DNA of 64,000 nt, from contig JBBTCT010000022.1 in the NCBI GenBank assembly GCA_038060895.1, positions 256,001-320,000 of the forward strand. The letters run 5' to 3'. A program made the translations under genes and the position numbers. Below the pieces are notes generated by a model, which saw only the letters and a program-made list of their open reading frames with translations, was not told the origin of the DNA and ran no database searches. This DNA comes from Planctomycetota bacterium. GTDB taxonomy: Bacteria > Planctomycetota > MHYJ01 > WSZJ01. Below are positions 1 through 64,000 of the stretch, in pieces. How positions within the stretch are numbered: the first letter of the stretch is position 1; each line of letters begins with the position of its first letter.

Positions 1-853
1 CGTCCAGCCTCACGCCTCGACGCACATGTCGGGAGGTTCCGACGCGATCAAGCTCGACGAGCTCGCCGCGCCTACGGACGTCACGACGCTGAATGTCTCC
101 ACTTCGGCTCACGGGCTGACGCCGAAGCTCCCGAACGATGCGACCAAATACCTCGACGGGACTGGCGCGTTCAGCGTCCCTGCGGGAAGCGGCGGCTCCG
201 GCTCGTACCTCGGGACCACCGTGAAGACTTCCGGCACGACGTTCACGACCGGAGCCTCCACCAACACGATCCGTGTACGCCTTCAGGCCGGCGGCGGTGG
301 AGGCGGCGGCGCTGCGTCGAATCTATTCAGCCCCGCCGGCGGCGGTGGCGCGGGCGGATACGCGGAAAAGACATTCGCCGTGAGCCCCTCGACCGCCTAC
401 ACCTGCGCGATCGGCGCCGCAGGAGCCGGGGGCTCGGCAGGAAACAACAACGGCTCGGCCGGAGGGAACTCCACTTTCGCAGTCGGCGGAACGACCGTCA
501 CAGCTTTCGGCGGCAATGGCGGAATCGGAACTGCCGGCGGAAGCGGCTCATCCGCGATCTTCGTTCTGGGGGGCGCTGCCGCATCCGTCTCCACGAGCGC
601 CGACCTGAACGCAAGCGGCTCGCCGGGAGGGTTCGGGACAGGAAGTGGCGGCATTGGTGGTAGCGGCGCCTCGGGAGCCGGAGGTTCGTGCCTCTTCGGC
701 GCCGGCGGAAACAGCCTCAATACCCAGAGCGGCGGCGCCGCGGGCGTCGGTTACGGCGCGGGCGGAAGCGGCGGCTGTTCGCTTTCCAGCGGCGGAAACG
801 TTGCCGGCGGCGCAGGACTCGCCGGGGTGATCGTCGTCGAGGAGTTCTCGTAG
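1..853 (+). CDS. Glycine-rich phage tail-fibre/structural-like protein, 5' partial
   Basis: Frame is open from the window edge (..PHASTHMSGGSDAI). Gly-rich C-terminal domain GGGGGGG..GGGGAGGY..G.GG..G.VIVEEF is typical of phage tail-associated proteins. Confidence 0.6.
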   Translation, partial: VQPHASTHMSGGSDAIKLDELAAPTDVTTLNVSTSAHGLTPKLPNDATKYLDGTGAFSVPAGSGGSGSYLGTTVKTSGTTFTTGASTNTIRVRLQAGGGGGGGAASNLFSPAGGGGAGGYAEKTFAVSPSTAYTCAIGAAGAGGSAGNNNGSAGGNSTFAVGGTTVTAFGGNGGIGTAGGSGSSAIFVLGGAAASVSTSADLNASGSPGGFGTGSGGIGGSGASGAGGSCLFGAGGNSLNTQSGGAAGVGYGAGGSGGCSLSSGGNVAGGAGLAGVIVVEEFS

Positions 854-874
854 CAAGATCGAGGAGATGAAGTC

Positions 875-1315
875 GTGAGCGGAAACGGCTGTTCCTTCTG
901 GGCCCAGAACGTCTCCCCGGAGACGAGCTGGCCGATTTCCTCCGAAGCGCCGGCGGGGATGGACGGAATGTCCTGGTCGAGCGAGTGCGTCTGGGACGCG
1001 ATGTCCTTCCCGCAGGGAGTCCTGCAGGTCTCCGCGCCCGTCGAGATCCGGAACCCAAACAACACCGTGATCTTCTCCATCGTGATCATCGGCCAGAGCA
1101 GCGGGTCTCCTCAGCTCGCCATCGTATTCTCCGGCGCCAATTGTCCGGAGGGTCCCTACACCACGCTGAGCGGGCCGACCAACATCACGACCTTGGGCCT
1201 GCAGTTCCTAGGCGCCGTGACCGGAATCAGGTTCCCCTACGTCCGGGCAGAAGTCATGTCGTCGAACGGGAGTGCGGTGGCGGGGAGCGGGTGCTTTTGT
1301 GTCTCGGAAGCCTAA
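875..1315 (+). CDS. Small beta-rich hypothetical protein, possibly virion-associated
   Basis: 146-aa ORF with GAGGAG RBS right after the Gly-rich gene; beta-sandwich-like pattern ending in FPYVRAEV. Confidence 0.5.
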   Translation: MSGNGCSFWAQNVSPETSWPISSEAPAGMDGMSWSSECVWDAMSFPQGVLQVSAPVEIRNPNNTVIFSIVIIGQSSGSPQLAIVFSGANCPEGPYTTLSGPTNITTLGLQFLGAVTGIRFPYVRAEVMSSNGSAVAGSGCFCVSEA

Positions 1316-1473
1316 AGCCAGCGTTCGCTCGACAAACCAACCGTCCAAAGCGCCATCGGTGTAGCACATAACGAGAAGAGGTTTCGCGCGACTGTCTCTC
1401 ATCAAAGTCAAGTCAGAGCTCTCCAGCGCCTGACGGGTCTTCGAGTCGATTTTCCCTAGAGAAGGAGGTACCG

Positions 1474-1956
1474 ATGCCAGATCCAGAGATTGTGTCAATT
1501 GACGAAATCTTGCGTGCTAATGAGCTAAGGGATCCGCTGACCGGGGTCAGAACCGGCGGCACCGTGCTACACCCTGGCACTGGCGTGAAACTTCGGAAAG
1601 ATCGGCCTTCAGGATCCATTGGAATCAACTTGGACACAGGTCAATTGGAGATGCATGACTGGGGGCCGACCGTTGCTGGGCCCAGTACTGATTTCTCAAA
1701 GTTACCTGAACGAATCCGACTCTTTGGGGGAGAAACTGGCGACGGGCCCAGGGTGGGTCGTGACCCAAAGGAGTCTGAGGACCGTGGCGTGGAGATGCTG
1801 CTTCCGGAAGGCGTGAGAAAATTCGTCGCAGGAGATGCGCTGAAGGCAGGTATTGTCTCCATTTCCTTCGAGTTCGGAGGACCTTGGGGCCTTACCGTCA
1901 CGTTTGGAAGGCCGCCTGAGCCGGCTGGGGTCAGACGGAAGGACCTGGAGAAGTGA
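1474..1956 (+). CDS. Hypothetical protein (lower-GC accessory region)
   Basis: Strong AAGGAGGT RBS before ATG; 160 aa; no motif recognised. Confidence 0.55.
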   Translation: MPDPEIVSIDEILRANELRDPLTGVRTGGTVLHPGTGVKLRKDRPSGSIGINLDTGQLEMHDWGPTVAGPSTDFSKLPERIRLFGGETGDGPRVGRDPKESEDRGVEMLLPEGVRKFVAGDALKAGIVSISFEFGGPWGLTVTFGRPPEPAGVRRKDLEK

Positions 1957-2060
1957 CGCAATGCGAAACACGATCCATTTCTCGAAGTCGAGGACTGTCT
2001 GGGATGGGATGACTTCCCAGGAGCTAACCGCGCCTCCGTCGAAATCTCAGGAGCACGTCA

Positions 2061-3209
2061 ATGCGAACAGAAGCTTCTAGCGAACTGACTCATTCGTCAA
2101 GGTGGTGTCATCCAGTTACATTTGCACTTGCCTTGTTTCTTGGATGCGCCGCGGGTCAGGGCACCAACGAATCGAAGCCAGAAGAACCCAGGATTCACAA
2201 TTCGGTGGAATTGAGGGACTCGCAAGGGAGGATCCGGCTCTCGATCTGTCTGGATCAAGATGAGTGTCCTCAAATCATGCTATTTGATCCCGCCGGACAC
2301 CCTCGCTCGCGAATTGGACTAAGTTCGGAATTCGAACCCGTAATTCGTATGACGGGTTCGAACGGCGAGGATGCGGTTTCGCTTGGTTTGCGCGAGGATT
2401 CCCCCCAACTCCGGCTGGAGTGTGGCGAGGGACGAAGTGGTATTCGGATCCAGGCTGAAGCAACGCGAGGACCGGAGTTGACGTTGTCGGATGGCGATGG
2501 TTTGGAGCGCGCCCGACTGGCAATTGATCGTGGCGCCCCACAACTTTCGATGTTGGACCCTGGACTCAAGCCTCGCCTGTACCTTGGAACCGAGGTCTCG
2601 ACACCGGATAATTACGGACTCCGCGTCACCTCAGACGACGGCCTTTCCCGCGCGGAGGTTGGCACGACAAAAAACTCGCCGGCGTTCATCCTCGTTTCTG
2701 GAGGCGCTGGCGAATGGTCAGCGCTTGCAATGAGCCGTGGCGGGCACCCGCTGCTAAGCTTTGTCGATTCGACCGACATCGAACGAATTCGAGTCAGCTT
2801 GACGCCTCAACAGGAGTCCGAAGTAGCGCTTTGTAGCGCCGAAGGTCAGATTTCCGTTCTGGCAAGATGTCCGAAGTCGGGTTTCGGGTTGGTCAACTTG
2901 TCCGATGGCGATTCACCGACAGCCGTGTTTCTGGGGAAAGGTTCGTCCGGTGATGTCTTGGCCGGGATCGTTGATGCGGCGGGGTGTAGACGAGCGAGCT
3001 TGTCGCTAACCCCGGAGGACCGAGCTTACGCCTCCGTACAGGATTCGACCGCCTCCTCAGCCTTTCTGACGAACGATGGCAAAGGACTTTGCAAACTCGA
3101 GCTGAATCGAAAGGGAAAGACCAGACTGCTCGCGGGTTTTGACAAGACTGATACAGCATCCTTCATGTCGCTTGATTCGGAGGAAATCGAAACTTGGCGA
3201 TCAAAGTAG
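2061..3209 (+). CDS. Putative lipoprotein with repeated L-x-D-x-x-G-x-x-R beta-hairpin units
   Basis: Hydrophobic N-terminal stretch ending LFLGC; repeats LRDSQGRIR, LFDPAGHPR, LSDGDGLER, IVDAAGCRR. Confidence 0.6.
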   Translation: MRTEASSELTHSSRWCHPVTFALALFLGCAAGQGTNESKPEEPRIHNSVELRDSQGRIRLSICLDQDECPQIMLFDPAGHPRSRIGLSSEFEPVIRMTGSNGEDAVSLGLREDSPQLRLECGEGRSGIRIQAEATRGPELTLSDGDGLERARLAIDRGAPQLSMLDPGLKPRLYLGTEVSTPDNYGLRVTSDDGLSRAEVGTTKNSPAFILVSGGAGEWSALAMSRGGHPLLSFVDSTDIERIRVSLTPQQESEVALCSAEGQISVLARCPKSGFGLVNLSDGDSPTAVFLGKGSSGDVLAGIVDAAGCRRASLSLTPEDRAYASVQDSTASSAFLTNDGKGLCKLELNRKGKTRLLAGFDKTDTASFMSLDSEEIETWRSK

Positions 3210-3503
3210 ACTGCGGGGCTGCCATTCTTCTACAGACAGGCTTCAGTAGATGCGGTCGGGCGTCTCGATGGGGTTGAGACGTCGGGTGTAGACGGTTTCG
3301 CGACGTTGTAGACGTCGTAGGGCGACTCTTCCGTTCGGACGGAGCCCAACACCTGGGCTTGCGGGACACCCCGAACCTCCGAACGCAAATCGCTTCGTCC
3401 ACATCCAATTTCCCCAGGAGTCTCATGCCCGCCTTGCTCCGCCTCCCCCGCCAATGCTAAAGTCGCCCTTCCGGGTAACCCAGGGCCCGGTTGAGGGCCT
3501 CTC

Positions 3504-4025
3504 ATGGACGCAACGAAACCGGAAGTCGCCGCTCCAGCACCGCCCGCGCCGCTGGCCGACCCGCGCGTGGACAAGCTCCTTGAAAAGATCGGGATCCTTG
3601 AGCAGCTTTTCGTGAAGCGCATCAAGGACGACCAGGCGCACGCGGCGGCGTACAACACGCTGTACCAGGACATGTCGAAGTACCGGGACGACGCGTTCCG
3701 GGGGGCGCAGAAGTCGCTTCTCAAGGGTCTAGTGCTCATTTACGACACGATGAAGCGGTCCATTTCGGGGATCGGGGACGGGACGGTGCGCGAGATGGTG
3801 AACCTGCACGTCGAGGAACTGCTCGAGCTGCTTCATCGCCACGACGTCGAGCGGATGCCGGACACGCTGGGAAAATTCGACCGGAACGTGCAGCAGGCGC
3901 TGGGGACGGAGCCGGCGGCGACGGCGGAAGAAGATCAGACTGTTGCGCGAGTGGTGCGTGACGGGTTCAAATGGGGGACTCAGGTGTTGAGGCCGCAGGA
4001 AGTAGTGATTAAGGTAAAAAAGTAG
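3504..4025 (+). CDS. grpE: GrpE-family nucleotide exchange factor
   Basis: N-terminal coiled coil, GKFD...QQA, VARVVRDGF and LRPQEVVI motifs; directly upstream of hsp70. Confidence 0.85.
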   Translation: MDATKPEVAAPAPPAPLADPRVDKLLEKIGILEQLFVKRIKDDQAHAAAYNTLYQDMSKYRDDAFRGAQKSLLKGLVLIYDTMKRSISGIGDGTVREMVNLHVEELLELLHRHDVERMPDTLGKFDRNVQQALGTEPAATAEEDQTVARVVRDGFKWGTQVLRPQEVVIKVKK

Positions 4026-4088
4026 TAGGGAGCAGGGGGTAGTGGGTAGTTGGTAGGAAAGGCAAAGACTCTTAACAGGAGACCGTCC

Positions 4089-5678
4089 ATGGCCGACCAG
4101 AAGACGCCGATGACGTGCGGGATTGACCTGGGCACGACGAACAGCGCCATCGCGTTCATCGACGAGCACGGCAAGGCGCAGGTGATCCAGAACACGGACA
4201 ACGAGCGGATCACGCCCTCGGTCGTGCTGTTCGAGGAGAAGGAAGTCATCGTCGGCAAGATCGCCAAGAACTCGGCGGTGGCAGCGCCGGACCGGGTAGT
4301 GCAGTTCGTGAAGCGGCACATCGGCGAAGAGGGCTGGGTGAAGACGTACTTCGGGACGGAGTACACGCCCGAGACGATCAGCGCGCTGATCCTGAAGCGC
4401 ATCGTGCAGGACGCCGAGAAGGTGAGCGGCGGCAAAGTTGGGAGCGTGGTGATCACGGTTCCGGCGTACTTCAACGAAGTCGAGCGCAAGGCGACGCAGG
4501 ACGCGGGGACGATCGCGGGCCTGAACGTCGTCTCCATCCTCAATGAGCCGACGGCCGCGGCGCTGGCTTACGGGCTGGACCGGCTGGGCGAGAAGAAGCG
4601 CGTCCTGGTCTACGACCTGGGCGGCGGGACGTTCGACGTGACGATCATCGAGATCGACGGCACGAAGATCGACGTGCTGGCGACGGACGGCGAGCGGCGG
4701 CTGGGCGGCATCGACTGGGACGACGAGATCATCAACATGGTCTCCGAGAAGTTCCAGGCGGAGCACGGGATCGACCCGCGCAACGACCTCGAAGCGTGCC
4801 AGGACCTGCGCAACAAGGCGGAAGACGCGAAGATCAGCCTGTCGAAGCTCGAAAAGGTGCGCATCCTCTGCCAGTGCCAGGGCAAGACGACCAAGGTCGA
4901 ACTGACGCGCGAAGATTTCGAGAAGATCACCAAGGGCCTGCTCGACCAGACCGAGACGTACCTCGGGGTCGTGCTCCAGAAGGCGAAGCTCGCCTGGAAG
5001 GACATCGGCACCGTCCTGCTCGTCGGCGGCATGACCCGCATGCCCGCCGTGCAGGGCATGATCCAGCGTGTCACGGGTCTTAAACCCGAAACCGGCATCA
5101 ACCCCGACGAATGCGTCGCGATGGGCGCCGCCTACTACAACGCCGTCCTCGCCCTCCAGGCCAAGCCGTCCGAGGAGCCCGAGCTGGCGCTTCAGGGCGA
5201 AGCGCTGAAGGAGTCGATCGACGAGGAAGTCATGATCCTGCTGCAGGGCGTCGAGGTCACGAACGTGAACTCGCACTCGCTGGGCATCGTGGGCATCCAC
5301 AAGAAGACCGGCAAGCTGGTCGCGTACAAGATGATCCCGAAGAACACGCCGATCCCGGCCGACATCACAAAGCCGTTCGGGACGGAGAAGGAAAACCAGG
5401 TCAGCGTGCAGATCAAGATCGTCGAGGGCGAAGGCGAGACCCCCGAGGATTGCACGGAGATCGGGATGTGCGAGATCAAGGACCTCCCGAAGGGCCACCC
5501 CGCGGGCTCGATCATCGACGTGACCTACTCGTACAGCGTCGACGGCCGACTGCAAGTCACAGGCAAGGACCGCCTGTCCGGCAAGGAGGCCAGGGTCGAG
5601 ATCGTCCGCGCGAGCGGTATGGATGACAAAGAGATCAAGGAGGCGAAGAAGGACGTGGTTGAGATGGAAGTAGGCTAA
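4089..5678 (+). CDS. Hsp70 (DnaK-like) chaperone, short form lacking most of the lid
   Basis: GIDLGTTNS, TVPAYF, NEPTAAALAYG, VYDLGGGTFDV, LVGGMTRMP; ends at about 529 aa. Confidence 0.92.
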   Translation: MADQKTPMTCGIDLGTTNSAIAFIDEHGKAQVIQNTDNERITPSVVLFEEKEVIVGKIAKNSAVAAPDRVVQFVKRHIGEEGWVKTYFGTEYTPETISALILKRIVQDAEKVSGGKVGSVVITVPAYFNEVERKATQDAGTIAGLNVVSILNEPTAAALAYGLDRLGEKKRVLVYDLGGGTFDVTIIEIDGTKIDVLATDGERRLGGIDWDDEIINMVSEKFQAEHGIDPRNDLEACQDLRNKAEDAKISLSKLEKVRILCQCQGKTTKVELTREDFEKITKGLLDQTETYLGVVLQKAKLAWKDIGTVLLVGGMTRMPAVQGMIQRVTGLKPETGINPDECVAMGAAYYNAVLALQAKPSEEPELALQGEALKESIDEEVMILLQGVEVTNVNSHSLGIVGIHKKTGKLVAYKMIPKNTPIPADITKPFGTEKENQVSVQIKIVEGEGETPEDCTEIGMCEIKDLPKGHPAGSIIDVTYSYSVDGRLQVTGKDRLSGKEARVEIVRASGMDDKEIKEAKKDVVEMEVG

Positions 5679-5846
5679 GGACAGGCTGGCATAGGCTGGC
5701 GGAGGCTGCGGAGGCTGGCGGAGGCTTTGGCGCAAAGGGAGGCAACCCCCTATGAGTAAGCGCCGACGCAATCGCCAGCCCCGATTCAGCCGACGCCTTT
5801 AGCCTTCGCCAGCCTCCGCCAGCCTCTGCCAGCCTCCGCCAGCCTC
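5672..5846. repeat. Inverted arrays of a 10-bp tandem repeat (AGGCTGGCGG ... CCGCCAGCCT)
   Basis: About 5 imperfect copies at 5672-5726 and about 5 reverse-complement copies at 5800-5846, around a ~70-bp spacer. Confidence 0.85.
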
Positions 5847-5856
5847 TTCACTACCC

Positions 5857-7071
5857 ATGCCTGAAAACCGCTTCCACGAACTTCTGGGCCTCCCAGAAGA
5901 GGTCTCCGACCCGGACTATTACCAGCTCCTGGGCGTGCCACGCTCCGAGAATGACGCCGCCGCAATCGAGGCGTGCTTCAAGGAGAAGATGACGCATGTC
6001 CAGCACATCGAGAACCCGCGCCACAAGGAGTTTCTCGAGTTTCTCAAGGGGGAGCTGAAGCGCGCCCGGTCGATCCTGACCGACGAAGAGCGGCGCGGCG
6101 AGTACGACCGCGAGCTGGCGGAGGAGCGCGGCGACGAGCTTCGGAAGGTGCTGTCGCACATGCTCGTGGACGGGACGCTGAGCTCGATCGCCGAGGTGTC
6201 GGTCTTCCGCGAGGGTCACAATCTCGGGCTGAGCGGCGAGTTCGTGAAGCAGGTCGTGGACGAGGAGTTGAAGAAGGCGGGGGCGCGCCGCGTCTCGGTC
6301 GCGACGGGGACCAACGGGCACCAGACGCAGGTCCTCATGAACCAGAAGGCGCAGGAAGTCGCGCGCCAGATGCAGGAAGCCCGCATGGCGGCGCGCATCG
6401 CCGACACGCGCGCGAAGATCGCGGAGACGCACCAGAAGAAGGCCGAGGAGCAGGTGCAGGTCGTGCTGCAGAAGGCCCGCGTGGCCGAGGTCCAGAAGAA
6501 GCAGGCCGTCGAACTGGCGCAGGAAACCCGCGAACGCGCGCGGCAGGCCGAGATCCACAAGATGCGCGCCGAACAGAAGGTCCAGGCCGTCACGCAGAAG
6601 GCCCGCGAAGCCGAGACGCTCGCGCGCAAGGCGATTACCCGTGAGCACCTCGCCGCCGCCCGCCACAAGATGTCCGAACAGGAACGCAAGCAGCTCGAAG
6701 CCGGCATGAAGGAGGCGGAGACCCGCTTCCAGGCCTACGTCGAAGCCTCCAACGAAGAACTTGAGTCGGTCCGTGAGAAAGGCATGGCAGGGCGGCGCCT
6801 CACGATGTGCTACGCCCTCCTCAGCATGTCGCTCGTCGCCGGCGCCGCGCTGCCTAAATACGTGCCGGGCGCCGCTTCCGCCATCACGAAACTGCTCGAA
6901 CCCTATGTCTCCAGGGTCAGCGGCATTCCGCACGCGGCCCTGCCGCTCATCGCCATCGCAATCCTGCTCCCGACGCTTCATTGGCTGGCAGGGACGCGGG
7001 CCACCGGGTTCTTCGCGCCGCTGCTGGTTATCCTCGCGCTGGCCGTCGCGGCGGGCGTGCTGCGGGGATAG
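5857..7071 (+). CDS. J-domain-like protein (no HPD) with long coiled coil and C-terminal membrane anchor
   Basis: DYYQLLGV ... ARSILTDEERRGEYD flank the J fold but HPD is absent; A/E/Q/K coiled coil; 2-3 hydrophobic helices at the C-terminus. Confidence 0.75.
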   Translation: MPENRFHELLGLPEEVSDPDYYQLLGVPRSENDAAAIEACFKEKMTHVQHIENPRHKEFLEFLKGELKRARSILTDEERRGEYDRELAEERGDELRKVLSHMLVDGTLSSIAEVSVFREGHNLGLSGEFVKQVVDEELKKAGARRVSVATGTNGHQTQVLMNQKAQEVARQMQEARMAARIADTRAKIAETHQKKAEEQVQVVLQKARVAEVQKKQAVELAQETRERARQAEIHKMRAEQKVQAVTQKAREAETLARKAITREHLAAARHKMSEQERKQLEAGMKEAETRFQAYVEASNEELESVREKGMAGRRLTMCYALLSMSLVAGAALPKYVPGAASAITKLLEPYVSRVSGIPHAALPLIAIAILLPTLHWLAGTRATGFFAPLLVILALAVAAGVLRG

Positions 7072-7157
7072 TGGCTGTCGGGAACGGAATTGAATGTAGC
7101 CGCGCCCGGCGAAGGATTGCAGGATTCCGCCCCTTAACCCATTCAGGGGAAACCGCC

Positions 7158-7567
7158 ATGAAGTTCCGCAACGCTCTCCCGCTCCTCGCCTCGTTTGCCC
7201 TTCTCGCTGGCTGCGCCTCGAACGGCGAGGGCACCGCCGACACTTCCGGCAAACCCGGCGCCTTCCACGTCCGGGGCGACCAGGTTGAAGCCTGCGAGTG
7301 CGACTCAGTCTGCCCGTGCATCTTCGAAAAAGATGTCACCCACGAACAGTGCCAGGGCTGGCTCGCCCTCGCGATCCGGGAAGGCAGCTACGAGGGGACG
7401 GACCTCGCGGGCGTCACCTGCGCGATCGCCCTGCTGAAGACCGAGAAAAACCTGGGCAAGTCGATGGGCAAGTTGCGGACAGCAACACGCTCAGCGACGG
7501 CCCGGTGAAGTGGGATTTCAAGGGTCGCAACGGCGGGTACGGCGGCTTCGAATTCAAGAGCAAGTAG
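7158..7567 (+). pseudogene. DUF1326-like Cys-rich lipoprotein with internal deletion/frameshift
   Basis: Lipobox LLAGC and EACECDSVCPC in one frame; the family-like C-terminus (WDFKGRNG) is in another frame after ~7473; the middle is missing. Confidence 0.65.
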
Positions 7568-7576
7568 CAGAGTCCC

Positions 7577-7607
7577 GGGAGCCCGGCGAAAACGCCGGGC
7601 TCCCTTT
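7577..7607 (+). terminator. Intrinsic terminator
   Basis: GGGAGCCCGGCG-AAAA-CGCCGGGCTCCC, a perfect 12-bp stem, followed by TTTGT. Confidence 0.75.
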
Positions 7608-7631
7608 GTCTACGGACCACCCGGAGGTCCC

Positions 7632-7898
7632 ATGCCCCTCTACGACTCCGTCCTCCAGCTCATCGGCCGCACGCCGCTTGTCCGCCTCGCGCGCGTCGGC
7701 GCGGGATGCCCGGCGCGCGTCTGCGGCGTCGGAACAGGCGGCACACTGACCGGCGCCGGGCGCTTCCTCAAGGAGCGCAAGCCGGCGCTTCGCGTCGTCC
7801 TGGCCGACCCGGTGGGGTCGACGCTGTCCGGCGGGGCTTCGGGGACCTACTTGCAGGGGCAATCGGCGACCCAAGACCCGAATCCGCATCGTCCTTAA
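7632..7898 (+). pseudogene. Cysteine synthase (CysK/CysM-like) remnant
   Basis: IGRTPLVRL is joined directly to CGVGTGGTLTG..FLKE..VVLADP; the PLP-lysine segment (NPxGSVKDR) and the C-terminus are absent. Confidence 0.8.
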
Positions 7899-7910
7899 CG
7901 AAGAGTCGCT

Positions 7911-7947
7911 AGAATCCCACCCCCTTCAGGGGGTAGGGGGTAGTAAA
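7911..7947 (+). mobile_element. IS200/IS605-type right-end hairpin remnant
   Basis: AGAATCCCACCCCC-TTCA-GGGGGTAGGGGGTAGTAAA resembles the IS605 right-end pattern GAATCCC..TTCAGG..GG..GTCAA; no tnpA/tnpB nearby. Confidence 0.45.
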
Positions 7948-8017
7948 GGCCCTGCGTAGCCGGTTTTTCCTACCCACTACCTCCTGCCACTGCCGTCCCC
8001 GCTTCCAGGAACCCACG

Positions 8018-8977
8018 ATGAGTCCCAAAGACGATTCGGAACGCAATACGTTCCGCCGCATCCACAGCGACCTCGTCGATGATTTCGACGAAGAGCTCGA
8101 GCTGGAATCCGAGGACTACGAGCCCGGGGACATTCCGGCGAAGGGGATTTCCGACGCCGAGCGCGTCCTGCGCCGCCGTTATTTCAAGGAGCTCTTCCGG
8201 CTCCAGTCCGACCTGATCAAGATGCAGGACTGGATCGTGCACAAGGGGCTGAAGCTGGTGATTCTCTTTGAAGGGCGCGACGCGGCCGGCAAGGGAGGGC
8301 TGATCAAGCGGATCACGCAGCGCCTGAACCCGCGCGCCCTTCGCGTCGCGGCCCTGCCGGCGCCGACGGACCGGCAGCGGTCGCAGTGGTACTTCCAGCG
8401 CTACGTGGAACACCTGCCGGCGGCGGGCGAAATGGTGCTCTTCGACCGCAGCTGGTACAACCGCGCCGGCGTGGAAAAAGTGATGGGGTTCTGCACGGCG
8501 GCGGAGCTCGAGGAGTTCTACCGGTCGGTGCCGGAATTCGAAAAGATGCTCGTGCGGTCGGGGATCCAGCTCATCAAGTACTGGTTCTCGATCAGCGACG
8601 AAGAGCAGGAGTTCCGGTTCATGTGCCGGACGATGGACCCGATGAAGCAGTGGAAGCTCTCCAAGATGGACCTCGAGTCGCGCCGGCGGTGGGAGGACTA
8701 CACGAAGGCGAAGGAGATGATGCTCGAGCGCACGCACATCCCGGAGGCGCCCTGGTGGGTGGTGATGGCCAACGACAAGAAGCGCGCGCGGCTGAACTGC
8801 ATCCACCACCTGTTGAGCCAGGTGAAGTTCCAGGAAGTGCCGCACACGCCGCTGACGCTGCCGAAGAGGGAGCACCGGGAGGACTACCACCGGAATCCGG
8901 TGCCGAAGAGCATGATCGTCCCGGACGTTTACGGAGAACCCGGAAGTCCTTCGGGTCAGGCTCCGACGGCCGAATGA
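8018..8977 (+). CDS. ppk2: Polyphosphate kinase 2
   Basis: FEGRDAAGKGG, WYFQRY, FDRSWYNRAGVE, WKLS motifs. Confidence 0.95.
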   Translation: MSPKDDSERNTFRRIHSDLVDDFDEELELESEDYEPGDIPAKGISDAERVLRRRYFKELFRLQSDLIKMQDWIVHKGLKLVILFEGRDAAGKGGLIKRITQRLNPRALRVAALPAPTDRQRSQWYFQRYVEHLPAAGEMVLFDRSWYNRAGVEKVMGFCTAAELEEFYRSVPEFEKMLVRSGIQLIKYWFSISDEEQEFRFMCRTMDPMKQWKLSKMDLESRRRWEDYTKAKEMMLERTHIPEAPWWVVMANDKKRARLNCIHHLLSQVKFQEVPHTPLTLPKREHREDYHRNPVPKSMIVPDVYGEPGSPSGQAPTAE

Positions 8978-10827
8978 CTCGCGCTGCCGCTCCCGGAGTT
9001 CTCCTCCTGCTGGCCACCTTCGCCTCCGCCCAGACGACGACGGTCCGCGACGCGGACGGGTTCCGGCAGGCGGTGAGGACGGCGAAGCCGGGCGCGAAGA
9101 TCCTCCTTGCGGCAGGGGAGTACGGCGGAGGTTTTTATTTCGAGAACGTGAAGGGCGAATCCGGGAAGCCTGTGACCATCGCCGCCGCGGACCCCGCGCA
9201 CCCGCCCGAGTTCACCGGCGGCGCTTCCGCGATGCACTTCACGGACGCCTGCCACCTCGAGCTGCGCGACGTCACGGTGAAAGGCTCAACCGCCAACGGC
9301 CTCAACTTCGACGACGGCGGCACGTTCGACACGACGTCGCACCACCTAGTCCTCCGCGGGATCAGGGTCACCGACGTCGGCGCGAGAGGCAACGAGGACG
9401 GACTGAAGATGTCGGGCATCCAGGATTTCCGCGTCGAAGACTGCTCGTTCGAGCGCTGGGGCGCGAACGGATCGGGGATCGACATGGTCGGGTGCGTGCG
9501 GGGCGTGATCGAAAATTGCCGCTTCAGCCACCCGGGAGGCTCCAACGGCGTGCAGATGAAGGGGGCCAGCGCCTCCGTATCGGTCCGCAGGTGCCGCTTC
9601 GAGGACGCCGGCTCGCGCGCGATCAACATCGGCGGCAGCACCGGCCTCCCGTTCTTCCGGCCGCCGCTCAAGGAGCCGCCGTTTGCGGAAGCGCGGGACA
9701 TCACGGTCGAAGGAAACACGTTCACGGGGTCGGACTGCCCGGTGGCGTTCGTCGGCGTGGACGGCGCCGTGGTCCGCTACAACACGATCTACCGCCCGCG
9801 GCGCTGGGCGATGCGCATCCTGCAGGAGACGACGGCGGACGGATTCGTGCCGTGCCGCAACGGCGAGTTCAGCCGGAACATCGTAGTTTTCCGGAGCGAC
9901 GCGTGGTCGGAGGGCGGGGTCAATGCAGGCTCCGGGACGGAGCCGTCGAGCTTCAAGTTCGAGGGAAACGCCTGGTTCTGCCTCGACGCCCCGGCGCGGT
10001 CGAAACCCAAACTGCCGGCGGAAGAGATCAAGGGGTTGTACGGGACCGACCCGATGTTCGAGGATCCTGAGAAGGGTGACTTGCGCGTGAGGGCGGCGAG
10101 CCCCATCCGCGACGCGGGGGCTGAGGCGCTTCAGGACTCGCCGGTCGTCTGGCTCGACGATGCGAAAACGGTGAAGATGGAATTCCGCCGCATCAAGGCC
10201 GGGAAGTTCACGATGGGTGCGAAGGAAGGCGCGGACGAAAAGCGGCTGCCGCATTCGGTGACGCTGACGCGGGATTTCCTGATGCAGACCACAGAGGTGA
10301 CGCAGGCGCAGTTCGAGGCGCTGATGGGGTCGAATCCGTCGAAATCGAAAGGCAAGGACCTGCCCGTGGAGCACGTGACGTGGGATGAGTGCCAGGAATT
10401 CGTCGAGAAGCTGAACGTACGCCTCGCAGGATGGGTCGCAAGCCTTCCGACCGAGGCGGAGTGGGAATACGCCTGTGGCGCGGGGTCTGCCGGGAGATGG
10501 GGCAGCGGGAACGACGCGAAACAGCTCCTCGATTACGCCTGGCTCGAGCCGAACTCGGGCGGCAAGACGCACCCGGTCGCGCAGAAGAAGCCGAACGCCT
10601 GGGGACTCCACGACATGCACGGCAACGCGTGGGAGTGGTGCGCCGACTGGTACGGCCCCTTCCGCGGCGACGAAATCGACCCCAAAGGCCCCGAAACCGG
10701 CGTCGCACGCTGCCTGCGCGGCGGGAGCTGGACCAGCCTCGCTACCCACGCGCGGTCGGCCCACAGCCTGTGGTGCGCGCCGGACTACCGAATGGAAGAA
10801 GCGGGGTTCCGGGTGCTCCTCAAATAG
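8974..10827 (+). CDS. Secreted right-handed beta-helix protein fused to an FGE-sulfatase (SUMF1) domain
   Basis: ATGA overlap with ppk2; signal peptide; parallel beta-helix repeats; C-terminal TEVTQAQF, LPTEAEWEYAC, NAWGLHDMHGNAWEWC, RGGSW, GFR. Confidence 0.85.
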   Translation: MTRAAAPGVLLLLATFASAQTTTVRDADGFRQAVRTAKPGAKILLAAGEYGGGFYFENVKGESGKPVTIAAADPAHPPEFTGGASAMHFTDACHLELRDVTVKGSTANGLNFDDGGTFDTTSHHLVLRGIRVTDVGARGNEDGLKMSGIQDFRVEDCSFERWGANGSGIDMVGCVRGVIENCRFSHPGGSNGVQMKGASASVSVRRCRFEDAGSRAINIGGSTGLPFFRPPLKEPPFAEARDITVEGNTFTGSDCPVAFVGVDGAVVRYNTIYRPRRWAMRILQETTADGFVPCRNGEFSRNIVVFRSDAWSEGGVNAGSGTEPSSFKFEGNAWFCLDAPARSKPKLPAEEIKGLYGTDPMFEDPEKGDLRVRAASPIRDAGAEALQDSPVVWLDDAKTVKMEFRRIKAGKFTMGAKEGADEKRLPHSVTLTRDFLMQTTEVTQAQFEALMGSNPSKSKGKDLPVEHVTWDECQEFVEKLNVRLAGWVASLPTEAEWEYACGAGSAGRWGSGNDAKQLLDYAWLEPNSGGKTHPVAQKKPNAWGLHDMHGNAWEWCADWYGPFRGDEIDPKGPETGVARCLRGGSWTSLATHARSAHSLWCAPDYRMEEAGFRVLLK

Positions 10828-11126
10828 ACATCATTTCTCCGGTGACCACTCCACCGGCGTTTTCACCGCTTCCTTGATCGCGTCCCACTCCTTCGGCGTC
10901 ATGTTCATGCGCTCGGCGCGGCTTGTCGTTTCGCGAATTTGGCAAAGCCGTCCGCCGGCATGATCGAGTTAGACGGAGTGCATCCCGATGAAGAGATCCT
11001 CGCCCAGGCCGCGCTCGCCGGCGAAGGCAAGGGTGCGTGCCTTGAAGGCGCGCTCAAGTTCCTTGGCGGAAAATGAACCGGGCATGACGTCCCGCAGCGA
11101 ATGAGCCGTGCTACGATCCGCCCGCG

Positions 11127-11963
11127 ATGACCATGCTGCGCGTCATGACGTACAACATCCTCGAGGGCGCGAACGACCGCCTCGACGTGGTCGCCTCGGT
11201 CGTGCGCGCGGCGGACCCGGACGTGCTCGGCGTCACCGAGGCGAACGGGTTCGAGGACCCGAAGCGGCTGAAGGAAGTCGAGAAGGCGTTCGGGATGAAG
11301 GGTGTCGTGGGGCATGCGAAGAGCGGTTTCCACGTCGCAATTTTCACGAAGCCGGCGTGGACCGTCGAGGCCAGCGGGTCCGAGTTCTACCCGTTTTTTC
11401 ACGCGGCGCTCTGGGCGAAGCTGCGGTTCGACAAGGACCGCCACTTCACCGCCGTCGTCGCCCACCTCAATCCGTTCAGCCCGGATGAGCGCCTCGCGGA
11501 AGTCCGGGCCCTGTGCCGTCACGCGGCGCCCAAGGAGCGCGCCGTCCTGATGGGAGACTTCAACTGCATGGCTCCCGGAGACGAGATCGACCAGAGCGTC
11601 CTCGAACTCCCGCGCAACATCCTGGCGCGCTTCATCAAGGAGGCCGGCGACCCCGTCGAGTTCGACCGCCGCGAGATCGCGCTCGCCGAGTGGGCGGGGT
11701 TCGTGGACGTTTACCGGAAAATGGTCCCGAAGAAACCGGGGTGGACGCTCATGACGACGCGGTTCGGCGCGGCGCTCCGGTCGCGAATGCGCATCGACTA
11801 CATGCTGGCGACTCCGGGGATGTCGAAGCGCGCGACTTCGTCGGAGGTCATCGAGACGAACGAGTCGCGGCGCGCGAGCGACCACTACCCGCTGATGGCG
11901 ACGTTCGACATGCGCGGGATGGGGACGGGGAAGTCGGAAAAGTGGATACCGCTTGAAAAGTAG
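11127..11963 (+). CDS. Endonuclease/exonuclease/phosphatase family protein
   Basis: TYNI, TE, GDFN, RIDY, SDHYP motifs. Confidence 0.9.
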   Translation: MTMLRVMTYNILEGANDRLDVVASVVRAADPDVLGVTEANGFEDPKRLKEVEKAFGMKGVVGHAKSGFHVAIFTKPAWTVEASGSEFYPFFHAALWAKLRFDKDRHFTAVVAHLNPFSPDERLAEVRALCRHAAPKERAVLMGDFNCMAPGDEIDQSVLELPRNILARFIKEAGDPVEFDRREIALAEWAGFVDVYRKMVPKKPGWTLMTTRFGAALRSRMRIDYMLATPGMSKRATSSEVIETNESRRASDHYPLMATFDMRGMGTGKSEKWIPLEK

Positions 11964-11996
11964 AGGCTTGCCATCCTGGAGGAAAGGCGGTAGCCC

Positions 11997-14108
11997 ATGA
12001 GACTTCATGGAACATTCACGGCGCTCGCGCTCATCGCCTTCGTCGCCGGCTGCGGGGGAAGCGCCGACCATGCCGACCCGGGGGAAACGGACTTGAGCGC
12101 GGACCCGCATCTCTGGCTTGAAGACGTCTACGGCGAGAAAGCGCTCGATTGGGTGCGCGCGCAGAACGCCGTGAGCCAGAAGGAGCTCGAGGCGCTGCCG
12201 GAATTCGAGCCGACGCGGAAGCGGCTTCTGGCGATCTACGATTCGCGGGAGCGGATTCCGCACGTGGGGAAGCGGGGGAAGTGGTTCTACAACTTCTGGC
12301 GCGATGCGAAGAACGTGCGCGGCGTGTGGCGGCGGACGACGCTGGACGAGTACCGCAAGGCGGCGCCGGCGTGGGAGACGGTGATCGACGTCGACCAGCT
12401 CGCGGCCGCGGAGAACGAGAATTGGGTCTGGCAGGGGACGCACTTCCTCGAGCCGGGTTGGGAGCGCTGCATGGTCCAGCTCTCGCGCGGCGGGCTGGAC
12501 GCGAGCGTGTGGCGCGAGTTTGACGTCGTGAAGAAGGAATTCGTGGCTGGCGGGTTCGCGGTGCCGGAGGCGAAGAGCTGGGTCGCGTGGCGCGACATCG
12601 ACACGATCTACGTCGGGACCGATTTCGGCCCGGGGTCAATGACGACATCCGGGTACACGCGCATCGGCAAGGAGTGGAAGCGCGGGACGCCGCTGGCGGA
12701 GGCGCGGACGGTCTTTGAGGGGACGGTGGACGACGTCAACGCGGACATCACGGTCATCCACGATCACGGCCGCACGTACGAGCTGGCGTCGCGCTCGCCG
12801 ACGTTTTTCACGGACGAGATGTTCGTGCGCCGGGGGGACGAGTTCGTGCGCATCGAGAAGCCGGCTGACACCCGACTCCGCTTCTTCGGCGACGCGGCGC
12901 TGTTCGAGCCGCGCACGGACTGGACCGTCGGCGGGAAGACGTGGCCCGCCGGCACGCTCCTTTCGACGGACTTCGACTCCTGGATGAGGGGCGAACGCAA
13001 CCTCGTCCCCGTCTTCGAGCCCACGGCGCGCGCTTCGCTGAGCAGCATCCATTCGACGAAGAGCTGCCTGATCCTGAACATCCTCGAGAATGTCCGCAGC
13101 CGCCCCGTTCTTCTGCACCTTGAAAAGGGAGCCTGGAAACGCACGCCCCTCGAGGTGCCGGAGATCGGCGTCGTGGGCGCGCACGGCGTTGACCCGGACG
13201 AGAACGACGACTACTTCCTGGACGTGACCAGCTTCCTCACGCCGTCCAGCCTGTGGATGGGGACCGTCGGGAAACCGGGGCGCGAAAAGTTGAAGAGTCT
13301 CCCGGAGTATTTCGAGGCCGACGGTCTCGAGATCCAGCAGTTCGAGGTCAAGTCGAAGGACGGCACGCGCGTCCCGTACTTCCAGGTCAGCCGCAAGGGC
13401 CTCGCGCTCGACGGCTCGAATCCCACCCTTCTCTACGGCTACGGCGGCTTCGAAATCTCCATGCTCCCTTCCTACAACTCCGGCCTCGGAGCCTCCTGGC
13501 TCGAGCGCGGCGGCGTCTACGTCCTTTCCAACATCCGCGGCGGCGGCGAGTTCGGCCCCGCGTGGCACAACGCCGTGCGAAAGGAGAACCGGCAGCTCGC
13601 CTACGACGACTTCATCGCGATCGCCGAGGACCTCATCGCGCGCAAGGTCTCATCCCCGCGCCACCTCGGCATCTCAGGCCGCTCGAACGGCGGCCTCCTC
13701 ATGGGCGCCATTCTCACCCAGCGCCCGGAACTCTTCCGCGCCGTCGTCTGCGGGAATCCGCTTCTCGACATGAAGCGTTACCACAAGCTGCTGGCCGGCG
13801 CGAGCTGGATGGACGAGTACGGCGACCCCGACAAGCCGGAGGAGTGGGCGTACATTTCGAAGTTCTCGCCGTACCAGAACCTGCGCAAGGAGCGGACGTA
13901 CCCGCGCGTGCTGTTCACGACGTCGACGAGGGACGACCGCGTCCACCCCGGCCACGCGAGGAAGATGTTCGCGCGCATGCAGGAGCAGGGCCATGACGCC
14001 CTCTACTACGAGAACATCGAGGGAGGGCACGGGTCGGCGGCGAACAACAAGCAGTCGGCCTTCATGGAAGCGCTGGCGTATGCGTTCCTGTGGAAGGAGC
14101 TGAAGTGA
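11997..14108 (+). CDS. Prolyl oligopeptidase (S9A), lipoprotein
   Basis: Lipobox FVAGC; DPHLWLE; GYGGF; NIRGGGEFG; catalytic GRSNGG, DDRVHP, GGH. Confidence 0.93.
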   Translation: MRLHGTFTALALIAFVAGCGGSADHADPGETDLSADPHLWLEDVYGEKALDWVRAQNAVSQKELEALPEFEPTRKRLLAIYDSRERIPHVGKRGKWFYNFWRDAKNVRGVWRRTTLDEYRKAAPAWETVIDVDQLAAAENENWVWQGTHFLEPGWERCMVQLSRGGLDASVWREFDVVKKEFVAGGFAVPEAKSWVAWRDIDTIYVGTDFGPGSMTTSGYTRIGKEWKRGTPLAEARTVFEGTVDDVNADITVIHDHGRTYELASRSPTFFTDEMFVRRGDEFVRIEKPADTRLRFFGDAALFEPRTDWTVGGKTWPAGTLLSTDFDSWMRGERNLVPVFEPTARASLSSIHSTKSCLILNILENVRSRPVLLHLEKGAWKRTPLEVPEIGVVGAHGVDPDENDDYFLDVTSFLTPSSLWMGTVGKPGREKLKSLPEYFEADGLEIQQFEVKSKDGTRVPYFQVSRKGLALDGSNPTLLYGYGGFEISMLPSYNSGLGASWLERGGVYVLSNIRGGGEFGPAWHNAVRKENRQLAYDDFIAIAEDLIARKVSSPRHLGISGRSNGGLLMGAILTQRPELFRAVVCGNPLLDMKRYHKLLAGASWMDEYGDPDKPEEWAYISKFSPYQNLRKERTYPRVLFTTSTRDDRVHPGHARKMFARMQEQGHDALYYENIEGGHGSAANNKQSAFMEALAYAFLWKELK

Positions 14109-14127
14109 ATCGAGGCTGGTTGCAGCA

Positions 14128-14440
14128 GTGAGCACGAAGCCACAATTTCCATGTCCGTGTTGTGGATACGTCGTGTTTTTCGAGCGTCCGGGTAACTACG
14201 AAATTTGCCCGATCTGTTTCTGGGAAGACGACCTCGTTCAACTTCGTGACCCGCGGTTTCCAGGGGGCGCCAACAAATCCAGCCTGGTGGATGCGCAGCA
14301 GAACTGCATTTTGGAAGGTGCCATGGAATCCCGATTCAAGGGGAATGTCCGCAAGCCGCGACCTACCGACGAACAGGATCCGCATTGGCGGCCGGTCAAC
14401 CTCGAGAAGGACAACCTGGAGCAGTGCCTGCCTGAAGGGG
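14128..14440 (+). pseudogene. CPCC-type cysteine-rich protein, C-terminus lost and no stop of its own (end approximate)
   Basis: CPCCG..EICPICFWEDD..GANKSSL motif; the frame runs through non-coding-looking sequence into the next gene. Confidence 0.55.
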
Positions 14441-14541
14441 TCTTCCCTGCCCGAGCTTCCGATTCGCCGGCGCGAGATTTCAGGTGTTCGACTGCCCCCG
14501 CCGCGGCATCATGCCTGCAACCTCTCAGCCGGAGAATTGCC

Positions 14542-15261
14542 ATGCGCGTTTGCCTCGTTCTCGCCTTCGTCGGCATCGCCGCTTCCCTCGCTGCCGCCCA
14601 GGACTCGAAGCCCGACGTCTCCGAAAACGCCTGGCTCGACTACGACGTCGCTTCGCTCAAGAACGGCGAGTGGGTGAAACTGAAACTCGACCGCGACGGG
14701 GAGAAGCCTCTGGAGTACCGGCTGTCGTGCGTGGGGCTGGAAGCGGAGGTGGTCTGGATCGAGGAGGACCGGACGACGGTGGAGTCGTTCCCGGGGACGG
14801 TGATCCTGTGCTCGGTGGGGTTGAAGGACCGGAAGGTGAAGCGCGCGTTCTGGGGGAAGCCGGGTGAGAAGGGCCGGGAGCTGAACCTGACGCGGCGGAT
14901 TTTGCCGGATCCGGGCAACGACGCGGCGAAGGGGACTGCGGAAGTGACCGCGGGCAAGGTGACGATCAAGGGAAAGGAGCACGTCACCGAGAAAATCGAA
15001 ATCAAGGTGGAGATCGAGGGGTTCGGCGCGCCGATCAAGACGAAGCAGGTGATCGTCCTTGCAGCCGAGATCCCATTCCCGCTGGCGATGGACGAGAAGG
15101 GCAACTGCCGCGCGAGCATTTCGGAGGGGAAGATCGAATGGAAGGGGAAGCCGACGTGGAAGGGCGGGGTGGTGACGCTTCAATTTGAGGGCGGAACGAA
15201 GTCGACGCTGTCGCTTGTGGACTGGGGGGCGGACGCGAAGGCGACGTTGTTCAAGCCCTAG
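14542..15261 (+). CDS. Secreted beta-rich hypothetical protein
   Basis: GGAG RBS, signal peptide MRVCLVLAFVGIAASLAAA, host-like codon usage. Confidence 0.75.
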   Translation: MRVCLVLAFVGIAASLAAAQDSKPDVSENAWLDYDVASLKNGEWVKLKLDRDGEKPLEYRLSCVGLEAEVVWIEEDRTTVESFPGTVILCSVGLKDRKVKRAFWGKPGEKGRELNLTRRILPDPGNDAAKGTAEVTAGKVTIKGKEHVTEKIEIKVEIEGFGAPIKTKQVIVLAAEIPFPLAMDEKGNCRASISEGKIEWKGKPTWKGGVVTLQFEGGTKSTLSLVDWGADAKATLFKP

Positions 15262-16085
15262 CGCCCGAGCCTCTCGGAAGCATCCCACTCTTCTTCATTT
15301 TCCAGACCTGTCCTGTAGTCCGGATTCTCGACGAAGTGGCCGAGGTCCTGGTCCCAGAAGAACACCTTCCGGCAGGGGAACTCGGAAACCGGATCCCGGC
15401 GGATGATGCCTTCCTCACCTTCAATTGTGTCACCGTCGTCTTCTCCCTTGTCGACGACGGTTCCCGTGAGATCGAGGTCGTCGTACCCGTCGAGGTCGAT
15501 GTCGCGATAGCAGGGAGACAGCAGGCCCCCCTTGTAGGTGTACCGGTCGTCATGGTCGTCCACGGCGCGCGTCTCGAGGAGCAGCACCAGCTTCCGGCCG
15601 CGCAACTCGTACAGGTACAAGCCTCCGTTGCCCATGTGCGTCTGGCCGAAAACCTCGAACACCGGATTGGGGATTCCGTGCAGCGCCAGGGCCCGCATCT
15701 CCCGGACCGATTGCTCCCCGGGCTGGTTTTCGCACTCCGCCTGCCAGACAATGGCATCCTCCTCAACCCCGTACACCGTCATGAATCCCCACCACTGGCC
15801 TTCGTAGTCGCAAATGGCGCCGAGCAGATCGGGGTGCCCGGCGACCGGGACTGAAGTGATCGCGCGGAGTTCGGCCGACTCGTGTTTCAGGTTCCATGCG
15901 GCGATCGCGGCGTTGAAGCGGCCTGAATCGTCTCCCTCAGGGTCCTCCAGGCGGGGAGAGATTCCGGCCTCATCGGCGGATTTGCGCGACGAGAGCCGCC
16001 GGCATCCGGCGAGCAGAAGAGCGATCGCGACTGAGATCGTAAGGACTCTGATGGGGCACCTCGGGCTGTGAGCGACGCGCGGCAC
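15258..16085 (-). CDS. Hypothetical lipoprotein (start uncertain)
   Basis: LLAGC lipobox; DIDLDGYDDL Ca-binding-like motif. Confidence 0.7.
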   Translation of the reverse strand: MPRVAHSPRCPIRVLTISVAIALLLAGCRRLSSRKSADEAGISPRLEDPEGDDSGRFNAAIAAWNLKHESAELRAITSVPVAGHPDLLGAICDYEGQWWGFMTVYGVEEDAIVWQAECENQPGEQSVREMRALALHGIPNPVFEVFGQTHMGNGGLYLYELRGRKLVLLLETRAVDDHDDRYTYKGGLLSPCYRDIDLDGYDDLDLTGTVVDKGEDDGDTIEGEEGIIRRDPVSEFPCRKVFFWDQDLGHFVENPDYRTGLENEEEWDASERLGR

Positions 16086-16117
16086 TGCTATCGGCGCGCC
16101 GCCGACCCGGGCCGCAC

Positions 16118-16579
16118 TTACTCTTTACCGCCGCAGCACTTCTTGTACTTCTTGCCGCTCCCGCAAGGGCACGGATCGTTGCGGCCGAGAGGCGCGCCCG
16201 CATTCTTGAAAGGCGTTCCCTCGGGTTTCGCCTGCTTTTCGAACGCCGCGGTGAGCGCGCCGGCGTAGGTGGCGAGCTGGCGGCCGCCGTAGAGGCGACC
16301 CTCGGATTCCAGGAATTCGAGGAAGGCGCCGACGAGGTGGGGGACGGAGGCGCGCGCTTCGGGTGGAAGGGCAAGCCGGGCGAGGCCGGTGAGGAGGCCG
16401 TTTCTGACGGAGAGTTCGTCGAGATCGCCGGGAGAAACGGAGGCGCACGCCGTTTCCATGAAGGCCATGAGGAGCGGGGCGGCGTCCAGATCGGGGCGTG
16501 CGCGGAAGGGGCGGAAGGGAGTGGACTCGAGGAAGTCAGCGATCCAGGCTTCGACGCTGTCGCGTTCGAACGTTTCCAT
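16118..16579 (-). CDS. SEC-C motif protein
   Basis: C-terminal [18 protein letters not shown]. Confidence 0.9.
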
Positions 16580-16873
16580 GGGCAAAGCATCGTACGCGCG
16601 GGGCTGCTGTCGCGCGAGTGGCAGGGGGAATAGTCGCCGGAACGCTCAGCCGAGATCGTATAAAATAAGTACTCTGCGCTGCTTAATGATATGCGTGGCT
16701 GGAGTCTGACGCACAGCGAATTTCAACGGGATTATGCACTTGACAAACTTAAAATCCATGAACGAAACTCGTACAGGCATCATGGTTTGCGTCGATTATG
16801 GCCCCGCGATTAAACGAATAAGAAAATCGCCAGAGTCCCGTTTCAGGACGCGATTTTGGCCCGCGACGAGGAT

Positions 16874-17002
16874 TCAGGACTTACGGCGAGGTTTCCCGGC
16901 CTTCTTAGCCCGCTTCAGGGGGGGTGTAGCGAGGGCCTTCCGGATCATGGCGTCGAAGTCCACGCGGGTCACTTCTCGGTGGCTCTCTGGCTTGGGTTTC
17001 AT
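16874..17002 (-). CDS. 42-aa basic peptide inside the IS
   Basis: AAGGAG RBS; MKPKPESHREVTRVDFDAMIRKALATPPLKRAKKAGKPRRKS; too short for the ORF track. Confidence 0.6.
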   Translation of the reverse strand: MKPKPESHREVTRVDFDAMIRKALATPPLKRAKKAGKPRRKS

Positions 17003-17049
17003 CTATCTATCTCCTTGGGGGTTATCAGGCTGATTCCCCTAGAAAGTAT

Positions 17050-17078
17050 TTGACAGCGTCTGCGGCGCAGCTTAGGAT
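17050..17078 (+). promoter_or_regulatory. Sigma70-type promoter for the wHTH-tRNA-tRNA unit
   Basis: TTGACA-17 bp-TAGGAT; ATG lies 7 nt after the -10, implying a leaderless mRNA. Confidence 0.75.
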
Positions 17079-17085
17079 TTCCCAG

Positions 17086-17475
17086 ATGCGAAGGAACAAC
17101 AAGATCGTGAGCCTTGGAGAGGAAATCGCGGCGAAGCGCCGGGAGCTGGCGGCGCTTGAGGCCGAACTTGACATCGAAGTCAGGCGGTATAGCGGTGGTC
17201 ATGCGAAGGCTCCACAAGCGGTGGTGACACCGCCTAGACCTGCGGACCCTGAAGAGGTCCTTCTGAGTGATGCCATCATCGCTGGCAAGGTGGTGCCTCT
17301 CTTGGACAGGGAGCCGGATCGGGTGTTCACCGTGGATGATATCACAAGATTGACCGGAGTGCCGCGCCACCTTCTGGTGATGTCTATCGGGCGCATGGTG
17401 CGCTGGCACAAGGTCCACAAAGTGGAAGCTGGCAAGTACAAGGCATCCACGGTTAAGAAAGCGATGGAGGGATAA
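17086..17475 (+). CDS. Passenger protein: N-terminal coiled coil plus putative C-terminal winged helix
   Basis: EEIAAKRRELAALEAEL coil, Pro-rich linker, then VFTVDDITRLTGVPRHLLVMSIGRMVRWHKVHKVEAGKY (helix-turn-helix plus wing pattern). Confidence 0.65.
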   Translation: MRRNNKIVSLGEEIAAKRRELAALEAELDIEVRRYSGGHAKAPQAVVTPPRPADPEEVLLSDAIIAGKVVPLLDREPDRVFTVDDITRLTGVPRHLLVMSIGRMVRWHKVHKVEAGKYKASTVKKAMEG

Positions 17476-17504
17476 AGAAAAACCCTCGGTCGTTGGCCGA
17501 GGGT
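17474..17504 (-). terminator. Minus-strand intrinsic terminator between the wHTH gene and the tRNAs
   Basis: ACCCTCGGTC-GTT-GGCCGAGGGT hairpin preceded by AAAGAAAAA, so the U-tract exists only on the minus strand. Confidence 0.65.
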
Positions 17505-17515
17505 GTACGTCGGTT

Positions 17516-17607
17516 GGAGAGGTGTCCGAGTGGCTTATGGTGCTGGTTTCCAAAACCAGTGAACGGTGGTGACACACCGTCCGAGGGTTCGACTCCCTCC
17601 CTCTCCG
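17516..17607 (+). tRNA. tRNA with Ser-type body and CCA (Trp) anticodon
   Basis: GGAGAGG/CCTCTCC acceptor, G73, G15:C48, CTGGT-TTCCAAA-ACCAG anticodon arm, long variable arm ACGGTG/CACCGT, GAGGG-TTCGACT-CCCTC T arm; 3' CCA not encoded. Confidence 0.92.
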
Positions 17608-17625
17608 TTTTGCTGTTCTGAGGCT

Positions 17626-17720
17626 GGCCGGGTGGCGGAACTGGTTTACGCGCCCGACTTGGAATCGGGTGGTTGTCTCTTGACGGGGGCACCATGCGGG
17701 TTCGAATCCCGTCCCGGTCA
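17626..17720 (+). tRNA. tRNA with Leu-type body and UGG (Pro) anticodon
   Basis: GGCCGGG/CCCGGTC acceptor, A73, D arm GCG-GAACTGGTTTA-CGC with A15:U48, CCCGA-CTTGGAA-TCGGG anticodon arm, ~26-nt variable arm, GCGGG-TTCGAAT-CCCGT T arm; 3' CCA not encoded. Confidence 0.92.
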
Positions 17721-17780
17721 GTCTCATTTTTGAAAGATCGAAGCGCCTTTGCGAAGTGCTTGAGGCTGGCGCGTGTCAAA

Positions 17781-17809
17781 AGAATACAACAAGACTGGGT
17801 GCGTGTCAA
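17781..17809 (-). promoter_or_regulatory. Sigma70-type promoter antisense to the tRNA pair
   Basis: Minus strand TTGACA (17809-17804), 17 bp, TATTCT (17786-17781), pointing into the tRNA genes. Confidence 0.7.
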
Positions 17810-17841
17810 CTTGCGAAATTGACGCACCGCGCCAACTCTGA

Positions 17842-18795
17842 CTAGCGCTTCACATCCCGCTTTGGCGCTTCCAGAGTGAGGCGTTTTCCTTCGGTGCGCT
17901 GGATCGCGTCGAGCATCTTCGCCCCGTCTGACTTCTTCCGGTTGTTGAACGTCCAGAGGTAGGAATCGAGGTACTTCGGAAGGTAGTCATGCCCAACGCC
18001 GTGGAAGATGCCCACGATGGAAGTCTTGAAGTTGGCGAAGAGGCCCTCAACGCCGTTCGTCGTGACGTCCCCACGGGCGTACTCTTCGATGGAGTGGTTG
18101 ACGGTTTCATGCTTCACCATCATCCGCCCTGGCGTGACGTACAGCTTGGATTCGTCTGAGTGAAGCACCGTCCGCTTGGGATCAACGTTCTTCATTACGA
18201 AGCGGCGGATGTCCCGCGCGTTGGCCTTGGGCGCTGGCTTGACGACGGCACGCGCGGACCCTCCACGCTGAACCAGCGCCAGCACGGTTGACTTCTTCAC
18301 GGCCTTGCCACGGCGCGATCCGCGCCCCTTGTGGCCGAAGTAGGTTTCGTCCGCTTCGATGATCCCGGCGAGTGGTGACTTGTCGGAGTTCTGGAGAGCG
18401 TGGCGCACCCGATGGCAGAGAAACCACGCGGTGCGATAACTGCCGAGTTCAAGGTGCCGCTGGATTGCCAGCGCCGAGATTCCTGTCTTGCTGGACGAAA
18501 TGAGGTAGAAGGCCAGCAGCCACTTGTTGAGCGGGATGTGGCTGTCCTCGAAGATCGTGCCAACGGTGCAAGTGAACTGCTTCCGGCACGCCACGCAGAA
18601 CAGCAGCCCCTTGCGAATCTTCTTCTCCGCGTCTGGCTTGAGCCGGGCGACCTTCTCGCGTTCGGTGCAGCCACAGTGCGGGCAAACGGGGCCAGAGGGC
18701 CAGCGCACCGCTTCGATGTAGTTACGCGCGGCGTCCTCGTCTGGGAAGAGAGAGAAGATGTTCGTCAGGCTCACGGCATCGGGCGTCGGGATCAT
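17842..18795 (-). CDS. IS1595-family (ISXO2-like) DDE transposase
   Basis: Zn ribbon CPHCG..CVAC, GTIFEDSHIPL, IEADETYFG, LHSDE, VNHS, TNGVEG..FK, YLDSY. Confidence 0.95.
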   Translation of the reverse strand: MIPTPDAVSLTNIFSLFPDEDAARNYIEAVRWPSGPVCPHCGCTEREKVARLKPDAEKKIRKGLLFCVACRKQFTCTVGTIFEDSHIPLNKWLLAFYLISSSKTGISALAIQRHLELGSYRTAWFLCHRVRHALQNSDKSPLAGIIEADETYFGHKGRGSRRGKAVKKSTVLALVQRGGSARAVVKPAPKANARDIRRFVMKNVDPKRTVLHSDESKLYVTPGRMMVKHETVNHSIEEYARGDVTTNGVEGLFANFKTSIVGIFHGVGHDYLPKYLDSYLWTFNNRKKSDGAKMLDAIQRTEGKRLTLEAPKRDVKR

Positions 18796-18820
18796 GGGCG
18801 TCTCCTTTGAGTACGCCTAA

Positions 18821-18849
18821 AAGATACTAGATCATGCTTGTTTTGTCAA
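18821..18849 (-). promoter_or_regulatory. Transposase promoter with -35 inside the TIR
   Basis: Minus strand TTGACA-17 bp-TATCTT, then AAGGAG RBS and ATG at 18795. Confidence 0.75.
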
Positions 18850-18923
18850 GTGCATAATCCCGATTTCAAGCTTAACATTATGATATTAAATAAGTTATGA
18901 CACATTGTCTGCAACGGTTCATT

Positions 18924-18939
18924 CGGCACGTGCGTTGCA
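18924..18939 (+). promoter_or_regulatory. Putative sigma54 -24/-12 promoter
   Basis: CGGCACGTGCGTTGCA (GG-N10-GC) preceded by an AT-rich IHF-like tract, upstream of the ORF at 19022. Confidence 0.55.
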
Positions 18940-19021
18940 ATTCAATCTTGACGCGACCTGATCAACGAACGGTTGCGGCCTTCACTTCCCAAACAACAAC
19001 TCACCGATCGGAGAACGACCC

Positions 19022-19561
19022 ATGAGCAACACATTGGACACAACCATCCGGGTTCAGTGGTCCCCGGCCCCCGGCTCCCCCGAAGCCCTTTCTTCCAACC
19101 GCCGTCTCTCGAAGCTCGCCGCTGCGGCGCTTCACTGCGCCTGGCTGTCCTACATCGCGGCGCTCTTCCTTCCTGCCGCTGTCTACACACCCGGCTACCT
19201 GTGCCTGCTCGGGTCGGCCGTTTCGGTGGTGGTTCTCTGCCTGGGCTCGGTCTCCGCGCTCGTTCCCGCGCTTCTGTTCATCCCGAACCTGGCGATGCTC
19301 CTGAGCCCGATGGTCCTGGCGCGGTCCGTGCGTCGCGGCCGCATGATGCAGGTCCTGAGCGGGCTCAGCGTGGCCGGCGCCATCCTGACCGTTTCGTGCG
19401 GCGCGCTGATCTGCTCCCAGGGGCTCGACACCGGCGGCTGCGGCGGCACGGGCGGACGGAACTCCGATCCGGAGATCGGGTTCTTCATGTGGGTCGTGTC
19501 GGCGGTCTTCCTCGCGGCCGGCACGGTCCTCGCCCGCCGGTCGGAAGGCGCCGCGAAGTAA
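19022..19561 (+). CDS. Hypothetical multi-pass membrane protein
   Basis: GGAG RBS; 4-5 hydrophobic segments. Confidence 0.7.
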   Translation: MSNTLDTTIRVQWSPAPGSPEALSSNRRLSKLAAAALHCAWLSYIAALFLPAAVYTPGYLCLLGSAVSVVVLCLGSVSALVPALLFIPNLAMLLSPMVLARSVRRGRMMQVLSGLSVAGAILTVSCGALICSQGLDTGGCGGTGGRNSDPEIGFFMWVVSAVFLAAGTVLARRSEGAAK

Positions 19562-19653
19562 GTCCGGTCTCCTCTCTGCCGAACGGGCCGCGCGATCCCC
19601 ACGGATCCGCGGCCCGTCGCGTTTCCGGCATTCTTCGGGGACAATGCCCCGGA

Positions 19654-20013
19654 ATGGACCAGCTGAACACCGTGCGCGTTCACCTCCTCGAACTTCATCG
19701 CCTCCTCCTCGCCGTCGAGCGCGAGGACTACGAACGCGTCCACGGCCGCGTGACGGGCGCCACCTTCCTGAACGTGCTGACCTCCGACCCGGCGTTCGCA
19801 TGGCTGCGGCCCCTCACGTCGCTGATCCTCACGCTGGACGAGATGCTGGAAGCGGAACTCACCGAGGCCGACCGGGTGGACGGCATCACGCGCATCCGCG
19901 CTTTCCTGGCCCCCGACGAAAACGGGAACGAGTTCCAGAGGAGGTACGCCGACGCGCTTCAGCAGAGCCCGCACGTTCTACTCGCGCACGGGGTGGTGAT
20001 GAAGGCGCTGTAG
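19654..20013 (+). CDS. Hypothetical helical protein
   Basis: MDQLNTVRVHLLELHRLLL..YERVHG..DPAFAWLRPL; strong codon bias; C-terminal part of track ORF 18973..20013. Confidence 0.75.
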   Translation: MDQLNTVRVHLLELHRLLLAVEREDYERVHGRVTGATFLNVLTSDPAFAWLRPLTSLILTLDEMLEAELTEADRVDGITRIRAFLAPDENGNEFQRRYADALQQSPHVLLAHGVVMKAL

Positions 20014-20044
20014 ACCGCCGCCGGGCGCTCCCCCGGCTCACTGT

Positions 20045-20072
20045 AATAGACAATAAAACCATTATGTCTATT
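20045..20072. promoter_or_regulatory. Palindromic operator/promoter of the TA operon
   Basis: AATAGACA-N12-TGTCTATT inverted repeat overlapping TAGACA/TATTCT promoter-like hexamers. Confidence 0.6.
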
Positions 20073-20111
20073 CTGGGCATTATGGTAATTTCCGTCCAGG
20101 AGGTTTCACCC

Positions 20112-20462
20112 ATGACGACAAGTTCCCTGCCGACGCCGACGGGCGAATCCGTTCCCATGACCAGCTTCCCGGCCTCTGCGCTCAAGAACTCCGCTGCGGA
20201 TGTCCTGGAGATGGTCCTGACCTCCGGCGCCGTTGTCATCACCCGACACGGCAAGGAGAAGGCCGTGATCCTGTCCGTCGAAGCCTACCGGCGACTCGTG
20301 GCTTCCCGCCGCGACGACCTGGACGTTCTACGCGCAAAATTCGGCGGGCTGCTAGCCAGAATGCAGACTCCCGCTGCGCGAAAGGGCGCACGGGCCGCCT
20401 TCGACGCTTCGCCGGATGAAATGGGCAAAGCAGCCGTAAAGGCGGCGCGCCGCCGTGGCTGA
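20112..20462 (+). CDS. Phd/YefM-family antitoxin
   Basis: ASALKNSAADVLE..AVVITRHGKEKAVILSVEAY. Confidence 0.85.
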   Translation: MTTSSLPTPTGESVPMTSFPASALKNSAADVLEMVLTSGAVVITRHGKEKAVILSVEAYRRLVASRRDDLDVLRAKFGGLLARMQTPAARKGARAAFDASPDEMGKAAVKAARRRG

Positions 20463-21102
20463 CCGCCGCGCCGTCATCACCGTGCTCGCCGGCACGAATG
20501 GCGCCGGCAAGAGCAGCATTGCAGGAGCCACGATTCGTTCGCGCCAGGCGGACTACTACAACCCTGACGAAGCGGCGCGCGCTCACAAGGAAGCGCATCC
20601 GGAGGCGACTGCCGAAGAAGCGAACGCCGCTGCGTGGGAATTCGGCCGCCGCATGCTCGAAGAGGCCGCTCGTGAGCGGAAGAACTTCGCCTTTGAAACG
20701 ACACTGGGCGGCAACACGATCATGTTTCTTCTTGAGAATGCAGCGAATTCCGGTTTGGACGTGCGGATCTGGTACACCGGACTTGCTTCAGTCGAGTTGC
20801 ACCTCAAACGCGTCCGGCAACGGGTCCGCCTGGGAGGTCACGACATTCCCGAGGAAATGATCCGGCGCCGCTATGAGAACGGGCCCCGGAACCTGATCCG
20901 CCTCATGCCGAAGCTCGCCTCGCTGCGCGTCTACGACAACAGTGCCGCAGGGGATCCCGCCGCGGGAGTGGCTCCGAAACCAGTTCTTGTTCTGCAGATG
21001 GAAAAGGGCCGAATTGCCGGGCCGAAGGATCTGTCCCGGACTTCCGAATGGGCGAAATCGATCGTCGCGCGGGCCATGGAACTTCACTCGGCGCCCAGGT
21101 AG
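20455..21102 (+). CDS. Zeta-toxin-like P-loop protein
   Basis: [39 protein letters not shown]; overlaps the antitoxin gene. Confidence 0.85.
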
Positions 21103-21163
21103 CGACCCCGCTCGGATCGGCATTGTGCTATCCTCCCGCCCCCTCATTTCCGGAACCACCTTG

Positions 21164-22687
21164 ATGCGTTTCGCAGACCTGCACCTGATCGAGCCTCTTC
21201 TCCGCGCCGTGCACGACGAAGGCTATGTCACGCCCACCCCCATCCAGGAAATGTCGATCCCGCACGTGCTGGAAGGGAAGGACCTGCTCGGCTGCGCCCA
21301 GACCGGCACCGGCAAGACGGCGGCCTTCGCACTTCCGATCCTCCAGCGCCTCCACGCCCAGCCCATCCCGAACCCGCGATACGTGCGCGTGCTGGTGCTC
21401 GCGCCCACGCGCGAGCTGGCGACCCAGATCGGCGATTCGTTCCGGACCTACGGGAAACACCTCGGCTTCCGGCACGTCACCATCTACGGCGGCGTCGGCC
21501 AGAACCCGCAGGCACAGGCGCTTCACCGCGGCGTCGACATCGTCGTCGCCACCCCCGGCCGGCTGCTCGACCTGATGCAGCAGGGGTATGCGAAGCTGAA
21601 CCGGGTGGAAGTGCTGGTGCTCGACGAAGCGGACCGGATGCTGGACATGGGGTTCATCCACGACGTGAAGCGGATCATCGCGGCGATCCCGAAGAAGCGG
21701 CAGACGCTTTTTTACAGCGCGACGCTGCCGCGCGAGATCCAGTCGCTGGCGCACGACATCCTGTCGAGCCCGGTTCGCGTCGAGGTCACGCCCGCGGCGA
21801 CGACGGTCGAGAAAATCGCACAGTCGGTGTGCTTCGTGGACAAGGGAAACAAGTTCACGGTCCTTCAGGGGCTTCTGCGCGACACGAAAATTCAGCGCGC
21901 CCTCATTTTCACGCGCACGAAGCACGGCGCGAACAAGCTCGCCAAGCAGCTCAACCAGGTCGGCGTCCGATCCGACGCCATCCATGGGAACAAGGCGCAG
22001 ACGGCGCGCGAGCGCGCGCTGGCGGACTTCGGGCGAGGCAAGATCCGGGTCCTGGTCGCCACCGACATCGCCGCGCGCGGGATCGACGTCGAGGGCATCA
22101 CGCACGTCTTCAACTACGACCTCCCCAACGTCCCCGACAGCTACGTGCACCGCATCGGGCGCACCGCGCGAGCGGGGGCTTCCGGCGAAGCGATTTCATT
22201 CTGCTCCCCCGAGGAGCGCGGCGAGCTGTCCGACATCGAGCGGCTGATCCGGATGACGCTTCCGACGCGGCCGGGACAGCCGGAACGGCCCGCGGCGGGG
22301 CGGCCGGGCGGCCAATCGGCCGGGCGGGCAGGCGGGCGCAGCTTCGGCTCCTCAGGGCAGATGGGCGGCTCCTCGAATCGCTTCAATCGCCCGGGACAGG
22401 GACATGGAGGCCACGCGCACCGCTCGCAGGGCGCGAAGCCGGCCGGTCACGGCCACTCCGGGTCCCACGGCCACCACACTTCCGGCGGTCACGCCGCTTC
22501 CCACGTCCAGGCAGCCTCCCACGGCTCAACTCCCGCGCACCCGGCTCCGCACTCCCACGCCGCGCCTCACTCGCACGGAGCTCCGCGATCCGCCGGCGGT
22601 TCGCATCAGCACGGCGGCGCGCCGGCTCACGGCCAGGGCCGCTTCGCGGGAAAACTCCGGGGACGGCATCCCCGGAAGGGGCGTTAG
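21164..22687 (+). CDS. rhlE: DEAD-box RNA helicase (RhlE-like) with Gly/His-rich tail
   Basis: [46 protein letters not shown]. Confidence 0.9.
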
Positions 22688-22772
22688 CCGGAGTTCGTCC
22701 AGGGAGATCGAACCCGCGGCTCAGCGGTTCGTTGAAGGGGAGGACGCCCGGACGGGCGGCCCAACCCTTCTC

Positions 22773-24233
22773 ATGAGAACACTTCTCAGCCCCTGTCTTG
22801 CCGCGCTTGCGACGGCGGCCTGCTTCGCGATGAACGCGAGCGCCGAAGAGCCCGCTTCCGCCGATGTGTTCATCGAAACGGCCGACGGAACGATGATCGC
22901 GGGCACCTTGCCCTCGGACCTGGCGTTTGTGCTCGCGCGACCGGACGGAGAAACGAAAATCGCCGCGGGTGCGGTGCGCCGGCTGGCGGTGTCGAGCCTT
23001 CGGGAAGCGGAAGCGCTGGAGCTGGAGGCTTCGGTCAAGGGGATCGGAGTGCGGTGGAAGAGCGAGGAATTCGAGGAGCGCGAAGCGGCGACGAAGGAAG
23101 CGTTGAAGCTGCCGGCGGCGGCGGCGGCGTTCCTGTCGCGATTGAGAGCGGACCCGGACGCGGAGGTGGGCGCGCGGGCGCGCGAGGTGCTGGAAGAGAT
23201 CCAGGCGCGCGGAGACCCGGGCGATGCGCGCGACCAGGTATTTGCGGACGGCAAGATCCTGCGGGGCTGGCTGAAGCTCGAGACGTTCACGCTCACGACG
23301 ATGCTGGGGCCGGCCAAGATTTCACTGGCGGACGTGCGCACGCTGCGCCGGGTGGAAGAGCCGGAGCGCCTGCCGCGCGCGACACAGGAGGACGAATGGC
23401 CACCGCCGCCGCCGGACCGGCCCGCGCCGCCGCCGGCGAACGGTTCTATTCAGGTCGCGATGCTTCTGCGAAACGGCTGGCGGCTCGTGGGCGAGTTGGC
23501 GCCGGAGGCTCTTTCTCTCGAAGGAGAGAACGGCGACCTGGTGGCGATGGAGAACCTCGTCCGGCTCGAACGGGCGAAGGACGATCGCAAGTTCTTCCGG
23601 GTGATCCGAAAGGGAAAACCTTCGGTCAGCGCGACGCTGGCGGCAGATGAGGTCGCTCTCGATGCGCTCGTCGGGCGCTGGGCCGTGCCCGCCGACGACA
23701 TCGAGTGGATTGAGTTCGGGCCGCTTCGGCGCAACTCGGGAGCCCTCGTTCAACTCATTGCCGACTTCACCGCGGCGAAGGCCGCCGGCGAAAAACGGCT
23801 GGAGTCGAAGTTCTGGGTCCACATCCGCGACCAGCGTGCCAACCCGTGGGACAGCGCGGGAAAGGTGGGAATGACCTGGTCGCTTCTCGACGTCCAGGGC
23901 GACGCCTGCCTGGTCGGCGTGCACGCGAAGAGCAACGCCTACCAGGGCGATACGTCCGTGGAGGAAGAGCTTCCGATCCTCGCGATCCGCAAAGGGAAGT
24001 TCGCGCCGCCGGAGGGGCTGGACGTCTCGAACGCGTACCGGGGCTGGGCCTCGGGCGAGATCCGGCTGACGCGGCCGGTGCGCGGGACGGCGATGACTTC
24101 GCTGGAAGCGGCGAACAAGCTGGTCGTGGAGGAGTTCGGGGACGGCTGGCGGATGGCGCAGTTCCACGATACGAACAGGACGGGATGGCACTGGTGGGCC
24201 TACTGGGTGGATCCGACCGGGAAAGAGAAGTAG
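22773..24233 (+). CDS. Secreted multidomain hypothetical protein
   Basis: Signal peptide, HEAT-like segment (EREAATKEAL..DPDAEVGARA), Pro linker, Trp-rich C-terminal domain. Confidence 0.7.
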   Translation: MRTLLSPCLAALATAACFAMNASAEEPASADVFIETADGTMIAGTLPSDLAFVLARPDGETKIAAGAVRRLAVSSLREAEALELEASVKGIGVRWKSEEFEEREAATKEALKLPAAAAAFLSRLRADPDAEVGARAREVLEEIQARGDPGDARDQVFADGKILRGWLKLETFTLTTMLGPAKISLADVRTLRRVEEPERLPRATQEDEWPPPPPDRPAPPPANGSIQVAMLLRNGWRLVGELAPEALSLEGENGDLVAMENLVRLERAKDDRKFFRVIRKGKPSVSATLAADEVALDALVGRWAVPADDIEWIEFGPLRRNSGALVQLIADFTAAKAAGEKRLESKFWVHIRDQRANPWDSAGKVGMTWSLLDVQGDACLVGVHAKSNAYQGDTSVEEELPILAIRKGKFAPPEGLDVSNAYRGWASGEIRLTRPVRGTAMTSLEAANKLVVEEFGDGWRMAQFHDTNRTGWHWWAYWVDPTGKEK

Positions 24234-24308
24234 GGAGGAGCGCTCGATCGCGGCCCTCTGTCCGCCGAACAAGCCGGAAAGGAGGTCCCTGCAACTACAC
24301 TCCGTTCC

Positions 24309-27300
24309 ATGAGCGGCGATTCGTCCCTGCAGAACCGCGCCCTTGCCGAGCTGGCCCGCGCCCGCGGGTGGGTGGAGGACGCGGCGCTCGACCGGGCGGT
24401 CTCGGAAGCGGCAGGCGCCGATCTTGGAAACCGGCTGCGGGACGCCGGGCTGATTTCGCAGGGGCAGCTCGAATCGCTTCGCGCCGCCCTCGGCGTGCCT
24501 CTTCAGCCGGGCTCTGATGCGACGGTGGTCCCGGGCGCGGTCGTCGGCGAGGCGTCTGCGGCAGACACCCAGGTCGGGCCTTACCGGATCCTGCGCGAAC
24601 TCGGCCGCGGTGGCATGGGGGTCGTCTACCGCGCGCTCGACCCGAAGCTCGGGCGCGAAGTCGCGCTCAAGGTGCTTCTCGGTGGCGGCATCGCTCCCGA
24701 GGACCAGGTCGAGCGCTTCCGCCGCGAAGCCGCCCTCCTCGCGCGGCTCGGCCGCCATCCGCATCTCGTCGCGGTGCACGACGCGGGGCGCGACGGGGAT
24801 TCGCTGTACTTCACGATGGACCTCGTCGCCGGGAGGTCGCTGCAAAAGCGCCTCGATGACGAAGGCGCTCTTCCTCCCCTCGAAGCCGCGCGCATCGCCG
24901 CGGAGGCCGCTTCGGCCCTGGCGTTCGTGCATGCTGCGGGGGCGGTGCACCGCGACGTGAAGCCCGCGAACGTCCTGCTCGACGCGGAAGGCCGCGCGTA
25001 TCTCACGGATTTCGGGCTGGCGCGGGCGGGGGATTCCGGGCTGACGCTGACGGGGGACGTCTTCGGGACGCCCGCGTTCATGCCGCCGGAACAGGCGGCG
25101 GGGATGGGGAAGTCCGCGACCGCCGCGGCGGACGTCTATTCGTTGGGCGCGACGCTGTACCAGGCGATGACCGGCGCGGCGCCTTTCGCGGGCGAAAGCG
25201 CGGCCGAGATTCTGCGGCAGGTCGTGAGCGAAGAGCCGCAGGCGCCGCGCTCGGTGCGCGCGGCGATCCCCGTCGATCTCGAAGTCATCTGCCTGAAGGC
25301 GATGCGCAAGGAACCTCACCGCCGGTACGGATCGGCTGCGGACATGGAAGCGGACCTGCGGCATTTCATCGCGGGAGAGTCGATCCAGGCGCGCCCGGCC
25401 GGCGCGGCCGAGAGGGCGGCGGGCTGGGCGCGCCGCCATCGCGGCCCCGTCGCGGCGGGAGCGGTGGCGCTTCTGCTCATCGCCGCAGCAGGCGGCGCCG
25501 CCGGCTGGAAGGCGATCACCCAGGCGCGCTCGGACCGCTCGCGGCAGGAAAACGAATCGCGGGCGCGCGCGGAAGCGGCGCCGCTTCTGGCCGAAGGAAG
25601 TTCCCTGATCCGGCAGTCCGACGAGGCCTGGAGGGCGGGCGATCCCTCCCTCCGCGCCGCGATCGCCGCGCGCGCGATCGCGCCGCTTCGCCGCGCCGCC
25701 GGCCTTCTCCCCGGAGACGGCGACATCGCCTGCGAACTCGGCCGCGCGCTCCGGAGGTCCGGGCATCGCGGTGAAGCGCTGGCCGCGCTCGAGCGCGCGC
25801 AGCGGCTGAGCCCCCGGAACTCGCTGGCGTGGTACGAACACGGGGCGACGCTGATGGACCAGCTCGAAGACCAGCGCGGGCGGATCCTGCGCACGGTCAT
25901 TCCCCGCGGAACCTTCAGCATGGAGCAGGACAGCAAAGTTCGCCCCGTCATGGAAGTGTCGCTGGATGAGACGGCCTCGCCCGCCGCGGAGTCGCTGAAA
26001 GCCCGCGCGGCCCAGGATTTCCGCGCGCTGGTCGATCTCGAGCCGGCCGGCGAACGCTCGGCCTACGGGCGGGGGATCCTGCACTTCTTCGAGAAGCGAT
26101 ACGAGGACGGGCTCCGCGAGCTCGACGCCGCGCTGGCCGAGAATCCGTATTTCTTCGAAGCGCGCGAGGCCCGTGCGCAGCTGCTCGACCTCTGGACGAA
26201 GGACCCGCTTCGCGCCCTCGAAGACCGCCGCACGCTCGCAGCGCAGCTTCCGCTCAACCTGCTCGCGCGCCTCGGATACGCCATGTCGCTGGCGGCGGTG
26301 GGGCGCAAGGAGGAAGCGCTCGCCGCGGCCCGCGGCATCGCCGCCGGGTGGCCGGACGACCTCGTCAGTCAGTTCAACGCGGGCGTGATCTGCCTCGCGT
26401 GCGACGACCGCGACAGCGCGAGCCGCTGCGCCGTCCGCGTGCTCGAGCTGGCGGACACGCAGGAAGAGCTGGAGGCCGGCGTCGAGCTCTCGGTCAATTC
26501 CTGCCTTCTCGTGCACGACGTCGCGGCCGCCGACGAAGCCCTGGAGCGCTTCGCGTCGCGCATCGACCCCGATTTCGCCCACCTCTTGCGCGCCATGGTC
26601 CGCCGCGAACAGGGGCGCCACGCCGAGGCCTCCCGCGAACTCCGGGCGATTTCACCGGATGACCCCTACTACCTCATCTGCTCCGACATGCGCGGCTGGG
26701 TCGAGTGGACCTGCGGCAACCTCGACCTCGCCGACAAGGCCTCCTTCGACGGCGCCCGGCGCTTCAGCGAAGGCGGCAGCTTCTGGGTCCGCGGCCTCAT
26801 CCTCATGGACCTCGGCCGCTACCCCGAGGCCGTCGAAAACCTCGACGCAGCCTGCCGCATCACGCCGGACTTCAACGCCTACATCATTCACCTCTCCGGC
26901 GCCCGCTTCCTCAATCGCGACCTCCCCGGCGCTGTCGAAGCGCTGGCGCAGGCGATCGCGACGACGCCCATGCCCGAGTCGGCGCGCAAGACCGCCGACA
27001 GTTACGTCGCCAACCTCCGCAAGCAGGCGGAAGCGGCAAAAACGCCCGCGCAGGAGGGCGCGCTCGTGCAGGGCGTCGCGGGTGCGCTGGCCTTTCTGGG
27101 GGCGCAGGTCGAGGCCCGCTCGGCGACCCGGCAGGCGATCGACATCGGCCTCGCCGGCCTCTGGTACCTGCTCCAGCAATTCTACTTCGACCGAGGGATG
27201 CACAAGGAATCGTCGACGGCCGGCGAAGCGCACCTGAGGATCCAGCGCAACGGGGCGGTCTTGTACAAGCTGGCGCGCTCAAAAGCTTCCGAGGGGAAGA

Positions 27301-27437
27301 CAAAGTCGGCGCTGAAGGCGCTCGCGGAGGCGTTCGAGAAAGGCTTCGACGACGGAAAGCGGCTGGACTCGGAAAAGGCGTTTGACGGAGTGAGGGAGTC
27401 GGGGGATTTCATTGAGCTTCGGAAGCGGTGCCGGTGA
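24309..27437 (+). CDS. Membrane Ser/Thr kinase with TPR repeats
   Basis: GRGGMGVVY, VALK, HRDVKPAN, DFG, PPEQ; one TM helix; TPR region. Confidence 0.92.
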   Translation: MSGDSSLQNRALAELARARGWVEDAALDRAVSEAAGADLGNRLRDAGLISQGQLESLRAALGVPLQPGSDATVVPGAVVGEASAADTQVGPYRILRELGRGGMGVVYRALDPKLGREVALKVLLGGGIAPEDQVERFRREAALLARLGRHPHLVAVHDAGRDGDSLYFTMDLVAGRSLQKRLDDEGALPPLEAARIAAEAASALAFVHAAGAVHRDVKPANVLLDAEGRAYLTDFGLARAGDSGLTLTGDVFGTPAFMPPEQAAGMGKSATAAADVYSLGATLYQAMTGAAPFAGESAAEILRQVVSEEPQAPRSVRAAIPVDLEVICLKAMRKEPHRRYGSAADMEADLRHFIAGESIQARPAGAAERAAGWARRHRGPVAAGAVALLLIAAAGGAAGWKAITQARSDRSRQENESRARAEAAPLLAEGSSLIRQSDEAWRAGDPSLRAAIAARAIAPLRRAAGLLPGDGDIACELGRALRRSGHRGEALAALERAQRLSPRNSLAWYEHGATLMDQLEDQRGRILRTVIPRGTFSMEQDSKVRPVMEVSLDETASPAAESLKARAAQDFRALVDLEPAGERSAYGRGILHFFEKRYEDGLRELDAALAENPYFFEAREARAQLLDLWTKDPLRALEDRRTLAAQLPLNLLARLGYAMSLAAVGRKEEALAAARGIAAGWPDDLVSQFNAGVICLACDDRDSASRCAVRVLELADTQEELEAGVELSVNSCLLVHDVAAADEALERFASRIDPDFAHLLRAMVRREQGRHAEASRELRAISPDDPYYLICSDMRGWVEWTCGNLDLADKASFDGARRFSEGGSFWVRGLILMDLGRYPEAVENLDAACRITPDFNAYIIHLSGARFLNRDLPGAVEALAQAIATTPMPESARKTADSYVANLRKQAEAAKTPAQEGALVQGVAGALAFLGAQVEARSATRQAIDIGLAGLWYLLQQFYFDRGMHKESSTAGEAHLRIQRNGAVLYKLARSKASEGKTKSALKALAEAFEKGFDDGKRLDSEKAFDGVRESGDFIELRKRCR

Positions 27438-27452
27438 TCCGACGCACGACCA

Positions 27453-28058
27453 TCAACAATTCTCGTACTTCCAGTTCCGCGACTTTCCTTTCGTCAGCCA
27501 CTCCAGCGTCGTCGCGAGGCGGCGCTGGCGCGTCGCCTCCTGTTTCGCTTCCGTGATCCACTCGATGTACTCGCGCCGGTGGCTCGGCGGAAAGGCCTCG
27601 AACGTCGCGCGCGCCTTCGCGTTTTTCTTGAGCGCCGCGGCGAGATCCGCCGGCACCTTCGCCTCAGGCTTCTTCGTGCGTGGCCGCGACATCGGCGACT
27701 TCGCACCGGAGAGGTTCAGCTCGACGGCCTGCCGCACGTAGTCCGCGATCACTCCGTCCGGCGGAAGCTGCGACACGTCCGTGTACCGAGACCCCATCAT
27801 CCCGTCGTGCCTGCCGAGAATCCCCGCCGGGTCCTTCATCTGCTTCTCGCGCCAGAACCCGAACGTCGCGTGCGCCTTGAACGCCGCCATCCCGCAGACC
27901 ATTCCGTACTTCTCGAAGCTCGGCACACCCCACTTGATTTTCTCCTCGATCCCGGGGCACCCCGTGCGCACCGCCGCGCGGACGCGCTTCAGGATCGGCT
28001 GCGCGAACGGCGCGGCCTTCGCGATGTACGCATCGACTTTCTTCGAGTCGTCGGGCAT
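27453..28058 (-). CDS. DUF1801/YdeI-OmdA family protein
   Basis: VDAYIAKA, IKWGVP, VPADLAAAL, REYIEWITEAK..TRQRRL. Confidence 0.88.
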   Translation of the reverse strand: MPDDSKKVDAYIAKAAPFAQPILKRVRAAVRTGCPGIEEKIKWGVPSFEKYGMVCGMAAFKAHATFGFWREKQMKDPAGILGRHDGMMGSRYTDVSQLPPDGVIADYVRQAVELNLSGAKSPMSRPRTKKPEAKVPADLAAALKKNAKARATFEAFPPSHRREYIEWITEAKQEATRQRRLATTLEWLTKGKSRNWKYENC

Positions 28059-28145
28059 GGCGGGACCTCTTGCAGGAGAAGCGCCGATGTTGCGGAAGGC
28101 CGCCCGGCGAGTCAAGCCGCGCGCACCGCGTATAATGCGCACCCC

Positions 28146-28607
28146 TTGCGACTCTTCCTCGCCACCGGCTGCGGCCTCGGCCGATTCCCCTTCGGCGGAT
28201 CGATCGCGTCGCTTGCCTCCTGCTTCTTCGCCGTCGTCGTCGCCGAATCGACGTTCCCTGACCGGCTCGAGTGGGCGGTGCTCGCCGTCCTTGCGTCGCT
28301 CGTGTGCCTTGCGACAGCCGGAGAAGCGGAGCGGGTGCTCGGGAGGAAGGACCCGCTGGAAGTCGTCGCCGACGAATTCGCGGGGATGTGGCTGGCGTTT
28401 GCAATCGCGCCGCCGGGGCGGAATCTCGCACTGGTCTTCGTGGTGTTCGGACTATTCCGACTCTTCGACGGCGTAAAGCCGTTCGGGCTGAAGAAGCTCC
28501 AGGCGGCACCGGGCGCAGTGGGGATCCTGATTGACGACCTGGTGGCAGGTGCCATAGCAGGAGCCGGCACCCTCGGCCTGTCCGCCGCGTTACCGGGAGT
28601 CCTTTAG
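28146..28607 (+). CDS. pgpA: Phosphatidylglycerophosphatase A (start uncertain)
   Basis: KDPLEVVADEFAG, FRLFDGVKP, GILIDDLVAG. Confidence 0.85.
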   Translation: MRLFLATGCGLGRFPFGGSIASLASCFFAVVVAESTFPDRLEWAVLAVLASLVCLATAGEAERVLGRKDPLEVVADEFAGMWLAFAIAPPGRNLALVFVVFGLFRLFDGVKPFGLKKLQAAPGAVGILIDDLVAGAIAGAGTLGLSAALPGVL

Positions 28608-28618
28608 CCGACCGCGGG

Positions 28619-29203
28619 CTACTTCGTGCCTGCCGGGGCCATCCAGGCACTTGGGTCGCCGTCGAGGAGGTCATCGGCGAGCGAGCCGGTCGGACTGTCG
28701 TACGTAAAGACGTCCACGCGGCCCTGGAAGAAGAGGACGTTGAGATCGTCCCCGTTGCCGTGATTCGGCTCGCCCGTCGCAGGATTGTCGTCGTCGCAGG
28801 CGATCGGCAGGTCCGGGGGCGCGCCGTCGTTGATGCCCGCGGTCGTCCACGTGTAGGTCACGCCGCCTTCAGGCGTGTAGGCGCCCGCGTCCACGATCGC
28901 GGCGTAGTGCGTCCCCGTGCCGCCCTTGCCGACTACGGCGCAGCGGAACAGATTGCCGTCGGTCGCCAGGTCGGGGCGCCAGAGCAACCCGAACCACGTC
29001 AGGGCGCCCGGCGTCGGGTAGGCCTTGAACTTTCCCTCGTACAGGGCGAAGTACACGCCGATCTGCTTGAGCGAGTTCTTGCAGTCCGTCTTGCGGCTCG
29101 ATTTGCGCGCCGCGGCCAGGGCAGGGAGGAGGAGCGCCGCCAGGATGCCGATGATGGCGATGACGACGAGCAGTTCGATGAGAGTGAAGCCTTTGCGTCG
29201 CAT
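28619..29203 (-). CDS. Prepilin-type N-terminal cleavage protein (DUF1559-like)
   Basis: [36 protein letters not shown]-terminal NH..NVLFFQG. Confidence 0.9.
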
Positions 29204-29408
29204 CAGACGTCTCCTGCTCCAAGAATAGCGTTTGTTCCCCACAAAGAGATGCCGGCATTCGTGAGGGGCTTTCACGGGGAAGCGGAATTCGTCCATCGGG
29301 GGAGGAGGGGCTATCGAATAGCCGCCACGACCTAACTTCCGGCTTACTTCAGCTCCGTCTGCGCGCTCTTTCCCCCACCCGTCCCGCTATCATGCATCTC
29401 CGACACCC

Positions 29409-30062
29409 GTGCCCACCTTCCCCAGCACCATCTGGCACGACCTCGACCGCGCCCGCAACGGCGAGGCCGCCGCGTGGACCGCCGTCGTCACCCGCTATCG
29501 CCCGGCGATTCACTCCTTTCTTCGAAGCGCCGGCAGATCGGAGGCCGACGCGGATGACATCGCGCAGGATGTCTTCCTCCAGATGGTCCGCAGCAGCCTC
29601 CTCGACGGCGCGCACCCCAGGCGCGGCAAGTTCCGGAGCCTCGTCCTCGCCGTGACGACCAACGTCATGCGCCACAAGCTCCGCGACGACCGCGCGGAAA
29701 AACGCGGCGGCGGCAGGAAGCCCGTCCCGCTCGAAGGGCAGGACGTCCCGGCGCCCGAGGAAGAAGAGCGCTTCGACCGCGAATGGGTCAAGCGCATGGT
29801 CGCCTCGGCGCTCGAAGAGCTGGCCCGGACACGGCCGCTCTATCACGAAGCGCTCCGGCTCTCCCTCGAGGACCGGACGCAGGCGCAGATCGCGCAGACG
29901 CTGGGAAAGTCGTCCGCCCAGGTGAACAACCACATCCATCGCGCGAAGAAGTGGGTCCGGCGGCGGTTGCGCGCGCTGGTGAGGGAGTCGTGCGCGGACG
30001 CGGTGACGTACCGGGAGGAGCTCGCCTACCTCGGGAAGTACCTGGACCTGGAGGGGGAATAG
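29409..30062 (+). CDS. ECF RNA polymerase sigma factor
   Basis: FPSTIW, ADDIAQDVF, GKFRSLV, AEKRGGG, FDREW and a region-4 HTH; resembles kinase-associated planctomycete ECFs. Confidence 0.85.
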   Translation: MPTFPSTIWHDLDRARNGEAAAWTAVVTRYRPAIHSFLRSAGRSEADADDIAQDVFLQMVRSSLLDGAHPRRGKFRSLVLAVTTNVMRHKLRDDRAEKRGGGRKPVPLEGQDVPAPEEEERFDREWVKRMVASALEELARTRPLYHEALRLSLEDRTQAQIAQTLGKSSAQVNNHIHRAKKWVRRRLRALVRESCADAVTYREELAYLGKYLDLEGE

Positions 30063-30064
30063 CC

Positions 30065-32632
30065 CTATTTCGCAGCTTCCACCGACCGCACCAGCCTGAA
30101 CCCGATGTCGCTGTCCACTTCTCTCTCCGGATCCCCATCCACGAACGTCGTCCGAAACTCGACCCAGTCCATGTCGCGCGACCCGCCGCCCCGCACCCCG
30201 CGCAGCCTCACCGACTTGTCCTGCCAGTTCGAGCACCACTCCTTCACATTCCCCGCCAGGTCCATGATCCCGTACGGGCACTCGTCCGCGGGATTCGACC
30301 CGACGGGAAGCGCCCCGAGTTCCACCGTCGGTCGCGACCGCCCGCCGTTCGTCCAGATCCAGTCGAACGTCGGTCCCCACGGAAACGCACGCCCGTCCGC
30401 GCCGCGGGCGATCGCTTCGCGCTCCCGCGTCGTCGGAAGCCGCCACGGGAGCCCGTCCCGCTGCGCCCGCCACGCGCAATACTTCCGCGCGTCCCAGTAC
30501 GACACTTTCACCATCGGCAGACGCAGACCTCCGTCCGGGTAACCCGGCTCCGCCGGCATCAGCCGCCCGTCCCGCATCTCCCAGCCGTCCGGCGGCGCCC
30601 GCTTCCGCAATTCCTCCGGGTCCCCCGCTGCCGCAAGCGCCGCGAGATACTCCGCGTACTCCGCACGCGTAACCTCGTACTTCCCGGCCACCAGGTCCCC
30701 CATCTCGCGAACCCGCCGCCTCTCGTCCGGACCCACGACGAATTTTCCGGCAGGCACGTGCACGAAGTCCGCACCGATCTCCGCTTCCGTCAGCAGCCGT
30801 ACCGTCGCGGCCACCTGCGGATACTTGCGCGTGATCGCGAACGGGAAGCGCGTGTCCCGGCGGCCCGGGAGCCGGAGGATCGCCAGGTACGAACCCGCCG
30901 GCAGCTTTTCCGGCGGCGCTTTCATCGGGCGCAGCACGAGTCGTGGATCCTCTCCCTGCTCGTACCGGAAGTACTCAACGGCAGCGCCCGGCGGGTCCGA
31001 GGTGATCACCACCGAGCCGCTCGCGCGGTCGCACTCTTCCGACCTCGGCTTGTCGTAGAGCTTCAGCAGACCTTTCGCTTCCGCCATCTTGAGTGCATCC
31101 CCGGCCCACTCCGCGCGCTTGAAAGCTCTCCAGTAATAGCCGGACAGGAATTCCCGGGGCGGCGCGTAGTCCGGGTCGGCCTGTACGGCGGACGAATAGA
31201 AGTGGACCACCTTTGTGCGTTCCTCGGAGAGTTCGCGCTCGAGCGTGGCGATCCGGGTTTCCATTCTCCAGAGCTCGTCGTGCTTGCCGGAGGGCGCGGT
31301 GGTGTCGAGCGAAGCGAACAGCGCGTCGCGTTCGACCTGAAGTGCCTTGAGCGAGGCGCCAATCTCCTTCACACGCGCGCGTGCCGCCTTTCCCTGCTCG
31401 GTGTTGCGCTCCGCGTTGTACCGCTTTGCTTCCCGACGCTTGAGCGCCAGCAGGTTCGAGTTCCGGTCGCTCTTCTCGAGATTCCAGAGCTGGCTGGCCA
31501 GCCACACGGCCTGCTCCGTGTCGCGTTCCGCCAGGACCTCCGCGTGTTTCGCTTCGACGTCGCTCCGGTGGCGGGCGGCATCGACGGCGAGCTTCACGCC
31601 GAGTCCTGCGAGTGCGAGCACCAGGGCGGCTCCCGCCGTCGCGGCCGCGACATGACGGCGCACCCAGAGTTCCGCCTTGCGCGCCGGCGAAGGCGGGCGC
31701 GCGAGCACGCGGCCTCCGTCGAGATGTCTGCGGAGGTCGTCGGCAAAGGAAGCGGCATCCGGGTATCGGCGCGCAGGATCTTTTTCGAGGGCGCGCAGGG
31801 CGACGAGCTCGAGGTCGCGCGGGACGCCGGGATTCAGCGCGTTCGGGGGAAGCGGATCTTCATACGCGACCCGCCGGATCACGTCGGCCGCGTTATCCCC
31901 CTGGTGCGGGGCGCGGCCGGTGAGGATGTGGTACAGGATCGCGCCGAGCGCGTAGACGTCGGTGCGGACCGAAAGGAGCCCCGACTGCCCGAGCGCCTGC
32001 TCGGGCGCCATGTACCACGGCGTCCCCAGCGTCGTCCCGCTCTGCGTCAGCGCCGTCTCGGAATCGATCTTCCGCGCAAGGCCGAAGTCCGCGACCTTCG
32101 GCACGCCGGCAGGCGTCAGCAGCAGATTTCCCGGCTTCAAATCGCGGTGAATGATCCCCGTCCCGTGCGCGTAATGCACCGCCCGGCTCACCGTTTCCAG
32201 GATCTCCGCCCCCTTGCGAATCTCCACGTCGTTCGCGCTCAGCGCTTCCGCCAGCGTCCTCCCGCGGATCAGCTCCATCACCAGGATCATTCGCCCTTCT
32301 TCCCAGCCCACGTCGTAAATCGTCACGATGTTCGGGTGCGTCAGCTTCGCCGCCATCTCCGCTTCACGCCGGAACCGGATCCCCATCTCCGCGTCCCCGC
32401 GGCTCTCCTCGCGCAGCACCTTGACCGCGACCTCGCGCTGCAGCTTCTTGTCGAACGCCGCGTAAACCACCGCCGTGCCGCCGCGCCCGAGCTCCTCGCG
32501 CATCTCAAACCGCGAAGCCGCCAGCGGCGGCGCCATCTGCACCGTCGCCACTTCCTTCATGGCGCTTCGCATCGCATCGTCGAGGGATTCGGGTTTCATG
32601 GTCGAGGTCCGGGAAGCGGCGGGCATTTTCAC
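30065..32632 (-). CDS. Ser/Thr kinase - coiled coil - PEGA-like - FGE-sulfatase domain protein
   Basis: HRDLKPGN, DFG, APEQ; TM helix; ITSDPPGA; YEVT, WRLPT, DLAGNVKEW, IGFRLVR. Confidence 0.9.
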   Translation of the reverse strand: MKMPAASRTSTMKPESLDDAMRSAMKEVATVQMAPPLAASRFEMREELGRGGTAVVYAAFDKKLQREVAVKVLREESRGDAEMGIRFRREAEMAAKLTHPNIVTIYDVGWEEGRMILVMELIRGRTLAEALSANDVEIRKGAEILETVSRAVHYAHGTGIIHRDLKPGNLLLTPAGVPKVADFGLARKIDSETALTQSGTTLGTPWYMAPEQALGQSGLLSVRTDVYALGAILYHILTGRAPHQGDNAADVIRRVAYEDPLPPNALNPGVPRDLELVALRALEKDPARRYPDAASFADDLRRHLDGGRVLARPPSPARKAELWVRRHVAAATAGAALVLALAGLGVKLAVDAARHRSDVEAKHAEVLAERDTEQAVWLASQLWNLEKSDRNSNLLALKRREAKRYNAERNTEQGKAARARVKEIGASLKALQVERDALFASLDTTAPSGKHDELWRMETRIATLERELSEERTKVVHFYSSAVQADPDYAPPREFLSGYYWRAFKRAEWAGDALKMAEAKGLLKLYDKPRSEECDRASGSVVITSDPPGAAVEYFRYEQGEDPRLVLRPMKAPPEKLPAGSYLAILRLPGRRDTRFPFAITRKYPQVAATVRLLTEAEIGADFVHVPAGKFVVGPDERRRVREMGDLVAGKYEVTRAEYAEYLAALAAAGDPEELRKRAPPDGWEMRDGRLMPAEPGYPDGGLRLPMVKVSYWDARKYCAWRAQRDGLPWRLPTTREREAIARGADGRAFPWGPTFDWIWTNGGRSRPTVELGALPVGSNPADECPYGIMDLAGNVKEWCSNWQDKSVRLRGVRGGGSRDMDWVEFRTTFVDGDPEREVDSDIGFRLVRSVEAAK

Positions 32633-32797
32633 ACAAAGAGATGCCCGGTGGCGTCCGGTTGTTTCACTTCATTCCAGGAATGACGGCATTTAAGGTTCGG
32701 TGAAGGTTCGGCCGCTTCTCGAATGGGCATCTCACGCTCGTTGCTTCGCGTCCCGCGATTCCCGTAGAATCCATGGGCTCACATGGGGGACCTCGCG

Positions 32798-33916
32798 ATG
32801 GGCGAACACACGCGCGATCGGGCTGGCGCCGACGCGGATTCACTGCGCGCGGAGAATCTGCGCCTCGAGACCCTGGTTCGCAAGCAGGAACTGGACTTCA
32901 AGACGCTCCTCGAGATGGCCAACGCGATCAACGAGCGGTCGCTGGATCCGCGCGGGATCGAGGCCTACCTCATCTACATCTGCAACGCTGTGCGCGGGCA
33001 GTTCGGGGTCACGAAGGCGCATGTGGTGCGGGAAGCGATGGACGGGGAAGCGCGGCGGTTCATCCTGATGGAGCGGGGGAAGACGGTGTTTGAGTGCGCG
33101 CGGGACGGGGAGTTCGCGAAGGCGATGGTGAAGGCGCGCGGGGCGGTGCCGCTCTCGGGGGATCCGGTGGCGAATCTGCCGGAGGCCGCGCAGCTCAAGG
33201 CGCTCGACCTCGAAACCGTGGCGCCGCTTCTGAGATTCGCCGAAGGAAAAGCCGAACTCAAGGGGGTGCTCGCGATCGGAAAGCGGCTCGTCAAGGCGCC
33301 TTTCGCGGCCGACGACCTCCAGATGTTTGGATTGCTGGGGAGCATCATCGCGATTTCGCTGCATAATGCGGAACTGCACCGGAAGGCGATCGTGGACACG
33401 CTGACGCAGGTGTACAGCCGGGGGCATTTCGACCTGGCGATGGAAGCGGAGATTTCCCGTGCGGAGCGGTACGGCGGACAGCATCATTCCGACGAGGTGC
33501 GGTTCGTGTCGCTGGTGATGATGGACATCGACCACTTCAAGAAGGTGAACGACACGCACGGCCACCTGGGCGGGGACGCGGTGTTGCGGGTGGTGGCGCG
33601 GGCGCTGAGGCAGACGGTGAGGAAATCGGACGTGGTGTCGCGGTACGGCGGCGAAGAGTTTGCGTTGATCGCGCCGGAGACGAACAAAGAGGAGGCGATC
33701 CGGATGGCGGAGCGGTTGCGGCTGAGGATCGCCGGGGAGAAGGCGGAGAGCGGCGGGAAGTCGCTGGCGGTCACCGCGAGCTTCGGGGTCGCGACGTACC
33801 CCAATGATGCGGGGGATCTGCGCGCGCTGGTGGCGGCCGCCGACAAGGCGCTGTACGCGGCCAAAGAGCGCGGGCGTAACCAGGTCGTCGCCGCTTCCGG
33901 CCGGGAGCACGCCTGA
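32798..33916 (+). CDS. GAF-GGDEF diguanylate cyclase
   Basis: DIDHFKKVNDTHGH, I-site RKSD, RYGGEEF, ADKALYAAK. Confidence 0.92.
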   Translation: MGEHTRDRAGADADSLRAENLRLETLVRKQELDFKTLLEMANAINERSLDPRGIEAYLIYICNAVRGQFGVTKAHVVREAMDGEARRFILMERGKTVFECARDGEFAKAMVKARGAVPLSGDPVANLPEAAQLKALDLETVAPLLRFAEGKAELKGVLAIGKRLVKAPFAADDLQMFGLLGSIIAISLHNAELHRKAIVDTLTQVYSRGHFDLAMEAEISRAERYGGQHHSDEVRFVSLVMMDIDHFKKVNDTHGHLGGDAVLRVVARALRQTVRKSDVVSRYGGEEFALIAPETNKEEAIRMAERLRLRIAGEKAESGGKSLAVTASFGVATYPNDAGDLRALVAAADKALYAAKERGRNQVVAASGREHA

Positions 33917-35793
33917 TGGAACGGCCCATGGGGGGAGCGCGCCGTCCGGCGCCGGGAGGCACCAGCGCCAAGATGGGCGGGACGGGACAGCACCGTGCGG
34001 TCCGACCCGCGCCGGGGCACACCCCCGCGGGAACGCCACCGCCGTCGGACACCAGCCACCTGAGACGGACGGACGGCGGGCACAGCGCCGGCCACGGCGG
34101 GGGACACGCCGCCGGCCCCGCGCGCTCTCCGGGGACCTCCAGCGGGTCGCTCGGCGGCATGGGCCTCGGCGCCAAGTTCGCGCTCTTCATCGCCCTCACC
34201 GTCGCCATCGCCAGCTCCTTCCTCGTCGTCGGCGGGTACTACTCCGTCGCGAAGGAAATGGACCAGGAGATCGACGAAGCGGGCGTTCGGCTGACGAAGC
34301 TCGCCGCGGCGACGGCGTGGCCGATCATCAAGAAGCACATGGACGCCGGCGATGACAACCCGCGCGAGAAGCTGCTCGAGAACCTCAACAACATGGTCAA
34401 GCTGGTCGATCCCACGAACCAGCCGGCCTACAAGAAGCTCGACGACGAGAACCGCAACAAGTGGCTGAAGGCCATCCTGGAATCCAGCGACATCGACCCT
34501 TACAGCCTCCTGACCAATTCGACGATGGAGCTCGAAACCCCCGAGATCATCAACATCATCATCCTCCTGCCGAACGGGCGGGATTACATCGCCTCCATGA
34601 AGCGAGACCCGATCACCCTTGGAAATCCGACGCCTCGCGCCAAGATCGGCGGCGTGGAGATCCAGGAGGGCATCTACTCCTCCGGCAACAACGTCCGGGT
34701 GCGGCTCTTCAAGAAGCCCGTCCTCGACCAGAACGGAACCGAGCGCGGCACCGTGCAGGTCTACCTGAAGGCCGCGAAGATCGACGCGGCGAAGTCGCAC
34801 ATCCTGACGGCCATGATGATCCCGCTGCTCTTCGCGATCGTCATCGGCGCCGGCATCGGCTTCTACCTGTCCACGATCGTGACCAAGCCGCTCAAGACGC
34901 TCATCAGCGACATCCAGATCGTGTCGCAGGGTGACCTCGAGCACGAGACGAAGGCGCGGTCCACCGACGAGATCGGGTACCTCGCGCGGACGTTCAACCT
35001 CATGACGAAGAGCCTCGCGGTGGCGCACACGGCGGAGCTGCAGACCAAGGCGATGGAGCACGAGTTGAGCATCGCCGTGGACATCCAGTCGAACCTGTTG
35101 CCTAAGCGCATCCCGAAGATCCCGAAGTTCGAGATCGGCGCGTACTACCGGCCGTCAAAGGAAGTCGGCGGCGACTACTACGACTTCATCCAGATCGACC
35201 AGAACCACCTGGGCGTGATCGTGGCCGACGTGTCGGGCAAGGGCATTCCCGGGTCGATGGTGATGACGATGGCGCGGTCGCTTATCCGGATGGAAGCGGA
35301 GCGAAATCTGTCCACGGCCGACACGCTGATCAAGACGAACCGCATCCTCGCGCGCGACATCCGCCGCGGAATGTTCGTGACGTGCCTCTACGCGCTCATC
35401 GACGTGCAGAAGAACTCGATGCTCGTCTCGAGCGCCGGGCACAACCCGATGGTGGTCTACCGCAAGGCGACCAACAAGTACGAGCTGATCAACCCCAACG
35501 GCATCGCCCTCGGTTTCGACAAGGGCCCGATCTTCGAGCGCACCATCAAGGAACAGTCGATCCCGTACGGCCCGGGCGACCGCTTCGTCCTCTACACCGA
35601 CGGCGTCGTCGAGGCCATGAGCCCCCGGAACGTCGAGTTCGGGGACGAACGTTTCTACAAGATGGTCCAGACCCTCGCCGACAAGGATTCGAACGTGTTC
35701 ATCAACACCATCGTGAAGGCGCTCGACGACCACCAGGGCGACGGGGAGCAGCACGACGACATCACGCTCGTTACGGTGAGGGTGCTGGGCTAG
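33916..35793 (+). CDS. Membrane HAMP-SpoIIE (PP2C) phosphatase, RsbU-like
   Basis: Two TM helices, HAMP (DEIGYLARTFN), VGGDYYD, ADVSGKG, YTDGVVE, HDDIT. Confidence 0.92.
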   Translation: MERPMGGARRPAPGGTSAKMGGTGQHRAVRPAPGHTPAGTPPPSDTSHLRRTDGGHSAGHGGGHAAGPARSPGTSSGSLGGMGLGAKFALFIALTVAIASSFLVVGGYYSVAKEMDQEIDEAGVRLTKLAAATAWPIIKKHMDAGDDNPREKLLENLNNMVKLVDPTNQPAYKKLDDENRNKWLKAILESSDIDPYSLLTNSTMELETPEIINIIILLPNGRDYIASMKRDPITLGNPTPRAKIGGVEIQEGIYSSGNNVRVRLFKKPVLDQNGTERGTVQVYLKAAKIDAAKSHILTAMMIPLLFAIVIGAGIGFYLSTIVTKPLKTLISDIQIVSQGDLEHETKARSTDEIGYLARTFNLMTKSLAVAHTAELQTKAMEHELSIAVDIQSNLLPKRIPKIPKFEIGAYYRPSKEVGGDYYDFIQIDQNHLGVIVADVSGKGIPGSMVMTMARSLIRMEAERNLSTADTLIKTNRILARDIRRGMFVTCLYALIDVQKNSMLVSSAGHNPMVVYRKATNKYELINPNGIALGFDKGPIFERTIKEQSIPYGPGDRFVLYTDGVVEAMSPRNVEFGDERFYKMVQTLADKDSNVFINTIVKALDDHQGDGEQHDDITLVTVRVLG

Positions 35794-35842
35794 GCGCGTC
35801 CTGAGGTTGGCGGCGTGAATTCAACACCTGGGAGAGCAGCGG

Positions 35843-36289
35843 ATGGGTGAAGTGCACGACCGGATCGTCATCACGAACGACACCAAGTTCCTCGGTTTCG
35901 TGCGCGAGTTCATGTCGCGCATGATCCGCCAGTCGTCGCTCTCCCGCGAGGACGAGAACAAGATCATCCTCGCGGTGGACGAAGCCGTCGCGAACATCAT
36001 CGAGCACGCGTACGAGAACCAGCGCGAGGGGACGATCGACGTCGAGTGCCTGGCCGACCCGGTGAAGTTCGTCGTGACGATCCGCGACTCCGGCCACCAG
36101 TTCAGCCCGGAAGCCATCGAGACGCCGAGCATCGAAGGGCACGTGAAGATGAAGAAGAAGAAGGGCCTGGGCATCTACCTGATGCGCCTCATCATGGACG
36201 AGGTGCGCTACACGTTCCGCGAGGGAATCCAGAACGAACTCGTGCTCGTCAAGTACATCGGGGGAAAGCCCAAGGCACCGCAGGCTTAG
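35843..36289 (+). CDS. Anti-sigma factor kinase (RsbW/SpoIIAB-like)
   Basis: LAVDEAVANIIEHAY, IRDSG, GLGIYLM. Confidence 0.9.
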   Translation: MGEVHDRIVITNDTKFLGFVREFMSRMIRQSSLSREDENKIILAVDEAVANIIEHAYENQREGTIDVECLADPVKFVVTIRDSGHQFSPEAIETPSIEGHVKMKKKKGLGIYLMRLIMDEVRYTFREGIQNELVLVKYIGGKPKAPQA

Positions 36290-36347
36290 TTCCGTTGAGT
36301 CAGCCGGGGAGGATCGCTAGAATCCCCGTCCAACATCGAGGAATCAG

Positions 36348-36695
36348 ATGGCCGAGTTCCACATCCAGACCAAGAAGCTGAACAACAACATCGTCTTCAT
36401 CGCGGTGCAGGGTTTTCTCGACGCCCACACCTTCGAGGAGATGGAGAAGACGATCAACGACCTCTTCGACGGCGGCACCTACCGCCTCGTGGTCGACCTC
36501 TCCAAGCTCGACTACATCTCCAGCGCCGGCGCGGGCGTCTTCATCGGCGCGATCGGCACCGCGCAGGAGAACGACGGGAACATCGTCCTCATGAAGCCGA
36601 GCCCGAACGTGAAGGAAGTCTTCGACCTGCTCGGCCTCAGCCAGATCTTTCCGTTCGCCAACGACGTCGACGGAGCTTCGAAACTGTTCGCGTAG
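36348..36695 (+). CDS. STAS anti-anti-sigma factor (RsbV-like)
   Basis: GFLDA, VDLSKLDYISSAG, VFDLLG. Confidence 0.92.
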   Translation: MAEFHIQTKKLNNNIVFIAVQGFLDAHTFEEMEKTINDLFDGGTYRLVVDLSKLDYISSAGAGVFIGAIGTAQENDGNIVLMKPSPNVKEVFDLLGLSQIFPFANDVDGASKLFA

Positions 36696-36771
36696 AGGGG
36701 CCGGGCCGGAATCAGAAATGAAGTCGCCCGGAGCGGAATCGCTCCGGGCGAAGTTGTTTTCGGGGACTCCG

Positions 36772-37323
36772 TCATTCGCCGCGGCGCGCCCAGTCGATGA
36801 CGCGCTTCCAGAATGGGTAGAACCACGGCTCGTCTCCGCTGCGGAACCTCCATCGCCAGGTTTCGTCGGTGGCGGAGCAGAAGACGCGGCCGCGGCCGGT
36901 TTTCCTCGTGACGAATAGCGGCATGCGCCGGTCTTCGGGGCCGCATTCCACAAGCGCCTGCGCGTCCGCCTTGCAGCGGGTCGCAAGAAGCCAATGGATT
37001 CCCGGGATGCCGTCGCTGCGGCGGTCTCTGTCCTCCCAGACTTCCGTGGAGGGCGCCGGATTGGCCGAAAACGAAGTGATCGAGCTCAGGATCCCGAAGT
37101 CGGTCAGCCTGTATGCGTAGACAGCGGGTGATTCGGGGAGCGGCGTGTCGATTTCCACCGGCAGGAGCGGCTGAAGGTCCTTCTCGTCCCAGAGACTCGG
37201 CATCGCCTGTTCGCCGGCGATCAGGATGAGGCCGCCGCCCTCTTCCGCGACCCACGTGACCAGATTCTGCCAGCACATCCAGGACGCCATGTCCGGAGTC
37301 CGCAGCGTCCAGGGATGCCGCAT
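36772..37323 (-). pseudogene. Fragment of a glutamine-amidotransferase-like domain seen in vWA-cluster membrane proteins
   Basis: WVAEEGGGLILIAG..LLPV..GRGRV..TDETWRWR..FYPFW; no credible start or N-terminal part. Confidence 0.5.
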
Positions 37324-37407
37324 CGCCGACCCTCCGTAAGTTCCTCTTCCTCGACGCCGCCGGACGGGGAGCTGTTCAGCGCGATCGGGTCCCGCGGGTT
37401 CTACGAC

Positions 37408-37950
37408 CTACTCGAAGATCTCCGCGACAGGCGCCAGGACGCCTTTCATGACGACCGACGTCGCCGATTCGCCGCGCTTGAACGCACCGTGTTCGTTCCA
37501 ACCCTTCTCGCTCCACACCAGTACCCGGACAGTCTCCGCCACGGGATCCACGATCCAGTACTCCGGGATCCGGAATTCGTGATACAGCTTCTTCTTCGTC
37601 ACGAGGTCGCGCTTGCGGCCCGATTTCGACAGGATTTCGATCGCGACGTCGGGCGGGCCTTCGAGACGCGGGTCGGCACGTTTCAGGGTCTCCGGAGTCA
37701 TGAAAACTATGTCCGCCTGAACGACGGTGTGGACCGAGAGGACCGTGTCAAAGGGGGATTGGACAGCCTGACCGATTCCCAGCTTCCTGGCCTGCAATTC
37801 GAGGAGCAGGAACAGGTTTCCACAGATTCGCTGATGACGGAGGCAGGGAGACGGGCTCACCAGGAACTCTCCATTGATGAGCTCGACGCGTTCCTCGTCG
37901 TAAGCCAGGTAGTCTTCGACGGTTTTCTTGATGGGGCGGAGCATGGACAT
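37408..37950 (-). CDS. Uma2 (DUF820) family putative endonuclease
   Basis: ELINGE..SP..HQ, QADI, PDVAIEILS, K..Y..IPEYWIVDP. Confidence 0.9.
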   Translation of the reverse strand: MSMLRPIKKTVEDYLAYDEERVELINGEFLVSPSPCLRHQRICGNLFLLLELQARKLGIGQAVQSPFDTVLSVHTVVQADIVFMTPETLKRADPRLEGPPDVAIEILSKSGRKRDLVTKKKLYHEFRIPEYWIVDPVAETVRVLVWSEKGWNEHGAFKRGESATSVVMKGVLAPVAEIFE

Positions 37951-38161
37951 GACCTCAGGATAAGGGACGAGCAGGGGCCGGAGAAGGCCGGCTGCGAAGT
38001 GTTGTGAGTGGTGTGTATGTTTGGGACTTGTAACATCAACTGCGATAACTGATACCACATATCTGGATCAAGTCAAGCCGCTTCATGGAAAAAATGTTCG
38101 TTTCTCCCGGGCGCCGGCCTCCCGGCCTGCCCCGGCCGCGCCGAAGTAGAATGCCCCGCCC

Positions 38162-39022
38162 ATGCTCTTCGACGACTCCTTCCTCCGCACACTCGAATCC
38201 CTCGTGCTGCTGGCGAAACGCCTCCGCACCGGCGAGCGCGCCGGCGAGCGCCCGTCGCCGCGCACCGGGGCCTCCGTCGAATTCCGCGACTATCGCTCGT
38301 ATGTCGAAGGCGACGATCTGCGCACCGTGGACTGGAACGTCTACGCGCGGCATGGGCAGCTCCACGTGAAGCAGTTCTCGGCGGAGCGCGATCTCCACGC
38401 ATGGGTGGCCGTCGACGTGTCGGAGTCGATGGGGTTTTTCGGGAAGCGCGACCAGGCGCTCGCGCTCGCGGCGGCGGTGGGGTACGTCGCGCTCGCGCGG
38501 GGGGACACGCTGTCGTGGGAAGCGTTCGGTGAGAAGAAACTGGCGGGCGGGGAAGGGCTGCGCGGTAAGGGCGCCGGGATCGGGTTCCTGCGCGCGCTCG
38601 AGGCCGCGCCGGCCGGCGGGAAGACCGACTTGCGCGCCGCCTCGCCGCCTCCCGGCGCGTCGCGCGGGCTCGCCGTCGTCGTCAGCGACTTCTGCGATAC
38701 CCGCTCGCGCGAAGCGCTGCACACGATGCGCCCGCGCGGCGGAAACGTCGTGGCGCTTCATGTGGTCGCGGACGAAGAGCTGAAGCCCGCGCTCGAGGGG
38801 CCGCTGCGGCTGGTGGACGCCGAAACGGGCCGCGAGGTGGACGTGGACGCAGACGAACGGACGCTCGCGCGCTATCGCGAAGCGCTCGTCGCGCGCTGGG
38901 ACGCGCTCGAGGCGTTCTGCGCCCGCGAAGGAATGCCGTACCGCCGCGTGCTTGCCCGGGCGCCGCTTCTGGACGCCGTCGCGGCGCTTCTCCGGCCGGG
39001 CGGCGCACTGGCACGCCGATGA
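38162..39022 (+). CDS. DUF58 family protein
   Basis: GASVEFRDYRSYVEGDDLRTVDWNVYAR, DVSESM, VSDF. Confidence 0.9.
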   Translation: MLFDDSFLRTLESLVLLAKRLRTGERAGERPSPRTGASVEFRDYRSYVEGDDLRTVDWNVYARHGQLHVKQFSAERDLHAWVAVDVSESMGFFGKRDQALALAAAVGYVALARGDTLSWEAFGEKKLAGGEGLRGKGAGIGFLRALEAAPAGGKTDLRAASPPPGASRGLAVVVSDFCDTRSREALHTMRPRGGNVVALHVVADEELKPALEGPLRLVDAETGREVDVDADERTLARYREALVARWDALEAFCAREGMPYRRVLARAPLLDAVAALLRPGGALARR

Positions 39023-40707
39023 GCTTCGACCGTCCGCTGTTTCTGTGGGCCTTCCTGGCGCTGGCGCCGGTGGTGGCGGCGTTCCTGATGAAGCGCCGCC
39101 GGATGCGGGTCGTGGTTTCCGACCTCGAGGCGTGGCTGGCGGCGGCGGAGGCGAAGCGGGCGAAGGCGGGGTGGCGGACGATCCGGGACGCGGGGTCGCT
39201 CGCGATGAATCTCGCGGCGTGCGCGGCGCTCGCGCTTGCCGCGGCGGGGCCGCGGCGCGCGGGGCCGCAGGGAACGGACTGGGCGCTGGTGTTCGACGTG
39301 TCGGCGTCGATGGGCGCCCGCGACGGCCGGTGGCGAAAGGCGATCGAGGGCGCAGACGCCTTCGCGCGCGCGCTGCCGTCCCGCGACCGCTTCCGCATCT
39401 ATCTTGCCGGAGAGTTCCCGCGCGCCGTCGGCGGCTGGCGCGGAGGCGGAGAAGCGCTTCCCGTGCTGCCGGTGCCTGAGGAACGGGCGGGGGATGTGGA
39501 CGGGGCGCTCGCGCTGGTGGCGCTGGATCCCGGGGCGAGGCCGGGGACACTTCGGACCGTCGTGTGGACCGACCGGGCCTGCGCGGCGGATTTCGCGCCG
39601 CGGTTGGGAAAAGCGGGGAACAACCTGGCCATCGAGGCGATCGAAGCCTCGCGAGAGTGGAACTCTGCGAAGGTGGAAGTCACGGCGCGAGTCGCGAACT
39701 ACGCTTCTGCCGCCGTTGGGACGATGGGCTGGGCCCGTTTCGGTTCCGGCGCGGACGACTTGATTCCCCTCGACGTGGGCGATCTCGCGACCGGAGAGTC
39801 GAAGGCGGTCTCCGCTTCAGTGCTCGCTCCCGCAGGAGGCATGCTGGAAGTCAACCTGACTCCCGGCGACGCTCTTGCGCTAGACGATTCCGGGTTCGCG
39901 GCCGTCCCCCCGCTCCGCCGCGCGCGGGTCCTCGTGGAGGCGCCGGAAGCGAAGTCGCCGTTCCTGTCGTCGGCGCTGGCGGTGCTGAGTCCGGCACTCG
40001 AGGAGGGGTCGGGGATCGTGGAGCCGGGGAAGGCGAAAGGTGCGGATGTTTTTATTTTCGACCGGTGCACGCCTTCCGCATTCCCGTGCCTTTCAATTGC
40101 TCTTCCGGAAGTTCGACCGGCCGTCGATGCCCCCGCCGTCACCTCCTGGGCCACCGACCATCCGATCCTCCGCGGCCTCGACCTCTCCCGCCTCCGGGTC
40201 GCCCGCGCCCGTCCGCTGCCGCGCGACCCTGGAGCCACCGTCCTCATCGACTCCGCCGCCGGCCCTCTGGCCGCCGCGTCCGCCGACCATGTCGTCCTCG
40301 CCTTCGCTCTCGAGGACTCCAATCTGCCGCTCCTGGCGGCCTTCCCGCTCTTTGTCCGCAATTGCGTGGAAGAGCTATCCCGCGAGAGGCCGCTTCCGCC
40401 CGCCCTGACCGGGGACTGGGTGACGCCGTTCGCGGGCTCGTACGAGGTGTGGGAGGCGGGCTCGACCTCACCTCATGCGGGAGCGTGGCGCGCCGGGAGG
40501 CCGGGCGTCGTGATCTTCAGACAGGGCGGCGTATCGCGGCCGCTGGCCGTGAACTTCTTCGACCCCGCGGAATCGGCGCTCGTCGATCCGCCGGCCGGCC
40601 GCGAACTTCCCGCGCCGGAGCGGGAGCCCTCGCCGCCGTGGGTATTCCTTGCCGCGGCCGCTGCCCTGCTGCTCGCGCTGGACTGGGCCCTGCCCGGCCG
40701 GCGCTGA
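39019..40707 (+). CDS. BatA/vWA domain membrane protein
   Basis: BatA-like N-terminus, MIDAS DVSASM..TD, HPILRGL, SNLPL..FP, C-terminal TM helix. Confidence 0.8.
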   Translation: MSFDRPLFLWAFLALAPVVAAFLMKRRRMRVVVSDLEAWLAAAEAKRAKAGWRTIRDAGSLAMNLAACAALALAAAGPRRAGPQGTDWALVFDVSASMGARDGRWRKAIEGADAFARALPSRDRFRIYLAGEFPRAVGGWRGGGEALPVLPVPEERAGDVDGALALVALDPGARPGTLRTVVWTDRACAADFAPRLGKAGNNLAIEAIEASREWNSAKVEVTARVANYASAAVGTMGWARFGSGADDLIPLDVGDLATGESKAVSASVLAPAGGMLEVNLTPGDALALDDSGFAAVPPLRRARVLVEAPEAKSPFLSSALAVLSPALEEGSGIVEPGKAKGADVFIFDRCTPSAFPCLSIALPEVRPAVDAPAVTSWATDHPILRGLDLSRLRVARARPLPRDPGATVLIDSAAGPLAAASADHVVLAFALEDSNLPLLAAFPLFVRNCVEELSRERPLPPALTGDWVTPFAGSYEVWEAGSTSPHAGAWRAGRPGVVIFRQGGVSRPLAVNFFDPAESALVDPPAGRELPAPEREPSPPWVFLAAAAALLLALDWALPGRR

Positions 40708-40739
40708 GCCGCCAGGTCCGGAGGTAAACGCGGATCGCG

Positions 40740-42224
<1,485 letters not shown>

Positions 42225-42291
42225 ATCCCTCCAAGACGGAATCCGGCGAAATTCTCTCAGAAAATTCCGGAATGTGATCCGGTTGAGGAGT

Positions 42292-43722
42292 TCATGCGCC
42301 GCCCCTGTGGAACGGCGAAACGCCGGCCTTTCGACACGCCTGGCGCATGATCCGCGTCACAGTCTTCAATTCCTGGACGTCGTTGATCTTCCGCAGGATG
42401 GCGGCTCCCTTGCGCCAGGTTTCGCGGGATTTCCCCGTTCTGCCCCGCGCGAGAAGGAGCAACGCGTATTCGCACAGGTGCGATCCCTCAAACTCCCGGT
42501 TCCCGACTGCGCGATGGAGCCCGAGGGCCTTCAGGTAGGTCTGCCCGGCCAGCCCCGCGCGCCCGGAGTCGCGATAGATGCCGGCCAGGTTCCCCAGCGA
42601 GATCCCCTCGCTTCGGATGTCCCCGACCTCCCGCACGGCCTCCAGCGCCTGATGGTGGAGGCGTTCGGCCTCCTCGAAGCGGCCCGTGAACTGGCGCATG
42701 GTCGCCAGGTTGACGAGAGACATCGCCTCGATGCGACGGTTGCCGACTTCGCGATGGATCGCGAGCGCCTGCTCGAGAGTCCGCCGGGCCTGCCTGGGGC
42801 GACCCGCGGCGGAATGGAGGTTGGCCAGGTTTCCGAGCAGGAAGGCCTCGCTGCTGCGGCTGCCGGCGCCGCGAACCAGGGACAGCGCCCGCTCGAACGA
42901 CCGTTCGGCCTTAGCCACCCGGTTGGTTGCCCGATAGACCGAGGCCAGGTTGCCGCGCGCAATCCCTTCGCCCAGTCGGTCGGAGACCTCGCCGTAGGCG
43001 GCGAGCGACCGCTCCAGGGTCCGCTCGGCCAGATCGAGGCGCCCCGTCATCCGGTAGATGTTCGCCAGGTCTCCCAGCACCGCGGCCTCTCCCCGGCGGT
43101 CGCAGGTGTCCCTGAGAATGACGAGCGCCTCCTTCATCATTCGCTCGGCCTCCACCAGGCGGCCGGTGTCCTGCCAGAGCTTGGCCAGGATTCCGAGCCC
43201 CCCCGCTTCCAGCCGCCTGTCTCGCGCCTCCCGCGCAAGCCGCCTCATTTCCAGGAAAAACTCTTCCGCTTCCCGCGACAGGCCTCTTGTGGAAGCGGCA
43301 ATGCCCGCGCGGTAGAGCGCCATGGCCCGGCTCGTGCCCGTGGAAATCCCGGCGAGCTGAAGCCAGAGATCCTGCGCCGCTTCGTGCCGGAATTGCCGCT
43401 GCGAGAACTCGGCCGCGCGTCTCAGGTACAGAAGAAGCGCCGCGGCGGCGCCGTTGTCCGGTGCCGGGTCGGTCGCGGACATCCGGACGTGCCAGGCCAG
43501 CTCGTGTGCAAACGGGTCGGTCGGGTGCGGCGCTGACGGAGCCGCATCCGAGACCACCAGCGGCGGGGACTCCGGCGGCCGCCCGCCCGCCAGATCCTCG
43601 ATGGCCGAGAACGCCACCGCGTGAAGCCGCGCGCGGTCGCCCGGGAGTTGCAGCTGATACGCCGCGTCCCGCAGGAGGGCGTGTCTGAAGAGGTACGCCA
43701 GTTCCCGAGAGGGGGTTGGCAT
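42292..43722 (-). CDS. TPR protein starting with the post-ATPase helical motif of STAND proteins
   Basis: YLFRHALLRDAAY..RARLH followed by ~40-aa LGNLA TPR repeats; no P-loop. Confidence 0.8.
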   Translation of the reverse strand: MPTPSRELAYLFRHALLRDAAYQLQLPGDRARLHAVAFSAIEDLAGGRPPESPPLVVSDAAPSAPHPTDPFAHELAWHVRMSATDPAPDNGAAAALLLYLRRAAEFSQRQFRHEAAQDLWLQLAGISTGTSRAMALYRAGIAASTRGLSREAEEFFLEMRRLAREARDRRLEAGGLGILAKLWQDTGRLVEAERMMKEALVILRDTCDRRGEAAVLGDLANIYRMTGRLDLAERTLERSLAAYGEVSDRLGEGIARGNLASVYRATNRVAKAERSFERALSLVRGAGSRSSEAFLLGNLANLHSAAGRPRQARRTLEQALAIHREVGNRRIEAMSLVNLATMRQFTGRFEEAERLHHQALEAVREVGDIRSEGISLGNLAGIYRDSGRAGLAGQTYLKALGLHRAVGNREFEGSHLCEYALLLLARGRTGKSRETWRKGAAILRKINDVQELKTVTRIMRQACRKAGVSPFHRGGA

Positions 43723-46700
43723 CAGGTCGCCGTCCAGTCGCGCAGCATCCGGGTGAACGGCCCGCGAAGTCCGACGGACCCTTTCATCTCTATCAGGTCG
43801 CAGGCTTCCCGGGCCGCCCGCAGGCCGCCCGGAAGGTCACCCGCGGCCGCCCGGATGCGGGCTTCCTGTTCGAGGAGGAAGAGGCGGTCGCGGAACGGAA
43901 ACCGCGCGGGGTCGAGATGCGAACCCGCAACGCGGATTCCCTCCAGCGCCGTTTCGATTCTCCCGGCCTCGGCGTCGAGCCGGGCCAGGAGGGCGAGAGC
44001 CAGCGCGCGCAGCCGGGGATGCGAGAACTCGCCGGCCAGGGCGAGCGCTTCCTCGGCGACCGGCCGGGCCTCCGAAGCGCCGGTCGCCGCCGCCTGCAGG
44101 ATCAGCGCTTCCGCCACGTCTGCCCGCTGCGTGATCCTGCGTGCCAGCACAGCTGCTTCCGCAGCGCGCGCGGCCGCCGCCGCTGCGTTTCCTTCTCGGG
44201 ACTCGAGGTCGGCGAGGATGAGCAACCCCGCGAGGGAAGCCGCGGGCGCTTCGACGCCCGCCAATTCGCGGTCCAGTTCGGCCAGCGAAGCGCGCGCGGC
44301 CGCGACCTCCCCGAGGGCCAGTTGCGCCTCCGCGATCCCTGCGCGGCTGTGCGCCGCTCCGGCGCGGTCTCCATGGGATGTCGCCCGCGCCAGCCCCTCG
44401 AGGCACAGTCGAAGCGCTTCGCCGAATTCTCCCTGCCGCGAACGGTGCCGGCCGAGATTGACGAAGCTCAGGACGAGGCCGTGGCGGTCGTCAATGGCCT
44501 CCATGAGAGCCATCGCCTCGGCGTATTCGCGCGCCGCATCCTCGAAGGCGCCGAGTTCAGCGTGGATGCTCGCGATGTTGCCGAGGGTGGATGCGGCGCC
44601 GGCGCCCGTGCCGAATTTCCGGCGCAAGGCGAGGGCCTCCTGGAGCGCCTCGAGGGATTCCTCCATTTGTCCCATGCGCTCGAGCACCGCCCCGATGTTG
44701 TTCAGGCAGATGGCGGCGCCCTCGAGGTAGCCCGTTTCCTTCTGCAACTCCAGCGACTCACGGAAATTCGCTATCGCGTCCGCAAGATGCCCGCGTTCGA
44801 AGGCGATCGTGCCGATGTTGAGCAGCGCCGCCGCCATGCCTGAGCGGTTTCCCGAAGCGCGGTGGTAGGCGCAGGCCCGGCGGGCCACCACCAGCCCTTC
44901 TTCCGCCCGTCCGAGCCGCAGAAGACAATAGGAAGCGCATTCCATGGCGCTGGCCGCGCGGGAGCGCAGCCCAAGGGACTCGAAGACCTCCTCCGCCTGG
45001 CGGTAAGACTGAAGCCCGGCCTCGAACGCGCCGCCTCTTCGCCTGACCCAGCCCGAGTCCATGGCGATGTCTCCCTTGAGTCTGCGGAGGATCACAGATG
45101 AGGGATCCGGGGGGATTCTCTGAAACTCGGACTGCGCTTCCTGGAGGCAGCCCTCGGCCGTCGCGATCTCACCGAGGCGGTGCCAGTCGTCGAAAAGCTC
45201 GAGCAGGGCGGAGACGCGCCAGTGACCCGGAGGCGCCGTCGCCACCGCCTGCTGCGCCGCCGAGAGGCTGCCGCGCAGGTCGCCTCTTCTGCTGAGAATC
45301 CTGGAGCGGACGATGAAAGCCCGCGGAATCTCGTCCCCCTGCGCGTCGAACCGGTCCGCCTCGGCCAGCGCTTCGTCGGTCCGCCCGAGCCCCAGCAGGG
45401 CCTGGGCCGTCGCCGACCGCGCCGCGAACCCGCCGCCAAGGCGCGCCGCCTCGCGACACTGGGGAAGCGACTCCTCCCACGACCCGTCGCGCTGCGCCTC
45501 CGAGGCCGCTTCCATCCACAGCCGCGCCGCCGCCTTCGCGTTTCCCGCCTCGTCGTGGTGTCGTGCGGCCAGCGCCTTGACGCGTCGCCCGCCGTCGGCG
45601 ACGCGCGATTCCAGGAGTGCTGCCGTGGCGGCGTGGAGCCGGGAGCGCTCCTTCTTTGTGACGAGCGAGTAAGCGGCGTCTCGAAGCAGCGCGTGCTTGA
45701 AGACCTGCTGCCGATCACCCGGGAGGAGCGAGGAGTCCTGCGGGAAGACCATCTCGCGCCGGCGAGCCTCCGACAGCGCGTTTCGGACTTCGCGCTGCAG
45801 CAGGCTTCCGAGGAAGTCTTCCCAGAAGGTCCGTCCCACGACGCTTGCGCCCTTCAGCGCCTCCTTGTGTCCGTCGGGAAGAGCGTCGAGACGCGACACG
45901 AGAAGTCCCTGGAGTCCCTCGGGGATTCGTGAAGCGTCCTGGGCGAGCCGGAGGGGGCTTCCCTGGACGAGGTGATTTTCGAGAAGGAAGCGGGAGAGCT
46001 CTTCGACGTAGTAGGGATTCCCGCCGGTGCGCTCGACGACGGTGAGCCTCAGTTCGTCGGACATGGGCGCGCCAAGGGCGGATTCAGCGAGGGCGAGGGC
46101 TGCCGTGGCGTCGAGGTCGCCGAGCGCGACGGCTTCGAAGTTCTTCGGCAGGGCCGCGCCCGGCCGTGCGGTCGCCAGGATGGCCACGCGCGAGGACTTG
46201 AGCCGGGCGGGGAGGACTTCCAGCAACCCGAGAGTGCCGGGATCCGCCCAGTGCAAGTCCTCGACGCAGACCAGGAGGGGCCGCCGTGAGGCGCGGGCCT
46301 TCAGCCAGCGCTCCCACGCGTGATGCGTTTCCGCCTGCCGTTGCGCCGGCTCGATGCCGGTCACGCGGGCGCCGGCTACGGAATAGCCGAGCCCGGTCAC
46401 CATCAGGTGCGCCCAGTTTTCGCAGTCCGTCGGGGCGGCGCCTTCCAGGTCGGCCACGATCCGCTTCACCAGGACATCCGCGTCGCGCATGTCGAAACCC
46501 GAGACGCCGAATTCCGTCCGAAGCATTTCCCCGAAGGCGAACATCGGGAGCCGGAATCCGTCCAGCGCCCGGCCGACAAGCACCTGCCAGTCGGGGCCGG
46601 TTTTCCGAAGGGAGCGCCGCAGCTCGGCGAGGAGGCGGCTTTTTCCGACTCCGGGCGCGCCTTCGACGATGGCGAACGCGGGCGCGCGGGCGACGAGCTC

Positions 46701-47285
46701 GCGGAGGCGGGCGATCTCGGCGTCGCGGCCAACCAGCGGAGCCGACAGATCCGGGACGAGCCGGATCTCGGTCCGGCCCGGAAGCAGGTCGAGGGCCTCG
46801 AAGGCCTCGACCGGCTCCCGGCGTCCCTTGACGTGAAGGGGCTCGAGCGCCCGGAACCGGGCCGCGCGAGGGGCGAGGCGCTCGACGGTTTTCGAGACGA
46901 GTACGGCGCCGGGATCGGCGGCGGCCATGAGCCGCTGTGCCACGTTGACGGGGTCGCCCATGACGGTTGCGCGGTCGCCGCCGACGCTTCCGTAGAGAAC
47001 TTCACCGGTGTTCAGGCCGACGCGCAGCGGAGGGTCGCCGCGCGCAATTTCGAGCGCGGCACGGCACCCGCGCACCGGGTCGTCCTCGTGCGCCACCGGC
47101 GCGCCGAAGACGGCCATGACGGTATCGCCGATGAACTTGTCGATGGCGCCTCCGTGGCGCTCGATGACCGCGCGCAGCCTCGAAAATAAAACATCGGTCG
47201 CGGTGATGCGCTCCGCTTCGGGAAGCTCCCCGAGCCCCGCGGCCTGCGCGAACAGCACCGTCACGACGCGGCGTTCCTCAGTCAC
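43722..47285 (-). CDS. Class III cyclase - AAA/STAND ATPase - TPR protein
   Basis: ERRVVTVLF, KFIGD, GDPVNVAQRL, VKGR; LVGRD, GAPGVGKSRL, EDLHWAD, GGNPYY, FKHALLRDAAY; TPR repeats. Confidence 0.9.
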   Translation of the reverse strand: MTEERRVVTVLFAQAAGLGELPEAERITATDVLFSRLRAVIERHGGAIDKFIGDTVMAVFGAPVAHEDDPVRGCRAALEIARGDPPLRVGLNTGEVLYGSVGGDRATVMGDPVNVAQRLMAAADPGAVLVSKTVERLAPRAARFRALEPLHVKGRREPVEAFEALDLLPGRTEIRLVPDLSAPLVGRDAEIARLRELVARAPAFAIVEGAPGVGKSRLLAELRRSLRKTGPDWQVLVGRALDGFRLPMFAFGEMLRTEFGVSGFDMRDADVLVKRIVADLEGAAPTDCENWAHLMVTGLGYSVAGARVTGIEPAQRQAETHHAWERWLKARASRRPLLVCVEDLHWADPGTLGLLEVLPARLKSSRVAILATARPGAALPKNFEAVALGDLDATAALALAESALGAPMSDELRLTVVERTGGNPYYVEELSRFLLENHLVQGSPLRLAQDASRIPEGLQGLLVSRLDALPDGHKEALKGASVVGRTFWEDFLGSLLQREVRNALSEARRREMVFPQDSSLLPGDRQQVFKHALLRDAAYSLVTKKERSRLHAATAALLESRVADGGRRVKALAARHHDEAGNAKAAARLWMEAASEAQRDGSWEESLPQCREAARLGGGFAARSATAQALLGLGRTDEALAEADRFDAQGDEIPRAFIVRSRILSRRGDLRGSLSAAQQAVATAPPGHWRVSALLELFDDWHRLGEIATAEGCLQEAQSEFQRIPPDPSSVILRRLKGDIAMDSGWVRRRGGAFEAGLQSYRQAEEVFESLGLRSRAASAMECASYCLLRLGRAEEGLVVARRACAYHRASGNRSGMAAALLNIGTIAFERGHLADAIANFRESLELQKETGYLEGAAICLNNIGAVLERMGQMEESLEALQEALALRRKFGTGAGAASTLGNIASIHAELGAFEDAAREYAEAMALMEAIDDRHGLVLSFVNLGRHRSRQGEFGEALRLCLEGLARATSHGDRAGAAHSRAGIAEAQLALGEVAAARASLAELDRELAGVEAPAASLAGLLILADLESREGNAAAAAARAAEAAVLARRITQRADVAEALILQAAATGASEARPVAEEALALAGEFSHPRLRALALALLARLDAEAGRIETALEGIRVAGSHLDPARFPFRDRLFLLEQEARIRAAAGDLPGGLRAAREACDLIEMKGSVGLRGPFTRMLRDWTAT

Positions 47286-47294
47286 GGCTGCAGT

Positions 47295-48332
47295 CTACTT
47301 CGACTTTTCCCACGCCTCTTTCGCCTTCGCCGCCCGCGAGCTTTCGGTCTTCACCGCTTCCTCCGCCCGGCGCAGTTCTTCACCACGCTTCGCAACCTCT
47401 TCCACGCCCCGCGCCTTTTCCGCATCAACAAGCCCGAGTCCCTGCCTTGTTTTTTCGATTTCGGCAGGATGCGACGCCAGGGCCGATTCCAACGCAACTA
47501 CCGCCTTCCTGGCTTTACCGAGGGCCGCTTCGGCTGCGGCGACCTTGCGCCTGGCGTCGCTGCTCCCGGAAGTCTTGCCGCCGCTTCCTTCACTCGCAAT
47601 CGAGGACTGCAGTTCCGTCTGGGCGGCATTGAGGTCCGTCTCGGCAGCGGCGACGACGTCCTTTGCTCCCGGCAGGGCCTCCTCGGCATCCTTGATCTCG
47701 CCCTCAAGGCGATCGATCTTTGTCAGATCCGCGCTCTTTTGTGCCTCCGTTCGGGCGACTCTTGCCTGCGCGGCCGCGAGCACGGTCTTCGCTTCGGTTC
47801 GGGCGGAAGAGAGGACTTCGACCTGCTTGAGGGACGAGCGCCAGGCATGTTCGAGGGGCTTGTACCAGCGACCGTCGAGCTTCAGGTACCCGCGCCCCGG
47901 ATAATAGGTGTCCGGGTTCTGCCAAACGCCGCTGACCAGGTGGTAATCCTGTCGTTCGAGTTCGTCCGAGGCGGCCTTGAGGGTGGGGTCGAGTTTCCAG
48001 GCTTCGAGGCAGTGCAGCACCGCCTCTCCGGCGAGGCCGCGGCTGCCGGCCCACACGCCCATTTCGGCCTGGGCGGCGGCGTTCTTCGAGTCGAGTCTGG
48101 CGAGGCGCTCCTTGTACTCTTGCGCGGGCGTGGACTTCTTCTCGATGGAGGCCACATCCTTGCGGTCGATCGTCAGGGCGCCGTTCTTCACCTTTATCTT
48201 CAGGACCTTTTCATCGTCCTGGATGATTTCCCCGTCGAGGACGCGCCCGTCCTTGAGCTTGATGACGTCAGCAAACGTCAAAGTCGGGAGCGCCAGGAGC
48301 AGGGATACCCGGCAGACGGAATTCCATGTCAT
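47295..48332 (-). CDS. Secreted coiled-coil hypothetical protein
   Basis: Signal peptide, ADVIKLKDGRVLDG, GYLKLDGRW, long coiled coil. Confidence 0.75.
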   Translation of the reverse strand: MTWNSVCRVSLLLALPTLTFADVIKLKDGRVLDGEIIQDDEKVLKIKVKNGALTIDRKDVASIEKKSTPAQEYKERLARLDSKNAAAQAEMGVWAGSRGLAGEAVLHCLEAWKLDPTLKAASDELERQDYHLVSGVWQNPDTYYPGRGYLKLDGRWYKPLEHAWRSSLKQVEVLSSARTEAKTVLAAAQARVARTEAQKSADLTKIDRLEGEIKDAEEALPGAKDVVAAAETDLNAAQTELQSSIASEGSGGKTSGSSDARRKVAAAEAALGKARKAVVALESALASHPAEIEKTRQGLGLVDAEKARGVEEVAKRGEELRRAEEAVKTESSRAAKAKEAWEKSK

Positions 48333-48481
48333 CAGATCCTCCTGCGGATAGTCGCAAGGGAGTCGATTCTACGCTCCGAAGGACCAGGAACCACGGGCGT
48401 GAATTCGCGGGAAATCCTGAAGCAGGTCCCAAGTCTTTCCCAGCCTGTGCTTTGCAATTCACAAATTTCTCAAAGTGCCGC

Positions 48482-48536
48482 TTGCATAGTGTCGATATAC
48501 ACAGTATCATGAAGCGCATCACGAGTGAAGTACACA
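48482..48536 (+). promoter_or_regulatory. lexA promoter with candidate operators
   Basis: TTGCAT-17 bp-TATCAT; GTGT-N6-ACAC palindrome in the spacer and a related site at 48523-48536. Confidence 0.6.
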
Positions 48537-48556
48537 CCCCCATTGACGAGGATGCG

Positions 48557-49168
48557 ATGCCCGAAGGACTGACGCCCAAGCAGCAGGAGATCTTCAACTT
48601 CCTCTGCCGCCACATTCGTGAGCACGGCTTTCCTCCGTCGTACGAGGAGATCGGGGAGCAGTTCGGGTTCGCTTCGCCGAACGCCGTGACGGGGCACCTC
48701 AAGGCGCTGGAACGCAAGGGCTTCATCCGCAGGAGCGAGAAGTCTCGCGCGCTCGAAATCACGGATCCGTCGTTCCGGCAGAGCGGCATCCCCATAATCG
48801 GGACGGTCGCGGCCGGCACTCCGATCCTGGCCATCGAGAACCGCGAGGGGACTCTCGCCATAGAGGAAATGTTCGGATCCTCGGGCGACCTGTTCGCGCT
48901 CCGCGTCCGCGGCGAGAGCATGGTCGGCGCCGGCATCAACCCAGGTGATTTCGTCGTCGTCCGGCCGATGCCCGTCGTCGAGTCCGGCCAGATCGGCGTC
49001 GCGTTCATTGACGGGGAGGCGACCGTGAAACGGATCTTCAAGGAGCCGGCCGGATGGAGGCTTCAGCCGGAAAACTCCGGCATGGAGCCGATCTGGGTCA
49101 GCAAGGACGATGCAACGTTCTGGATCGGCGGCAAAGTTGTCGGCGTCGTGCGCCGGATCCAGCTGTAA
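48557..49168 (+). CDS. lexA: LexA repressor
   Basis: LTPKQQEI, PPSYEEI, HLKALERKG, VAAG cleavage site, VRGESM, TVKR. Confidence 0.95.
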   Translation: MPEGLTPKQQEIFNFLCRHIREHGFPPSYEEIGEQFGFASPNAVTGHLKALERKGFIRRSEKSRALEITDPSFRQSGIPIIGTVAAGTPILAIENREGTLAIEEMFGSSGDLFALRVRGESMVGAGINPGDFVVVRPMPVVESGQIGVAFIDGEATVKRIFKEPAGWRLQPENSGMEPIWVSKDDATFWIGGKVVGVVRRIQL

Positions 49169-49228
49169 GTTCATCGATTGAAAGTTCGGTGTTTGTCAGG
49201 TGGTTAAGTAAACATCTACAGGTAGGGG

Positions 49229-49843
49229 ATGACTTCCATGCTTGCTACTAGAGGTTTGGCGGCGGCCTTCGGAAATGCTGGTCGCTTTCGCCGCACCGAT
49301 CACTCCTCCGTGCCCGTCGCCGATCAGCAGCACCTCGCCGAAATCGTCGCACGCCGTGCCGACGACGTCCGCACCGCATTCAACGAAGCTCCCACGATTC
49401 TGATCGAGGAGGCTGGAACCGCCTTTCTCGTCACCCGCGCAGATCCCGACGAAGTCTCCCTTCTCCTCCACGCCCTCCCGGGCGAAATCGAGATTGGAGT
49501 CGCCGAGGAGCCCACCTATCCACTCCTCTCCTCCGTCGCGTCTCTTCGCACCTCCGGCGCCCCCCGAGCGGCCGGAATCGTCTTCGACATCGCCAGGCCA
49601 GCCAGCATCCAGCTCTTCCGCCAGATGATCTCCCAGCCCTACGTTGACCTCGTCGTCCTCGACCCGGAATCCCGCTTTCTCGCCGCCTACCGGTTCGAGC
49701 TCACCCTCTTCACCCGGGCGCGGGCCCACCGCTCCCTCGACCAGGCCCGTCGGCACCTGGACTCCCTCGCCCTCGAAAAGCGTTCCTTCAGGATCGCCAT
49801 GGACGAACTCCAGGCGTACGTGGACCGGACCCTGACCGCGTGA
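49229..49843 (+). CDS. Hypothetical protein between lexA and recA
   Basis: 204-aa ORF with host codon bias, co-oriented with lexA and recA. Confidence 0.7.
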
Positions 49844-49913
49844 GCTCCCGCCCGGCCGTGTCGTTTGTGATCTTCCAACAACTCACCCAATCGTGACCCA
49901 CCCAGGAGGAATC

Positions 49914-50981
49914 GTGTCCAACAAGCCCGCCGTCAAACCCGTCAACAAGGACCTCATGAAGGAAGTCGAGCGCCAGAAGTCCCGCGCGCTCGAAGCCGTG
50001 GTCGCTGAAATCCAGAAGCGCTACGGCGCCGGCGCCGTCATGCGCCTCGGCTCCGACGACATCGTCCCGATCGAGGTGATCAACACCGGCGCCCTGTCGC
50101 TCGACCTCGCCCTCGGCATCGGCGGCGTCCCCCGCGGACGCGTCGTCGAAATCTTCGGCCCCGAGTCCGGCGGAAAAACCACCTTGTCGCTTCACATCAT
50201 CGCCAACGCCCAGGCGCACGGCGGCGTCGCCGCTTTCATCGACGCGGAACACGCCATTGACCCGGCTTACGCCGCCAAGCTCGGTGTGTGCACGGACCAG
50301 CTCCTCCTCTCCCAGCCCGACTCCGGCGAACAGGCCCTCGAAATTGCCGAAGCCCTCGTCAACTCCAACGCCGTGGACGTCGTCGTCGTTGACTCCGTTG
50401 CCGCCCTCGTCCCCCGGCAGGAACTCGAAGGCGAAATGGGCGACGCTTCCATGGGTCTCCAGGCTCGCCTCATGTCCCAGGCTCTCCGCAAACTGACCGC
50501 CTCGATCGCCCGATCCAAGACCTGCGTCATCTTCATCAACCAGATCCGCGAAAAGATCGGTGGCTACGGCAACCCCGAAACCACGACGGGTGGCCGCGCC
50601 CTCAAGTTCTACTCCTCCGTCCGCATCGAGGTCCGCCGCGTCACGTCCATCAAGAGCGGCGAGGAAACCGTGGGCAATCGCGTGAAAGCCACCGTGGTGA
50701 AAAACAAGTGCGCACCCCCCTTCCGCAAGACCGAGTTCGACATCATCTTCGGCCGCGGCATCGTCCACTCGCGCGACCTCCTCGACACCGCCGCTGAACT
50801 CAAGGTCGTCGACAAGTCCGGCACCTGGTTCACCTACGGCGACGTCCGCCTCGGCCAGGGCCGCGAAAATTCCGCAGCCTTCCTCGAAGCCAATCCCGAT
50901 GTCTTGGCGAAGCTCGAAGAAGCGACCCGGAAGATTGCCTGCCCCACCCCTGAACCTGAACCTGTCCGCGAAGCTTCCTAA
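49914..50981 (+). CDS. recA: Recombinase A
   Basis: [47 protein letters not shown]. Confidence 0.98.
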
Positions 50982-50994
50982 ACTGAGGAATCCC

Positions 50995-51051
50995 ATGCGC
51001 ACGCTCTGGCTCCTGATCCTCGTACCGGCCGCCCTCATCGCCGCAATCTAG
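50995..51051 (+). CDS. 18-aa hydrophobic peptide
   Basis: GAGG RBS, ATG 13 nt after the recA stop; MRTLWLLILVPAALIAAI. Confidence 0.4.
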   Translation: MRTLWLLILVPAALIAAI

Positions 51052-51059
51052 CCCTCTCC

Positions 51060-51118
51060 GCCCCGCCTTCGCCCACGCCTGCGCGCCTTCGGCGCTCCGG
51101 CGGGGCTTCGGCGGGCTT
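51060..51118. repeat. REP-like palindromic element
   Basis: CCCGCCTTCGCC ... GGCTTCGGCGGG imperfect hairpin with an inner GCGCC-TTC-GGCGC stem. Confidence 0.4.
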
Positions 51119-51209
51119 TGCCCGACGGCCCTCGCTTCTTCCCCGGGAGCGAGGGCCGGACTTTGGGCCAGGCCGCTCGGCACTCGCCGCTGGCCACTGC
51201 TTTTTTTTC

Positions 51210-52106
51210 GTGATTGAATGCGCCGCCCTTCCTCCAGGTGCGATGAAGGGATGGCCTTCTTTACGGGAAAGGGCGGGAACTTTGGGTCGTGTTGTGACTT
51301 GCGGCGGCCTCACCCTCGAGGGAACGAGCGTTTCCACGCTCGAGACCTGTATCGCGGTCCGCGAGCTCAACCTCTGTTTCGACATCGGCAAAGGCCCGCG
51401 CTACGCCGTCGGGATGGACCACGTCCTCCTCACCCACGCCCACCAGGACCACGCCGTGGGGATCGCGCTCCACATCGCCTCGCGAAAACTCCTCGATCTC
51501 CCGCCGCCACTGATTTACCTCCCTGAACAGATCGTGGAGGACATGCGGAACCTCATCTCCGCCTGGGAGCGCCTCGAGCGCAGGAAAACGAAGTACACGC
51601 TCATTGGCGTGCGCCCCGGAGTGCGCTACGACATGCGCAAAGGCCTCTTCTTCCGCACGTTCCCCACCGAGCACTCGCTTCCCAGCACCGGATTCCAGGT
51701 CTTCGAAGAGCGTCGGAAGCTGCGGCCGGAATACATCGGGCTCGACGGGCCTGCGATCGTCGAATTGAAAGAGCGCGGCGTCGAAATCACGGACCCCGTG
51801 GAAATCGCGGTCGTGACATTCATCGGTGACTCGACCATCACCCCCCTCGACCGCTTCCCCGAAATGCTCAAGAGCCAGGTCGTCATCATGGAGTGCACGT
51901 TCCTGGCGCCGGAGGACAGGCCGATGGCGAAAAAGAAGCGGCACACCCACCTCGCCGACATCATCGAGCGCGCTGACAAGTTCGCGGGGTGCGAGCACCT
52001 CGTCCTGTCGCACTTCAGCACGCGCTACACGCGCGAGGACGTGAACCGTGAGCTGGCGGCGGCACTGCCGGAGTCGCTGAAGGGAAAAACCAAGGTGCTG
52101 TACTAA
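51210..52106 (+). CDS. Metallo-beta-lactamase fold, short tRNase Z-like (true start probably near 51290)
   Basis: FDIG, THAHQDH, EH, IGDS, ECTF, HTH, SHFSTRY. Confidence 0.85.
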   Translation: MIECAALPPGAMKGWPSLRERAGTLGRVVTCGGLTLEGTSVSTLETCIAVRELNLCFDIGKGPRYAVGMDHVLLTHAHQDHAVGIALHIASRKLLDLPPPLIYLPEQIVEDMRNLISAWERLERRKTKYTLIGVRPGVRYDMRKGLFFRTFPTEHSLPSTGFQVFEERRKLRPEYIGLDGPAIVELKERGVEITDPVEIAVVTFIGDSTITPLDRFPEMLKSQVVIMECTFLAPEDRPMAKKKRHTHLADIIERADKFAGCEHLVLSHFSTRYTREDVNRELAAALPESLKGKTKVLY

Positions 52107-53245
52107 TACCTGAGCATCGCGCCGATCTTGCCGTGTTCCGCCAGCGCGCATCCCTCGGGCAGAATCCGGATCGCACCGCCCTGGTGAACCGTCTGGGCCA
52201 CCGCCTCGTCCACGACATCCGCCGCCTCGACAGTCGGCCCTGAGCACCGCGGGCAGGTCATCTCTTTTTCAAGCAGGATGGAGCACGCATCGCAGTGGCG
52301 GCCCGCGTGGGTAAAATCCTCGGTGACGAGAAGCGTCTGGACGCGGCGGTCGTTGAGAGCGCTGAGCGTGTTTTTGAGGCCGGTGACGGCGAGGCCACCG
52401 TTGGTGCGGGCGGCGCCGGCGAGGCGGCGCACGAGGTCGTCTCGGCGGTTCTTTTCCTCCGTCGTGACCAGCTCGACCGTCTTCGCGCGGACTTCCTCGC
52501 GCGTTGCCGCGCGGACGTCGATTCGGAAGCGACCCGCGACGCGCTCGGCGACGTAGGAGTGGAGGTGGCGTTCGAAGCCGTTGATTTCGTCGAGGTGGCC
52601 GCCGAGCACCAGGTATTCGAAAGGCGCGGACTGGAAGGCGTGAAGGAGACGGTCGGCGGCGTCCTGGTAGTGGTGATGGACCGCTTCGTCGTGGCGGTGC
52701 TCTACCCGACTGGTGTCCTTCCCCTGGAAGCCGCCCTTCTTGATGCGGCTGCCCGTGTCGTGAGTCACGTCGAAAAGATCCTGGATCTCCTCACCGTGAA
52801 CCGAGTAGGCGCGCGAGCGATGCTGATCGACGAGAATCGTAACCGCGTGCGGGGATTGGGCGAGAAGCGCCTGGAGCGGACGCAGGTAAGGTGTCGGGCC
52901 AACGAGAAGGGTGGCTTTGAAGCCGTGGGGAAGCGACCACTTCTGGAAGAAGTCCCTTCCGGCGCAGGAAAAGGCGGCGAGCCCGCGCTCGCCGGCGCGG
53001 GTGAAAGCGTGGCCTGAGAGGGAATCGTGAAGGCGCTCCAGATCGGACTCGACGGACTTGAGCTGGTCGTGGGTGAGGCCCGCGCTTTTCAGTTCGGAGA
53101 GGCGCTCACGGGTGAGGTCCTTGAGGAGCGTGAGGAGGGCTGGCTTGGAGAAGCGCTTCGGGTCCGTGTTGAGGTAAAGCGAAGAGACGAGGAGAGGCGC
53201 GGGGCTGAACCTGGAGAGGTCGGCGAGCTGGGCGGGATTCAGCAT
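52103..53245 (-). CDS. Bacterial aeRF1-like protein (baeRF10-type) with Zn ribbon
   Basis: SLYLN, PYLRPL, VDQHRSR, LVLGG, VQTLLV, CDAC..CPRC, IGAMLRY. Confidence 0.8.
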   Translation of the reverse strand: MLNPAQLADLSRFSPAPLLVSSLYLNTDPKRFSKPALLTLLKDLTRERLSELKSAGLTHDQLKSVESDLERLHDSLSGHAFTRAGERGLAAFSCAGRDFFQKWSLPHGFKATLLVGPTPYLRPLQALLAQSPHAVTILVDQHRSRAYSVHGEEIQDLFDVTHDTGSRIKKGGFQGKDTSRVEHRHDEAVHHHYQDAADRLLHAFQSAPFEYLVLGGHLDEINGFERHLHSYVAERVAGRFRIDVRAATREEVRAKTVELVTTEEKNRRDDLVRRLAGAARTNGGLAVTGLKNTLSALNDRRVQTLLVTEDFTHAGRHCDACSILLEKEMTCPRCSGPTVEAADVVDEAVAQTVHQGGAIRILPEGCALAEHGKIGAMLRY

Positions 53246-53404
53246 GAAGCGCTCCGACGAATGGGGTGGAGGGGAGCGGGCCGCGTGAGTGGGGGATTGT
53301 AGCGGGAGTGATGGGGAATTGAGTGATTTGGTTTGGTGAGGAGATTGAGTTATTTGCTTTTCGATTCGCCGGGCCCGTTCTCCATCCGCTAGAGTCACCG
53401 CGCC

Positions 53405-54040
53405 ATGGAACTGCGCGAGCGGATTGCGAAGATCGTCGGGGCGCTGAAGAAGGCGTACCCGGAGGCAAAGTGCAGCCTCGAGCACGAAGAACCGCTTCAG
53501 CTGCTCGTTGCGACGATCCTGTCGGCGCAATGCACGGATGAGCGGGTAAACAAGGTCACGCCGGCGCTGTTCCGCAAATTCCGCGACGCGCGGGCGTTCG
53601 CGGAATCGCCGCCCGGGGAGCTCGAGGGCGACATCCGGAGCACGGGGTTCTTCAACAACAAGGCGAAGTCGATTCGCGGCGCGTGCCGGCTGATCGTGGA
53701 GAAGCATGGCGGGAGGGTGCCGGAGACGATGGAAGAATTGCTGGAGTTGCCGGGGGTCGCGCGGAAGACGGCGAACGTCGTGCTGGGGAATGCATTCGGA
53801 AGGAACGAGGGTGTGGTGGTGGACACGCACGTCACGCGCTTGTCGCGACGGATGGGGCTGACGCGGCAGAAGACGCCGGAGAAGATTGAAGTGGCGCTGA
53901 TGAAGCTCGTGCCGCGCGAGGAGTGGGCGCTGTTCAGTCACCTGCTGATCCATCATGGGCGGGCGATTTGCGACGCGCGGAAACCGGAATGCGAAGAATG
54001 CGGAGTCGCAAAGTGGTGCCCGAGGGTGGGAGTGAAATGA
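53405..54040 (+). CDS. nth: Endonuclease III
   Basis: LSAQCTDERVN, LPGVARKTANVV, VDTHV, C-X6-C-X2-C-X5-C. Confidence 0.95.
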   Translation: MELRERIAKIVGALKKAYPEAKCSLEHEEPLQLLVATILSAQCTDERVNKVTPALFRKFRDARAFAESPPGELEGDIRSTGFFNNKAKSIRGACRLIVEKHGGRVPETMEELLELPGVARKTANVVLGNAFGRNEGVVVDTHVTRLSRRMGLTRQKTPEKIEVALMKLVPREEWALFSHLLIHHGRAICDARKPECEECGVAKWCPRVGVK

Positions 54041-54816
54041 GGTACCTGGCAGGTATTGAGGAAGTGAAGTCGAGCGGCGTGTTGGTAATCGACGCGCGCC
54101 GCGTGCCGGCCTACGACGTAGGGCACATTCCCCGGGCGGTGAAGCTCGACATCTTCGAGCACCATTGGCCGGACACTTCGCCGCGCGGCGTGAAGGCGTT
54201 CGTGTGGCAGATGCAGGAGGTGATGCGGCGCGTGGGAGTCACGAACTCGAAGCGCGTCGTGGCGTACGACGACGAGTCGGGGATGTTCGCGGCTCGGCTT
54301 GCCTGGGTGCTGGACTGGCTGGGGCATCAGGACGTGGCGATGTTGGACGGAGGGATGACAGCGTGGGTCAGGTCGGGCGGGGAGATTTCGAAGGGTGAGG
54401 TCGTCCCGAAACGGAGCGCCTGGGTCGCGAGGCCGGACGCTTCGAAGATGATCACCGCGTCGGCGATCAGGCGCGGGCTGAAGCGACTGACGGTCGTGGA
54501 CACGAGGACGCCCGAGGAGCACTGCGGGGCGCATGTGAGGGCGGCGCGAGGCGGGACTATTCCTGGGGCGATACCGGTGCACTACGTCGACAATCTGCGC
54601 GGCGGGAAATTCAAGCCGGTGGCGGAACTGCGCGCAATGTACAAGGCGGCGGGCGTCACGCCGGATCAGGACATCGTGCCGCTGTGCAACGGCGGGTACC
54701 GGTCGGCGCACACGTATTTTGCGTTGAGGATGTGCGGGTATTCGAAGGTGCGGAACTACTACGCGGCCTGGCAGGAGTGGGGGAATCTGCCGGGGATGCC
54801 GGTGGCCAAGAAGTGA
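54037..54816 (+). CDS. Two-domain rhodanese sulfurtransferase
   Basis: GHIPRA, LDGG..W, DTR, GTIPGA, active site LCNGGYRS, WQEW. Confidence 0.9.
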   Translation: MRYLAGIEEVKSSGVLVIDARRVPAYDVGHIPRAVKLDIFEHHWPDTSPRGVKAFVWQMQEVMRRVGVTNSKRVVAYDDESGMFAARLAWVLDWLGHQDVAMLDGGMTAWVRSGGEISKGEVVPKRSAWVARPDASKMITASAIRRGLKRLTVVDTRTPEEHCGAHVRAARGGTIPGAIPVHYVDNLRGGKFKPVAELRAMYKAAGVTPDQDIVPLCNGGYRSAHTYFALRMCGYSKVRNYYAAWQEWGNLPGMPVAKK

Positions 54817-54820
54817 GATA

Positions 54821-54858
54821 TTGACGGGCAGGGGAATGTTGACTAATATGGTCATGAT
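54821..54858 (+). promoter_or_regulatory. Promoter with overlapping Rrf2/IscR-like palindrome
   Basis: TTGACG-17 bp-TAATAT; TGAC-N7-GTCA (ATGTTGACTAATATGGTCATGAT) overlaps the -10. Confidence 0.55.
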
Positions 54859-54930
54859 TCGAGCGGGGCTCTTCCCCCACTCAACTCGCTCGCTTAACCT
54901 GTCTTAAGACTCCTACCCGAGGACCGCTTC

Positions 54931-56160
54931 ATGCCCGCCGGCTGGAAAGATCTTGTCGACTCCGCCCGCAAAGTCGTCCCCGAAATCACGGTCGCTGACC
55001 TGGATGCGAAGCGGCGGCGCGGCGAGCACTTCGTCCTCATGGACGTGCGCGAGGACGAAGAGCGCAAAGGCGGGTATATCCCCGGCGCCATCCACGTCTC
55101 GCGCGGGATGCTGGAGTTCAAGGTGACACAGGTCGTGCCCGACCTCGCGACGCCCGTCGTCGCCTACGACGCGGGCGGAAACCGTTCGCTGCTCGCAGGA
55201 AAAGTCCTGAAAGATCTCGGATACTCCTCCGTCGCCTCGCTTCAGGGCGGCTTCGGCGCGTACAAGGCCTCCGGCGCAAAGACCGCGAAGGAGCGCACCT
55301 GGACCGCGCAGCAACTCGAGCGCTACAGCCGGCACTTCATGCTCAAGGAAGTCGGCAAGGAAGGCCAGGCGCGGCTGCTGGATGCGAAGGTGCTGTGCCT
55401 CGGCGCGGGAGGGCTGGGATCGCCGATCGCGCTTTACCTCGCGGCGGCGGGAGTCGGGACGCTGGGGGTGGTCGACAGCGACGTGGTGGACCTCTCGAAC
55501 CTCCAGCGGCAGGTGCTTCACACGACCGACCGCATCGGCGTTTCGAAAGTCGAGAGCGCGGCGAAGACGATCAACGCGCTGAATCCCGACGTGAAGGTCG
55601 TGCCGCACGCGTACCGGCTGACGCCGGACAACGTGATGCAGGTCATGAAGGACTACGACCTGGTGGTGGACGGCGCCGACAACTTCGACACGCGCTACAT
55701 GCTCAACGACGCGGCTTTCTTCCTGAAGAAGCCGATTGTCCACGGGTCGATCTTCCAGTTCGAAGGGCAGGTCACGACGATCGCCCCGCACCTGGGCGGC
55801 CCCTGCTACCGCTGCATGTATCCCGAGCGCCCGCCGGCGGAATTCGCGCCCGGCTGAAACGAAGCCGGCGTCCTGGGCGTGCTCCCGGGAATCGTGGGAC
55901 TGGTGCAGGCGACCGAGGCCGTGAAGCTGCTCCTCAATATCGGGGAGCCTCTCATCGGGCGGCTGCTCATGTACGACTCGCTCGCCATGAAGTTCCGCGA
56001 GTTCAAGAGCCCGAGGGATCCCGGCTGCGCGCTCTGCGGGGCGAAGCCGACGATCCTGGAGCTGGAAAAGGCCCACGCGGAGGGCGGCGCGTGCGCGTTG
56101 CCGGCGGCGCGCGAGTTGCCGCATGCTCCGGCGGCGGCGCCGGTCGCTCAGCGCCGCTAG
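54931..56160 (+). CDS. moeB: Rhodanese-MoeB/ThiF adenylyltransferase, probable selenoprotein (in-frame UGA 55855-55857)
   Basis: RYSRH, GAGGLGS, SNLQRQ, DGADNF, CYRC; TGA sits where the conserved Cys of xCxEAGVLG lies; homology continues in frame to CALCG and a TAG at 56160. Confidence 0.85.
55871..55890 (+). promoter_or_regulatory. Candidate bacterial SECIS hairpin
   Basis: TCCTGGG-CGTGCT-CCCGGGA; the GU-containing loop starts 20 nt after the UGA. Confidence 0.5.
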
Positions 56161-56166
56161 ACGGCG

Positions 56167-56742
56167 CTACTTTGTCGTCCGCGAGGGCGCCGACTTCGGC
56201 GGAGCGGCGCTCCCGGCACGCACGAACTTCCCCAGCCCCGCAATCATGGCGACGACGATCGCCGCGGCGAGGATTGCGGCCACGAACAACACCCCCCGGT
56301 TCATCGGAGGCTCCGCTTCGGGTCCGGCCGCGGGTTCGGACGCGGGGCGCCGGGGCGTCGGCTTCGGCGTCGCCCCACGCATCGCCGGCGCAGCCGTTGG
56401 CCGGTCCGCCTCCGCAGGAGCCATCACGGTCCCTTCCCGGTCCGTCGGCAATCCCGGCACCGTGGTCGGGCGCTGCGCATCTCCATCCGCAAGCATGGCC
56501 AGCGAGCCGATAAAAGTCGCTGACTGACCCGCGCCTGCGGGCGTGGCCGCGGGGCGCACGATCGCCGCGGCGGCTTCGACGTGCGCCATTTCCGCGTCGT
56601 CCAGCCAACCGCGCTCGCGAATGATGTCAAGAAGCGGCTTTCCGGTCATGCGCGACGCTTCACGCGCCTGCCTCACCTGCTCGGGCGAGAGAAGATCATC
56701 GCGGCGGACGAGGGAAATGAGCTGGTCGTCGGAGAGGGGCAT
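56167..56742 (-). CDS. Membrane protein with T2SSE-N/MshEN-like N-terminus
   Basis: LLSPEQVRQARE..KPLLDIIRERGWL, disordered linker, one TM helix. Confidence 0.6.
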   Translation of the reverse strand: MPLSDDQLISLVRRDDLLSPEQVRQAREASRMTGKPLLDIIRERGWLDDAEMAHVEAAAAIVRPAATPAGAGQSATFIGSLAMLADGDAQRPTTVPGLPTDREGTVMAPAEADRPTAAPAMRGATPKPTPRRPASEPAAGPEAEPPMNRGVLFVAAILAAAIVVAMIAGLGKFVRAGSAAPPKSAPSRTTK

Positions 56743-56864
56743 GCGGTCACGACTCTAGCCGCGATTGGCCGCGGATTCACTATGCTGAAGAAATGCCCCG
56801 GGATTTCCCAGCGGGCGACCCTGGCTCCGCCGTGCGCGGCCGCCGCCGGACAGAAGCGGCCGGC

Positions 56865-57440
56865 TCAAGGCTTGAAGTACGCCGGCTCATTCTTCGGCTT
56901 CCACTTGATGTTGCAGCCCATGCTCGGCTTCTGCTCCTGCACCGGGCGGCCGGCGATCGCCGCTTCCAGCGCAGTGCGCAGGTCCGCGCCGGTCACGGGC
57001 TTCTCCGTCCCCGGGCGGCTGTCGTCCATCTGCCCGCGATAGACGAGCTTTTTTGCACCGTCGAACACGAAGAAGTCCGGCGTGCACGCCGCGCCGTAGG
57101 ATTTTGCCACATCCTGCGATTCGTCGAAGAGATACGGAAATACATATCCCGCATCCTGGGACTCCTCGAGCATCCGCTCCGGCGCGTCGTCCGGATGCGT
57201 GACCGTGTCGTTCGAGTTGATTCCGAAAACGGAGATGCCCTTCGCCGCGTATTCCCTCGTCAGCGCCGCGAACGGGTCGCGGATGTGCTTCACAAACGGG
57301 CAGTGATTGCAGATGAACGCCACCAGCACGGGTCCCTTCGCGTCCGCCAGCGCAAACTGCCTCCCGCGGCCGTCGGGGAGGCGGAACGGAGGTGCGGAAG
57401 CGCCGATTTCGAGCTTCATCGTGGACATCGTGCGGACCAT
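56865..57440 (-). CDS. Thioredoxin-like AhpC/TSA family protein
   Basis: FICNHCPFV, INSND, FPYLFDESQ, ACTPDFF, YRGQMDD, GCNIKW. Confidence 0.92.
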   Translation of the reverse strand: MVRTMSTMKLEIGASAPPFRLPDGRGRQFALADAKGPVLVAFICNHCPFVKHIRDPFAALTREYAAKGISVFGINSNDTVTHPDDAPERMLEESQDAGYVFPYLFDESQDVAKSYGAACTPDFFVFDGAKKLVYRGQMDDSRPGTEKPVTGADLRTALEAAIAGRPVQEQKPSMGCNIKWKPKNEPAYFKP

Positions 57441-57513
57441 GGACGGACTCCGTGGGCAGGAGAGGGGACCACGATAGACTGATGGGGGAAGAGCAACAAG
57501 GAAGGGGGGAAAC

Positions 57514-57963
57514 GTGTCCGACAGCTGGATCTTCCTGATCCCGGCGGATCCACAGGTTCTTCCGGAAAAGCACGCTGCCTGTCGGGCTGAGGAATTGCTT
57601 AACCAGATTGTTAAGCATCACGACGGGGTTGAGACCCGGTACTTCGCAGAAATGGAATTCTTCGATGCCGGAGCGAACTTCGAGACCGCCGCGTGCCCTC
57701 TTTGCCGCACGCCCATTGAGGACGACTGGCTCGCGGAGGCGGTTCATAAGGCCATCTGGCCCCGGTGTCAGTCACTTCAGGTCTTGCTTCCGTGCTGCGG
57801 GCAATCCGCGTCCCTGAATGATCTCGAGTACGACTTTCCGCAAGGCTTCGGCAAGTTCTCCCTTTCGGTAATGAACCCGGATTGCGAACTGTCGCGCGAT
57901 GAAATTGCATCGCTGGCCCGGGCACTGCGGGTCGCGGTTCGGATCATTCGTCGCCACCTGTGA
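57514..57963 (+). CDS. Hypothetical Cys-containing protein
   Basis: GTG start with purine-rich RBS; CPLC and PCCG..SLNDL motifs. Confidence 0.7.
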   Translation: MSDSWIFLIPADPQVLPEKHAACRAEELLNQIVKHHDGVETRYFAEMEFFDAGANFETAACPLCRTPIEDDWLAEAVHKAIWPRCQSLQVLLPCCGQSASLNDLEYDFPQGFGKFSLSVMNPDCELSRDEIASLARALRVAVRIIRRHL

Positions 57964-58000
57964 GCTTGGCCCCTCCTCCTCCGCGTTCTATCCTCTTCCC

Positions 58001-59029
58001 GTGAACGCCACGGAGCTGAAGTCGGAGGCCGCGCGGCTCGGATTCGAGCGCTGCGGCATTGCGCGGGCGCAGCGGCTCGCGGACGGCGAGAACCTGCGGG
58101 CATTTCTCGGGGAAGGGCGGCAGGGGACGATGGAGTGGCTGGCCGCGGACGCGGAGAGGCGGGCGGACGTGACGGTCGGGTTTCCGTGGGCTCGAAGCGT
58201 GGTTGTGGCGGCGCTCTCGTACAAGCCTGCGACGGAGGAAGCGCAACCGGCCGGCACCGGCCGCGTCGCCCGCTACGCGCGGGGCGACGACTATCACAAG
58301 GTGCTTCGGAAAAAGCTGCGCGTGCTCAGGGACGCGCTCGTGGCCTCTTCCCCCGGCTCGCACGCAGTGGCCGTGGTCGACACGTCGGCGATCATGGAAA
58401 AGCCCTGGGCTCGCGAAGCCGGCGTCGCGTGGATCGGGAAGCACACCAACGCCCTGGATCCGGGGCTTGGTTCGTATTTTTCACTGGGTGTCGTCCTGAC
58501 GAGCCTCGAGCTCGAGCCCGACGCGCCCGCCCCGGACCATTGCGGGTCTTGTACGCGCTGTCTCGAGGCGTGCCCGACGCAGGCCCTGACCGCGCCTTAC
58601 CAGATCGATGCGACCCGGTGCATCTCGTACCTGACGATCGAGCACGCGGGGCCGGTGGATCCTGCGCTTCGCAAGGGAATAGGCGACTGGGTGTTCGGCT
58701 GCGACCTGTGCCAGGAGGCGTGTCCCTGGAACCGTGAAGCGCCGGCGACGCGCGAGCCCGGGTTTGCGGCGCGGCCCTCGCTCGCGGCGCCACTGCTGGC
58801 GGACTGGCTGCGAATGACGGAGGCCGCGTGGACGACGCTGACCCGCGGCACTGCTCTCCGGCGCTCGAAACGGTCGATGCTCCGCCGGAACGCCGCGATC
58901 GCCATCGGAAATTCCGGCGACCCCGGCGCCGCGGCTCTGCTCGAGGAGGCCGCCGCCGATGCCGATCCGGTCGTTGCCGGTGCGGCGAGGGACGCCGCGA
59001 ATTCGCTGAAGGCCAGACCCCGCCCGTGA
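58001..59029 (+). CDS. queG: Epoxyqueuosine reductase
   Basis: ARYARGDDYH, VDTS, CGSCTRCLEACPT, CISYLTIE, GCDLCQEACPWN. Confidence 0.95.
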   Translation: MNATELKSEAARLGFERCGIARAQRLADGENLRAFLGEGRQGTMEWLAADAERRADVTVGFPWARSVVVAALSYKPATEEAQPAGTGRVARYARGDDYHKVLRKKLRVLRDALVASSPGSHAVAVVDTSAIMEKPWAREAGVAWIGKHTNALDPGLGSYFSLGVVLTSLELEPDAPAPDHCGSCTRCLEACPTQALTAPYQIDATRCISYLTIEHAGPVDPALRKGIGDWVFGCDLCQEACPWNREAPATREPGFAARPSLAAPLLADWLRMTEAAWTTLTRGTALRRSKRSMLRRNAAIAIGNSGDPGAAALLEEAAADADPVVAGAARDAANSLKARPRP

Positions 59030-59057
59030 CGATTCCGTATTACCGGAGAACCTGCTC

Positions 59058-59651
59058 ATGAAACCCTGGATCCCCACCGCCGCTTCGTTCGTGCTCCTGC
59101 TGGCCGCCTGCGTCAATCCGCCCGACCCCGACGCCGGCAGGACAGACCCGGCCCTCGCCTCGCCCGGGAAACTCGCGGGCGTGTCGAACTTCGCGAAGAT
59201 CTCAGCCGGCGTCTGGCGCGGCGCGCAGCCGACGGCCGAAGGCATGATCACTCTCAAGTCCATGGGCGTGAAGACGATCGTGAATCTACGGTCGCTTCAC
59301 ACGGACCGCGACGAGCTTCGCGGCCTCGGCCTCGACTACGCGCACCTGCCGAGCACGGCGCTCGTCCCCGACGAAGAGGTCGTCGTGCAGTTCCTCAAAA
59401 TCGCGACCGACCCGGCGCGGCGCCCGGTTTTCGTGCACTGCCAGCATGGAAGCGACCGCACCGGCGTGGTGATCGCCGCGTATCGAGTGGCCGTGCAGGG
59501 CTGGAGCATGGAGAAGGCGCGGCGCGAGCTGCCGATCTTTGATTTTCACGAGGTCTTCGTGCCCCTCGAGCGCTACCTGGACTCGTTCAACGCGGACCGG
59601 GTGCTGCAGAAGATGGAAACGGCTAAGGTCGAAGTCGTCAACGTCCCCTGA
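59058..59651 (+). CDS. Tyrosine/dual-specificity phosphatase lipoprotein
   Basis: LAAC lipobox, RGAQP, HCQHGSDRTG. Confidence 0.9.
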   Translation: MKPWIPTAASFVLLLAACVNPPDPDAGRTDPALASPGKLAGVSNFAKISAGVWRGAQPTAEGMITLKSMGVKTIVNLRSLHTDRDELRGLGLDYAHLPSTALVPDEEVVVQFLKIATDPARRPVFVHCQHGSDRTGVVIAAYRVAVQGWSMEKARRELPIFDFHEVFVPLERYLDSFNADRVLQKMETAKVEVVNVP

Positions 59652-59679
59652 GCCCTTCGACTCGCTTCGCTCGCTCAGG
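59648..59679. repeat. REP-like hairpin (CCCTTCGACTC..GCTCAGG type)
   Basis: CTGAGC-CCTTCGACTCGCTTCGCTC-GCTCAGG overlapping the stop codon. Confidence 0.4.
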
Positions 59680-59693
59680 ATGGTCGGGCAATG

Positions 59694-59725
59694 AAAAAGC
59701 CCCGGCTTTCGGCCGGGGCTTTGTT
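59694..59725. terminator. Bidirectional intrinsic terminator
   Basis: AAAAAGCCCCGGC-TTTCG-GCCGGGGCTTTGTT between convergent genes. Confidence 0.85.
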
Positions 59726-59741
59726 CACTTGCGACTCCCGC

Positions 59742-60341
59742 TTACACGCGCTTCCCGATCTCGTCCCAGTTCGCCACGCTCCACCACGCATCGACGTAGT
59801 CGGGGCGGCGGTTCTGGTACCGGAGGTAGTACGCGTGTTCCCACACGTCAACGCCGAACACCGGGTGCTTGCCGTCCATGAGCGGGTTGTCCTGGTTCGG
59901 CGTCGAAACGATTTCGTACTTCCCGTCGGCCGTCCGCGCCAGCCACGCCCAGCCGCTCCCGAACCGGCCCGTGCACGCTTCCTTGAACTTCGTCTTGAAC
60001 GTCGCGAAATCCGTCCAGCCGCTCTTGATCACGTCCGCCAGCTTGCCCTTCGGCTCGCCGCCCTTGCCCGGGCCCATCCAGGTCCAGAACATCGAGTGGT
60101 TCCAGTGCCCGCCGCCGTTGTTGCGCACCGCCCCGCGCACGCCTTCCGGCACCTTGGCGATGTTCCGGCACACGTCCTCCAGCGACCAGCCCGCCACGTC
60201 CGCCGCGCCCTCGAGGGCCTTGTTCAGGTTCGTGACGTAGGCGTTGTGGTGTTTGCCGTGGTGGATCTCCATCGTCATCTTGTCGATCGCCGCTTCCAGC
60301 GCGTCCGGCGCGTACGGCAGCTTGGGAAGTTCGTGGGCCAT
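59742..60341 (-). CDS. sodA: Mn/Fe superoxide dismutase
   Basis: [34 protein letters not shown]. Confidence 0.95.
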
Positions 60342-60467
60342 GGTTTCCTCCGTGAGTTCGTGATCAGGCGCCGCAGGCTGCGGCGTCGGGGCGGCGAATG
60401 TCGCGCGGGGGGGAAGAGGTGTCAAGGCATTCGCAAAGGAAGAGCTTTGCAATCCCACGGCAGCCTT

Positions 60468-61157
60468 TTACCCCTTGAGGTGCGATGGCAGGTCGGAGAT
60501 CTCGCGGACGCGGCGGCACTTTCGCTCGGAGTGGAGCCCCGCGGGGTCCATGAGCACCGCGTCCATTCCCGCTCCGCGGGCGCCGACGACGTCGATGTGG
60601 AACATGTCGCCCACGTAGAGCGAACGCTCGGCAGCAGCGCCCGATCGCTCGATTGCCATGTCGAAGATGCGGCGGTGCGGCTTTTCAACGCCGACCACGT
60701 GGGAATCGATGACGTAATCGAGATGTTTCGTCAGGCCCAGCTTCGTGAGCATGCCCTCGACGCTTCCGTCGGAGTTGGAGATCACCGCGAGGCGGTAGCC
60801 CAGGTCCTTGAGCTGAGTCAGCGTCTCGGCCACGGCGCGCCCGGGGCGGGACCAGAGCGTAAAGGTCTGGTTGACGGCGAAGAGGGCGCGGACGGCGTCC
60901 TGGACGCGGGCGCGGTCCTGCCAGCCGGCGGCAGAGAGGACGGTCCAGAAGTAGGTCAGCCAGCGCGTGCGATCTTCCGCCATGTCGAGCCTCGCCCAGT
61001 CGACGTGCAGGCGGGCGTGGGGCTCGGCTTGCTCCATGGCGCCGGGGTCGCCGTGAAAGGAGAACTCTTTCGCGAGGATGTCCGCGACGCGGTGGAAGTC
61101 GAGGTGGACGAGGGTGTTGCCGGCGTCGAGGAAGCTGTGGTTGGGGGCTGGTGGCAT
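60468..61157 (-). CDS. HAD-superfamily hydrolase
   Basis: LDAGNTL, ISN, EKP, VGD..DVVGA. Confidence 0.9.
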   Translation of the reverse strand: MPPAPNHSFLDAGNTLVHLDFHRVADILAKEFSFHGDPGAMEQAEPHARLHVDWARLDMAEDRTRWLTYFWTVLSAAGWQDRARVQDAVRALFAVNQTFTLWSRPGRAVAETLTQLKDLGYRLAVISNSDGSVEGMLTKLGLTKHLDYVIDSHVVGVEKPHRRIFDMAIERSGAAAERSLYVGDMFHIDVVGARGAGMDAVLMDPAGLHSERKCRRVREISDLPSHLKG

Positions 61158-61241
61158 GGGGGCGGCTTTCGTGGACGGCAAATCCCAACTCCAACCCCAA
61201 CTCCAATTCCCAACCACAATGCGGCGGGAGAGAGTCGGGGC

Positions 61242-62258
61242 CTACACTTCAAAAGGGTGGGGCGCGTTCTCCTCCGTGGTTCCGGCGGACGGCGGGGGAG
61301 AGGAAGGGCGGGCCTTGCGTCCCATCACCTTGCGCGCAGCCGCGACGATGTGCTTCCACGTCAGGCCGTACTTTTCGAGGAGCTGGTTCGGCGTGCCGCT
61401 CTCGGCGTACGTGTCGTCCACCGCGACCTGCTCGATCGGTGCCGGCGTCGTTGCGGCGAGGCACTGTGCGACCACGCTGCCCAGCCCGCCGAACTTCGAG
61501 TGCTCCTCGGCGACGACCAGCGCGCCGGTTTCCTTCGCGGCCCGCTCGATTGCTTCGCTGTCGAGCGGCTTCACGCAGTAGCTGTCGATGACCCGCGCGG
61601 TGATCCCGTCGTCCTTCAGCGCGTCGTGCGCCTTCAGCGCTTCCGCCACCATCAGGCCGTTGGCCACGATCGTCAGATCCTTGCCGTCCTCGAGCTGACT
61701 TGACTTGCCGAAAGGAAACTCGCCGCCGGTGTAGATGACGGGCACCTTCGGCCGGCCGGTGCGGATGTAGACGGGGCCCTTGTGGTCCGCCGCGCGCTTC
61801 ACAAGCTCCTTCGCCTGTACCGCATCACTCGGGACGCAGACGACGAAACCGGGAAGAGTGACCGCGAGCGCGACGTCCTCGATCGACTGCTGGCTCGGGC
61901 CGTCCTCGCCGATCGAGATGCCGCCGTGGCTGGAAACGACCTTCACGTTCTCCTGCGGATACGCCACCGCGATGCGCAGCTGGTCGTATCCCTTGTCGAT
62001 CAGGAAGCAGGCGAAGCTCGAACAGAACGGGATCTTGCCGCTGTGCGCGAGGCCGCCCGCGATGCCGACCATGTTGGCCTCGGCGATGCCGACGTTGAAG
62101 AAGCGGTCCGGGAATTCCTTCCCGAACTTCGTCGTGTACGTGCTCTTGGAGAGGTCGGCGTCGACGACGACGACGTTCGGGTTCGACTTGCCGAGCTCGA
62201 CCAGCGCCGCACCGTAGGCTTCGCGGGTGGCCGGGCCCATCGGGAGTTCGCGCACCAT
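61242..62258 (-). CDS. Transketolase C-terminal subunit
   Basis: ATREAYG, DADLSKST, GIAEANMV, GEDGPSQ, AEEH..GGLG. Confidence 0.93.
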   Translation of the reverse strand: MVRELPMGPATREAYGAALVELGKSNPNVVVVDADLSKSTYTTKFGKEFPDRFFNVGIAEANMVGIAGGLAHSGKIPFCSSFACFLIDKGYDQLRIAVAYPQENVKVVSSHGGISIGEDGPSQQSIEDVALAVTLPGFVVCVPSDAVQAKELVKRAADHKGPVYIRTGRPKVPVIYTGGEFPFGKSSQLEDGKDLTIVANGLMVAEALKAHDALKDDGITARVIDSYCVKPLDSEAIERAAKETGALVVAEEHSKFGGLGSVVAQCLAATTPAPIEQVAVDDTYAESGTPNQLLEKYGLTWKHIVAAARKVMGRKARPSSPPPSAGTTEENAPHPFEV

Positions 62259-62261
62259 GTT

Positions 62262-63080
62262 TTAAGCTCCAATTTCCGCAAGGGCCTTCGCGCACTCCTC
62301 TTTCGTCGGCGCCACGCCGTGCCACTTCGGGTCGTTCTCCATGAACGACACGCCCTTCCCCGTGATCGTGTGCGCCACGAGGCACGTCGGCCGGCCCTTC
62401 ACCTTCTTCGATTCCTCGAGCGACTCGACGACGAGCTGCATGTTGTGCCCGTCGATCTCCATCACGTTCCAGCCGAACGAGGAGAACTTCCCGCCAAGCG
62501 GGTCCATCGGCAGGATGTGCTTCACCATGTCGTCGAGCTGCTTCTTGTTGTAGTCCACGATCAGCGTCAGGTTGTCGAGCCCGTGCGCGCCGGCGTACAT
62601 CGCCGCTTCCCAGATCTGCCCCTCCTGGCACTCGCCGTCGCCCACCACCACCCACACGCGCGCGTCGGTCTTGTCGAGCTTGAGCGCGTGCGCGATGCCG
62701 ATGCCGATCGAGAGGCCGTTGCCGAGTGAGCCGGTGGAGGCTTCGAGGGCCGGCATGAAGCGGCGGTCGGGGTGGCCCTGGAGAGGCGAGCCGAGCTTGC
62801 GGAGCGTCGGGAGAATCGCGGCGTCGAAGTAACCGGCGTGCGCCATGCACGAATAGAGCGCGGGGCAGCCGTGGCCCTTGGAGAGGATAAAGCGGTCGCG
62901 CGCCGCCCACTGGGGATTCTTCGGGTCGTGGCGCATGACGCGGAACCACAGCGCCACCAGCAGGTCCGTTTCCGAGAGCGACCCGCCCGGGTGGCCCGAA
63001 CCGGCGGCGGTGATCATCTCGATGGAATCGCGGCGGACCTGCACCGCTTTCACCTTCAGTTCGTCGACTGTTAGGGGCAT
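62262..63080 (-). CDS. Transketolase N-terminal subunit
   Basis: SGHPGGSLS, DRFILSKGH, LQGHP, GDGE..EG, KWHG. Confidence 0.93.
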   Translation of the reverse strand: MPLTVDELKVKAVQVRRDSIEMITAAGSGHPGGSLSETDLLVALWFRVMRHDPKNPQWAARDRFILSKGHGCPALYSCMAHAGYFDAAILPTLRKLGSPLQGHPDRRFMPALEASTGSLGNGLSIGIGIAHALKLDKTDARVWVVVGDGECQEGQIWEAAMYAGAHGLDNLTLIVDYNKKQLDDMVKHILPMDPLGGKFSSFGWNVMEIDGHNMQLVVESLEESKKVKGRPTCLVAHTITGKGVSFMENDPKWHGVAPTKEECAKALAEIGA

Positions 63081-63238
63081 GTCAGGCCTCTGGAAGGGTG
63101 TTTTTGGTGGGCCGGGAAGCGGCGCATTGTAGCGGCGGGAGAAACGCGGGCAAGCGAAAGCGGGTCTCCGGGGCGATATGATTGAACTTCCGGGGTTCGG
63201 GTACGTCCAAACCGTCGCCTCCAGCTGAGAGAAAAACG

Positions 63239-64000
63239 ATGAAAGTGCTCGCGCCGGCGCTGCTGCTCCTGATCTCGATCGCTTCCCGTCCGTGTGCCGA
63301 AGAGCCGACGCTGGAGCAGCTGAAGGAAAAGCTGCAGAAGAGCTGGGAGCCCTGGAAAGGGTGCGAGCCGGGATCCTGGGTCCAGATGAAAACGTCGTCG
63401 ATCAACGCCACGAACCGCACGGAGACGGAGTACCGGCAAACGCTGGTGTCCCGCGACGAAACGGGAACCACGACGGAGATGCGGACCGTGAAGAGGTCGA
63501 AGGATTCCGAAGGCCGCGACGTCGTGGAGCTTGGCGAGCCCCAGACTTCCAGGATGCCCGTCGCAGCACAGGCCGGCGGCTATGAGGAGTTCAAGGATCT
63601 GCGGCATGAGGAGATCGTGGTCCTCGGTCGCAAGCTGGACTGCCGCGTCGTCGAGGCGACCTACGTGTACAAGTATCCGCAGCCCGTGAACGGGCAGACT
63701 GAGATCCGCACGAAGGTCACGATGTGGATCTCGCCAGAAATCCAGGAGATGGGCGGCATCGTGAAGACCGAGGCCGACACCGACAACAAGGTCGCGGGCA
63801 TGGGAATGGGAAGCTCGGACATGACGCTTCTCGAGACAGGGAAAGAAGTGAAGGTCGGCGACCGGACGGTGAAATGTTCCGTCTACCGCTACGGCAATTC
63901 CACGGGCAAGGAGGAAATGACAAGCAGCGGCGAGCTCTTCATGAGCTCCGAGATCCCGATGGGCTACGCGAAAATGAGGACTGTCATGAACTACAAGGCG
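63239..64000 (+). CDS. Secreted beta-rich hypothetical protein, 3' partial
   Basis: Open frame to the window end: MKVLAPALLLLISIASRPCAEE..PWKGCEPGSWV..EEIVVLGRKLDC..WISPEI; absent from the ORF track because it has no stop. Confidence 0.8.
   Translation, partial: MKVLAPALLLLISIASRPCAEEPTLEQLKEKLQKSWEPWKGCEPGSWVQMKTSSINATNRTETEYRQTLVSRDETGTTTEMRTVKRSKDSEGRDVVELGEPQTSRMPVAAQAGGYEEFKDLRHEEIVVLGRKLDCRVVEATYVYKYPQPVNGQTEIRTKVTMWISPEIQEMGGIVKTEADTDNKVAGMGMGSSDMTLLETGKEVKVGDRTVKCSVYRYGNSTGKEEMTSSGELFMSSEIPMGYAKMRTVMNYKA

Follow-up and report, generated by a model that had tools for sequence, protein, structure and literature searches.

In Streptomyces, the bldA tRNA-Leu(UAA) gates the translation of genes that hold rare TTA codons at particular places and acts as a cognate tRNA within a host developmental circuit. 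Phage-encoded suppressor tRNAs are cases in which the tRNA of a mobile element alters the reading of the element's own genes, with stop codons being reassigned. The tRNAProX/ProRSx system of Streptomyces serves deliberate mistranslation and contains a natural tRNA with a mismatch between anticodon and identity, combining a proline-type body with a dedicated synthetase. Insertion sequences of the passenger-carrying ISNwi1-like subgroup of the IS1595 family encode a DDE transposase whose N terminus forms a zinc ribbon, are bounded by short inverted repeats and carry passenger genes, and the target-site duplication of the family is typically 8 bp. Allo-tRNAs are found in Acidobacteria and other bacteria and have long variable arms and anticodons unfit for a Ser or Leu body (Mukai et al. 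2017, PMC5389517). They have been proposed to be missense or nonsense suppressors or regulatory RNAs and sometimes lie near toxin-antitoxin genes or a transposon-related ORF (PMC5389517). The nematode nev-tRNAs are class II Leu-type tRNAs with anticodons for Gly or Ile that are charged with leucine in vitro (PMC3333845, PMC4300185).

The element described here lies in a 64,000-nucleotide stretch of DNA (the window, from whose first letter all positions are counted) from a Planctomycetota bacterium (GCA_038060895.1) and carries two bacterial long-variable-arm tRNAs with unfitting anticodons, a likeness to the allo-tRNAs (PMC5389517). The 12-bp acceptor branch of allo-tRNAs has an 8/4 or 9/3 arrangement of acceptor and T stem, whereas both tRNAs of the element are 7/5, and the available part of the allo-tRNA description mentions neither carriage by IS1595 elements nor a codon link to a transposase. 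The nev-tRNAs are eukaryotic and chromosomal with other anticodons, and the available parts of their descriptions report no matched codons in a linked gene, whereas the tRNA considered here is mobile and bacterial. In contrast to bldA, body and anticodon disagree and the tRNA and its proposed targets are placed on one transposon. The codon concerned is the sense codon CCA of an insertion sequence and its reassignment is a proposal, unlike the stop codons of phage suppressors, and there is no synthetase gene in the ORF list of the element, in a further difference with tRNAProX. The element has the hallmarks of the ISNwi1-like subgroup, but its passenger is a putative tRNA operon, and in the freely accessible main texts covered no description was found of IS1595 elements with tRNA passengers.

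Boundaries and mobility of the element

The element is intact, occupies positions 16727-18862 and belongs to the IS1595 family; its features are collected in Table 1. The transposase matches the Pfam models DDE_Tnp_IS1595 (PF12762, E 2.3e-29) and Zn_ribbon_IS1595 (PF12760, E 5e-12) and scores 194 bits with NCBIfam NF033547 (cut-off 75), showing the DDE domain of the IS1595/ISXO2 type and the N-terminal zinc ribbon by which the family is recognized. Terminal inverted repeats and a target-site duplication are likewise present, although the duplication is 7 bp here and departs from the exact 8-bp duplications of six related intact elements. The ends of the elements at L163, L136 and L002 are closely similar to the left inverted repeat, and we take the element to be of the passenger-carrying ISNwi1-like kind. 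Its GC content is 58% compared with 66% for the genome.

One contig of an independent DNA run, the metagenome X3, joins position 16719 to 18863 and skips 2143 bases, corresponding to the element and one copy of the 7-bp duplication, the letters of which fit either side of the joint. The contig represents an empty-site allele, with weak support as it is a single contig with 23 letters on the shorter side. An intact and recently mobile element of the IS1595 type is supported, the perfect repeats, the duplication in both flanks and the transposase ORF all lying where initially annotated. The host genome holds a second element (L367), 48% identical, with a class I tRNA(UGG) and a peptide homologous to the 42-amino acid peptide of the first.

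Table 1. Features of the element, with positions in the window
Feature	Position	Strand	Basis
Target-site duplication, left copy, ATTTCAA (7 bp)	16720..16726	n/a	both flanks compared
Terminal inverted repeat, left, 21 nt	16727..16747	+	100% complementary to 18842-18862
Gene for 42-aa basic peptide (helix motif, then Pro/Lys-rich tail)	16874..17002	-	ORF and homologues
Promoter-like site TTGACA-17-TAGGAT	17050..17078	+	10/12 matches; function inferred
129-aa ORF, predicted N-terminal coiled coil and C-terminal winged helix	17086..17475	+	ORF, weak matches
Terminator-like hairpin, transposase strand, between winged-helix gene and tRNA 1	17482..17504	-	signal scan
tRNA 1, Ser-type class II body, anticodon CCA	17516..17607	+	ARAGORN, Rfam, fold; bases in X3 and X5
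tRNA 2, Leu-type class II body, anticodon UGG	17626..17720	+	ARAGORN, Rfam, family; bases confirmed in X3
Promoter-like site, antisense across both tRNAs	17781..17809	-	10/12 matches; function inferred
IS1595-family DDE transposase, 317 aa	17842..18795	-	ORF, Pfam, NCBIfam
CCA codon, Pro311, seven codons before stop (C-terminal site)	17863..17865	-	
CCA codon, Pro141, one residue before Pfam DDE domain (142-284), linker window	18373..18375	-	
Promoter-like site for transposase, -35 box inside right inverted repeat	18821..18849	-	signal scan
Terminal inverted repeat, right, 21 nt	18842..18862	-	perfect match to left repeat
Target-site duplication, right copy, ATTTCAA	18863..18869	n/a	both flanks compared

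Structure of the two tRNAs

ARAGORN calls a Trp(cca) tRNA of 94 nt and a Pro(tgg) tRNA of 97 nt in the element, and the Rfam tRNA model gives 48.8 and 55.5 bits compared with a gathering score of 29. Both minimum-free-energy folds are cloverleaves, each combining an acceptor stem of 7 bp and a T stem of 5 bp with a long variable arm, in keeping with the two class II tRNAs with non-cognate anticodons and canonical 7/5 folds that had been annotated. An eighth acceptor pair drawn by ARAGORN involves base -1, and because this base is not conserved in the relatives the 7/5 layout stands. Both anticodons are supported by independent assemblies, as contigs of X3 are identical over positions 17525-17730 and run X5 of another study is identical over 17446-17641, a span that takes in tRNA 1 and the beginning of tRNA 2. 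The RNA library X7 (element share 0.10) is the sole RNA library with any part of the element; its two contigs both lie inside the transposase, where DNA carry-over is possible, and with no contig on the tRNAs it counts neither way. Odd long ARAGORN calls elsewhere in the genome (C1, C5, C32, C33, C46, C22:398993) are without T-loop sequences and are likely false positives in GC-rich coding DNA.

The sequence features expected of a tRNA-Ser, namely G1-C72, G2-C71, G73 and a long variable arm, are all found in tRNA 1, which shares 77% of its bases with the host tRNA-Ser(GGA) and matches it fully in the acceptor and T arms. A pattern scan for its relatives returned at least 119 loci, and among the matches listed there is one real tRNA, in an unrelated low-GC tRNA array without a transposase (L267); the pattern fixes the length of the D-loop, such that relatives may be missed. 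The Ser-type tRNA(CCA) thus appears to be an extra found so far, among the matches listed, only in this element. Its anticodon loop and that of tRNA 2 are mutually complementary, raising the possibility that it decodes Trp codons as Ser or serves to divert tRNA 2 as a decoy.

A conserved family of Leu-type tRNAs

tRNA 2 has A73, a Leu-type D arm and a 26-nt variable region, and belongs to a family of 69 distinct sequences from many phyla, most of them placed beside transposases of this IS1595 clade. In the family alignment 99.0% of the pair cells are paired and compensatory changes occur in 22 of the 24 pairs, with a covariation score of 0.773 compared with 0.186 in shuffles (none of 500 shuffles reaches the observed value). 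The 7/5 layout holds throughout, and the variable arms range from 5 to 51 nt. The anticodon loop has 7 nt in 68 of the 69 sequences, the exception being L099 with a 31-nt insert. Of the 68 with a 7-nt loop, 65 carry the anticodon UGG, two CUA and one GGG, and 66 have a purine at position 37. The tRNA-carrying relatives share a non-cognate anticodon, mostly UGG, and never the ordinary Leu(UAG) that would have spoken against the initial annotation. The two CUA members (L294, L297) are amber suppressors by anticodon, which makes sense only in translation. The subset derived from the pattern scan was selected for UGG and the D-arm sequence, so their conservation in that subset is circular and only the transposase-first sets are unbiased in this respect.

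The tertiary core of tRNA-Leu contains an A15-U48 pair. The family has a Leu-type D arm with A14 and A15 (the D arm being part of the search pattern for most members), a U before the T stem, A73 in 68 of 69 and canonical T loops. The determinants of bacterial ProRS are G35, G36, A73, G72 and G15-C48, whereas SerRS and LeuRS need no anticodon and the anticodon arm is dispensable for leucylation (PMC9976931). Of these proline determinants G35, G36 and A73 are present, but G72 is absent in 64 of 69 members and position 15 is A; C1-G72, as in genuine tRNA-Pro, occurs in five.

Compensatory changes at 22/24 pairs in a family of 69 sequences that spans many phyla, and the codon association described below, show at the level of sequence that the Leu-type tRNA is under purifying selection. 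This stands against the view that the tRNAs are functionless passengers, hitch-hiking or decaying, which we regard as most improbable even though 65 of 80 transposase loci are without a tRNA, degenerate copies are found (L106, L141 and the L352 locus) and the matches listed for the Ser-type tRNA(CCA) contain no relative apart from one in an unrelated array. Such a status is now possible for tRNA 1 only.

Association of the tRNA with the transposase clade

Scanning with the tRNA pattern, a transposase is found within 8 kb at 30 of 53 loci. The tRNA is mostly convergent with the transposase and placed 10-100 nt past its stop codon (about 15 loci); at L002, L025, L026 and L003 it is not convergent and the CCA sites described below are still present. 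Starting from the transposase, the best 80 loci comprise 11 with a class II tRNA, three in which a class I tRNA(UGG) immediately follows the transposase and one with a degenerate tRNA. The remaining 65 of these nearest transposase loci have no tRNA, meaning that the transposase works without one. The class I tRNA(UGG) at the three loci named and in the second element of the host shows that the anticodon has been retained on differing bodies. One genome contains a tRNA-bearing element in at least three copies (L288, L289, L296).

The convergent placement, and a terminator-like hairpin on the transposase strand just beyond the tRNA or tRNAs both here and at L162, would also suit a tRNA-shaped RNA with no decoding role, which might direct processing, form a stable structure at the 5' or 3' end or pair as antisense with the 3' end of the transposase mRNA and so limit transposase expression. 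We consider this quite improbable, as it leaves unexplained why class I and class II bodies keep the anticodon, and likewise the purine found at position 37, A73, the canonical T loop and the matching CCA or CCT codons in the transposase, and as the four loci without a convergent tRNA keep their CCA sites.

Codon-anticodon match in the transposases

The codons of 38 transposases from tRNA-bearing elements were compared with those of 81 other transposases. CCA, to which the UGG anticodon is exactly cognate, accounts for 27.8% of the proline codons in the former and 9.7% in the latter, and proline is the sole shifted family among the eight four-fold codon families, the other seven having ratios of A-ending codons of 0.99-1.16 with equal GC3. 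A CCA codon is present in the linker window, at the boundary before the catalytic domain, in 33/38 tRNA-bearing and 11/81 other genes and in the C-terminal window in 25/38 and 5/81, respectively. Both windows contain it in 24/38 compared with 2/81, and of these two exceptions one is a copy of a tRNA-bearing element that has been truncated and the other is the degenerate-tRNA locus (L352). In the tRNA-bearing genes all 20 prolines of alignment column 356 and 22 of 24 in column 625 are encoded by CCA, and the sole element with a GGG anticodon has CCT at both sites. These transposases have a median protein identity of 44%, too low for common ancestry to account for the conserved third codon positions. 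Nine phylogenetically independent pairs are available, of which about six point in the same direction and none in the opposite one (median p 0.031, with few pairs).

Conserved prolines of the tRNA-bearing genes avoid CCA, with 7/105 compared with 84/279 for their other proline codons (p 3.5e-7), whereas no such avoidance is seen in the other genes (14/71 and 198/674). Self-recoding of the whole gene with CCN read as Leu was rejected, since no Pro codon occurs at the eight conserved-Leu columns and tRNA-bearing transposases keep their conserved prolines as Pro. The idea that the amber suppressors of L294 and L297 serve an in-frame TAG in the transposase was also rejected, as the ORFs are intact with no TAG and the stops are TGA; the conserved sequence past the stop is the end repeat of the element, and both elements retain both CCA codons.

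An alternative is that ProRS, which recognizes its substrate by G35, G36 and A73, charges tRNA(UGG) with proline. The tRNA would then be an extra tRNA-Pro for CCA, which the GC-rich host uses less often than the element with its lower GC content, in the manner of the codon compensation proposed for phage tRNAs. The conservation of these three bases, the five members with C1-G72, the difference in GC content and the window transposase, where CCA encodes 6 of 15 prolines compared with about 12% in the host, are all consistent with this. A proline is also common at the linker site in tRNA-less relatives, encoded by CCG, suggesting that proline may be the residue needed there. It nevertheless seems unlikely, given the G72 missing from 64/69 members, the A in place of the G of G15-C48 and the conserved Leu-type core. 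The enrichment is position-specific and the avoidance of CCA at conserved prolines is unexpected from a true tRNA-Pro, the CUA variants cannot be proline tRNAs, and the host genome already has its own tRNA-Pro(UGG).

Cargo proteins and regulatory signals

The 42-amino acid peptide gene is present as annotated, and homologues are encoded by L367, the second element of the host, and by 11 further elements. It has no family in Pfam, NCBIfam or PADLOC, and in a word-based search its sole match is itself. An ORF for the coiled-coil/winged-helix protein is likewise found where it had been placed, with an alternative TTG start at 17050 giving 141 amino acids, whereas the fold assigned to it draws on weak matches only. 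The winged helix is predicted from an Atlas model (pLDDT 0.60; TM about 0.48 to the RNase R/MarR winged helices) and weak PDB sequence matches. An exhaustive search gave only two relatives among 1.84 billion representatives, a search of genome contigs gave no locus and a word-based search matched only the protein itself. Related elements have positional analogues of the ORF, and blastp among the cargo proteins of 13 elements found none similar to it.

Three promoter-like sites are found in the element compared with 0.8 +/- 0.8 in shuffles. The first would give a nearly leaderless mRNA for the winged-helix ORF, and the one antisense to the tRNAs overlaps one copy of a 12-nt direct repeat (D6). 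The latter site and the terminator-like hairpin form the convergent pair noted initially, and L162 has a hairpin at the equivalent relative position. Judged from these signals, the pair could yield an RNA antisense to both tRNAs.

The initial annotation proposed a toxin-antidote or defence role, in which the tRNAs are toxins causing proteome-wide Trp-to-Ser and Pro-to-Leu errors and are checked by the winged-helix protein, the peptide or antisense RNA, serving addiction or abortive infection. Nothing found here shows such a role, and nothing refutes it. No toxin-family protein is found in the element by Pfam, NCBIfam or PADLOC; PADLOC assigns no family to the three window proteins, and the analogues in other elements give only noise (E 0.002-0.007). 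The charging of Ser and Leu bodies independently of the anticodon would permit such errors, and engineered tRNA-Leu variants that place Leu at Pro codons are very harmful in yeast (PMC11028032). The order of a DNA-binding protein before a "toxic" gene resembles type II toxin-antitoxin operons, in gene order only since a protein toxin and a labile protein antitoxin in one operon are not found, and the possible antisense RNA, the reported proximity of allo-tRNAs to toxin-antitoxin genes (PMC5389517) and the PIN/VapC or DUF4258 cargo of sibling elements point the same way. Conversely, matches to known defence families stay at the level of noise, a transcriptional repressor would be unable to neutralize a stable tRNA already made once the locus is lost, and enrichment of the element's own transposase in the codon to be misread is the opposite of self-protection. 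At least three tRNA-bearing copies in one genome and two different elements in the present host indicate that the tRNA is tolerated. A toxic role is thus rather improbable, and the anticodon-matched CCA codons at fixed places in the transposase accord better with a gate based on private decoding than with addiction or abortive infection.

Proposed role of the tRNA

The tRNA may privately decode codons with which the element marks its own genes and thereby gate the transposase, probably inserting Leu, a proposal read from sequence patterns to which we give slightly less than an even chance. The cargo would be a small operon of the winged-helix gene followed by one or more tRNAs, accompanied by the small basic peptide gene, and controlled probably by the winged-helix protein and convergent antisense transcription. 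Once expressed, processed and charged, the Leu-type tRNA(UGG) would act in translation by decoding the CCA codons of the element, which mark the boundary between the DNA-binding and catalytic domains and the C terminus of the transposase and probably also the peptide gene. Reading of CCA at these fixed positions by the element's tRNA would couple production of functional transposase to expression of the cargo operon, and transposition might be affected accordingly. The amino acid inserted is most likely leucine, or a mixture of Leu and Pro in competition with host tRNA-Pro, rather than proline alone, because the body is still of the Leu type in its features and CCA is avoided where the prolines of the elements are conserved. 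Alternative forms of the proteins would then arise from the marked codons. Pro-to-Leu errors across the proteome would follow as a by-product and stay limited, since CCA makes up a minority of the proline codons of GC-rich hosts. Several observations count against private decoding, namely the proline common at the linker site of tRNA-less relatives, the lack of Pro codons at the conserved-Leu columns, the amber-suppressor elements with both CCA codons and no in-frame TAG, and the many transposases that work without a tRNA. The harm seen in yeast counts against it too, as a UGG tRNA charged with Leu and able to read CCG as well would harm both host and element.

A more specific version is plausible but less likely. 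It holds that a lineage of IS1595 transposons has a private reassignment of a sense codon, with Leu-charged tRNA(UGG) reading CCA at the transposase domain boundary, at the C terminus and in the small peptide, so that an active or inhibitory form would arise only with the tRNA operon on; in the present element the Ser-type tRNA(CCA), which mimics the codon, would be a decoy or a second recoder.

Few natural tRNAs combine a body with an anticodon that does not fit it, and what most of them are for is obscure. Here such a tRNA is a conserved transposon passenger across many phyla and comes with a readable fingerprint in the transposon genes, in the form of matched rare codons at fixed places, which makes the question directly testable by simple reporter and transposition assays. 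Even if charged with proline, the family would represent a novel type of tRNA-Pro, built on a Leu-type body and with variable arms of widely differing length. If private decoding is correct, nature would offer an example of a sense codon reassigned locally, genetic-code engineering would gain compact class II tRNA scaffolds that are apparently tolerated, and insertion sequences would be able to control transposition via a private codon-tRNA pair, a new layer of transposon regulation.

Genomic Context and Integrity of the Element

The genome bin surrounding the window (5.42 Mb in 47 contigs, 86.5% complete, 65.8% GC) derives from groundwater or aquifer metagenomes. The element at 16727-18862 spans 2136 bp with a GC content of 58.1%, is present as one copy in its own genome (blastn), and is the intact IS1595 transposon recognized in the initial annotation, with perfect 21-nt inverted repeats, the duplication ATTTCAA at either flank, and a minus-strand 317-aa ORF encoding a full-length IS1595-family transposase composed of zinc-ribbon and DDE domains. 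Contigs from a DNA run of an independent study (X3) show zero differences to the element, including 17525-17730 across both tRNAs, and the anticodon bases, on whose support in raw reads the initial annotation had made its reading depend, are thus present in independent data. A contig from a further study (X5) covering 17446-17641 is likewise identical. The empty site is represented in X3 by a single contig fusing 16719 to 18863 and keeping one copy of the 7-bp duplication; with n = 1 and a shorter side of 23 letters it is weak alone, and its boundaries are exact.

Features of the element cargo and matched transposase codons (window positions)
Feature	Position	Strand	Remarks
42-aa basic peptide	16874-17002	-	ORF
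Promoter-like site	17050-17078	+	Consensus match; ends seven bases before the ATG of the 129-aa ORF
129-aa ORF	17086-17475	+	Putative N-terminal coiled coil and C-terminal winged helix
Terminator-like hairpin	17504-17482	-	Just past tRNA 1, on the strand of the back-pointing promoter-like site
tRNA 1	17516-17607	+	G1-C72, G2-C71, G73; anticodon CCA
tRNA 2	17626-17720	+	A73, leucine-type D arm, 26-nt variable region; anticodon UGG
Promoter-like site	17809-17781	-	Points back over the tRNAs
Pro311 codon	17863-17865	-	CCA (TGG on plus strand); C-terminal site
Pro141 codon	18373-18375	-	CCA (TGG on plus strand); one residue before the Pfam DDE domain

Protein Cargo and Transcription Signals

The 129-aa protein bears a weak resemblance to a coiled coil followed by a winged helix, the latter with a sub-threshold MarR match, structural rows in the Atlas to RNase R N-terminal and MarR winged helices (TM ~0.48) and weak matches in the PDB; only two relatives occur among 1.84 billion representatives. 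Both tRNA genes lie on the same strand as this ORF, starting forty bases past its stop codon. Promoter-like sites within the element number three, compared with 0.8 +/- 0.8 in shuffles, and are consensus matches of putative function. In the positions of the convergent promoter/terminator pair described previously lie one of these three sites and a terminator-like hairpin, both of putative function. Both tRNAs could be covered by antisense RNA from this promoter-like site or by the 3' end of the transposase mRNA. A terminator-like hairpin beyond the tRNAs is also present in one related locus (L162) and absent from another (L163), and the convergent layout combined with such a terminator suggests a possible additional antisense link between the tRNA and transposase transcripts. 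A 12-nt direct repeat occupies 17768-17779 and 17798-17809, 30 nt apart, each copy reading TTGACACGC(G/A)CC on the minus strand with a -35-like hexamer at its start; it may serve as a double promoter or as the operator of the winged-helix protein.

Structure and Identity Elements of the Two tRNAs

The two cloverleaves have 7-bp acceptor stems, 5-bp T stems and long variable arms, on which ARAGORN, Rfam and free-energy folding concur, and the canonical 7/5 layout reported earlier holds for both. They are not allo-tRNAs because the 8/4 or 9/3 layout that defines that class is absent; in body and anticodon logic the closest known molecules are the nematode nev-tRNAs. Ser-type tRNA 1 shares an identical acceptor and T arm with the host tRNA-Ser(GGA). 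In a 2023 review, serine identity is independent of the anticodon and resides in the variable arm, in G73 and in the first acceptor pairs, and bacterial proline identity in G35, G36, A73, G72 and G15-C48 (PMC9976931). Ordinary tRNA-Pro(UGG) and tRNA-Trp genes are present in the host. The anticodon loops of tRNA 1 and tRNA 2 are complementary over six bases, five of which are expected for any tRNA pair with complementary anticodons. A separate pattern scan for Ser-type tRNAs with anticodon CCA gave no relatives of tRNA 1 among the matches listed, and reading of the alignment revealed no extra Trp codons in the transposase of the window.

Unusual tRNA genes were also observed elsewhere. Approximately 57 kb upstream of the window start, positions 195134-199316 of the same contig hold a dense one-strand array of ~40 tRNA genes with most anticodons, several being of unusual length and one assigned a 4-base anticodon. 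A fetched locus of low GC (33%; L267:1-5000), which has no IS1595 transposase, contains an array of 17 tRNAs, among them three long-arm tRNAs with the anticodons of Trp (CCA, 88 nt), Lys (CUU, 88 nt) and Met (CAU, 87 nt). In a further locus a second odd long-arm tRNA-like gene (L114:660-761), with UAG inside an anticodon loop of 6 or 8 bases, lies directly 3' of a Leu-type tRNA(UGG); this tandem resembles the pair in the window with a different partner.

Distribution of the Leu-type tRNA(UGG)

The nearest transposase relatives in single-protein searches are 41-44% identical, and a long tRNA called as Pro(tgg) is present in 2 of 16 transposase loci from representative genomes and 5 of 21 from metagenomes. 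With duplicates counted once and tRNA 2 included, these searches give five distinct tRNAs, all UGG. Scanning for the tRNA itself, as a Leu-type D arm followed by U33-UGG, matched at least 119 loci; the matches listed, together with the earlier sets, yielded 62 parsed full cloverleaves, 57 of them distinct, including one chance match in coding DNA (L049). Among the matches listed, the transposase lies within the fetched 8 kb in 30 of 53 pattern-derived tRNA loci, one of the 53 (L109) being the same contig as L002. In most cases the two genes converge and the tRNA follows 10-100 nt past the transposase stop codon, as it does in the window.

The other pattern matches are truncated halves of tRNAs, repeated 5'-half units in Firmicutes or chance hits within coding DNA. 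The repeated units occur 2-5 per contig in Ruminococcus, Oscillospiraceae and Lachnospiraceae MAGs (L063, L082, L093, L100, L121 and similar loci), where a tRNA-Leu-like 5' half up to UUGGG is continued by a conserved non-tRNA tail; they adjoin an ordinary tRNA-Leu(UAG), and no tRNA call is made for them.

A transposase-first scan using an alignment of 12 proteins is unbiased as to the tRNA. Its best 80 of at least 593 loci (38-47% identity) were inspected with a covariance model and ARAGORN, and 11 hold a class II Leu-type tRNA, with anticodon UGG in 8 (two being copies in one genome), CUA in 2 and GGG in 1. Three more have a class I tRNA(UGG) directly 3' of the transposase and one has a degenerate tRNA, with no tRNA detected by these methods in the other 65. 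Seen from both directions, the Leu-type tRNA(UGG) forms a family linked to this transposase clade. The comparison of isotype with anticodon proposed in the initial annotation returns, for the related elements with a class II tRNA, non-cognate UGG, GGG or CUA on Leu-type bodies. The CUA tRNAs (L294:2704-2789 and L297:2705-2790), putative amber suppressors, are placed upstream of the transposase on the same strand, and no in-frame TAG was found in either transposase.

Similar end repeats, with exact duplications of 8 bp, are seen in six intact relatives of 2.2-3.1 kb. The related elements that were examined have their cargo in the order seen in the window, namely small basic peptide, coiled-coil or winged-helix ORF and tRNA, the ORFs being positional analogues without detectable sequence similarity. 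On another contig, the own genome carries a second and distinct IS1595-type element (C9:98600-100660, equivalent to L367:1599-3659) whose end repeats are degenerate and whose transposase is 48% identical. It encodes a homologous peptide of 42 aa and a class I tRNA(UGG) of 73 nt, the latter with G1-C72 and A73; the winged-helix ORF is absent from it. Cargo of other kinds was also noted. Plasmid-borne transposase relatives (~40% identity) in Methylobacterium oryzae pMOC1 (L165) and a Roseomonas marmotae plasmid (L166) have a hypothetical protein, a PIN/VapC toxin gene and a small ORF in place of the tRNA, and one tRNA(UGG)-bearing element (L026:762-1627) contains a DUF4258 ORF (34.6 bits, cut-off 25) followed by an XRE-type helix-turn-helix ORF, likely a toxin-antitoxin pair.

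Selection on the tRNA Family

An alignment of 69 distinct sequences fitted to the model has standard pairs in 99.0% of pair cells and changes on both sides in 22 of 24 pairs. The covariation score is 0.773 compared with 0.186 in shuffles (0 of 500 reach the observed value) and 0.09-0.16 for slid partners; the fitting favors pairing, and the margins are very large. A 7-nt anticodon loop is found in 68 of the 69, the anticodon of these being UGG in 65, CUA in 2 and GGG in 1, with A (44), G (22) or C (2) at position 37. A73 is present in 68 of the 69. At 1:72, 57 members have G-C and 5 have C-G. The length of the variable region is 5 to 51 nt. As the search pattern imposed UGG and the D arm on most members, conservation of these features counts only in the transposase-first sets. 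To judge from this alignment the Leu-type tRNA(UGG) family is under selection as a tRNA, and, set beside the covariation, an absence of function is highly improbable. One member (L099:4412-4526) has a 31-nt intron-like insert in the anticodon loop directly after UUUGG.

Matched Proline Codons in the Transposase

The transposase ORFs of every locus were taken where the tblastn alignment spanned 270 residues or more, and collapsing identical proteins reduced them from 150 to 122; these were aligned and grouped by the presence of a UGG or GGG tRNA in the same locus, the tRNA-less group possibly including elements with a tRNA beyond the fetched flank. Comparison of eight four-fold codon families shows that proline alone differs. 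CCA accounts for 27.8% of 450 proline codons in 39 tRNA-bearing genes (including L353) compared with 9.7% of 847 in 81 others, with the ratio of A-ending shares at 0.99-1.16 in the other seven families and GC3 at 0.69 in both groups. The excess is located in two windows. In the linker just before the catalytic domain (columns 350-370) CCA is found in 33 of 38 tRNA(UGG)-bearing genes compared with 11 of 81, and CCG in 2 of 38 compared with 37 of 81; in the second window, a few codons ahead of the stop (columns 620-628), CCA is found in 25 of 38 compared with 5 of 81. Both windows contain CCA in 24 of 38 compared with 2 of 81, the exceptions being the third copy of a tRNA-bearing element, located at a contig end (L296), and a gene (L352) adjoining a degenerate tRNA-like gene whose loop reads UUUGGCC. 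In tRNA(UGG)-bearing genes the prolines at column 356 are CCA in 20 of 20 cases and those at column 625 in 22 of 24, and the sole GGG-anticodon element (L353) has CCT at both columns.

The median pairwise identity of these transposases is 44%, so shared descent does not account for the conserved third positions. On a FastTree tree (L079_4411 and L323_6027 omitted; L294, L297, L353, L296 and L352 unlabelled) the label for tRNA carriage switches 14 times or more. Of 9 independent pairs taken on supported branches, ~6 have the CCA trait together with the tRNA, 0 have the reverse and ~3 show no difference (sign test, median p 0.031, range 0.016-0.25). CCA is kept off conserved prolines in tRNA-bearing genes, with 7 of 105 alignable CCA codons in columns of at least 70% proline compared with 84 of 279 other proline codons (p 3.5e-7); the tRNA-less genes give 14 of 71 and 198 of 674. 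A CCA codon is present in the N-terminal part of the peptide gene in 10 of 13 elements, and the winged-helix genes show no CCA enrichment (6 of 60 proline codons).

Proposed Decoding by the Element tRNA

The anticodon is kept while the body passes from class II to class I and the variable arm varies from 5 to 51 nt, and fitting codons are fixed at two transposase sites, which together say that the tRNA would read those codons of the neighboring transposase. Next to this, an RNA role without decoding is quite improbable. The toxin or defense system acting through mistranslation that was proposed initially is also improbable. Our tentative reading, given somewhat less than an even chance and drawn from comparative sequence data, is a private decoding gate that acts on genes of the element itself, at which insertion of leucine or a mixture would be likelier than proline. 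Were the tRNA charged with proline it would be a plain codon supply, which agrees with the presence of G35, G36 and A73, with the CCG encoding of the linker-site proline in tRNA-less relatives and with the harm caused by leucine at proline codons in yeast (PMC11028032). That alternative is unlikely; G72 and G15-C48 are missing, and the Leu-type core, the variants with CUA and the scarcity of CCA at conserved prolines make leucine or mixed insertion the more likely outcome.

No paper on IS1595 tRNA passengers or on a natural bacterial Leu-type tRNA(UGG) was found in the literature searched, which mostly excluded subscription journals, so an earlier description is possible. Dependence of decoding on a single tRNA is known from the bldA/TTA system, and recoding by suppressor tRNAs is known from phages. 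If the proposed decoding gate is real, the tRNAs of the element would also resemble both.

Follow-up and report, generated by a model that had tools for sequence, protein, structure and literature searches.

Transposase mRNAs and toxin mRNAs are well-established targets of antisense control, whereas tRNA genes are not known as such. In IS10, a strong internal promoter facing outward or antisense yields a short RNA (RNA-OUT) that pairs with a second transcript of the element (RNA-IN) and spans the 5′ end of the transposase together with its ribosome-binding site. Elements of the IS1595 family, as described in ISfinder, are bounded by short terminal inverted repeats and a target duplication, encode a DDE_Tnp_IS1595 transposase whose N-terminal part is a zinc ribbon, and have room for passenger genes. 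Among toxin-antitoxin systems, type I depends on blocking the translation of a small toxic protein, and in type VIII an RNA toxin is opposed by an antisense RNA encoded on the other strand of its own locus (as outlined in PMC8610362). The allo-tRNAs and irregular tRNA polycistrons of Acidobacteria consist of class II, Ser-type tRNAs with non-Ser anticodons that are toxic when induced in E. coli, and the main text describing them reports allo-tRNAs near toxin-antitoxin genes and a transposon-related ORF (Mukai et al., PMC5389517).

The locus considered here, an IS1595-family transposon with two cargo tRNAs opposite a predicted antisense RNA, shares features with each of these. Like IS10, it is an insertion sequence with a seemingly strong internal antisense-facing promoter and a short RNA that would pair within the element, but the predicted RNA (17774-17474) covers cargo tRNAs on the 3′ side of the transposase gene and lies wholly outside its reading frame (18795-17842), leaving the transposase translation start uncovered. 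It fits the IS1595 family in its transposase, repeats, duplication and room for passengers, and differs in that the passengers are tRNAs. As with allo-tRNAs, these are class II with an anticodon foreign to the body, but both have, by alignment, the standard 7-bp acceptor and 5-bp T stems instead of the 8/4 or 9/3 arrangement given for allo-tRNAs (PMC5389517). Type I systems such as hok/sok, often found on mobile DNA, have a strong promoter that constitutively makes antisense RNA opposite a harmful gene, which the present arrangement would resemble; the difference is that no credible ORF lies beneath the predicted RNA. The first-pass annotation had invoked type I logic. While the signals it interpreted are real, rare, recurrent and so placed that an RNA antisense to both tRNAs could result, that label is wrong, because there is no toxin ORF and an RNA target faced by an antisense RNA is the type VIII scheme. 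By analogy, the closest relative would thus be type VIII (SdsR/RyeA type), which it would resemble in that the putative target is an RNA other than a protein-coding mRNA and the proposed antidote is cis-encoded and fully complementary (cf. the outline in PMC8610362); it departs from type VIII in that the toxin would be one or two tRNAs acting via mistranslation, and in that the putative module sits inside an insertion sequence.

The transposon and its cargo

Coordinates refer to the window, the whole 64,000-nt stretch of planctomycetotal DNA that was analysed. The features of the transposon are:

16720..16726, no strand: left target-site duplication, ATTTCAA; the same 7 bases stand 3′ of the right inverted repeat, and the 7 letters of the X3 empty-site joint fit either side
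16727..16747, plus: left terminal inverted repeat of 21 nt, CGGGATTATGCACTTGACAAA, complementary to 18842-18862 at every position (100%)
16874..17002, minus: ORF42, encoding a small basic protein and preceded by a good ribosome-binding site (AAGGAG); no Pfam family
17050..17078, plus: sense promoter-like site TTGACA-17-TAGGAT (promoter scan, 10/12), which would serve ORF129 and, by read-through, the tRNAs
17086..17475, plus: ORF129, orphan protein; no Pfam family
17516..17607, plus: tRNA1, class II, Ser-like body (G73), anticodon CCA (Trp); ARAGORN; Rfam RF00005, 48.8 bits
17626..17720, plus: tRNA2, class II, Leu-like body (A73), anticodon UGG (Pro), A37; ARAGORN; Rfam RF00005, 55.5 bits
17842..18795, minus: IS1595-family transposase, 317 aa; Pfam DDE_Tnp_IS1595 (PF12762, 2.3e-29) and Zn_ribbon_IS1595 (PF12760, 5e-12)
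18821..18849, minus: transposase promoter-like site TTGACA-17-TATCTT (promoter scan), with its -35 within the right inverted repeat
18842..18862, minus: right terminal inverted repeat, matching 16727-16747
18863..18869, no strand: right target-site duplication, ATTTCAA, from the sequence and the empty-site joint 16719->18863 in run X3

The first-pass annotation described the signals and tRNAs as we find them, but missed their context: the tRNA pair and both antisense signals are enclosed by a 2,136-bp IS1595-family transposon (16727-18862) and the tRNAs are its cargo. The family is recognised from a DDE transposase of the IS1595/ISXO2 type with an N-terminal zinc ribbon, bounding repeats with a duplication, and an empty site. 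The transposon ends are perfect 21-nt inverted repeats flanked by the 7-bp target duplication, and a contig of DNA run X3 (a metagenome from another study) joins 16719 to 18863 and skips 2143 nt, this being one contig of depth 5.4 with 7 shared letters at the joint. Given the perfect inverted repeats, the open transposase gene and the empty site, the transposon is intact and its insertion polymorphic. The X3 and X5 contigs of this locus are identical copies. The transposon is single-copy in its genome in a DNA-level search, a second, distant IS1595 element lies on contig C9 of the same genome, and a 20-mer of the left inverted repeat is present in 45 stretches of genome contigs from many phyla.

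ORF129 matched only itself among 5.8 billion proteins (lengths 70-226 aa), had no relatives in the genome contigs and gave no BLASTP alignment with the ORF in the equivalent position of another locus, L087. Structure-atlas leads to MarR/IclR/AbiEi-type HTH clusters (0.85-0.91, TM below 0.5) hint, as a lead only, that its C-terminal ~75 aa may form a winged helix. ORF42 has a loose motif, h-x-I-x-x-D-F/W-x-x-A-V-x-x-x-L followed by a K-rich part, in common with small ORFs of eight other IS1595-tRNA loci.

Both tRNAs score above the 29-bit cut-off of the Rfam tRNA family, over model positions 1-71. ARAGORN adds one flanking base per side, and in tRNA2 there is a possible eighth acceptor pair above the 5-bp T stem, which is still not 8/4. 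The last 29 nt of tRNA1 are identical to the host tRNA-Ser(GGA) (C10:56411-56501), and its D-stem has two non-standard pairs; with so weak a D-stem, tRNA1 may be non-functional. Only ordinary tRNA-Ser matches were obtained in a search for relatives in 60 related genomes, the Ser-like/CCA pattern matched no stretch in the genome contigs, and the tandem-pair pattern gave no second copy of the pair, its sole match being an unrelated metagenome stretch (L099). For tRNA2, 19 similar tRNAs were found elsewhere. In the tRNA region Rfam also matched sX4, Plastid-psbl-rps4 and COG2908, all far below the respective cut-offs, and we dismissed these matches as reflecting tRNA structure. Six other long "tRNAs" that ARAGORN calls in this genome (on C5, C32, C33 and C46, and at C22:398993 and C1:472898) were discarded as false for want of a T-loop. 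CCA makes up 6 of the 15 Pro codons in this transposase gene versus 12% in long host ORFs, and, across loci, 50 of 184 Pro codons with tRNA cargo versus 34 of 174 without; the idea of a cargo tRNA serving CCA codons has a weak trend behind it, from which we draw no conclusion.

Antisense-strand signals flanking the tRNAs

The signals around the tRNA pair, and the RNA that they predict, are:

17474..17504, minus: intrinsic-terminator-like hairpin (17504-17482) with a U-tract to 17474; scan; 8 pairs (6 G-C), 7-nt loop
17474..17774, minus: predicted antisense RNA, ~300 nt, with ends placed from the promoter and terminator signals
17781..17809, minus: antisense promoter-like site TTGACA-17-TATTCT; promoter scan, 10/12 consensus positions
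17799..17829, no strand: palindrome GGTGCGTGTCAA-N9-TTGACGCACC, in minus-strand RNA a hairpin directly after the transposase stop

The two claims that started this work, a minus-strand promoter just past tRNA2 and a hairpin with a U-tract on that strand only just before tRNA1, were both borne out by the scans. The promoter-like site is one of five found in 14000-21000, against a mean of 0.7 in shuffles. The entire 5.4-Mb genome has 134 sites of at least 10/12 (0.012 per kb of strand), and three of these fall in the 2.1-kb element, where about 0.05 would be expected. Such a site lies upstream (within 200 nt) of 13 of 45 host tRNA genes, its -10 mostly ending 9-14 nt before the tRNA, i.e., the host's own tRNA genes appear to use the same promoter consensus; the hexamers of the sense site at 17050..17078 also precede a host tRNA-Val gene. 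The terminator-like hairpin folds at -14.2 kcal/mol and its minus-strand tail reads TTTTCTTTAT; read in the plus direction, the hairpin runs into GTACGTCGG, where the U-tract is absent, and thus the G+C-rich stem-loop with a tail (UUUUUCUUUAU) typical of intrinsic (Rho-independent) terminators is found on the minus strand only.

The promoter-like site is not free of its surroundings, a point that the first-pass annotation also missed. Its -35 is the 3′ arm of the strong hairpin that follows the transposase gene, and its -10 lies inside the U-rich tail of that hairpin, so the "promoter" may be a by-product of a terminator. The minus strand from 17845 to 17755 folds at -30.5 kcal/mol (z -3.0), and the palindrome itself is possibly the transposase terminator and/or an operator. 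A similar palindrome, GCGTCAA-N11-TTGACGC, stands between the tRNA and transposase gene in L087.

From these signals the antisense RNA would start near 17774, about 7 nt past the -10, and end in the U-tract, folding at -104 kcal/mol (z -2.3). It had been described as exactly covering both tRNAs, wording that is loose but fair: a ~300-nt RNA would cover both in full, with overhangs of ~54 nt beyond tRNA2 and ~40 nt beyond tRNA1. The related claim that no credible ORF lies between the signals also stood up. Frames overlapping the tRNAs aside, no credible ORF with a ribosome-binding site was found in 17474-17774 on either strand; a 242-aa minus-strand ORF (ATG at 17727) has no purine-rich ribosome-binding site, crosses the terminator and runs antisense through the neighbouring gene, and a 22-aa minus-strand TTG ORF begins upstream of the predicted RNA start, both being unconvincing. 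Metatranscriptome run X7 (contigs only) touches just the transposase gene (17880-18051 and 18351-18503) and is uninformative for 17474-17809 either way.

Recurrence at other loci

We compared Leu-like tRNA(UGG) genes at 19 loci, among them the one in this window; L071, a further copy within one genome, was left out. An IS1595 transposase gene lies within 8 kb at 15 of the 19, versus none of 13 non-tRNA hits of the same pattern. Besides this window, 14 of 18 loci have the transposase beside the tRNA, seven an antisense terminator upstream and six an antisense promoter-like site downstream. IS1595-family elements of at least eight named lineages carry tRNAs with the anticodon UGG, and this link stands whether or not an antisense RNA is made. 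Our literature search for IS1595 elements with tRNA cargo found no report of such a link, and one for antisense RNAs encoded opposite tRNA genes turned up nothing of relevance; PMC3388794 does not bear on the question. The main text of Mukai et al. mentions neither an IS1595 link nor Leu-like UGG tRNAs, which its supplements may list, and does not contain the word "antisense" (PMC5389517).

The antisense terminator-like hairpin (within 80 nt upstream of the tRNA) occurs at 8 of 19 loci versus one on the other strand, with 0.5 expected from random windows (31/1140). The antisense promoter-like site (within 150 nt downstream) occurs at 7 of 19 versus two on the other strand and 0.9 expected, in scans that match the consensus only and span phyla with differing promoters. 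Both signals are combined at L034, L077, L078, L087 and this locus; dedicated scans confirm the bracket, i.e., a promoter-like site past the tRNA and a terminator before it, in L087, where two tRNAs lie inside, and in L078. The antisense promoter-like sites of L077 and L078 each overlap a plus-strand gene start and could be chance matches in A+T-rich start regions. The promoter-like site is absent from 12 of 19 class II and all five class I loci and the terminator from 11 of 19 and two of five, respectively; five Terriglobia loci with NYN genes have neither signal. The five class I tRNA(UGG) loci are IS1595 loci too, and the three with an antisense terminator include L002, the second element of this genome.

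None of 41 host tRNA genes has the antisense promoter-like site, and the only one with the antisense terminator is the L002 cargo tRNA, so neither signal is present at 40 ordinary genes. The bracket, as far as consensus matches tell, recurs in distantly related elements of other phyla and is missing from ordinary host tRNA genes, and we consider an antisense unit at this locus plausible and recurrent. Given that the tRNA faces the 3′ end of the transposase gene in 15 of 20 elements, and that in L068 it lies antisense within an 85-nt gap of a transposase-NYN-small-protein gene row, antisense transcription over the cargo tRNA looks to be the rule.

Proposed restraint of the tRNAs and its alternatives

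We postulate that the bracket of the cargo module makes a cis-antisense RNA that limits the tRNAs, a tentative reading to which we give slightly less than an even chance. A plus-strand promoter at 17050 would drive ORF129, and sense transcription would run past it into the two anticodon-mismatched class II tRNAs (Ser-like CCA and Leu-like UGG); such read-through is expected because the plus-strand hairpin after ORF129 lacks a U-tract. The minus-strand promoter (17809-17781), just past tRNA2, would start a ~300-nt RNA complementary to both tRNAs, ending at the minus-only terminator (17504-17474) just past tRNA1, which would shield ORF129 from antisense transcription. Polymerases reading through from the convergent transposase gene would further raise antisense transcription across the tRNAs. 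A cis effect is most likely, in which converging polymerases would lower mature cargo tRNA, and the antisense RNA could pair with the ORF129-tRNA precursor before folding and processing, likewise keeping mature cargo tRNA low. A counterpoint is that mature tRNAs are tightly folded and poor pairing targets. The signals with their rarity, the mobile element and the recurrence of the bracket are observations; we infer that such an RNA exists, that tRNA levels fall because of it and, by analogy, that the tRNAs do harm when unchecked, in which case the RNA would act as an antidote. Both tRNAs bear the anticodon and discriminator base used by the cognate Trp and Pro synthetases, and under such identity rules TrpRS and ProRS might charge tRNA1 and tRNA2, respectively, making both harmless. 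As for harm, missense-suppressor allo-tRNAs, once induced, halted growth and killed E. coli according to the main text of PMC5389517, and a need to restrain such tRNAs is therefore plausible.

The position of the -35 in a hairpin arm and of the -10 in a U-rich tail, right after the transposase stop, would also follow if the hairpin at 17504-17474 merely ended transposase-strand transcription and protected ORF129 and its promoter from convergent transcription; the promoter match would then stem from the transposase terminator hairpin with its U-rich tail, and the antisense cover would be incidental and regulate nothing. Of the 14 independent class II loci that have a transposase gene, nine show it in convergent orientation with the tRNA gene, and a terminator past the tRNA would therefore end the transposase mRNA; a terminator-like site between the two genes is seen in just one of the nine convergent loci (L077), and the lack of the promoter-like site at 12 of 19 loci points the same way. 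A pure insulator, however, would do equally well between the transposase gene and the tRNA, and yet it stands beyond the tRNA in 8 of 19 loci. Moreover, the bracket is present in L087, whose transposase gene is directed away from the tRNAs, and in L078, where it is on the far side, i.e., in two loci where the transposase gene cannot supply the antisense transcript, and sites as good as this one are very rare in the genome. We rate insulation only, the simpler reading, as somewhat unlikely.

We regard it as quite unlikely that nothing is made and that the cargo module is decaying, its two signals being silent matches: the orphan status of ORF129, the non-standard D-stem pairs of tRNA1 and the lack of a second tRNA pair would fit decay, but the element is intact (perfect inverted repeats, open transposase gene, polymorphic insertion with an empty site), holds three near-consensus promoters of one style within 2.1 kb, and has its bracket found again in other phyla. 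The promoter might instead be real and serve another purpose, countering sense transcription that would otherwise leave the tRNA operon and run antisense into the transposase gene, or feeding ORF42 (17002-16874) via partial read-through of the terminator. The scan found no plus-strand terminator-like site 3′ of tRNA2, where there is only a short T-run (17727-17731), and no promoter-like site of its own for ORF42, and the homologous small gene in L087 follows the transposase gene on the same strand; given the strong terminator hairpin and the ~470 nt of antisense ORF129 between terminator and ORF42, we find such a purpose highly improbable.

If the bracket restrains the tRNAs as we read it, it would show how a mobile element with code-breaking tRNAs stays tolerated, and the transposon is a defined 2.1-kb unit for probing the role of natural anticodon-mismatched tRNAs. 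A far-reaching and very unlikely extension is that IS1595 transposons of many phyla harbour an addiction or control module built on a tRNA, in which a UGG/A37 tRNA on a foreign body (Leu-like class II or irregular class I) would be the toxin and a constitutive, bracketed cis-antisense RNA would restrain it, a type VIII-like pair. Toxicity would then arise through mistranslation or frameshifting at Pro codons or through pairing with CCA ends, and the partner CCA tRNA would here be a second neutraliser. The anticodon loops of the CCA and UGG tRNAs are complementary at 6 of 7 positions.

A mobile unit with two cargo tRNA genes

Inspection of both strands of the window between 16700 and 18900 places the two tRNA genes within a 2,136-bp stretch that is bounded by inverted repeats, with the 7-bp direct repeat ATTTCAA on the outer side of both.

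Features of the element
16727-16747: left inverted repeat, 21 nt, perfect
16874-17002, minus strand: 42-aa basic ORF
17050-17078: near-consensus promoter of ORF129, an orphan 129-aa ORF upstream of both tRNAs
17504-17482, minus strand: terminator-like hairpin, 8 pairs (6 G-C), tail TTTTCTTTAT
17516-17607 (Rfam) or 17515-17608 (ARAGORN), plus strand: tRNA1, anticodon CCA, Rfam tRNA model 48.8 bits
17626-17720 (Rfam) or 17625-17721 (ARAGORN), plus strand: tRNA2, anticodon UGG, Rfam tRNA model 55.5 bits
17809-17781, minus strand: promoter-like site TTGACA-17-TATTCT, consensus match 10/12
17842-18795, minus strand: IS1595-family transposase gene, 317 aa (Pfam DDE_Tnp_IS1595 and Zn_ribbon_IS1595)
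18842-18862: right inverted repeat, 21 nt, perfect

In a DNA contig of a separate study, 16719 adjoins 18863 and 2143 nt are absent, with 7 letters ambiguous (this empty site rests on one contig, depth 5.4). Thus, based on the inverted repeats, the direct repeat and the empty site, the 2,136 bp are a single mobile unit with the tRNAs as its cargo, a setting missed by the first-pass annotation, which had described both antisense signals. The promoter-like site of the transposase gene sits in the right inverted repeat. No relatives of ORF129 were found in Pfam, genome contigs or the protein databases searched, and a pointer from a protein atlas to a C-terminal winged helix is a lead only. The 42-aa ORF belongs to a set of small basic ORFs (40-100 aa) with the loose motif h-x-I-x-x-D-F/W-x-x-A-V-x-x-x-L followed by a Lys-rich tail; these recur in tRNA-carrying IS1595 elements (L068, L070, L071/73, L072, L074, L078, L087, L097), often adjoining an inverted repeat, and match no Pfam family. 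Some 1.5 kb left of the transposon lies a 377-aa ORF (14128-15261, plus strand), whose N-terminal domain is Cys_rich_CPCC (Pfam 1e-27).

According to ARAGORN, the 64-kb window has no tRNA genes other than these two plus-strand ones. In Rfam (model cut-off 29 bits) each is complete and has a long variable arm; the stems are of the usual 7/5 type, because of which an allo-tRNA identity was dropped. tRNA1 has a Trp anticodon and a weakened D-stem despite its Ser-type body: its acceptor stem, T arm and G73 are those of the host tRNA-Ser(GGA) (C10:56411-56501), and its 3'-terminal 29 nt (17579-17607) are identical to that gene, so it probably derives from a tRNA-Ser of the same lineage. The predicted antisense RNA would also be perfectly complementary to this stretch of the host tRNA. 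In tRNA2, a D arm and A73 of tRNA-Leu type occur together with the Pro anticodon UGG and A37 after it, unlike in the genuine host tRNA-Pro, which has G37. By the identity rules of TrpRS and ProRS, tRNA1 and tRNA2 also have the anticodon and discriminator base that these synthetases use. Their anticodon loops, UUCCAAA (17547-17553) and CUUGGAA (17658-17664), are complementary at 6/7 positions, which would allow loop-loop pairing of the two tRNAs; UGG also complements the CCA-3' end of every tRNA, and the partner tRNA (anticodon CGA) of the Acidobacteriaceae locus L087 has an anticodon loop without such complementarity. Elsewhere in the host genome, six further long ARAGORN "tRNAs" are false (T-loop missing), and C22:195134-199316 holds a dense one-strand array of ca. 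35 tRNA genes, one with a four-base anticodon (ARAGORN).

tRNA(UGG) cargo in other IS1595-family elements

No close relatives of the cargo were found in 60 related genomes, and no stretch with the Ser-like/CCA pattern in genome contigs. The tandem pair, sought in metagenomes, gave one stretch unrelated to the element (L099:1-1097), in which successive tRNA-Leu genes and tRNA-like fragments surround a 170-aa ORF. Across many phyla, 45 stretches contain the inverted-repeat 20-mer, most of them adjoining a transposase gene with 35-55% protein identity. A pattern specifying only a Leu-type D arm and the loop CTTGGAA retrieved 32 stretches, i.e., 19 real class II tRNAs, 3 tRNA-Leu(UAA) with intron and 10 chance matches; in the class II set, 18 score 45-58 bits by Rfam, L086 and L097 were unreported by Rfam and accepted by eye, and 2 of the 19 are copies within one genome. 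A homologue of the IS1595 transposase lies within the 8-kb locus for 15/19 real tRNAs vs 0/13 other matches, and in 5 loci inverted-repeat pairs span the tRNA as well as the transposase gene.

Loci with cargo tRNA(UGG)
Leu-like class II, A37: L034, L068-L074, L076-L078, L080, L084-L089, L097
Irregular class I (5 further IS1595 loci, Rfam 55-60 bits): L002, L023, L032, L041, L066

L002 is a second IS1595-family element of the host genome (C9:99057-100661 = L002:405-2009; transposase 48% identical), whose 73-nt class I tRNA(UGG, A37) is convergent with the transposase gene and directly preceded by a 12-bp antisense terminator-like hairpin. In 15/20 elements the tRNA is oriented towards the transposase gene's 3' end. 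The common feature of these cargo tRNAs is the anticodon UGG, on foreign bodies and across many phyla, for which we found no literature report in IS1595-family elements.

A gene with an NYN domain (predicted RNase) directly adjoins the Leu-like tRNA in L068, L069, L084, L085, L089 and L077 (Pfam 1.7e-25 in L084 and 5.7e-12 in L077; the other four grouped by BLASTP only). Just upstream of the tRNA of L080, positions 870-960 resemble the 3' half (T arm and acceptor) of another class II tRNA, with no call by ARAGORN or Rfam. CCA makes up 6/15 and 6/16 of the Pro codons in the host genome's two transposase genes (17842-18795 and L002) vs ca. 12% in long host ORFs, and 50/184 in loci with tRNA cargo vs 34/174 in those without, which hints weakly that the element may use the UGG tRNA to translate its own genes.

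Antisense signals around the cargo tRNAs

A consensus scan of 14000-21000 recovered, and thereby confirmed, the minus-strand promoter-like site and terminator-like hairpin that had been proposed to delimit an antisense RNA covering both tRNAs. On the minus strand the hairpin has a folding energy of -14.2 kcal/mol. What follows it on the plus strand is GUACGUCGG, so sense transcription of the upstream gene should continue into the tRNAs, as had been claimed, and ORF inspection likewise bore out that no credible ORF lies beneath the predicted RNA. In the host genome (65% G+C), 473 promoter-like sites match at least 9/12 and only 134 at least 10/12 (0.012 of the latter per kb of strand). Such a site lies within 200 nt upstream of 13/45 host tRNA genes, where usually 9-14 nt separate the end of the -10 from the mature 5' end and the hexamers match the element's (e.g., TTGACA-17-TAGGAT, TTGACC-17-TATTCT). 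The antisense match is thus not trivial, as such sites are few genome-wide yet recur before host tRNA genes.

The same rules, in a script that reproduces the calls for the window, L087 and L078, were applied to 19 class II loci, counting the window and leaving out one duplicate. In 7/19, the 150 nt downstream of the tRNA contain an antisense promoter-like site; the opposite strand of these intervals gives 2, the expectation from whole loci is 0.9, and sense promoters upstream of the tRNA were detected in only 3. With loops of up to 22 nt permitted, the 80 nt upstream of the tRNA contain an antisense terminator-like hairpin in 8/19 vs 1 on the other strand and 0.5 expected (random-window rate 31/1140). 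Both signals occur in five loci, namely the window, L034 (Verrucomicrobiae), L077 (Nevskiaceae), L078 (Gemmatimonadaceae) and L087. Three points speak against an antisense unit: the promoter-like site is missing in 12/19 and the terminator in 11/19; neither occurs in the 5 Terriglobia loci with an NYN-domain gene (Pfam) beside the tRNA; and the promoter-like sites of L077 and L078 overlap the start of a plus-strand gene. Class I loci have the antisense terminator in 3/5 and the promoter-like site in 0/5. Among 41 ordinary host tRNA genes taken as a control, none has the antisense promoter-like site, and the single antisense terminator is that of the C9 cargo tRNA.

Readings of the antisense signals

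We lean, with somewhat less than even confidence, towards an antisense transcription unit in its own right, to which transcripts running on from the transposase gene would add. Such a unit would act in cis to reduce the cargo tRNAs, and its transcription would end at the terminator, which would also shield ORF129. The main rival, which we consider rather unlikely, is that the signals only insulate convergent genes and that the promoter match derives from the transposase terminator. A strong hairpin (-30.5 kcal/mol, z -3.0) lies in the 90 nt beyond the transposase stop on the minus strand, with TTGACA as its 3' arm and TATTCT within the U-rich tail after it; the hairpin may terminate transposase transcription and produce the promoter match as a side effect, or terminator and promoter could share one place. 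In L087, where the bracket of promoter-like site and terminator also surrounds two tRNAs, the transposase gene points away, so an antisense transcript there could not come from it. Part of the element is present in 11 sequencing runs, of which one is RNA (as contigs), mapping only to 17880-18051 and 18351-18503, inside the transposase gene.

An antidote role of the predicted RNA, by analogy with known systems, would presuppose that the tRNAs are toxic, a premise at odds with their TrpRS- and ProRS-type anticodon and discriminator base. The type I toxin-antitoxin logic of the first-pass annotation was abandoned because there is no toxin ORF. The arrangement proposed here would instead follow the type VIII scheme, in which an RNA is opposed by its own antisense RNA (PMC8610362). 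IS10-type control was also dropped, as the predicted RNA does not reach the transposase start. We found no papers on tRNAs as cargo of IS1595 elements, nor any on bacterial tRNA genes with an antisense RNA; the possibly relevant supplements of PMC5389517 lay outside the search.

The element's palindrome GGTGCGTGTCAA-N9-TTGACGCACC resembles GCGTCAA-N11-TTGACGC in L087, a palindrome in which two divergent promoter-like sites have their -35 hexamers. As palindrome or repeat, GCGTCAA/TTGACGC lies between cargo tRNA and transposase gene of unrelated elements (window 17799-17829 and 17768-17779; L087:1198-1226; L002 ca. 500-520), possibly as an operator or as a binding site for the transposase.

What the first reader, a model, noticed from the sequence alone, without database searches (positions are those of the whole stretch)
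17516..17607. Serine-body tRNA with a tryptophan (CCA) anticodon
Seen: complete cloverleaf with G73, G15:C48, G1G2A3 acceptor start and a long variable arm (tRNA-Ser hallmarks), but loop UU-CCA-AA; real tRNA-Trp has a short variable loop. It is one change (position 35) from tRNA-Ser(CGA). Inference: inserts Ser at UGG codons. Caveat: G73 plus CCA are also TrpRS determinants, so dual charging is possible. Acceptor, anticodon and T stems are perfectly paired, which argues against decay.
Basis: partly seen in the sequence, partly recalled or inferred. Interest (0 to 1): 0.85.

Follow-up and report, generated by a model that had tools for sequence, protein, structure and literature searches.

The report
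Mismatched tRNAs riding a jumping gene
A well-formed serine-type tRNA with a tryptophan anticodon sits beside a leucine-type tRNA with a proline anticodon inside a small mobile insertion sequence, so a jumping gene may carry tRNAs able to misread the genetic code.

Summary
Window 17516-17607 (X1) is a complete 7/5 cloverleaf with a serine-type body and anticodon CCA. The same sequence occurs in three other sequencing runs, so C35 is not an error.

- 18 nt downstream lies X2 (17626-17720), a leucine-type tRNA with the proline anticodon UGG.
- Both are passengers of a 2136-bp IS1595-family transposon (16727-18862). It has perfect 21-nt inverted repeats and a 7-bp target duplication. An empty-site form exists in another sample and in three genus relatives.
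- Leu-like tRNAs with foreign anticodons recur in related IS1595 elements: UGG four more times and UGC once. A transposase-less pair (UUA + UGG) occurs in a genus relative. Their stems covary strongly.

Best reading, about 50%: the anticodon-blind SerRS and LeuRS charge these tRNAs, which then act as mobile missense suppressors (UGG to Ser, CCN to Leu). Charging and decoding are untested.

Rivals:
- disguised Trp/Pro tRNAs;
- a role outside translation that serves the transposon;
- decay.

The closest precedent is the 'irregular tRNA polycistrons' near toxin-antitoxin genes and transposons (Mukai 2017). I found no report of tRNA cargo in an insertion sequence.

The parts
16720..16726 (.). Left copy of the 7-bp target-site duplication ATTTCAA
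   Evidence: Read. The empty-site joint shares 7 letters on both sides.
16727..16747 (+). Left terminal inverted repeat (21 nt, CGGGATTATGCACTTGACAAA)
   Evidence: 100% complementary to 18842-18862. The IR cores of related elements are alike.
16874..17002 (-). Small basic ORF (42 aa), transcribed divergently from the tRNAs
   Evidence: Translation. Weakly similar ORFs sit at the same place in three other tRNA-bearing elements. The HMM hits below 1e-3 only its four training members, so that search is circular. No Pfam or NCBIfam match.
17050..17475 (+). ORF141 (likely 129 aa from the ATG at 17086): coiled coil followed by a possible winged helix; orphan
   Evidence: No Pfam or NCBIfam match. 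Only itself was found among 5.8 billion proteins. The Atlas gives winged-helix leads only.
17482..17504 (-). Intrinsic-terminator-like hairpin followed by a T run, on the transposase strand, just beyond the antisense of the tRNAs
   Evidence: Hairpins at the same position occur in G004, G162 and the viral contig.
17516..17607 (+). X1: Ser-type class II tRNA, anticodon CCA, G73, no encoded CCA end
17626..17720 (+). X2: Leu-type class II tRNA, anticodon UGG, A73, A15:U48, variable arm of about 23 nt
   Evidence: Rfam 55.5 bits. The minimum-energy fold is a cloverleaf at -42.1 kcal/mol. The nearest own tRNAs are three tRNA-Leu. Stems covary with relatives.
17842..18795 (-). IS1595-family DDE transposase (317 aa), convergent with the tRNAs
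   Evidence: Pfam DDE_Tnp_IS1595 2.3e-29 and Zn_ribbon_IS1595 5e-12. NCBIfam NF033547 194 bits against a cut-off of 75.
18821..18849 (-). Promoter-like site for the transposase, with its -35 TTGACA inside the right repeat (consensus match only)
18842..18862 (-). Right terminal inverted repeat
18863..18869 (.). Right copy of the target-site duplication ATTTCAA
   Evidence: Empty-site joint 16719->18863.

Best explanation
X1 is an intact serine-identity tRNA that carries the tryptophan anticodon CCA. It lies in tandem with X2, a leucine-identity tRNA that carries the proline anticodon UGG. Both are passenger genes of a 2.1-kb IS1595-family transposon that inserted recently.

SerRS and LeuRS do not read the anticodon. 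The host's single SerRS and single LeuRS are therefore expected to charge X1 with Ser and X2 with Leu. On the ribosome the two tRNAs would then compete with the normal tRNA-Trp and tRNA-Pro. The result would be low-level Trp-to-Ser substitution at UGG and Pro-to-Leu substitution at CCN. In short, this would be a mobile pair of missense suppressors.

Shown: the structure of the tRNAs, the type of their bodies, their mobility, and the recurrence and covariation of the Leu-like cargo.

Inferred: expression, processing, charging and decoding, and any benefit to the element or the host.
For: **tRNA quality.**

**Body type.** With the anticodon masked, X1's three nearest own tRNAs are tRNA-Ser and X2's three nearest are tRNA-Leu, out of 79 compared. 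X1 shares its whole acceptor and T arm with the host tRNA-Ser(GGA).

**Identity rules.** PMC9976931 (passages) states that Ser identity is independent of the anticodon, that tRNA-Ser with a UGG anticodon stays serylated, and that the tRNA-Leu anticodon arm is dispensable for charging.

**Synthetases.** The genome has one SerRS and one bacterial LeuRS, with no extra paralogue.

**Mobility.**
- Perfect 21-nt inverted repeats and a 7-bp duplication.
- A contig of run X3 joins 16719 to 18863.
- In G002, G003 and G004 both flanks lie on one contig, 112 to 814 bp apart, against 3047 to 3070 bp here.

**Recurrence.** Leu-like tRNAs with non-Leu anticodons lie in or beside 5 of the 20 IS1595 loci found in 301 phylum genomes: two in G000 (UGG), G162 (UGG), G183 (UGG) and G080 (UGC). 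One more lies in a viral contig. A transposase-less pair, UUA + UGG, occurs in genus mate G004.

**Selection.** Across five Leu-like cargo tRNAs, 99% of cells are paired and 12 of 20 pairs change on both sides. None of 500 shuffles reaches this. The loop CUUGGR stays the same throughout.

**The UGC case.** That tRNA has C3:G70 and not G3:U70. G3:U70 as the AlaRS determinant is my recall. On that basis AlaRS should not charge it, which leaves LeuRS as the plausible charger for that member.
Against: - There is no evidence of expression, processing or charging. The one RNA run has contigs only inside the transposase gene.
- X1 has a U10:U25 mismatch in its D stem.
- Both hybrids also carry the main determinants of the anticodon's own synthetase. 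X1 has CCA plus G73 for TrpRS. X2 has G35, G36 and A73 for ProRS. The host ProRS is the archaeal/eukaryote-like family I (558 bits); no family II enzyme was found over its cut-off.
- Proteome-wide Pro-to-Leu and Trp-to-Ser errors should be costly, and no benefit is evident.
- The transposases show no sign of needing recoding.
- No relative of X1 itself was found, so its anticodon has no comparative support.
Confidence: 0.5

Rival explanations
1. Disguised cognate tRNAs. TrpRS charges X1 with Trp and ProRS charges X2 with Pro, through the anticodon and the discriminator base. The foreign bodies would make them insensitive to something that attacks the normal tRNA-Trp and tRNA-Pro, such as a PIN/VapC-type tRNase. 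The cargo would then be an immunity gene.
For: - X1 has CCA plus G73, and X2 has G35, G36 plus A73. These are named as major Trp and Pro determinants in PMC9976931.
- The host ProRS is family I.
- Sibling IS1595 elements carry toxin-antitoxin cargo. A PIN/VapC toxin follows the transposase in 2 of 3 plasmid relatives inspected. A Panacea antitoxin domain occurs in 2 of 10 neighbouring ORFs tested, from 8 loci.
- One member lies in a viral contig.
- That VapC toxins cut tRNA anticodon loops is my recall.
Against: - X1 lacks A1:U72 and G3:C70. X2 lacks G72, G15:C48 and G37.
- The UGC member has no G3:U70, so it cannot be a disguised tRNA-Ala.
- The UUA member of G004 has no cognate synthetase at all.
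- The Leu-type D arm and A73 are conserved across the cargo tRNAs. That would be unnecessary if the body were only a disguise.
- No tRNase gene was found in the element.
Confidence: 0.15
2. A role outside translation that serves the transposon. The tRNA genes lie antisense within the 3' untranslated region of the transposase transcript, upstream of its terminator. They may regulate the transposase, or act as an RNA partner of the small basic protein or of ORF141, possibly as the RNA half of a toxin-antitoxin-like stabilisation module.
For: - The layout is convergent, with a hairpin at the matching position. A minus-strand T run was tested in the window; for G004 and G162 I read the A run 5' of the hairpin myself, and the viral contig has a run on both sides.
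- A small basic ORF is transcribed divergently from the tRNA in 4 of 4 elements compared.
- The variable arms are oversized, about 23 to 33 nt against roughly 11 to 16 nt (my count) in the host tRNA-Leu.
- Mukai 2017 found irregular tRNAs that are charged but not used in translation, and allo-tRNA variants that killed E. coli (PMC5389517, section 16).
- Sibling elements carry toxin-antitoxin genes in the cargo slot.
Against: - The anticodon loop and every tertiary hallmark of a decoding tRNA are kept: U8, A14, G18G19, the T loop and U33.
- The layout differs in G080, where the tRNA lies upstream of the transposase.
- Evidence for the small ORF is weak: 23-36% identity and a circular HMM.
Confidence: 0.2
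3. Neutral hitchhikers or decaying pseudo-tRNAs. These would be captured host tRNA-Ser and tRNA-Leu copies whose anticodons drifted.
For: - U10:U25 in X1.
- The G004 UGG copy has A18 and G55 and scores only 38.4 bits.
- The G183 transposase has an in-frame TGA.
- X1 has no conserved relative.
- A Ser-like CCA sequence from metagenomes (L043/L049) has a broken acceptor stem.
Against: - Strong compensatory covariation alongside an unchanged UGG loop.
- Three of X1's stems are perfect, and X2 folds as a textbook cloverleaf.
- The transposase is intact, and the perfect repeats and duplication point to a recent jump.
Confidence: 0.1

Closest known systems
Irregular tRNA polycistrons and allo-tRNAs (Mukai et al. 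2017, NAR; PMC5389517; section 16 read)
   Same: They are tandem odd tRNAs that look like missense or nonsense suppressors. They are serine-chargeable bodies with foreign anticodons, found near transposon genes and toxin-antitoxin systems in environmental bacteria.
   Different: Allo-tRNAs have 8/4 or 9/3 acceptor/T branches, whereas X1 and X2 are canonical 7/5. Those came from Acidobacteria-like sequences, whereas these are Planctomycetota. Leu-type bodies and carriage inside a defined insertion sequence with repeats and a target duplication are not described in the parts I read. The supplementary figures were not available to me.
tRNA-Ser and tRNA-Leu anticodon variants that mistranslate (yeast tRNA-Ser(UGG); human tRNA-Leu and tRNA-Ser variants; PMC9976931 passages, PMC11415595 passages, PMC11028032 abstract)
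   Same: The logic is the same: an anticodon-blind synthetase charges a body that carries another amino acid's anticodon.
   Different: Those are engineered or are single-base variants of chromosomal genes. These are diverged, structurally conserved genes carried by a transposon.
tRNAProX / ProRSx of Streptomyces (PMC10404621, seen in search listing and abstract only)
   Same: A natural bacterial tRNA family whose anticodon and identity do not match, proposed to cause deliberate mistranslation.
   Different: That system has a proline-type body and a dedicated second ProRS. Here the bodies are Ser and Leu types and no extra synthetase was found.
Passenger-carrying IS1595-family insertion sequences
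   Same: The element has a DDE_Tnp_IS1595 transposase with a zinc ribbon, terminal inverted repeats, a short target duplication and a cargo slot beside the transposase.
   Different: In the relatives I inspected the cargo is protein genes (PIN/VapC, Panacea). tRNA cargo did not turn up in my literature searches.

Membership tests
tRNA (Rfam RF00005) | Covariance-model score above the gathering threshold, over the full cloverleaf | tested here: met
   X1 scores 48.8 bits and X2 55.5 bits against a threshold of 29, both over model positions 1-71.
Bacterial tRNA-Ser (class II, serine identity) | Long variable arm with a stem, G73, and acceptor and tertiary features like the host tRNA-Ser | tested here: met
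   The variable stem is 6 bp and G73 is present. The acceptor and T arms are identical to the own tRNA-Ser(GGA). The three nearest own tRNAs are tRNA-Ser.
Bacterial tRNA-Ser (class II, serine identity) | Serine anticodon (NGA or GCU) | tested here: not met
   The anticodon is CCA.
Bacterial tRNA-Ser (class II, serine identity) | Charged by SerRS | not testable with these tools
   Needs an aminoacylation assay.
Bacterial tRNA-Trp | Anticodon CCA and discriminator G73 | tested here: met
   The determinants are named in PMC9976931.
Bacterial tRNA-Trp | Class I body (short variable loop), with A1:U72 and G3:C70 as in the host tRNA-Trp | tested here: not met
   X1 has a variable arm of about 22 nt, G1:C72 and A3:U70. 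The host tRNA-Trp at C16:102319 has a short variable loop and A1.
allo-tRNA (Mukai 2017) | 8/4 or 9/3 acceptor/T-stem arrangement | tested here: not met
   Infernal aligns both tRNAs as 7/5. ARAGORN's extra eighth pair in X2 uses base -1 and A73.
tRNA-Sec | UCA anticodon with an 8/5 fold | tested here: not met
   The anticodon is CCA and the fold is 7/5. A separate tRNA-Sec call exists at C4:13533.
IS1595-family insertion sequence | DDE_Tnp_IS1595 transposase with an N-terminal zinc ribbon | tested here: met
   Pfam 2.3e-29 and 5e-12. NCBIfam NF033547 scores 194 bits against a cut-off of 75.
IS1595-family insertion sequence | Terminal inverted repeats, target-site duplication and evidence of insertion | tested here: met
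   The repeats are 21 nt and perfect. The duplication is 7 bp; that 8 bp is usual for this family is my recall.
tRNAProX / ProRSx system | A proline-type tRNA body with a dedicated second ProRS | tested here: not met
   The bodies are Ser and Leu types. Only one ProRS gene was found.
Toxin-antitoxin module | A toxic component together with a neutralising partner | tested here: inconclusive
   No known toxin or antitoxin family was found in the element. Only sibling elements carry PIN or Panacea genes. The padloc library was not searched.

The most novel reading that the evidence does not exclude
A clade of IS1595 transposons carries a new kind of cargo: suppressor tRNAs built on the bodies read by anticodon-blind synthetases (Leu, Ser). 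These deliberately misread sense or stop codons (CCN, GCN, UGG, UAA). The tRNA would be the active, probably toxic, half of a toxin-antitoxin-like module. It would be controlled by the divergently transcribed small basic protein, and in two-tRNA versions also by a winged-helix protein. Such a module would stabilise the element or impose a mobile, switchable change of the genetic code on its host.
Probability: 0.25. Interest if true: 0.9.

Novelty: new variant of a known kind. Interest (0 to 1): 0.78.

Why it matters
Natural tRNAs whose identity and anticodon disagree are rare. They are central to how genetic codes change and how cells tolerate or exploit mistranslation. Here such tRNAs are carried by a simple transposon, so the capacity to misread codons could move between genomes in a single jump.

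The recurrence of Leu-like tRNA(UGG) in distantly related elements, with compensatory changes in the stems, argues for function and against accident. It also gives a defined 2-kb unit that can be cloned and tested.

If the tRNAs instead work outside translation, they would be a new RNA component of an insertion sequence.

Either way the case supplies ready-made natural Ser and Leu suppressor scaffolds, and it links odd tRNAs to toxin-antitoxin-type cargo.

Tried and rejected
1. **Sequencing error at C35.** Rejected: three other runs give 0 differences.

2. **Other long 'odd' ARAGORN calls in the genome** (C5, C33, C46, C32, C1). Their stems are poor and I treated them as false positives.

3. 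**Relatives of X1.**
- BLAST in 61 relatives gave only ordinary tRNA-Ser.
- The looser loop-plus-T-arm pattern (no D-arm anchor) hit 14 of 401 phylum genomes. Only G000 and G192 held a tRNA at the match.
- The stricter Ser-body pattern gave 3 stretches in genome contigs: one G192-type, one archaeal tRNA-Gly(UCC) and one with no tRNA.
- In metagenomes it gave 13 stretches: 3 G192-type, 2 L043/L049, 3 archaeal Gly-type, L050, L052, and 3 with no tRNA.
- In viral contigs it gave 0.
- No true homologue of X1 was found.

4. **Recoding of the transposase.** I looked for P or W where homologues keep L or S. One lone column (P222) is not shared by the other cargo-bearing elements, so I rejected the idea.

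5. **Homology between ORF141 and the G004 upstream ORF.** BLAST gave E 0.054. Atlas scores are leads only.

6. **IS1595 repeat remnants around the G004 pair.** None at 5 or fewer mismatches.

7. **PIN-like genes in held loci or in G000.** Searched by tblastn with two plasmid PIN proteins; none found. This is an insensitive test.

8. **tRNAs beside 28 viral IS1595 homologues.** None in the cargo position. L087 and L103 have tRNAs about 2 kb away.

9. **Sensitivity of the Rfam scans.** Wide scans missed the L068 tRNA, which scores 40.5 bits only in a narrow search. Rfam never reports the L071 tRNA. ARAGORN misses variable arms longer than about 26 nt. All 'no tRNA' counts are therefore soft.

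10. **RNA evidence.** The RNA run X7 covers only two pieces of the transposase gene, and a library can contain DNA. It gives no evidence either way on tRNA expression.

Full report
**1. The observation**

ARAGORN finds two tRNA genes in the 64-kb window, and they are adjacent: 17515-17608 with anticodon CCA, and 17625-17721 with anticodon UGG. Rfam's tRNA model matches 17516-17607 (X1) at 48.8 bits and 17626-17720 (X2) at 55.5 bits. Both matches are full length, against a gathering score of 29.

X1 folds into a cloverleaf with a long variable hairpin. The energy is -39.6 kcal/mol with z = -3.1, and 1 of 200 shuffles folds as well.

Its features:
- a 7-bp acceptor stem GGAGAGG with G73;
- G15 and C48, G18G19, and T loop UUCGACU;
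- a perfect 5-bp anticodon stem with loop UU-CCA-AA;
- a perfect T stem;
- a variable stem of 6 bp.

The D stem is the weak point, with U10:U25 and G13:U22.

Contigs of three further sequencing runs, from two other studies, cover X1 and X2 without a single difference. The anticodon is therefore not a sequencing error.

**2. What bodies these are**

The genome is a 5.42-Mb, 47-contig assembly with 65.8% G+C and is 86.5% complete. It has a canonical tRNA-Trp(CCA) at C16:102319 and a canonical tRNA-Pro(UGG) at C1:197343.

I masked the anticodon and aligned X1 and X2 against 79 of the other 84 ARAGORN tRNA calls in the genome, leaving out the six calls I had judged false positives:
- X1's three best partners are tRNA-Ser(GGA), tRNA-Ser(GCU) and tRNA-Ser(CGA).
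- X2's three best are tRNA-Leu(CAA), tRNA-Leu(UAA) and tRNA-Leu(UAG).

X1 shares its first 9 nt and last 30 nt exactly with tRNA-Ser(GGA). That covers the whole acceptor and T arm. Its anticodon stem is entirely different.

X2 has the Leu-type D arm (GCGG-AACUGGUUUA-CGC), A73 and A15:U48. Its variable arm is about 23 nt, longer than in the host tRNA-Leu genes. Its minimum-energy fold is a textbook cloverleaf at -42.1 kcal/mol.

Both tRNAs are 7/5, so neither is an allo-tRNA nor tRNA-Sec-like.

**3. The context: a transposon**

Immediately downstream, on the other strand, lies an IS1595-family transposase at 17842-18795. Pfam gives DDE_Tnp_IS1595 at 2.3e-29 plus the zinc ribbon. NCBIfam NF033547 scores 194 bits.

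Perfect 21-nt inverted repeats at 16727-16747 and 18842-18862 enclose 2136 bp. The 7-bp direct repeat ATTTCAA flanks them.

Inside the repeats, in order, are:
- a 42-aa basic ORF on the minus strand (16874-17002);
- the orphan ORF141 on the plus strand;
- a terminator-like hairpin oriented for the minus strand;
- X1 and then X2;
- the transposase.

Evidence that the unit inserted recently:
- A contig of run X3, from a different study, joins 16719 directly to 18863. It skips 2143 bp, which equals the element plus one copy of the duplication. The shorter side of the joint is only 23 nt.
- In genus relatives G002, G003 and G004 both flanks lie on one contig, 112 to 814 bp apart. Here they are 3047 to 3070 bp apart.
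- None of the 7 genus relatives has this transposase at E <= 1e-10.

The unit, tRNAs included, is therefore a recent and polymorphic insertion.

**4. Relatives of the cargo**

*A pair in a genus relative.* G004 carries an adjacent pair: a Leu-type tRNA with anticodon UUA (ochre-reading) and a Leu-type tRNA with UGG. The pair follows a 152-aa ORF and a hairpin. No IS1595 gene or repeat remnant lies nearby.

*A second element in the same genome.* On contig C9, a second IS1595 element carries a 73-nt tRNA(UGG). Its transposase is 48% identical to the window's in the MAFFT alignment (49% in the genome search), and its inverted repeats are 24 nt. The body of this tRNA is closest to three short Leu-anticodon tRNAs of a tRNA array.

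*A profile search of the phylum.* A profile of the two transposases found 20 loci in 15 of 301 phylum genomes at E <= 1e-40. Leu-like tRNAs with non-Leu anticodons sit in or beside five of these loci:

| Locus | tRNA | Notes |
|---|---|---|
| G000, window | X2, UGG (plus X1) | described above |
| G000, C9 | 73 nt, UGG | short Leu-like body |
| G162 | 103 nt, UGG | variable arm about 33 nt, encoded CCA, 28-nt repeats |
| G183 | 87 nt, UGG with C33 | found by ARAGORN only |
| G080 | 87 nt, UGC | no G3:U70, perfect 25-nt repeats, Rfam 40.5 bits in a narrow search |

*A viral contig.* A viral contig holds a further element with a Leu-like tRNA(UGG) whose variable arm is about 28 nt.

*How rare this is.*
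- A Leu-body-plus-UGG pattern matched 2 of 56 genomes of the class.
- It matched 3 of 401 genomes of the phylum sample, and 2 of those hits are real.
- None of 28 other viral IS1595 homologues has a tRNA in the cargo position.

*Evidence of selection.* Five Leu-like cargo tRNAs align with 99% of stem cells paired. Twelve of 20 pairs change on both sides, and none of 500 shuffles reaches this. The D stem and the loop CUUGGR stay fixed.

*X1 has no relative.* The nearest things found are these:
- A Ser-body tRNA with an expanded loop UUUCCAAA, seen in a bog Planctomycetota genome and three metagenome contigs. One copy has a compensatory stem change. In the one locus examined (L045) it lies beside a GNAT-type gene and shows no IS1595 gene or repeats.
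- A Ser-like CCA sequence with a broken acceptor stem.

**5. Cargo of sibling elements**

In 2 of 3 plasmid relatives inspected, a hypothetical gene and a PIN/VapC toxin gene follow the transposase.

Among 10 neighbouring ORFs from 8 Planctomycetota loci, 2 carry the Panacea antitoxin domain.

So the slot that holds the tRNAs in the window's element holds toxin-antitoxin genes in some relatives. Mukai et al. likewise noted allo-tRNAs and irregular tRNA polycistrons near toxin-antitoxin systems and transposon genes (PMC5389517, section 16).

**6. Mechanism**

Serine identity rests on the variable arm and ignores the anticodon. tRNA-Ser with a UGG anticodon stays serylated and mistranslates in yeast. 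[quoted passage not shown]

The genome has one SerRS and one bacterial LeuRS. The simplest prediction is Ser-X1 reading UGG and Leu-X2 reading CCN.

However, X1 also has CCA plus G73, and X2 has G35, G36 plus A73. These are the main Trp and Pro determinants. The only ProRS is the archaeal/eukaryote-like family I. That this type leans on the anticodon is my recall. Dual charging therefore cannot be excluded.

Two members argue against a pure disguise model. The UGC tRNA lacks G3:U70, and the UUA tRNA has no cognate synthetase.

The convergent layout may instead point to a role for the transposon itself. The tRNAs lie antisense between the transposase stop codon and a terminator on the transposase strand. 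The small ORF is transcribed divergently from them.

I put mistranslating suppressors at 0.5, a role outside translation at 0.2, disguised cognates at 0.15 and decay at 0.1.

**7. Novelty**

Four searches found no report of tRNA genes as insertion-sequence cargo, or of Leu-type or Ser-type tRNAs with Pro or Trp anticodons in bacteria: 'IS1595/passenger/tRNA', 'irregular tRNA/missense suppressor/transposon', 'tRNA genes/insertion sequence/passenger gene/mistranslation' and 'Planctomycetes/genetic code'.

A 2024 review of mistranslating tRNAs does not contain 'transpos', and contains 'mobile' only in a species name.

I rate this a new variant of a known kind.

Noticed in passing
G000:C22:195134-199316 (outside the window, about 57 kb before its start; held as L059): An array of 34 tRNA genes on one strand (ARAGORN-36 of contig C22) covers nearly all amino acids. 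Its Leu-anticodon tRNAs are only 73-74 nt, with no long variable arm. One call has a 4-nt anticodon. A similar short tRNA(GAG) lies at C22:182028.
   Followed up: partly
L045 2438-2531 (-); also L038, L044 and L053 (G192:C175): A Ser-body tRNA with an encoded CCA end has an expanded anticodon loop UUUCCAAA closed by extra pairs. One copy shows a compensatory G-to-A change. It lies just upstream of an ORF with a GNAT Acetyltransf_6 domain. It may be a non-ribosomal aminoacyl donor.
   Followed up: partly
window 17547-17553 and 17658-17664: The anticodon loops of X1 (UUCCAAA) and X2 (CUUGGAA) are complementary over 5 to 6 bases. The duplex energy is -5.6 kcal/mol. The two tRNAs could pair loop to loop. 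The G004 pair (UUA + UGG) is not complementary.
   Followed up: partly
L050 591-677: A metagenome Ser-body tRNA has the odd loop CCAAAAG. ARAGORN reads it as anticodon AAA with C33.
   Followed up: no
L087 5287-5360 (-), viral contig: A 74-nt tRNA has anticodon GCU (Ser codons AGY) but no long variable arm. It lies 1.9 kb from an IS1595 homologue.
   Followed up: no
L071 2455-2541 (-): By eye and by ARAGORN this is a clean Leu-type cloverleaf. Rfam cmscan returned no match at all for a 141-nt search at E <= 10. This is unexplained, and it is a warning about negative Rfam scans.
   Followed up: partly
G000:C4:13533-13625: A good tRNA-Sec (UCA) call, so the organism probably uses selenocysteine. 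A second call on C1 looks false.
   Followed up: no
L073 2405-3447 (-) and L069 422-1039 (+): Panacea (SocA-like) antitoxin genes sit beside IS1595 transposases in two other Planctomycetota genomes. In L073 the Panacea gene is followed by a 140-aa ORF of unknown family, a possible toxin.
   Followed up: no
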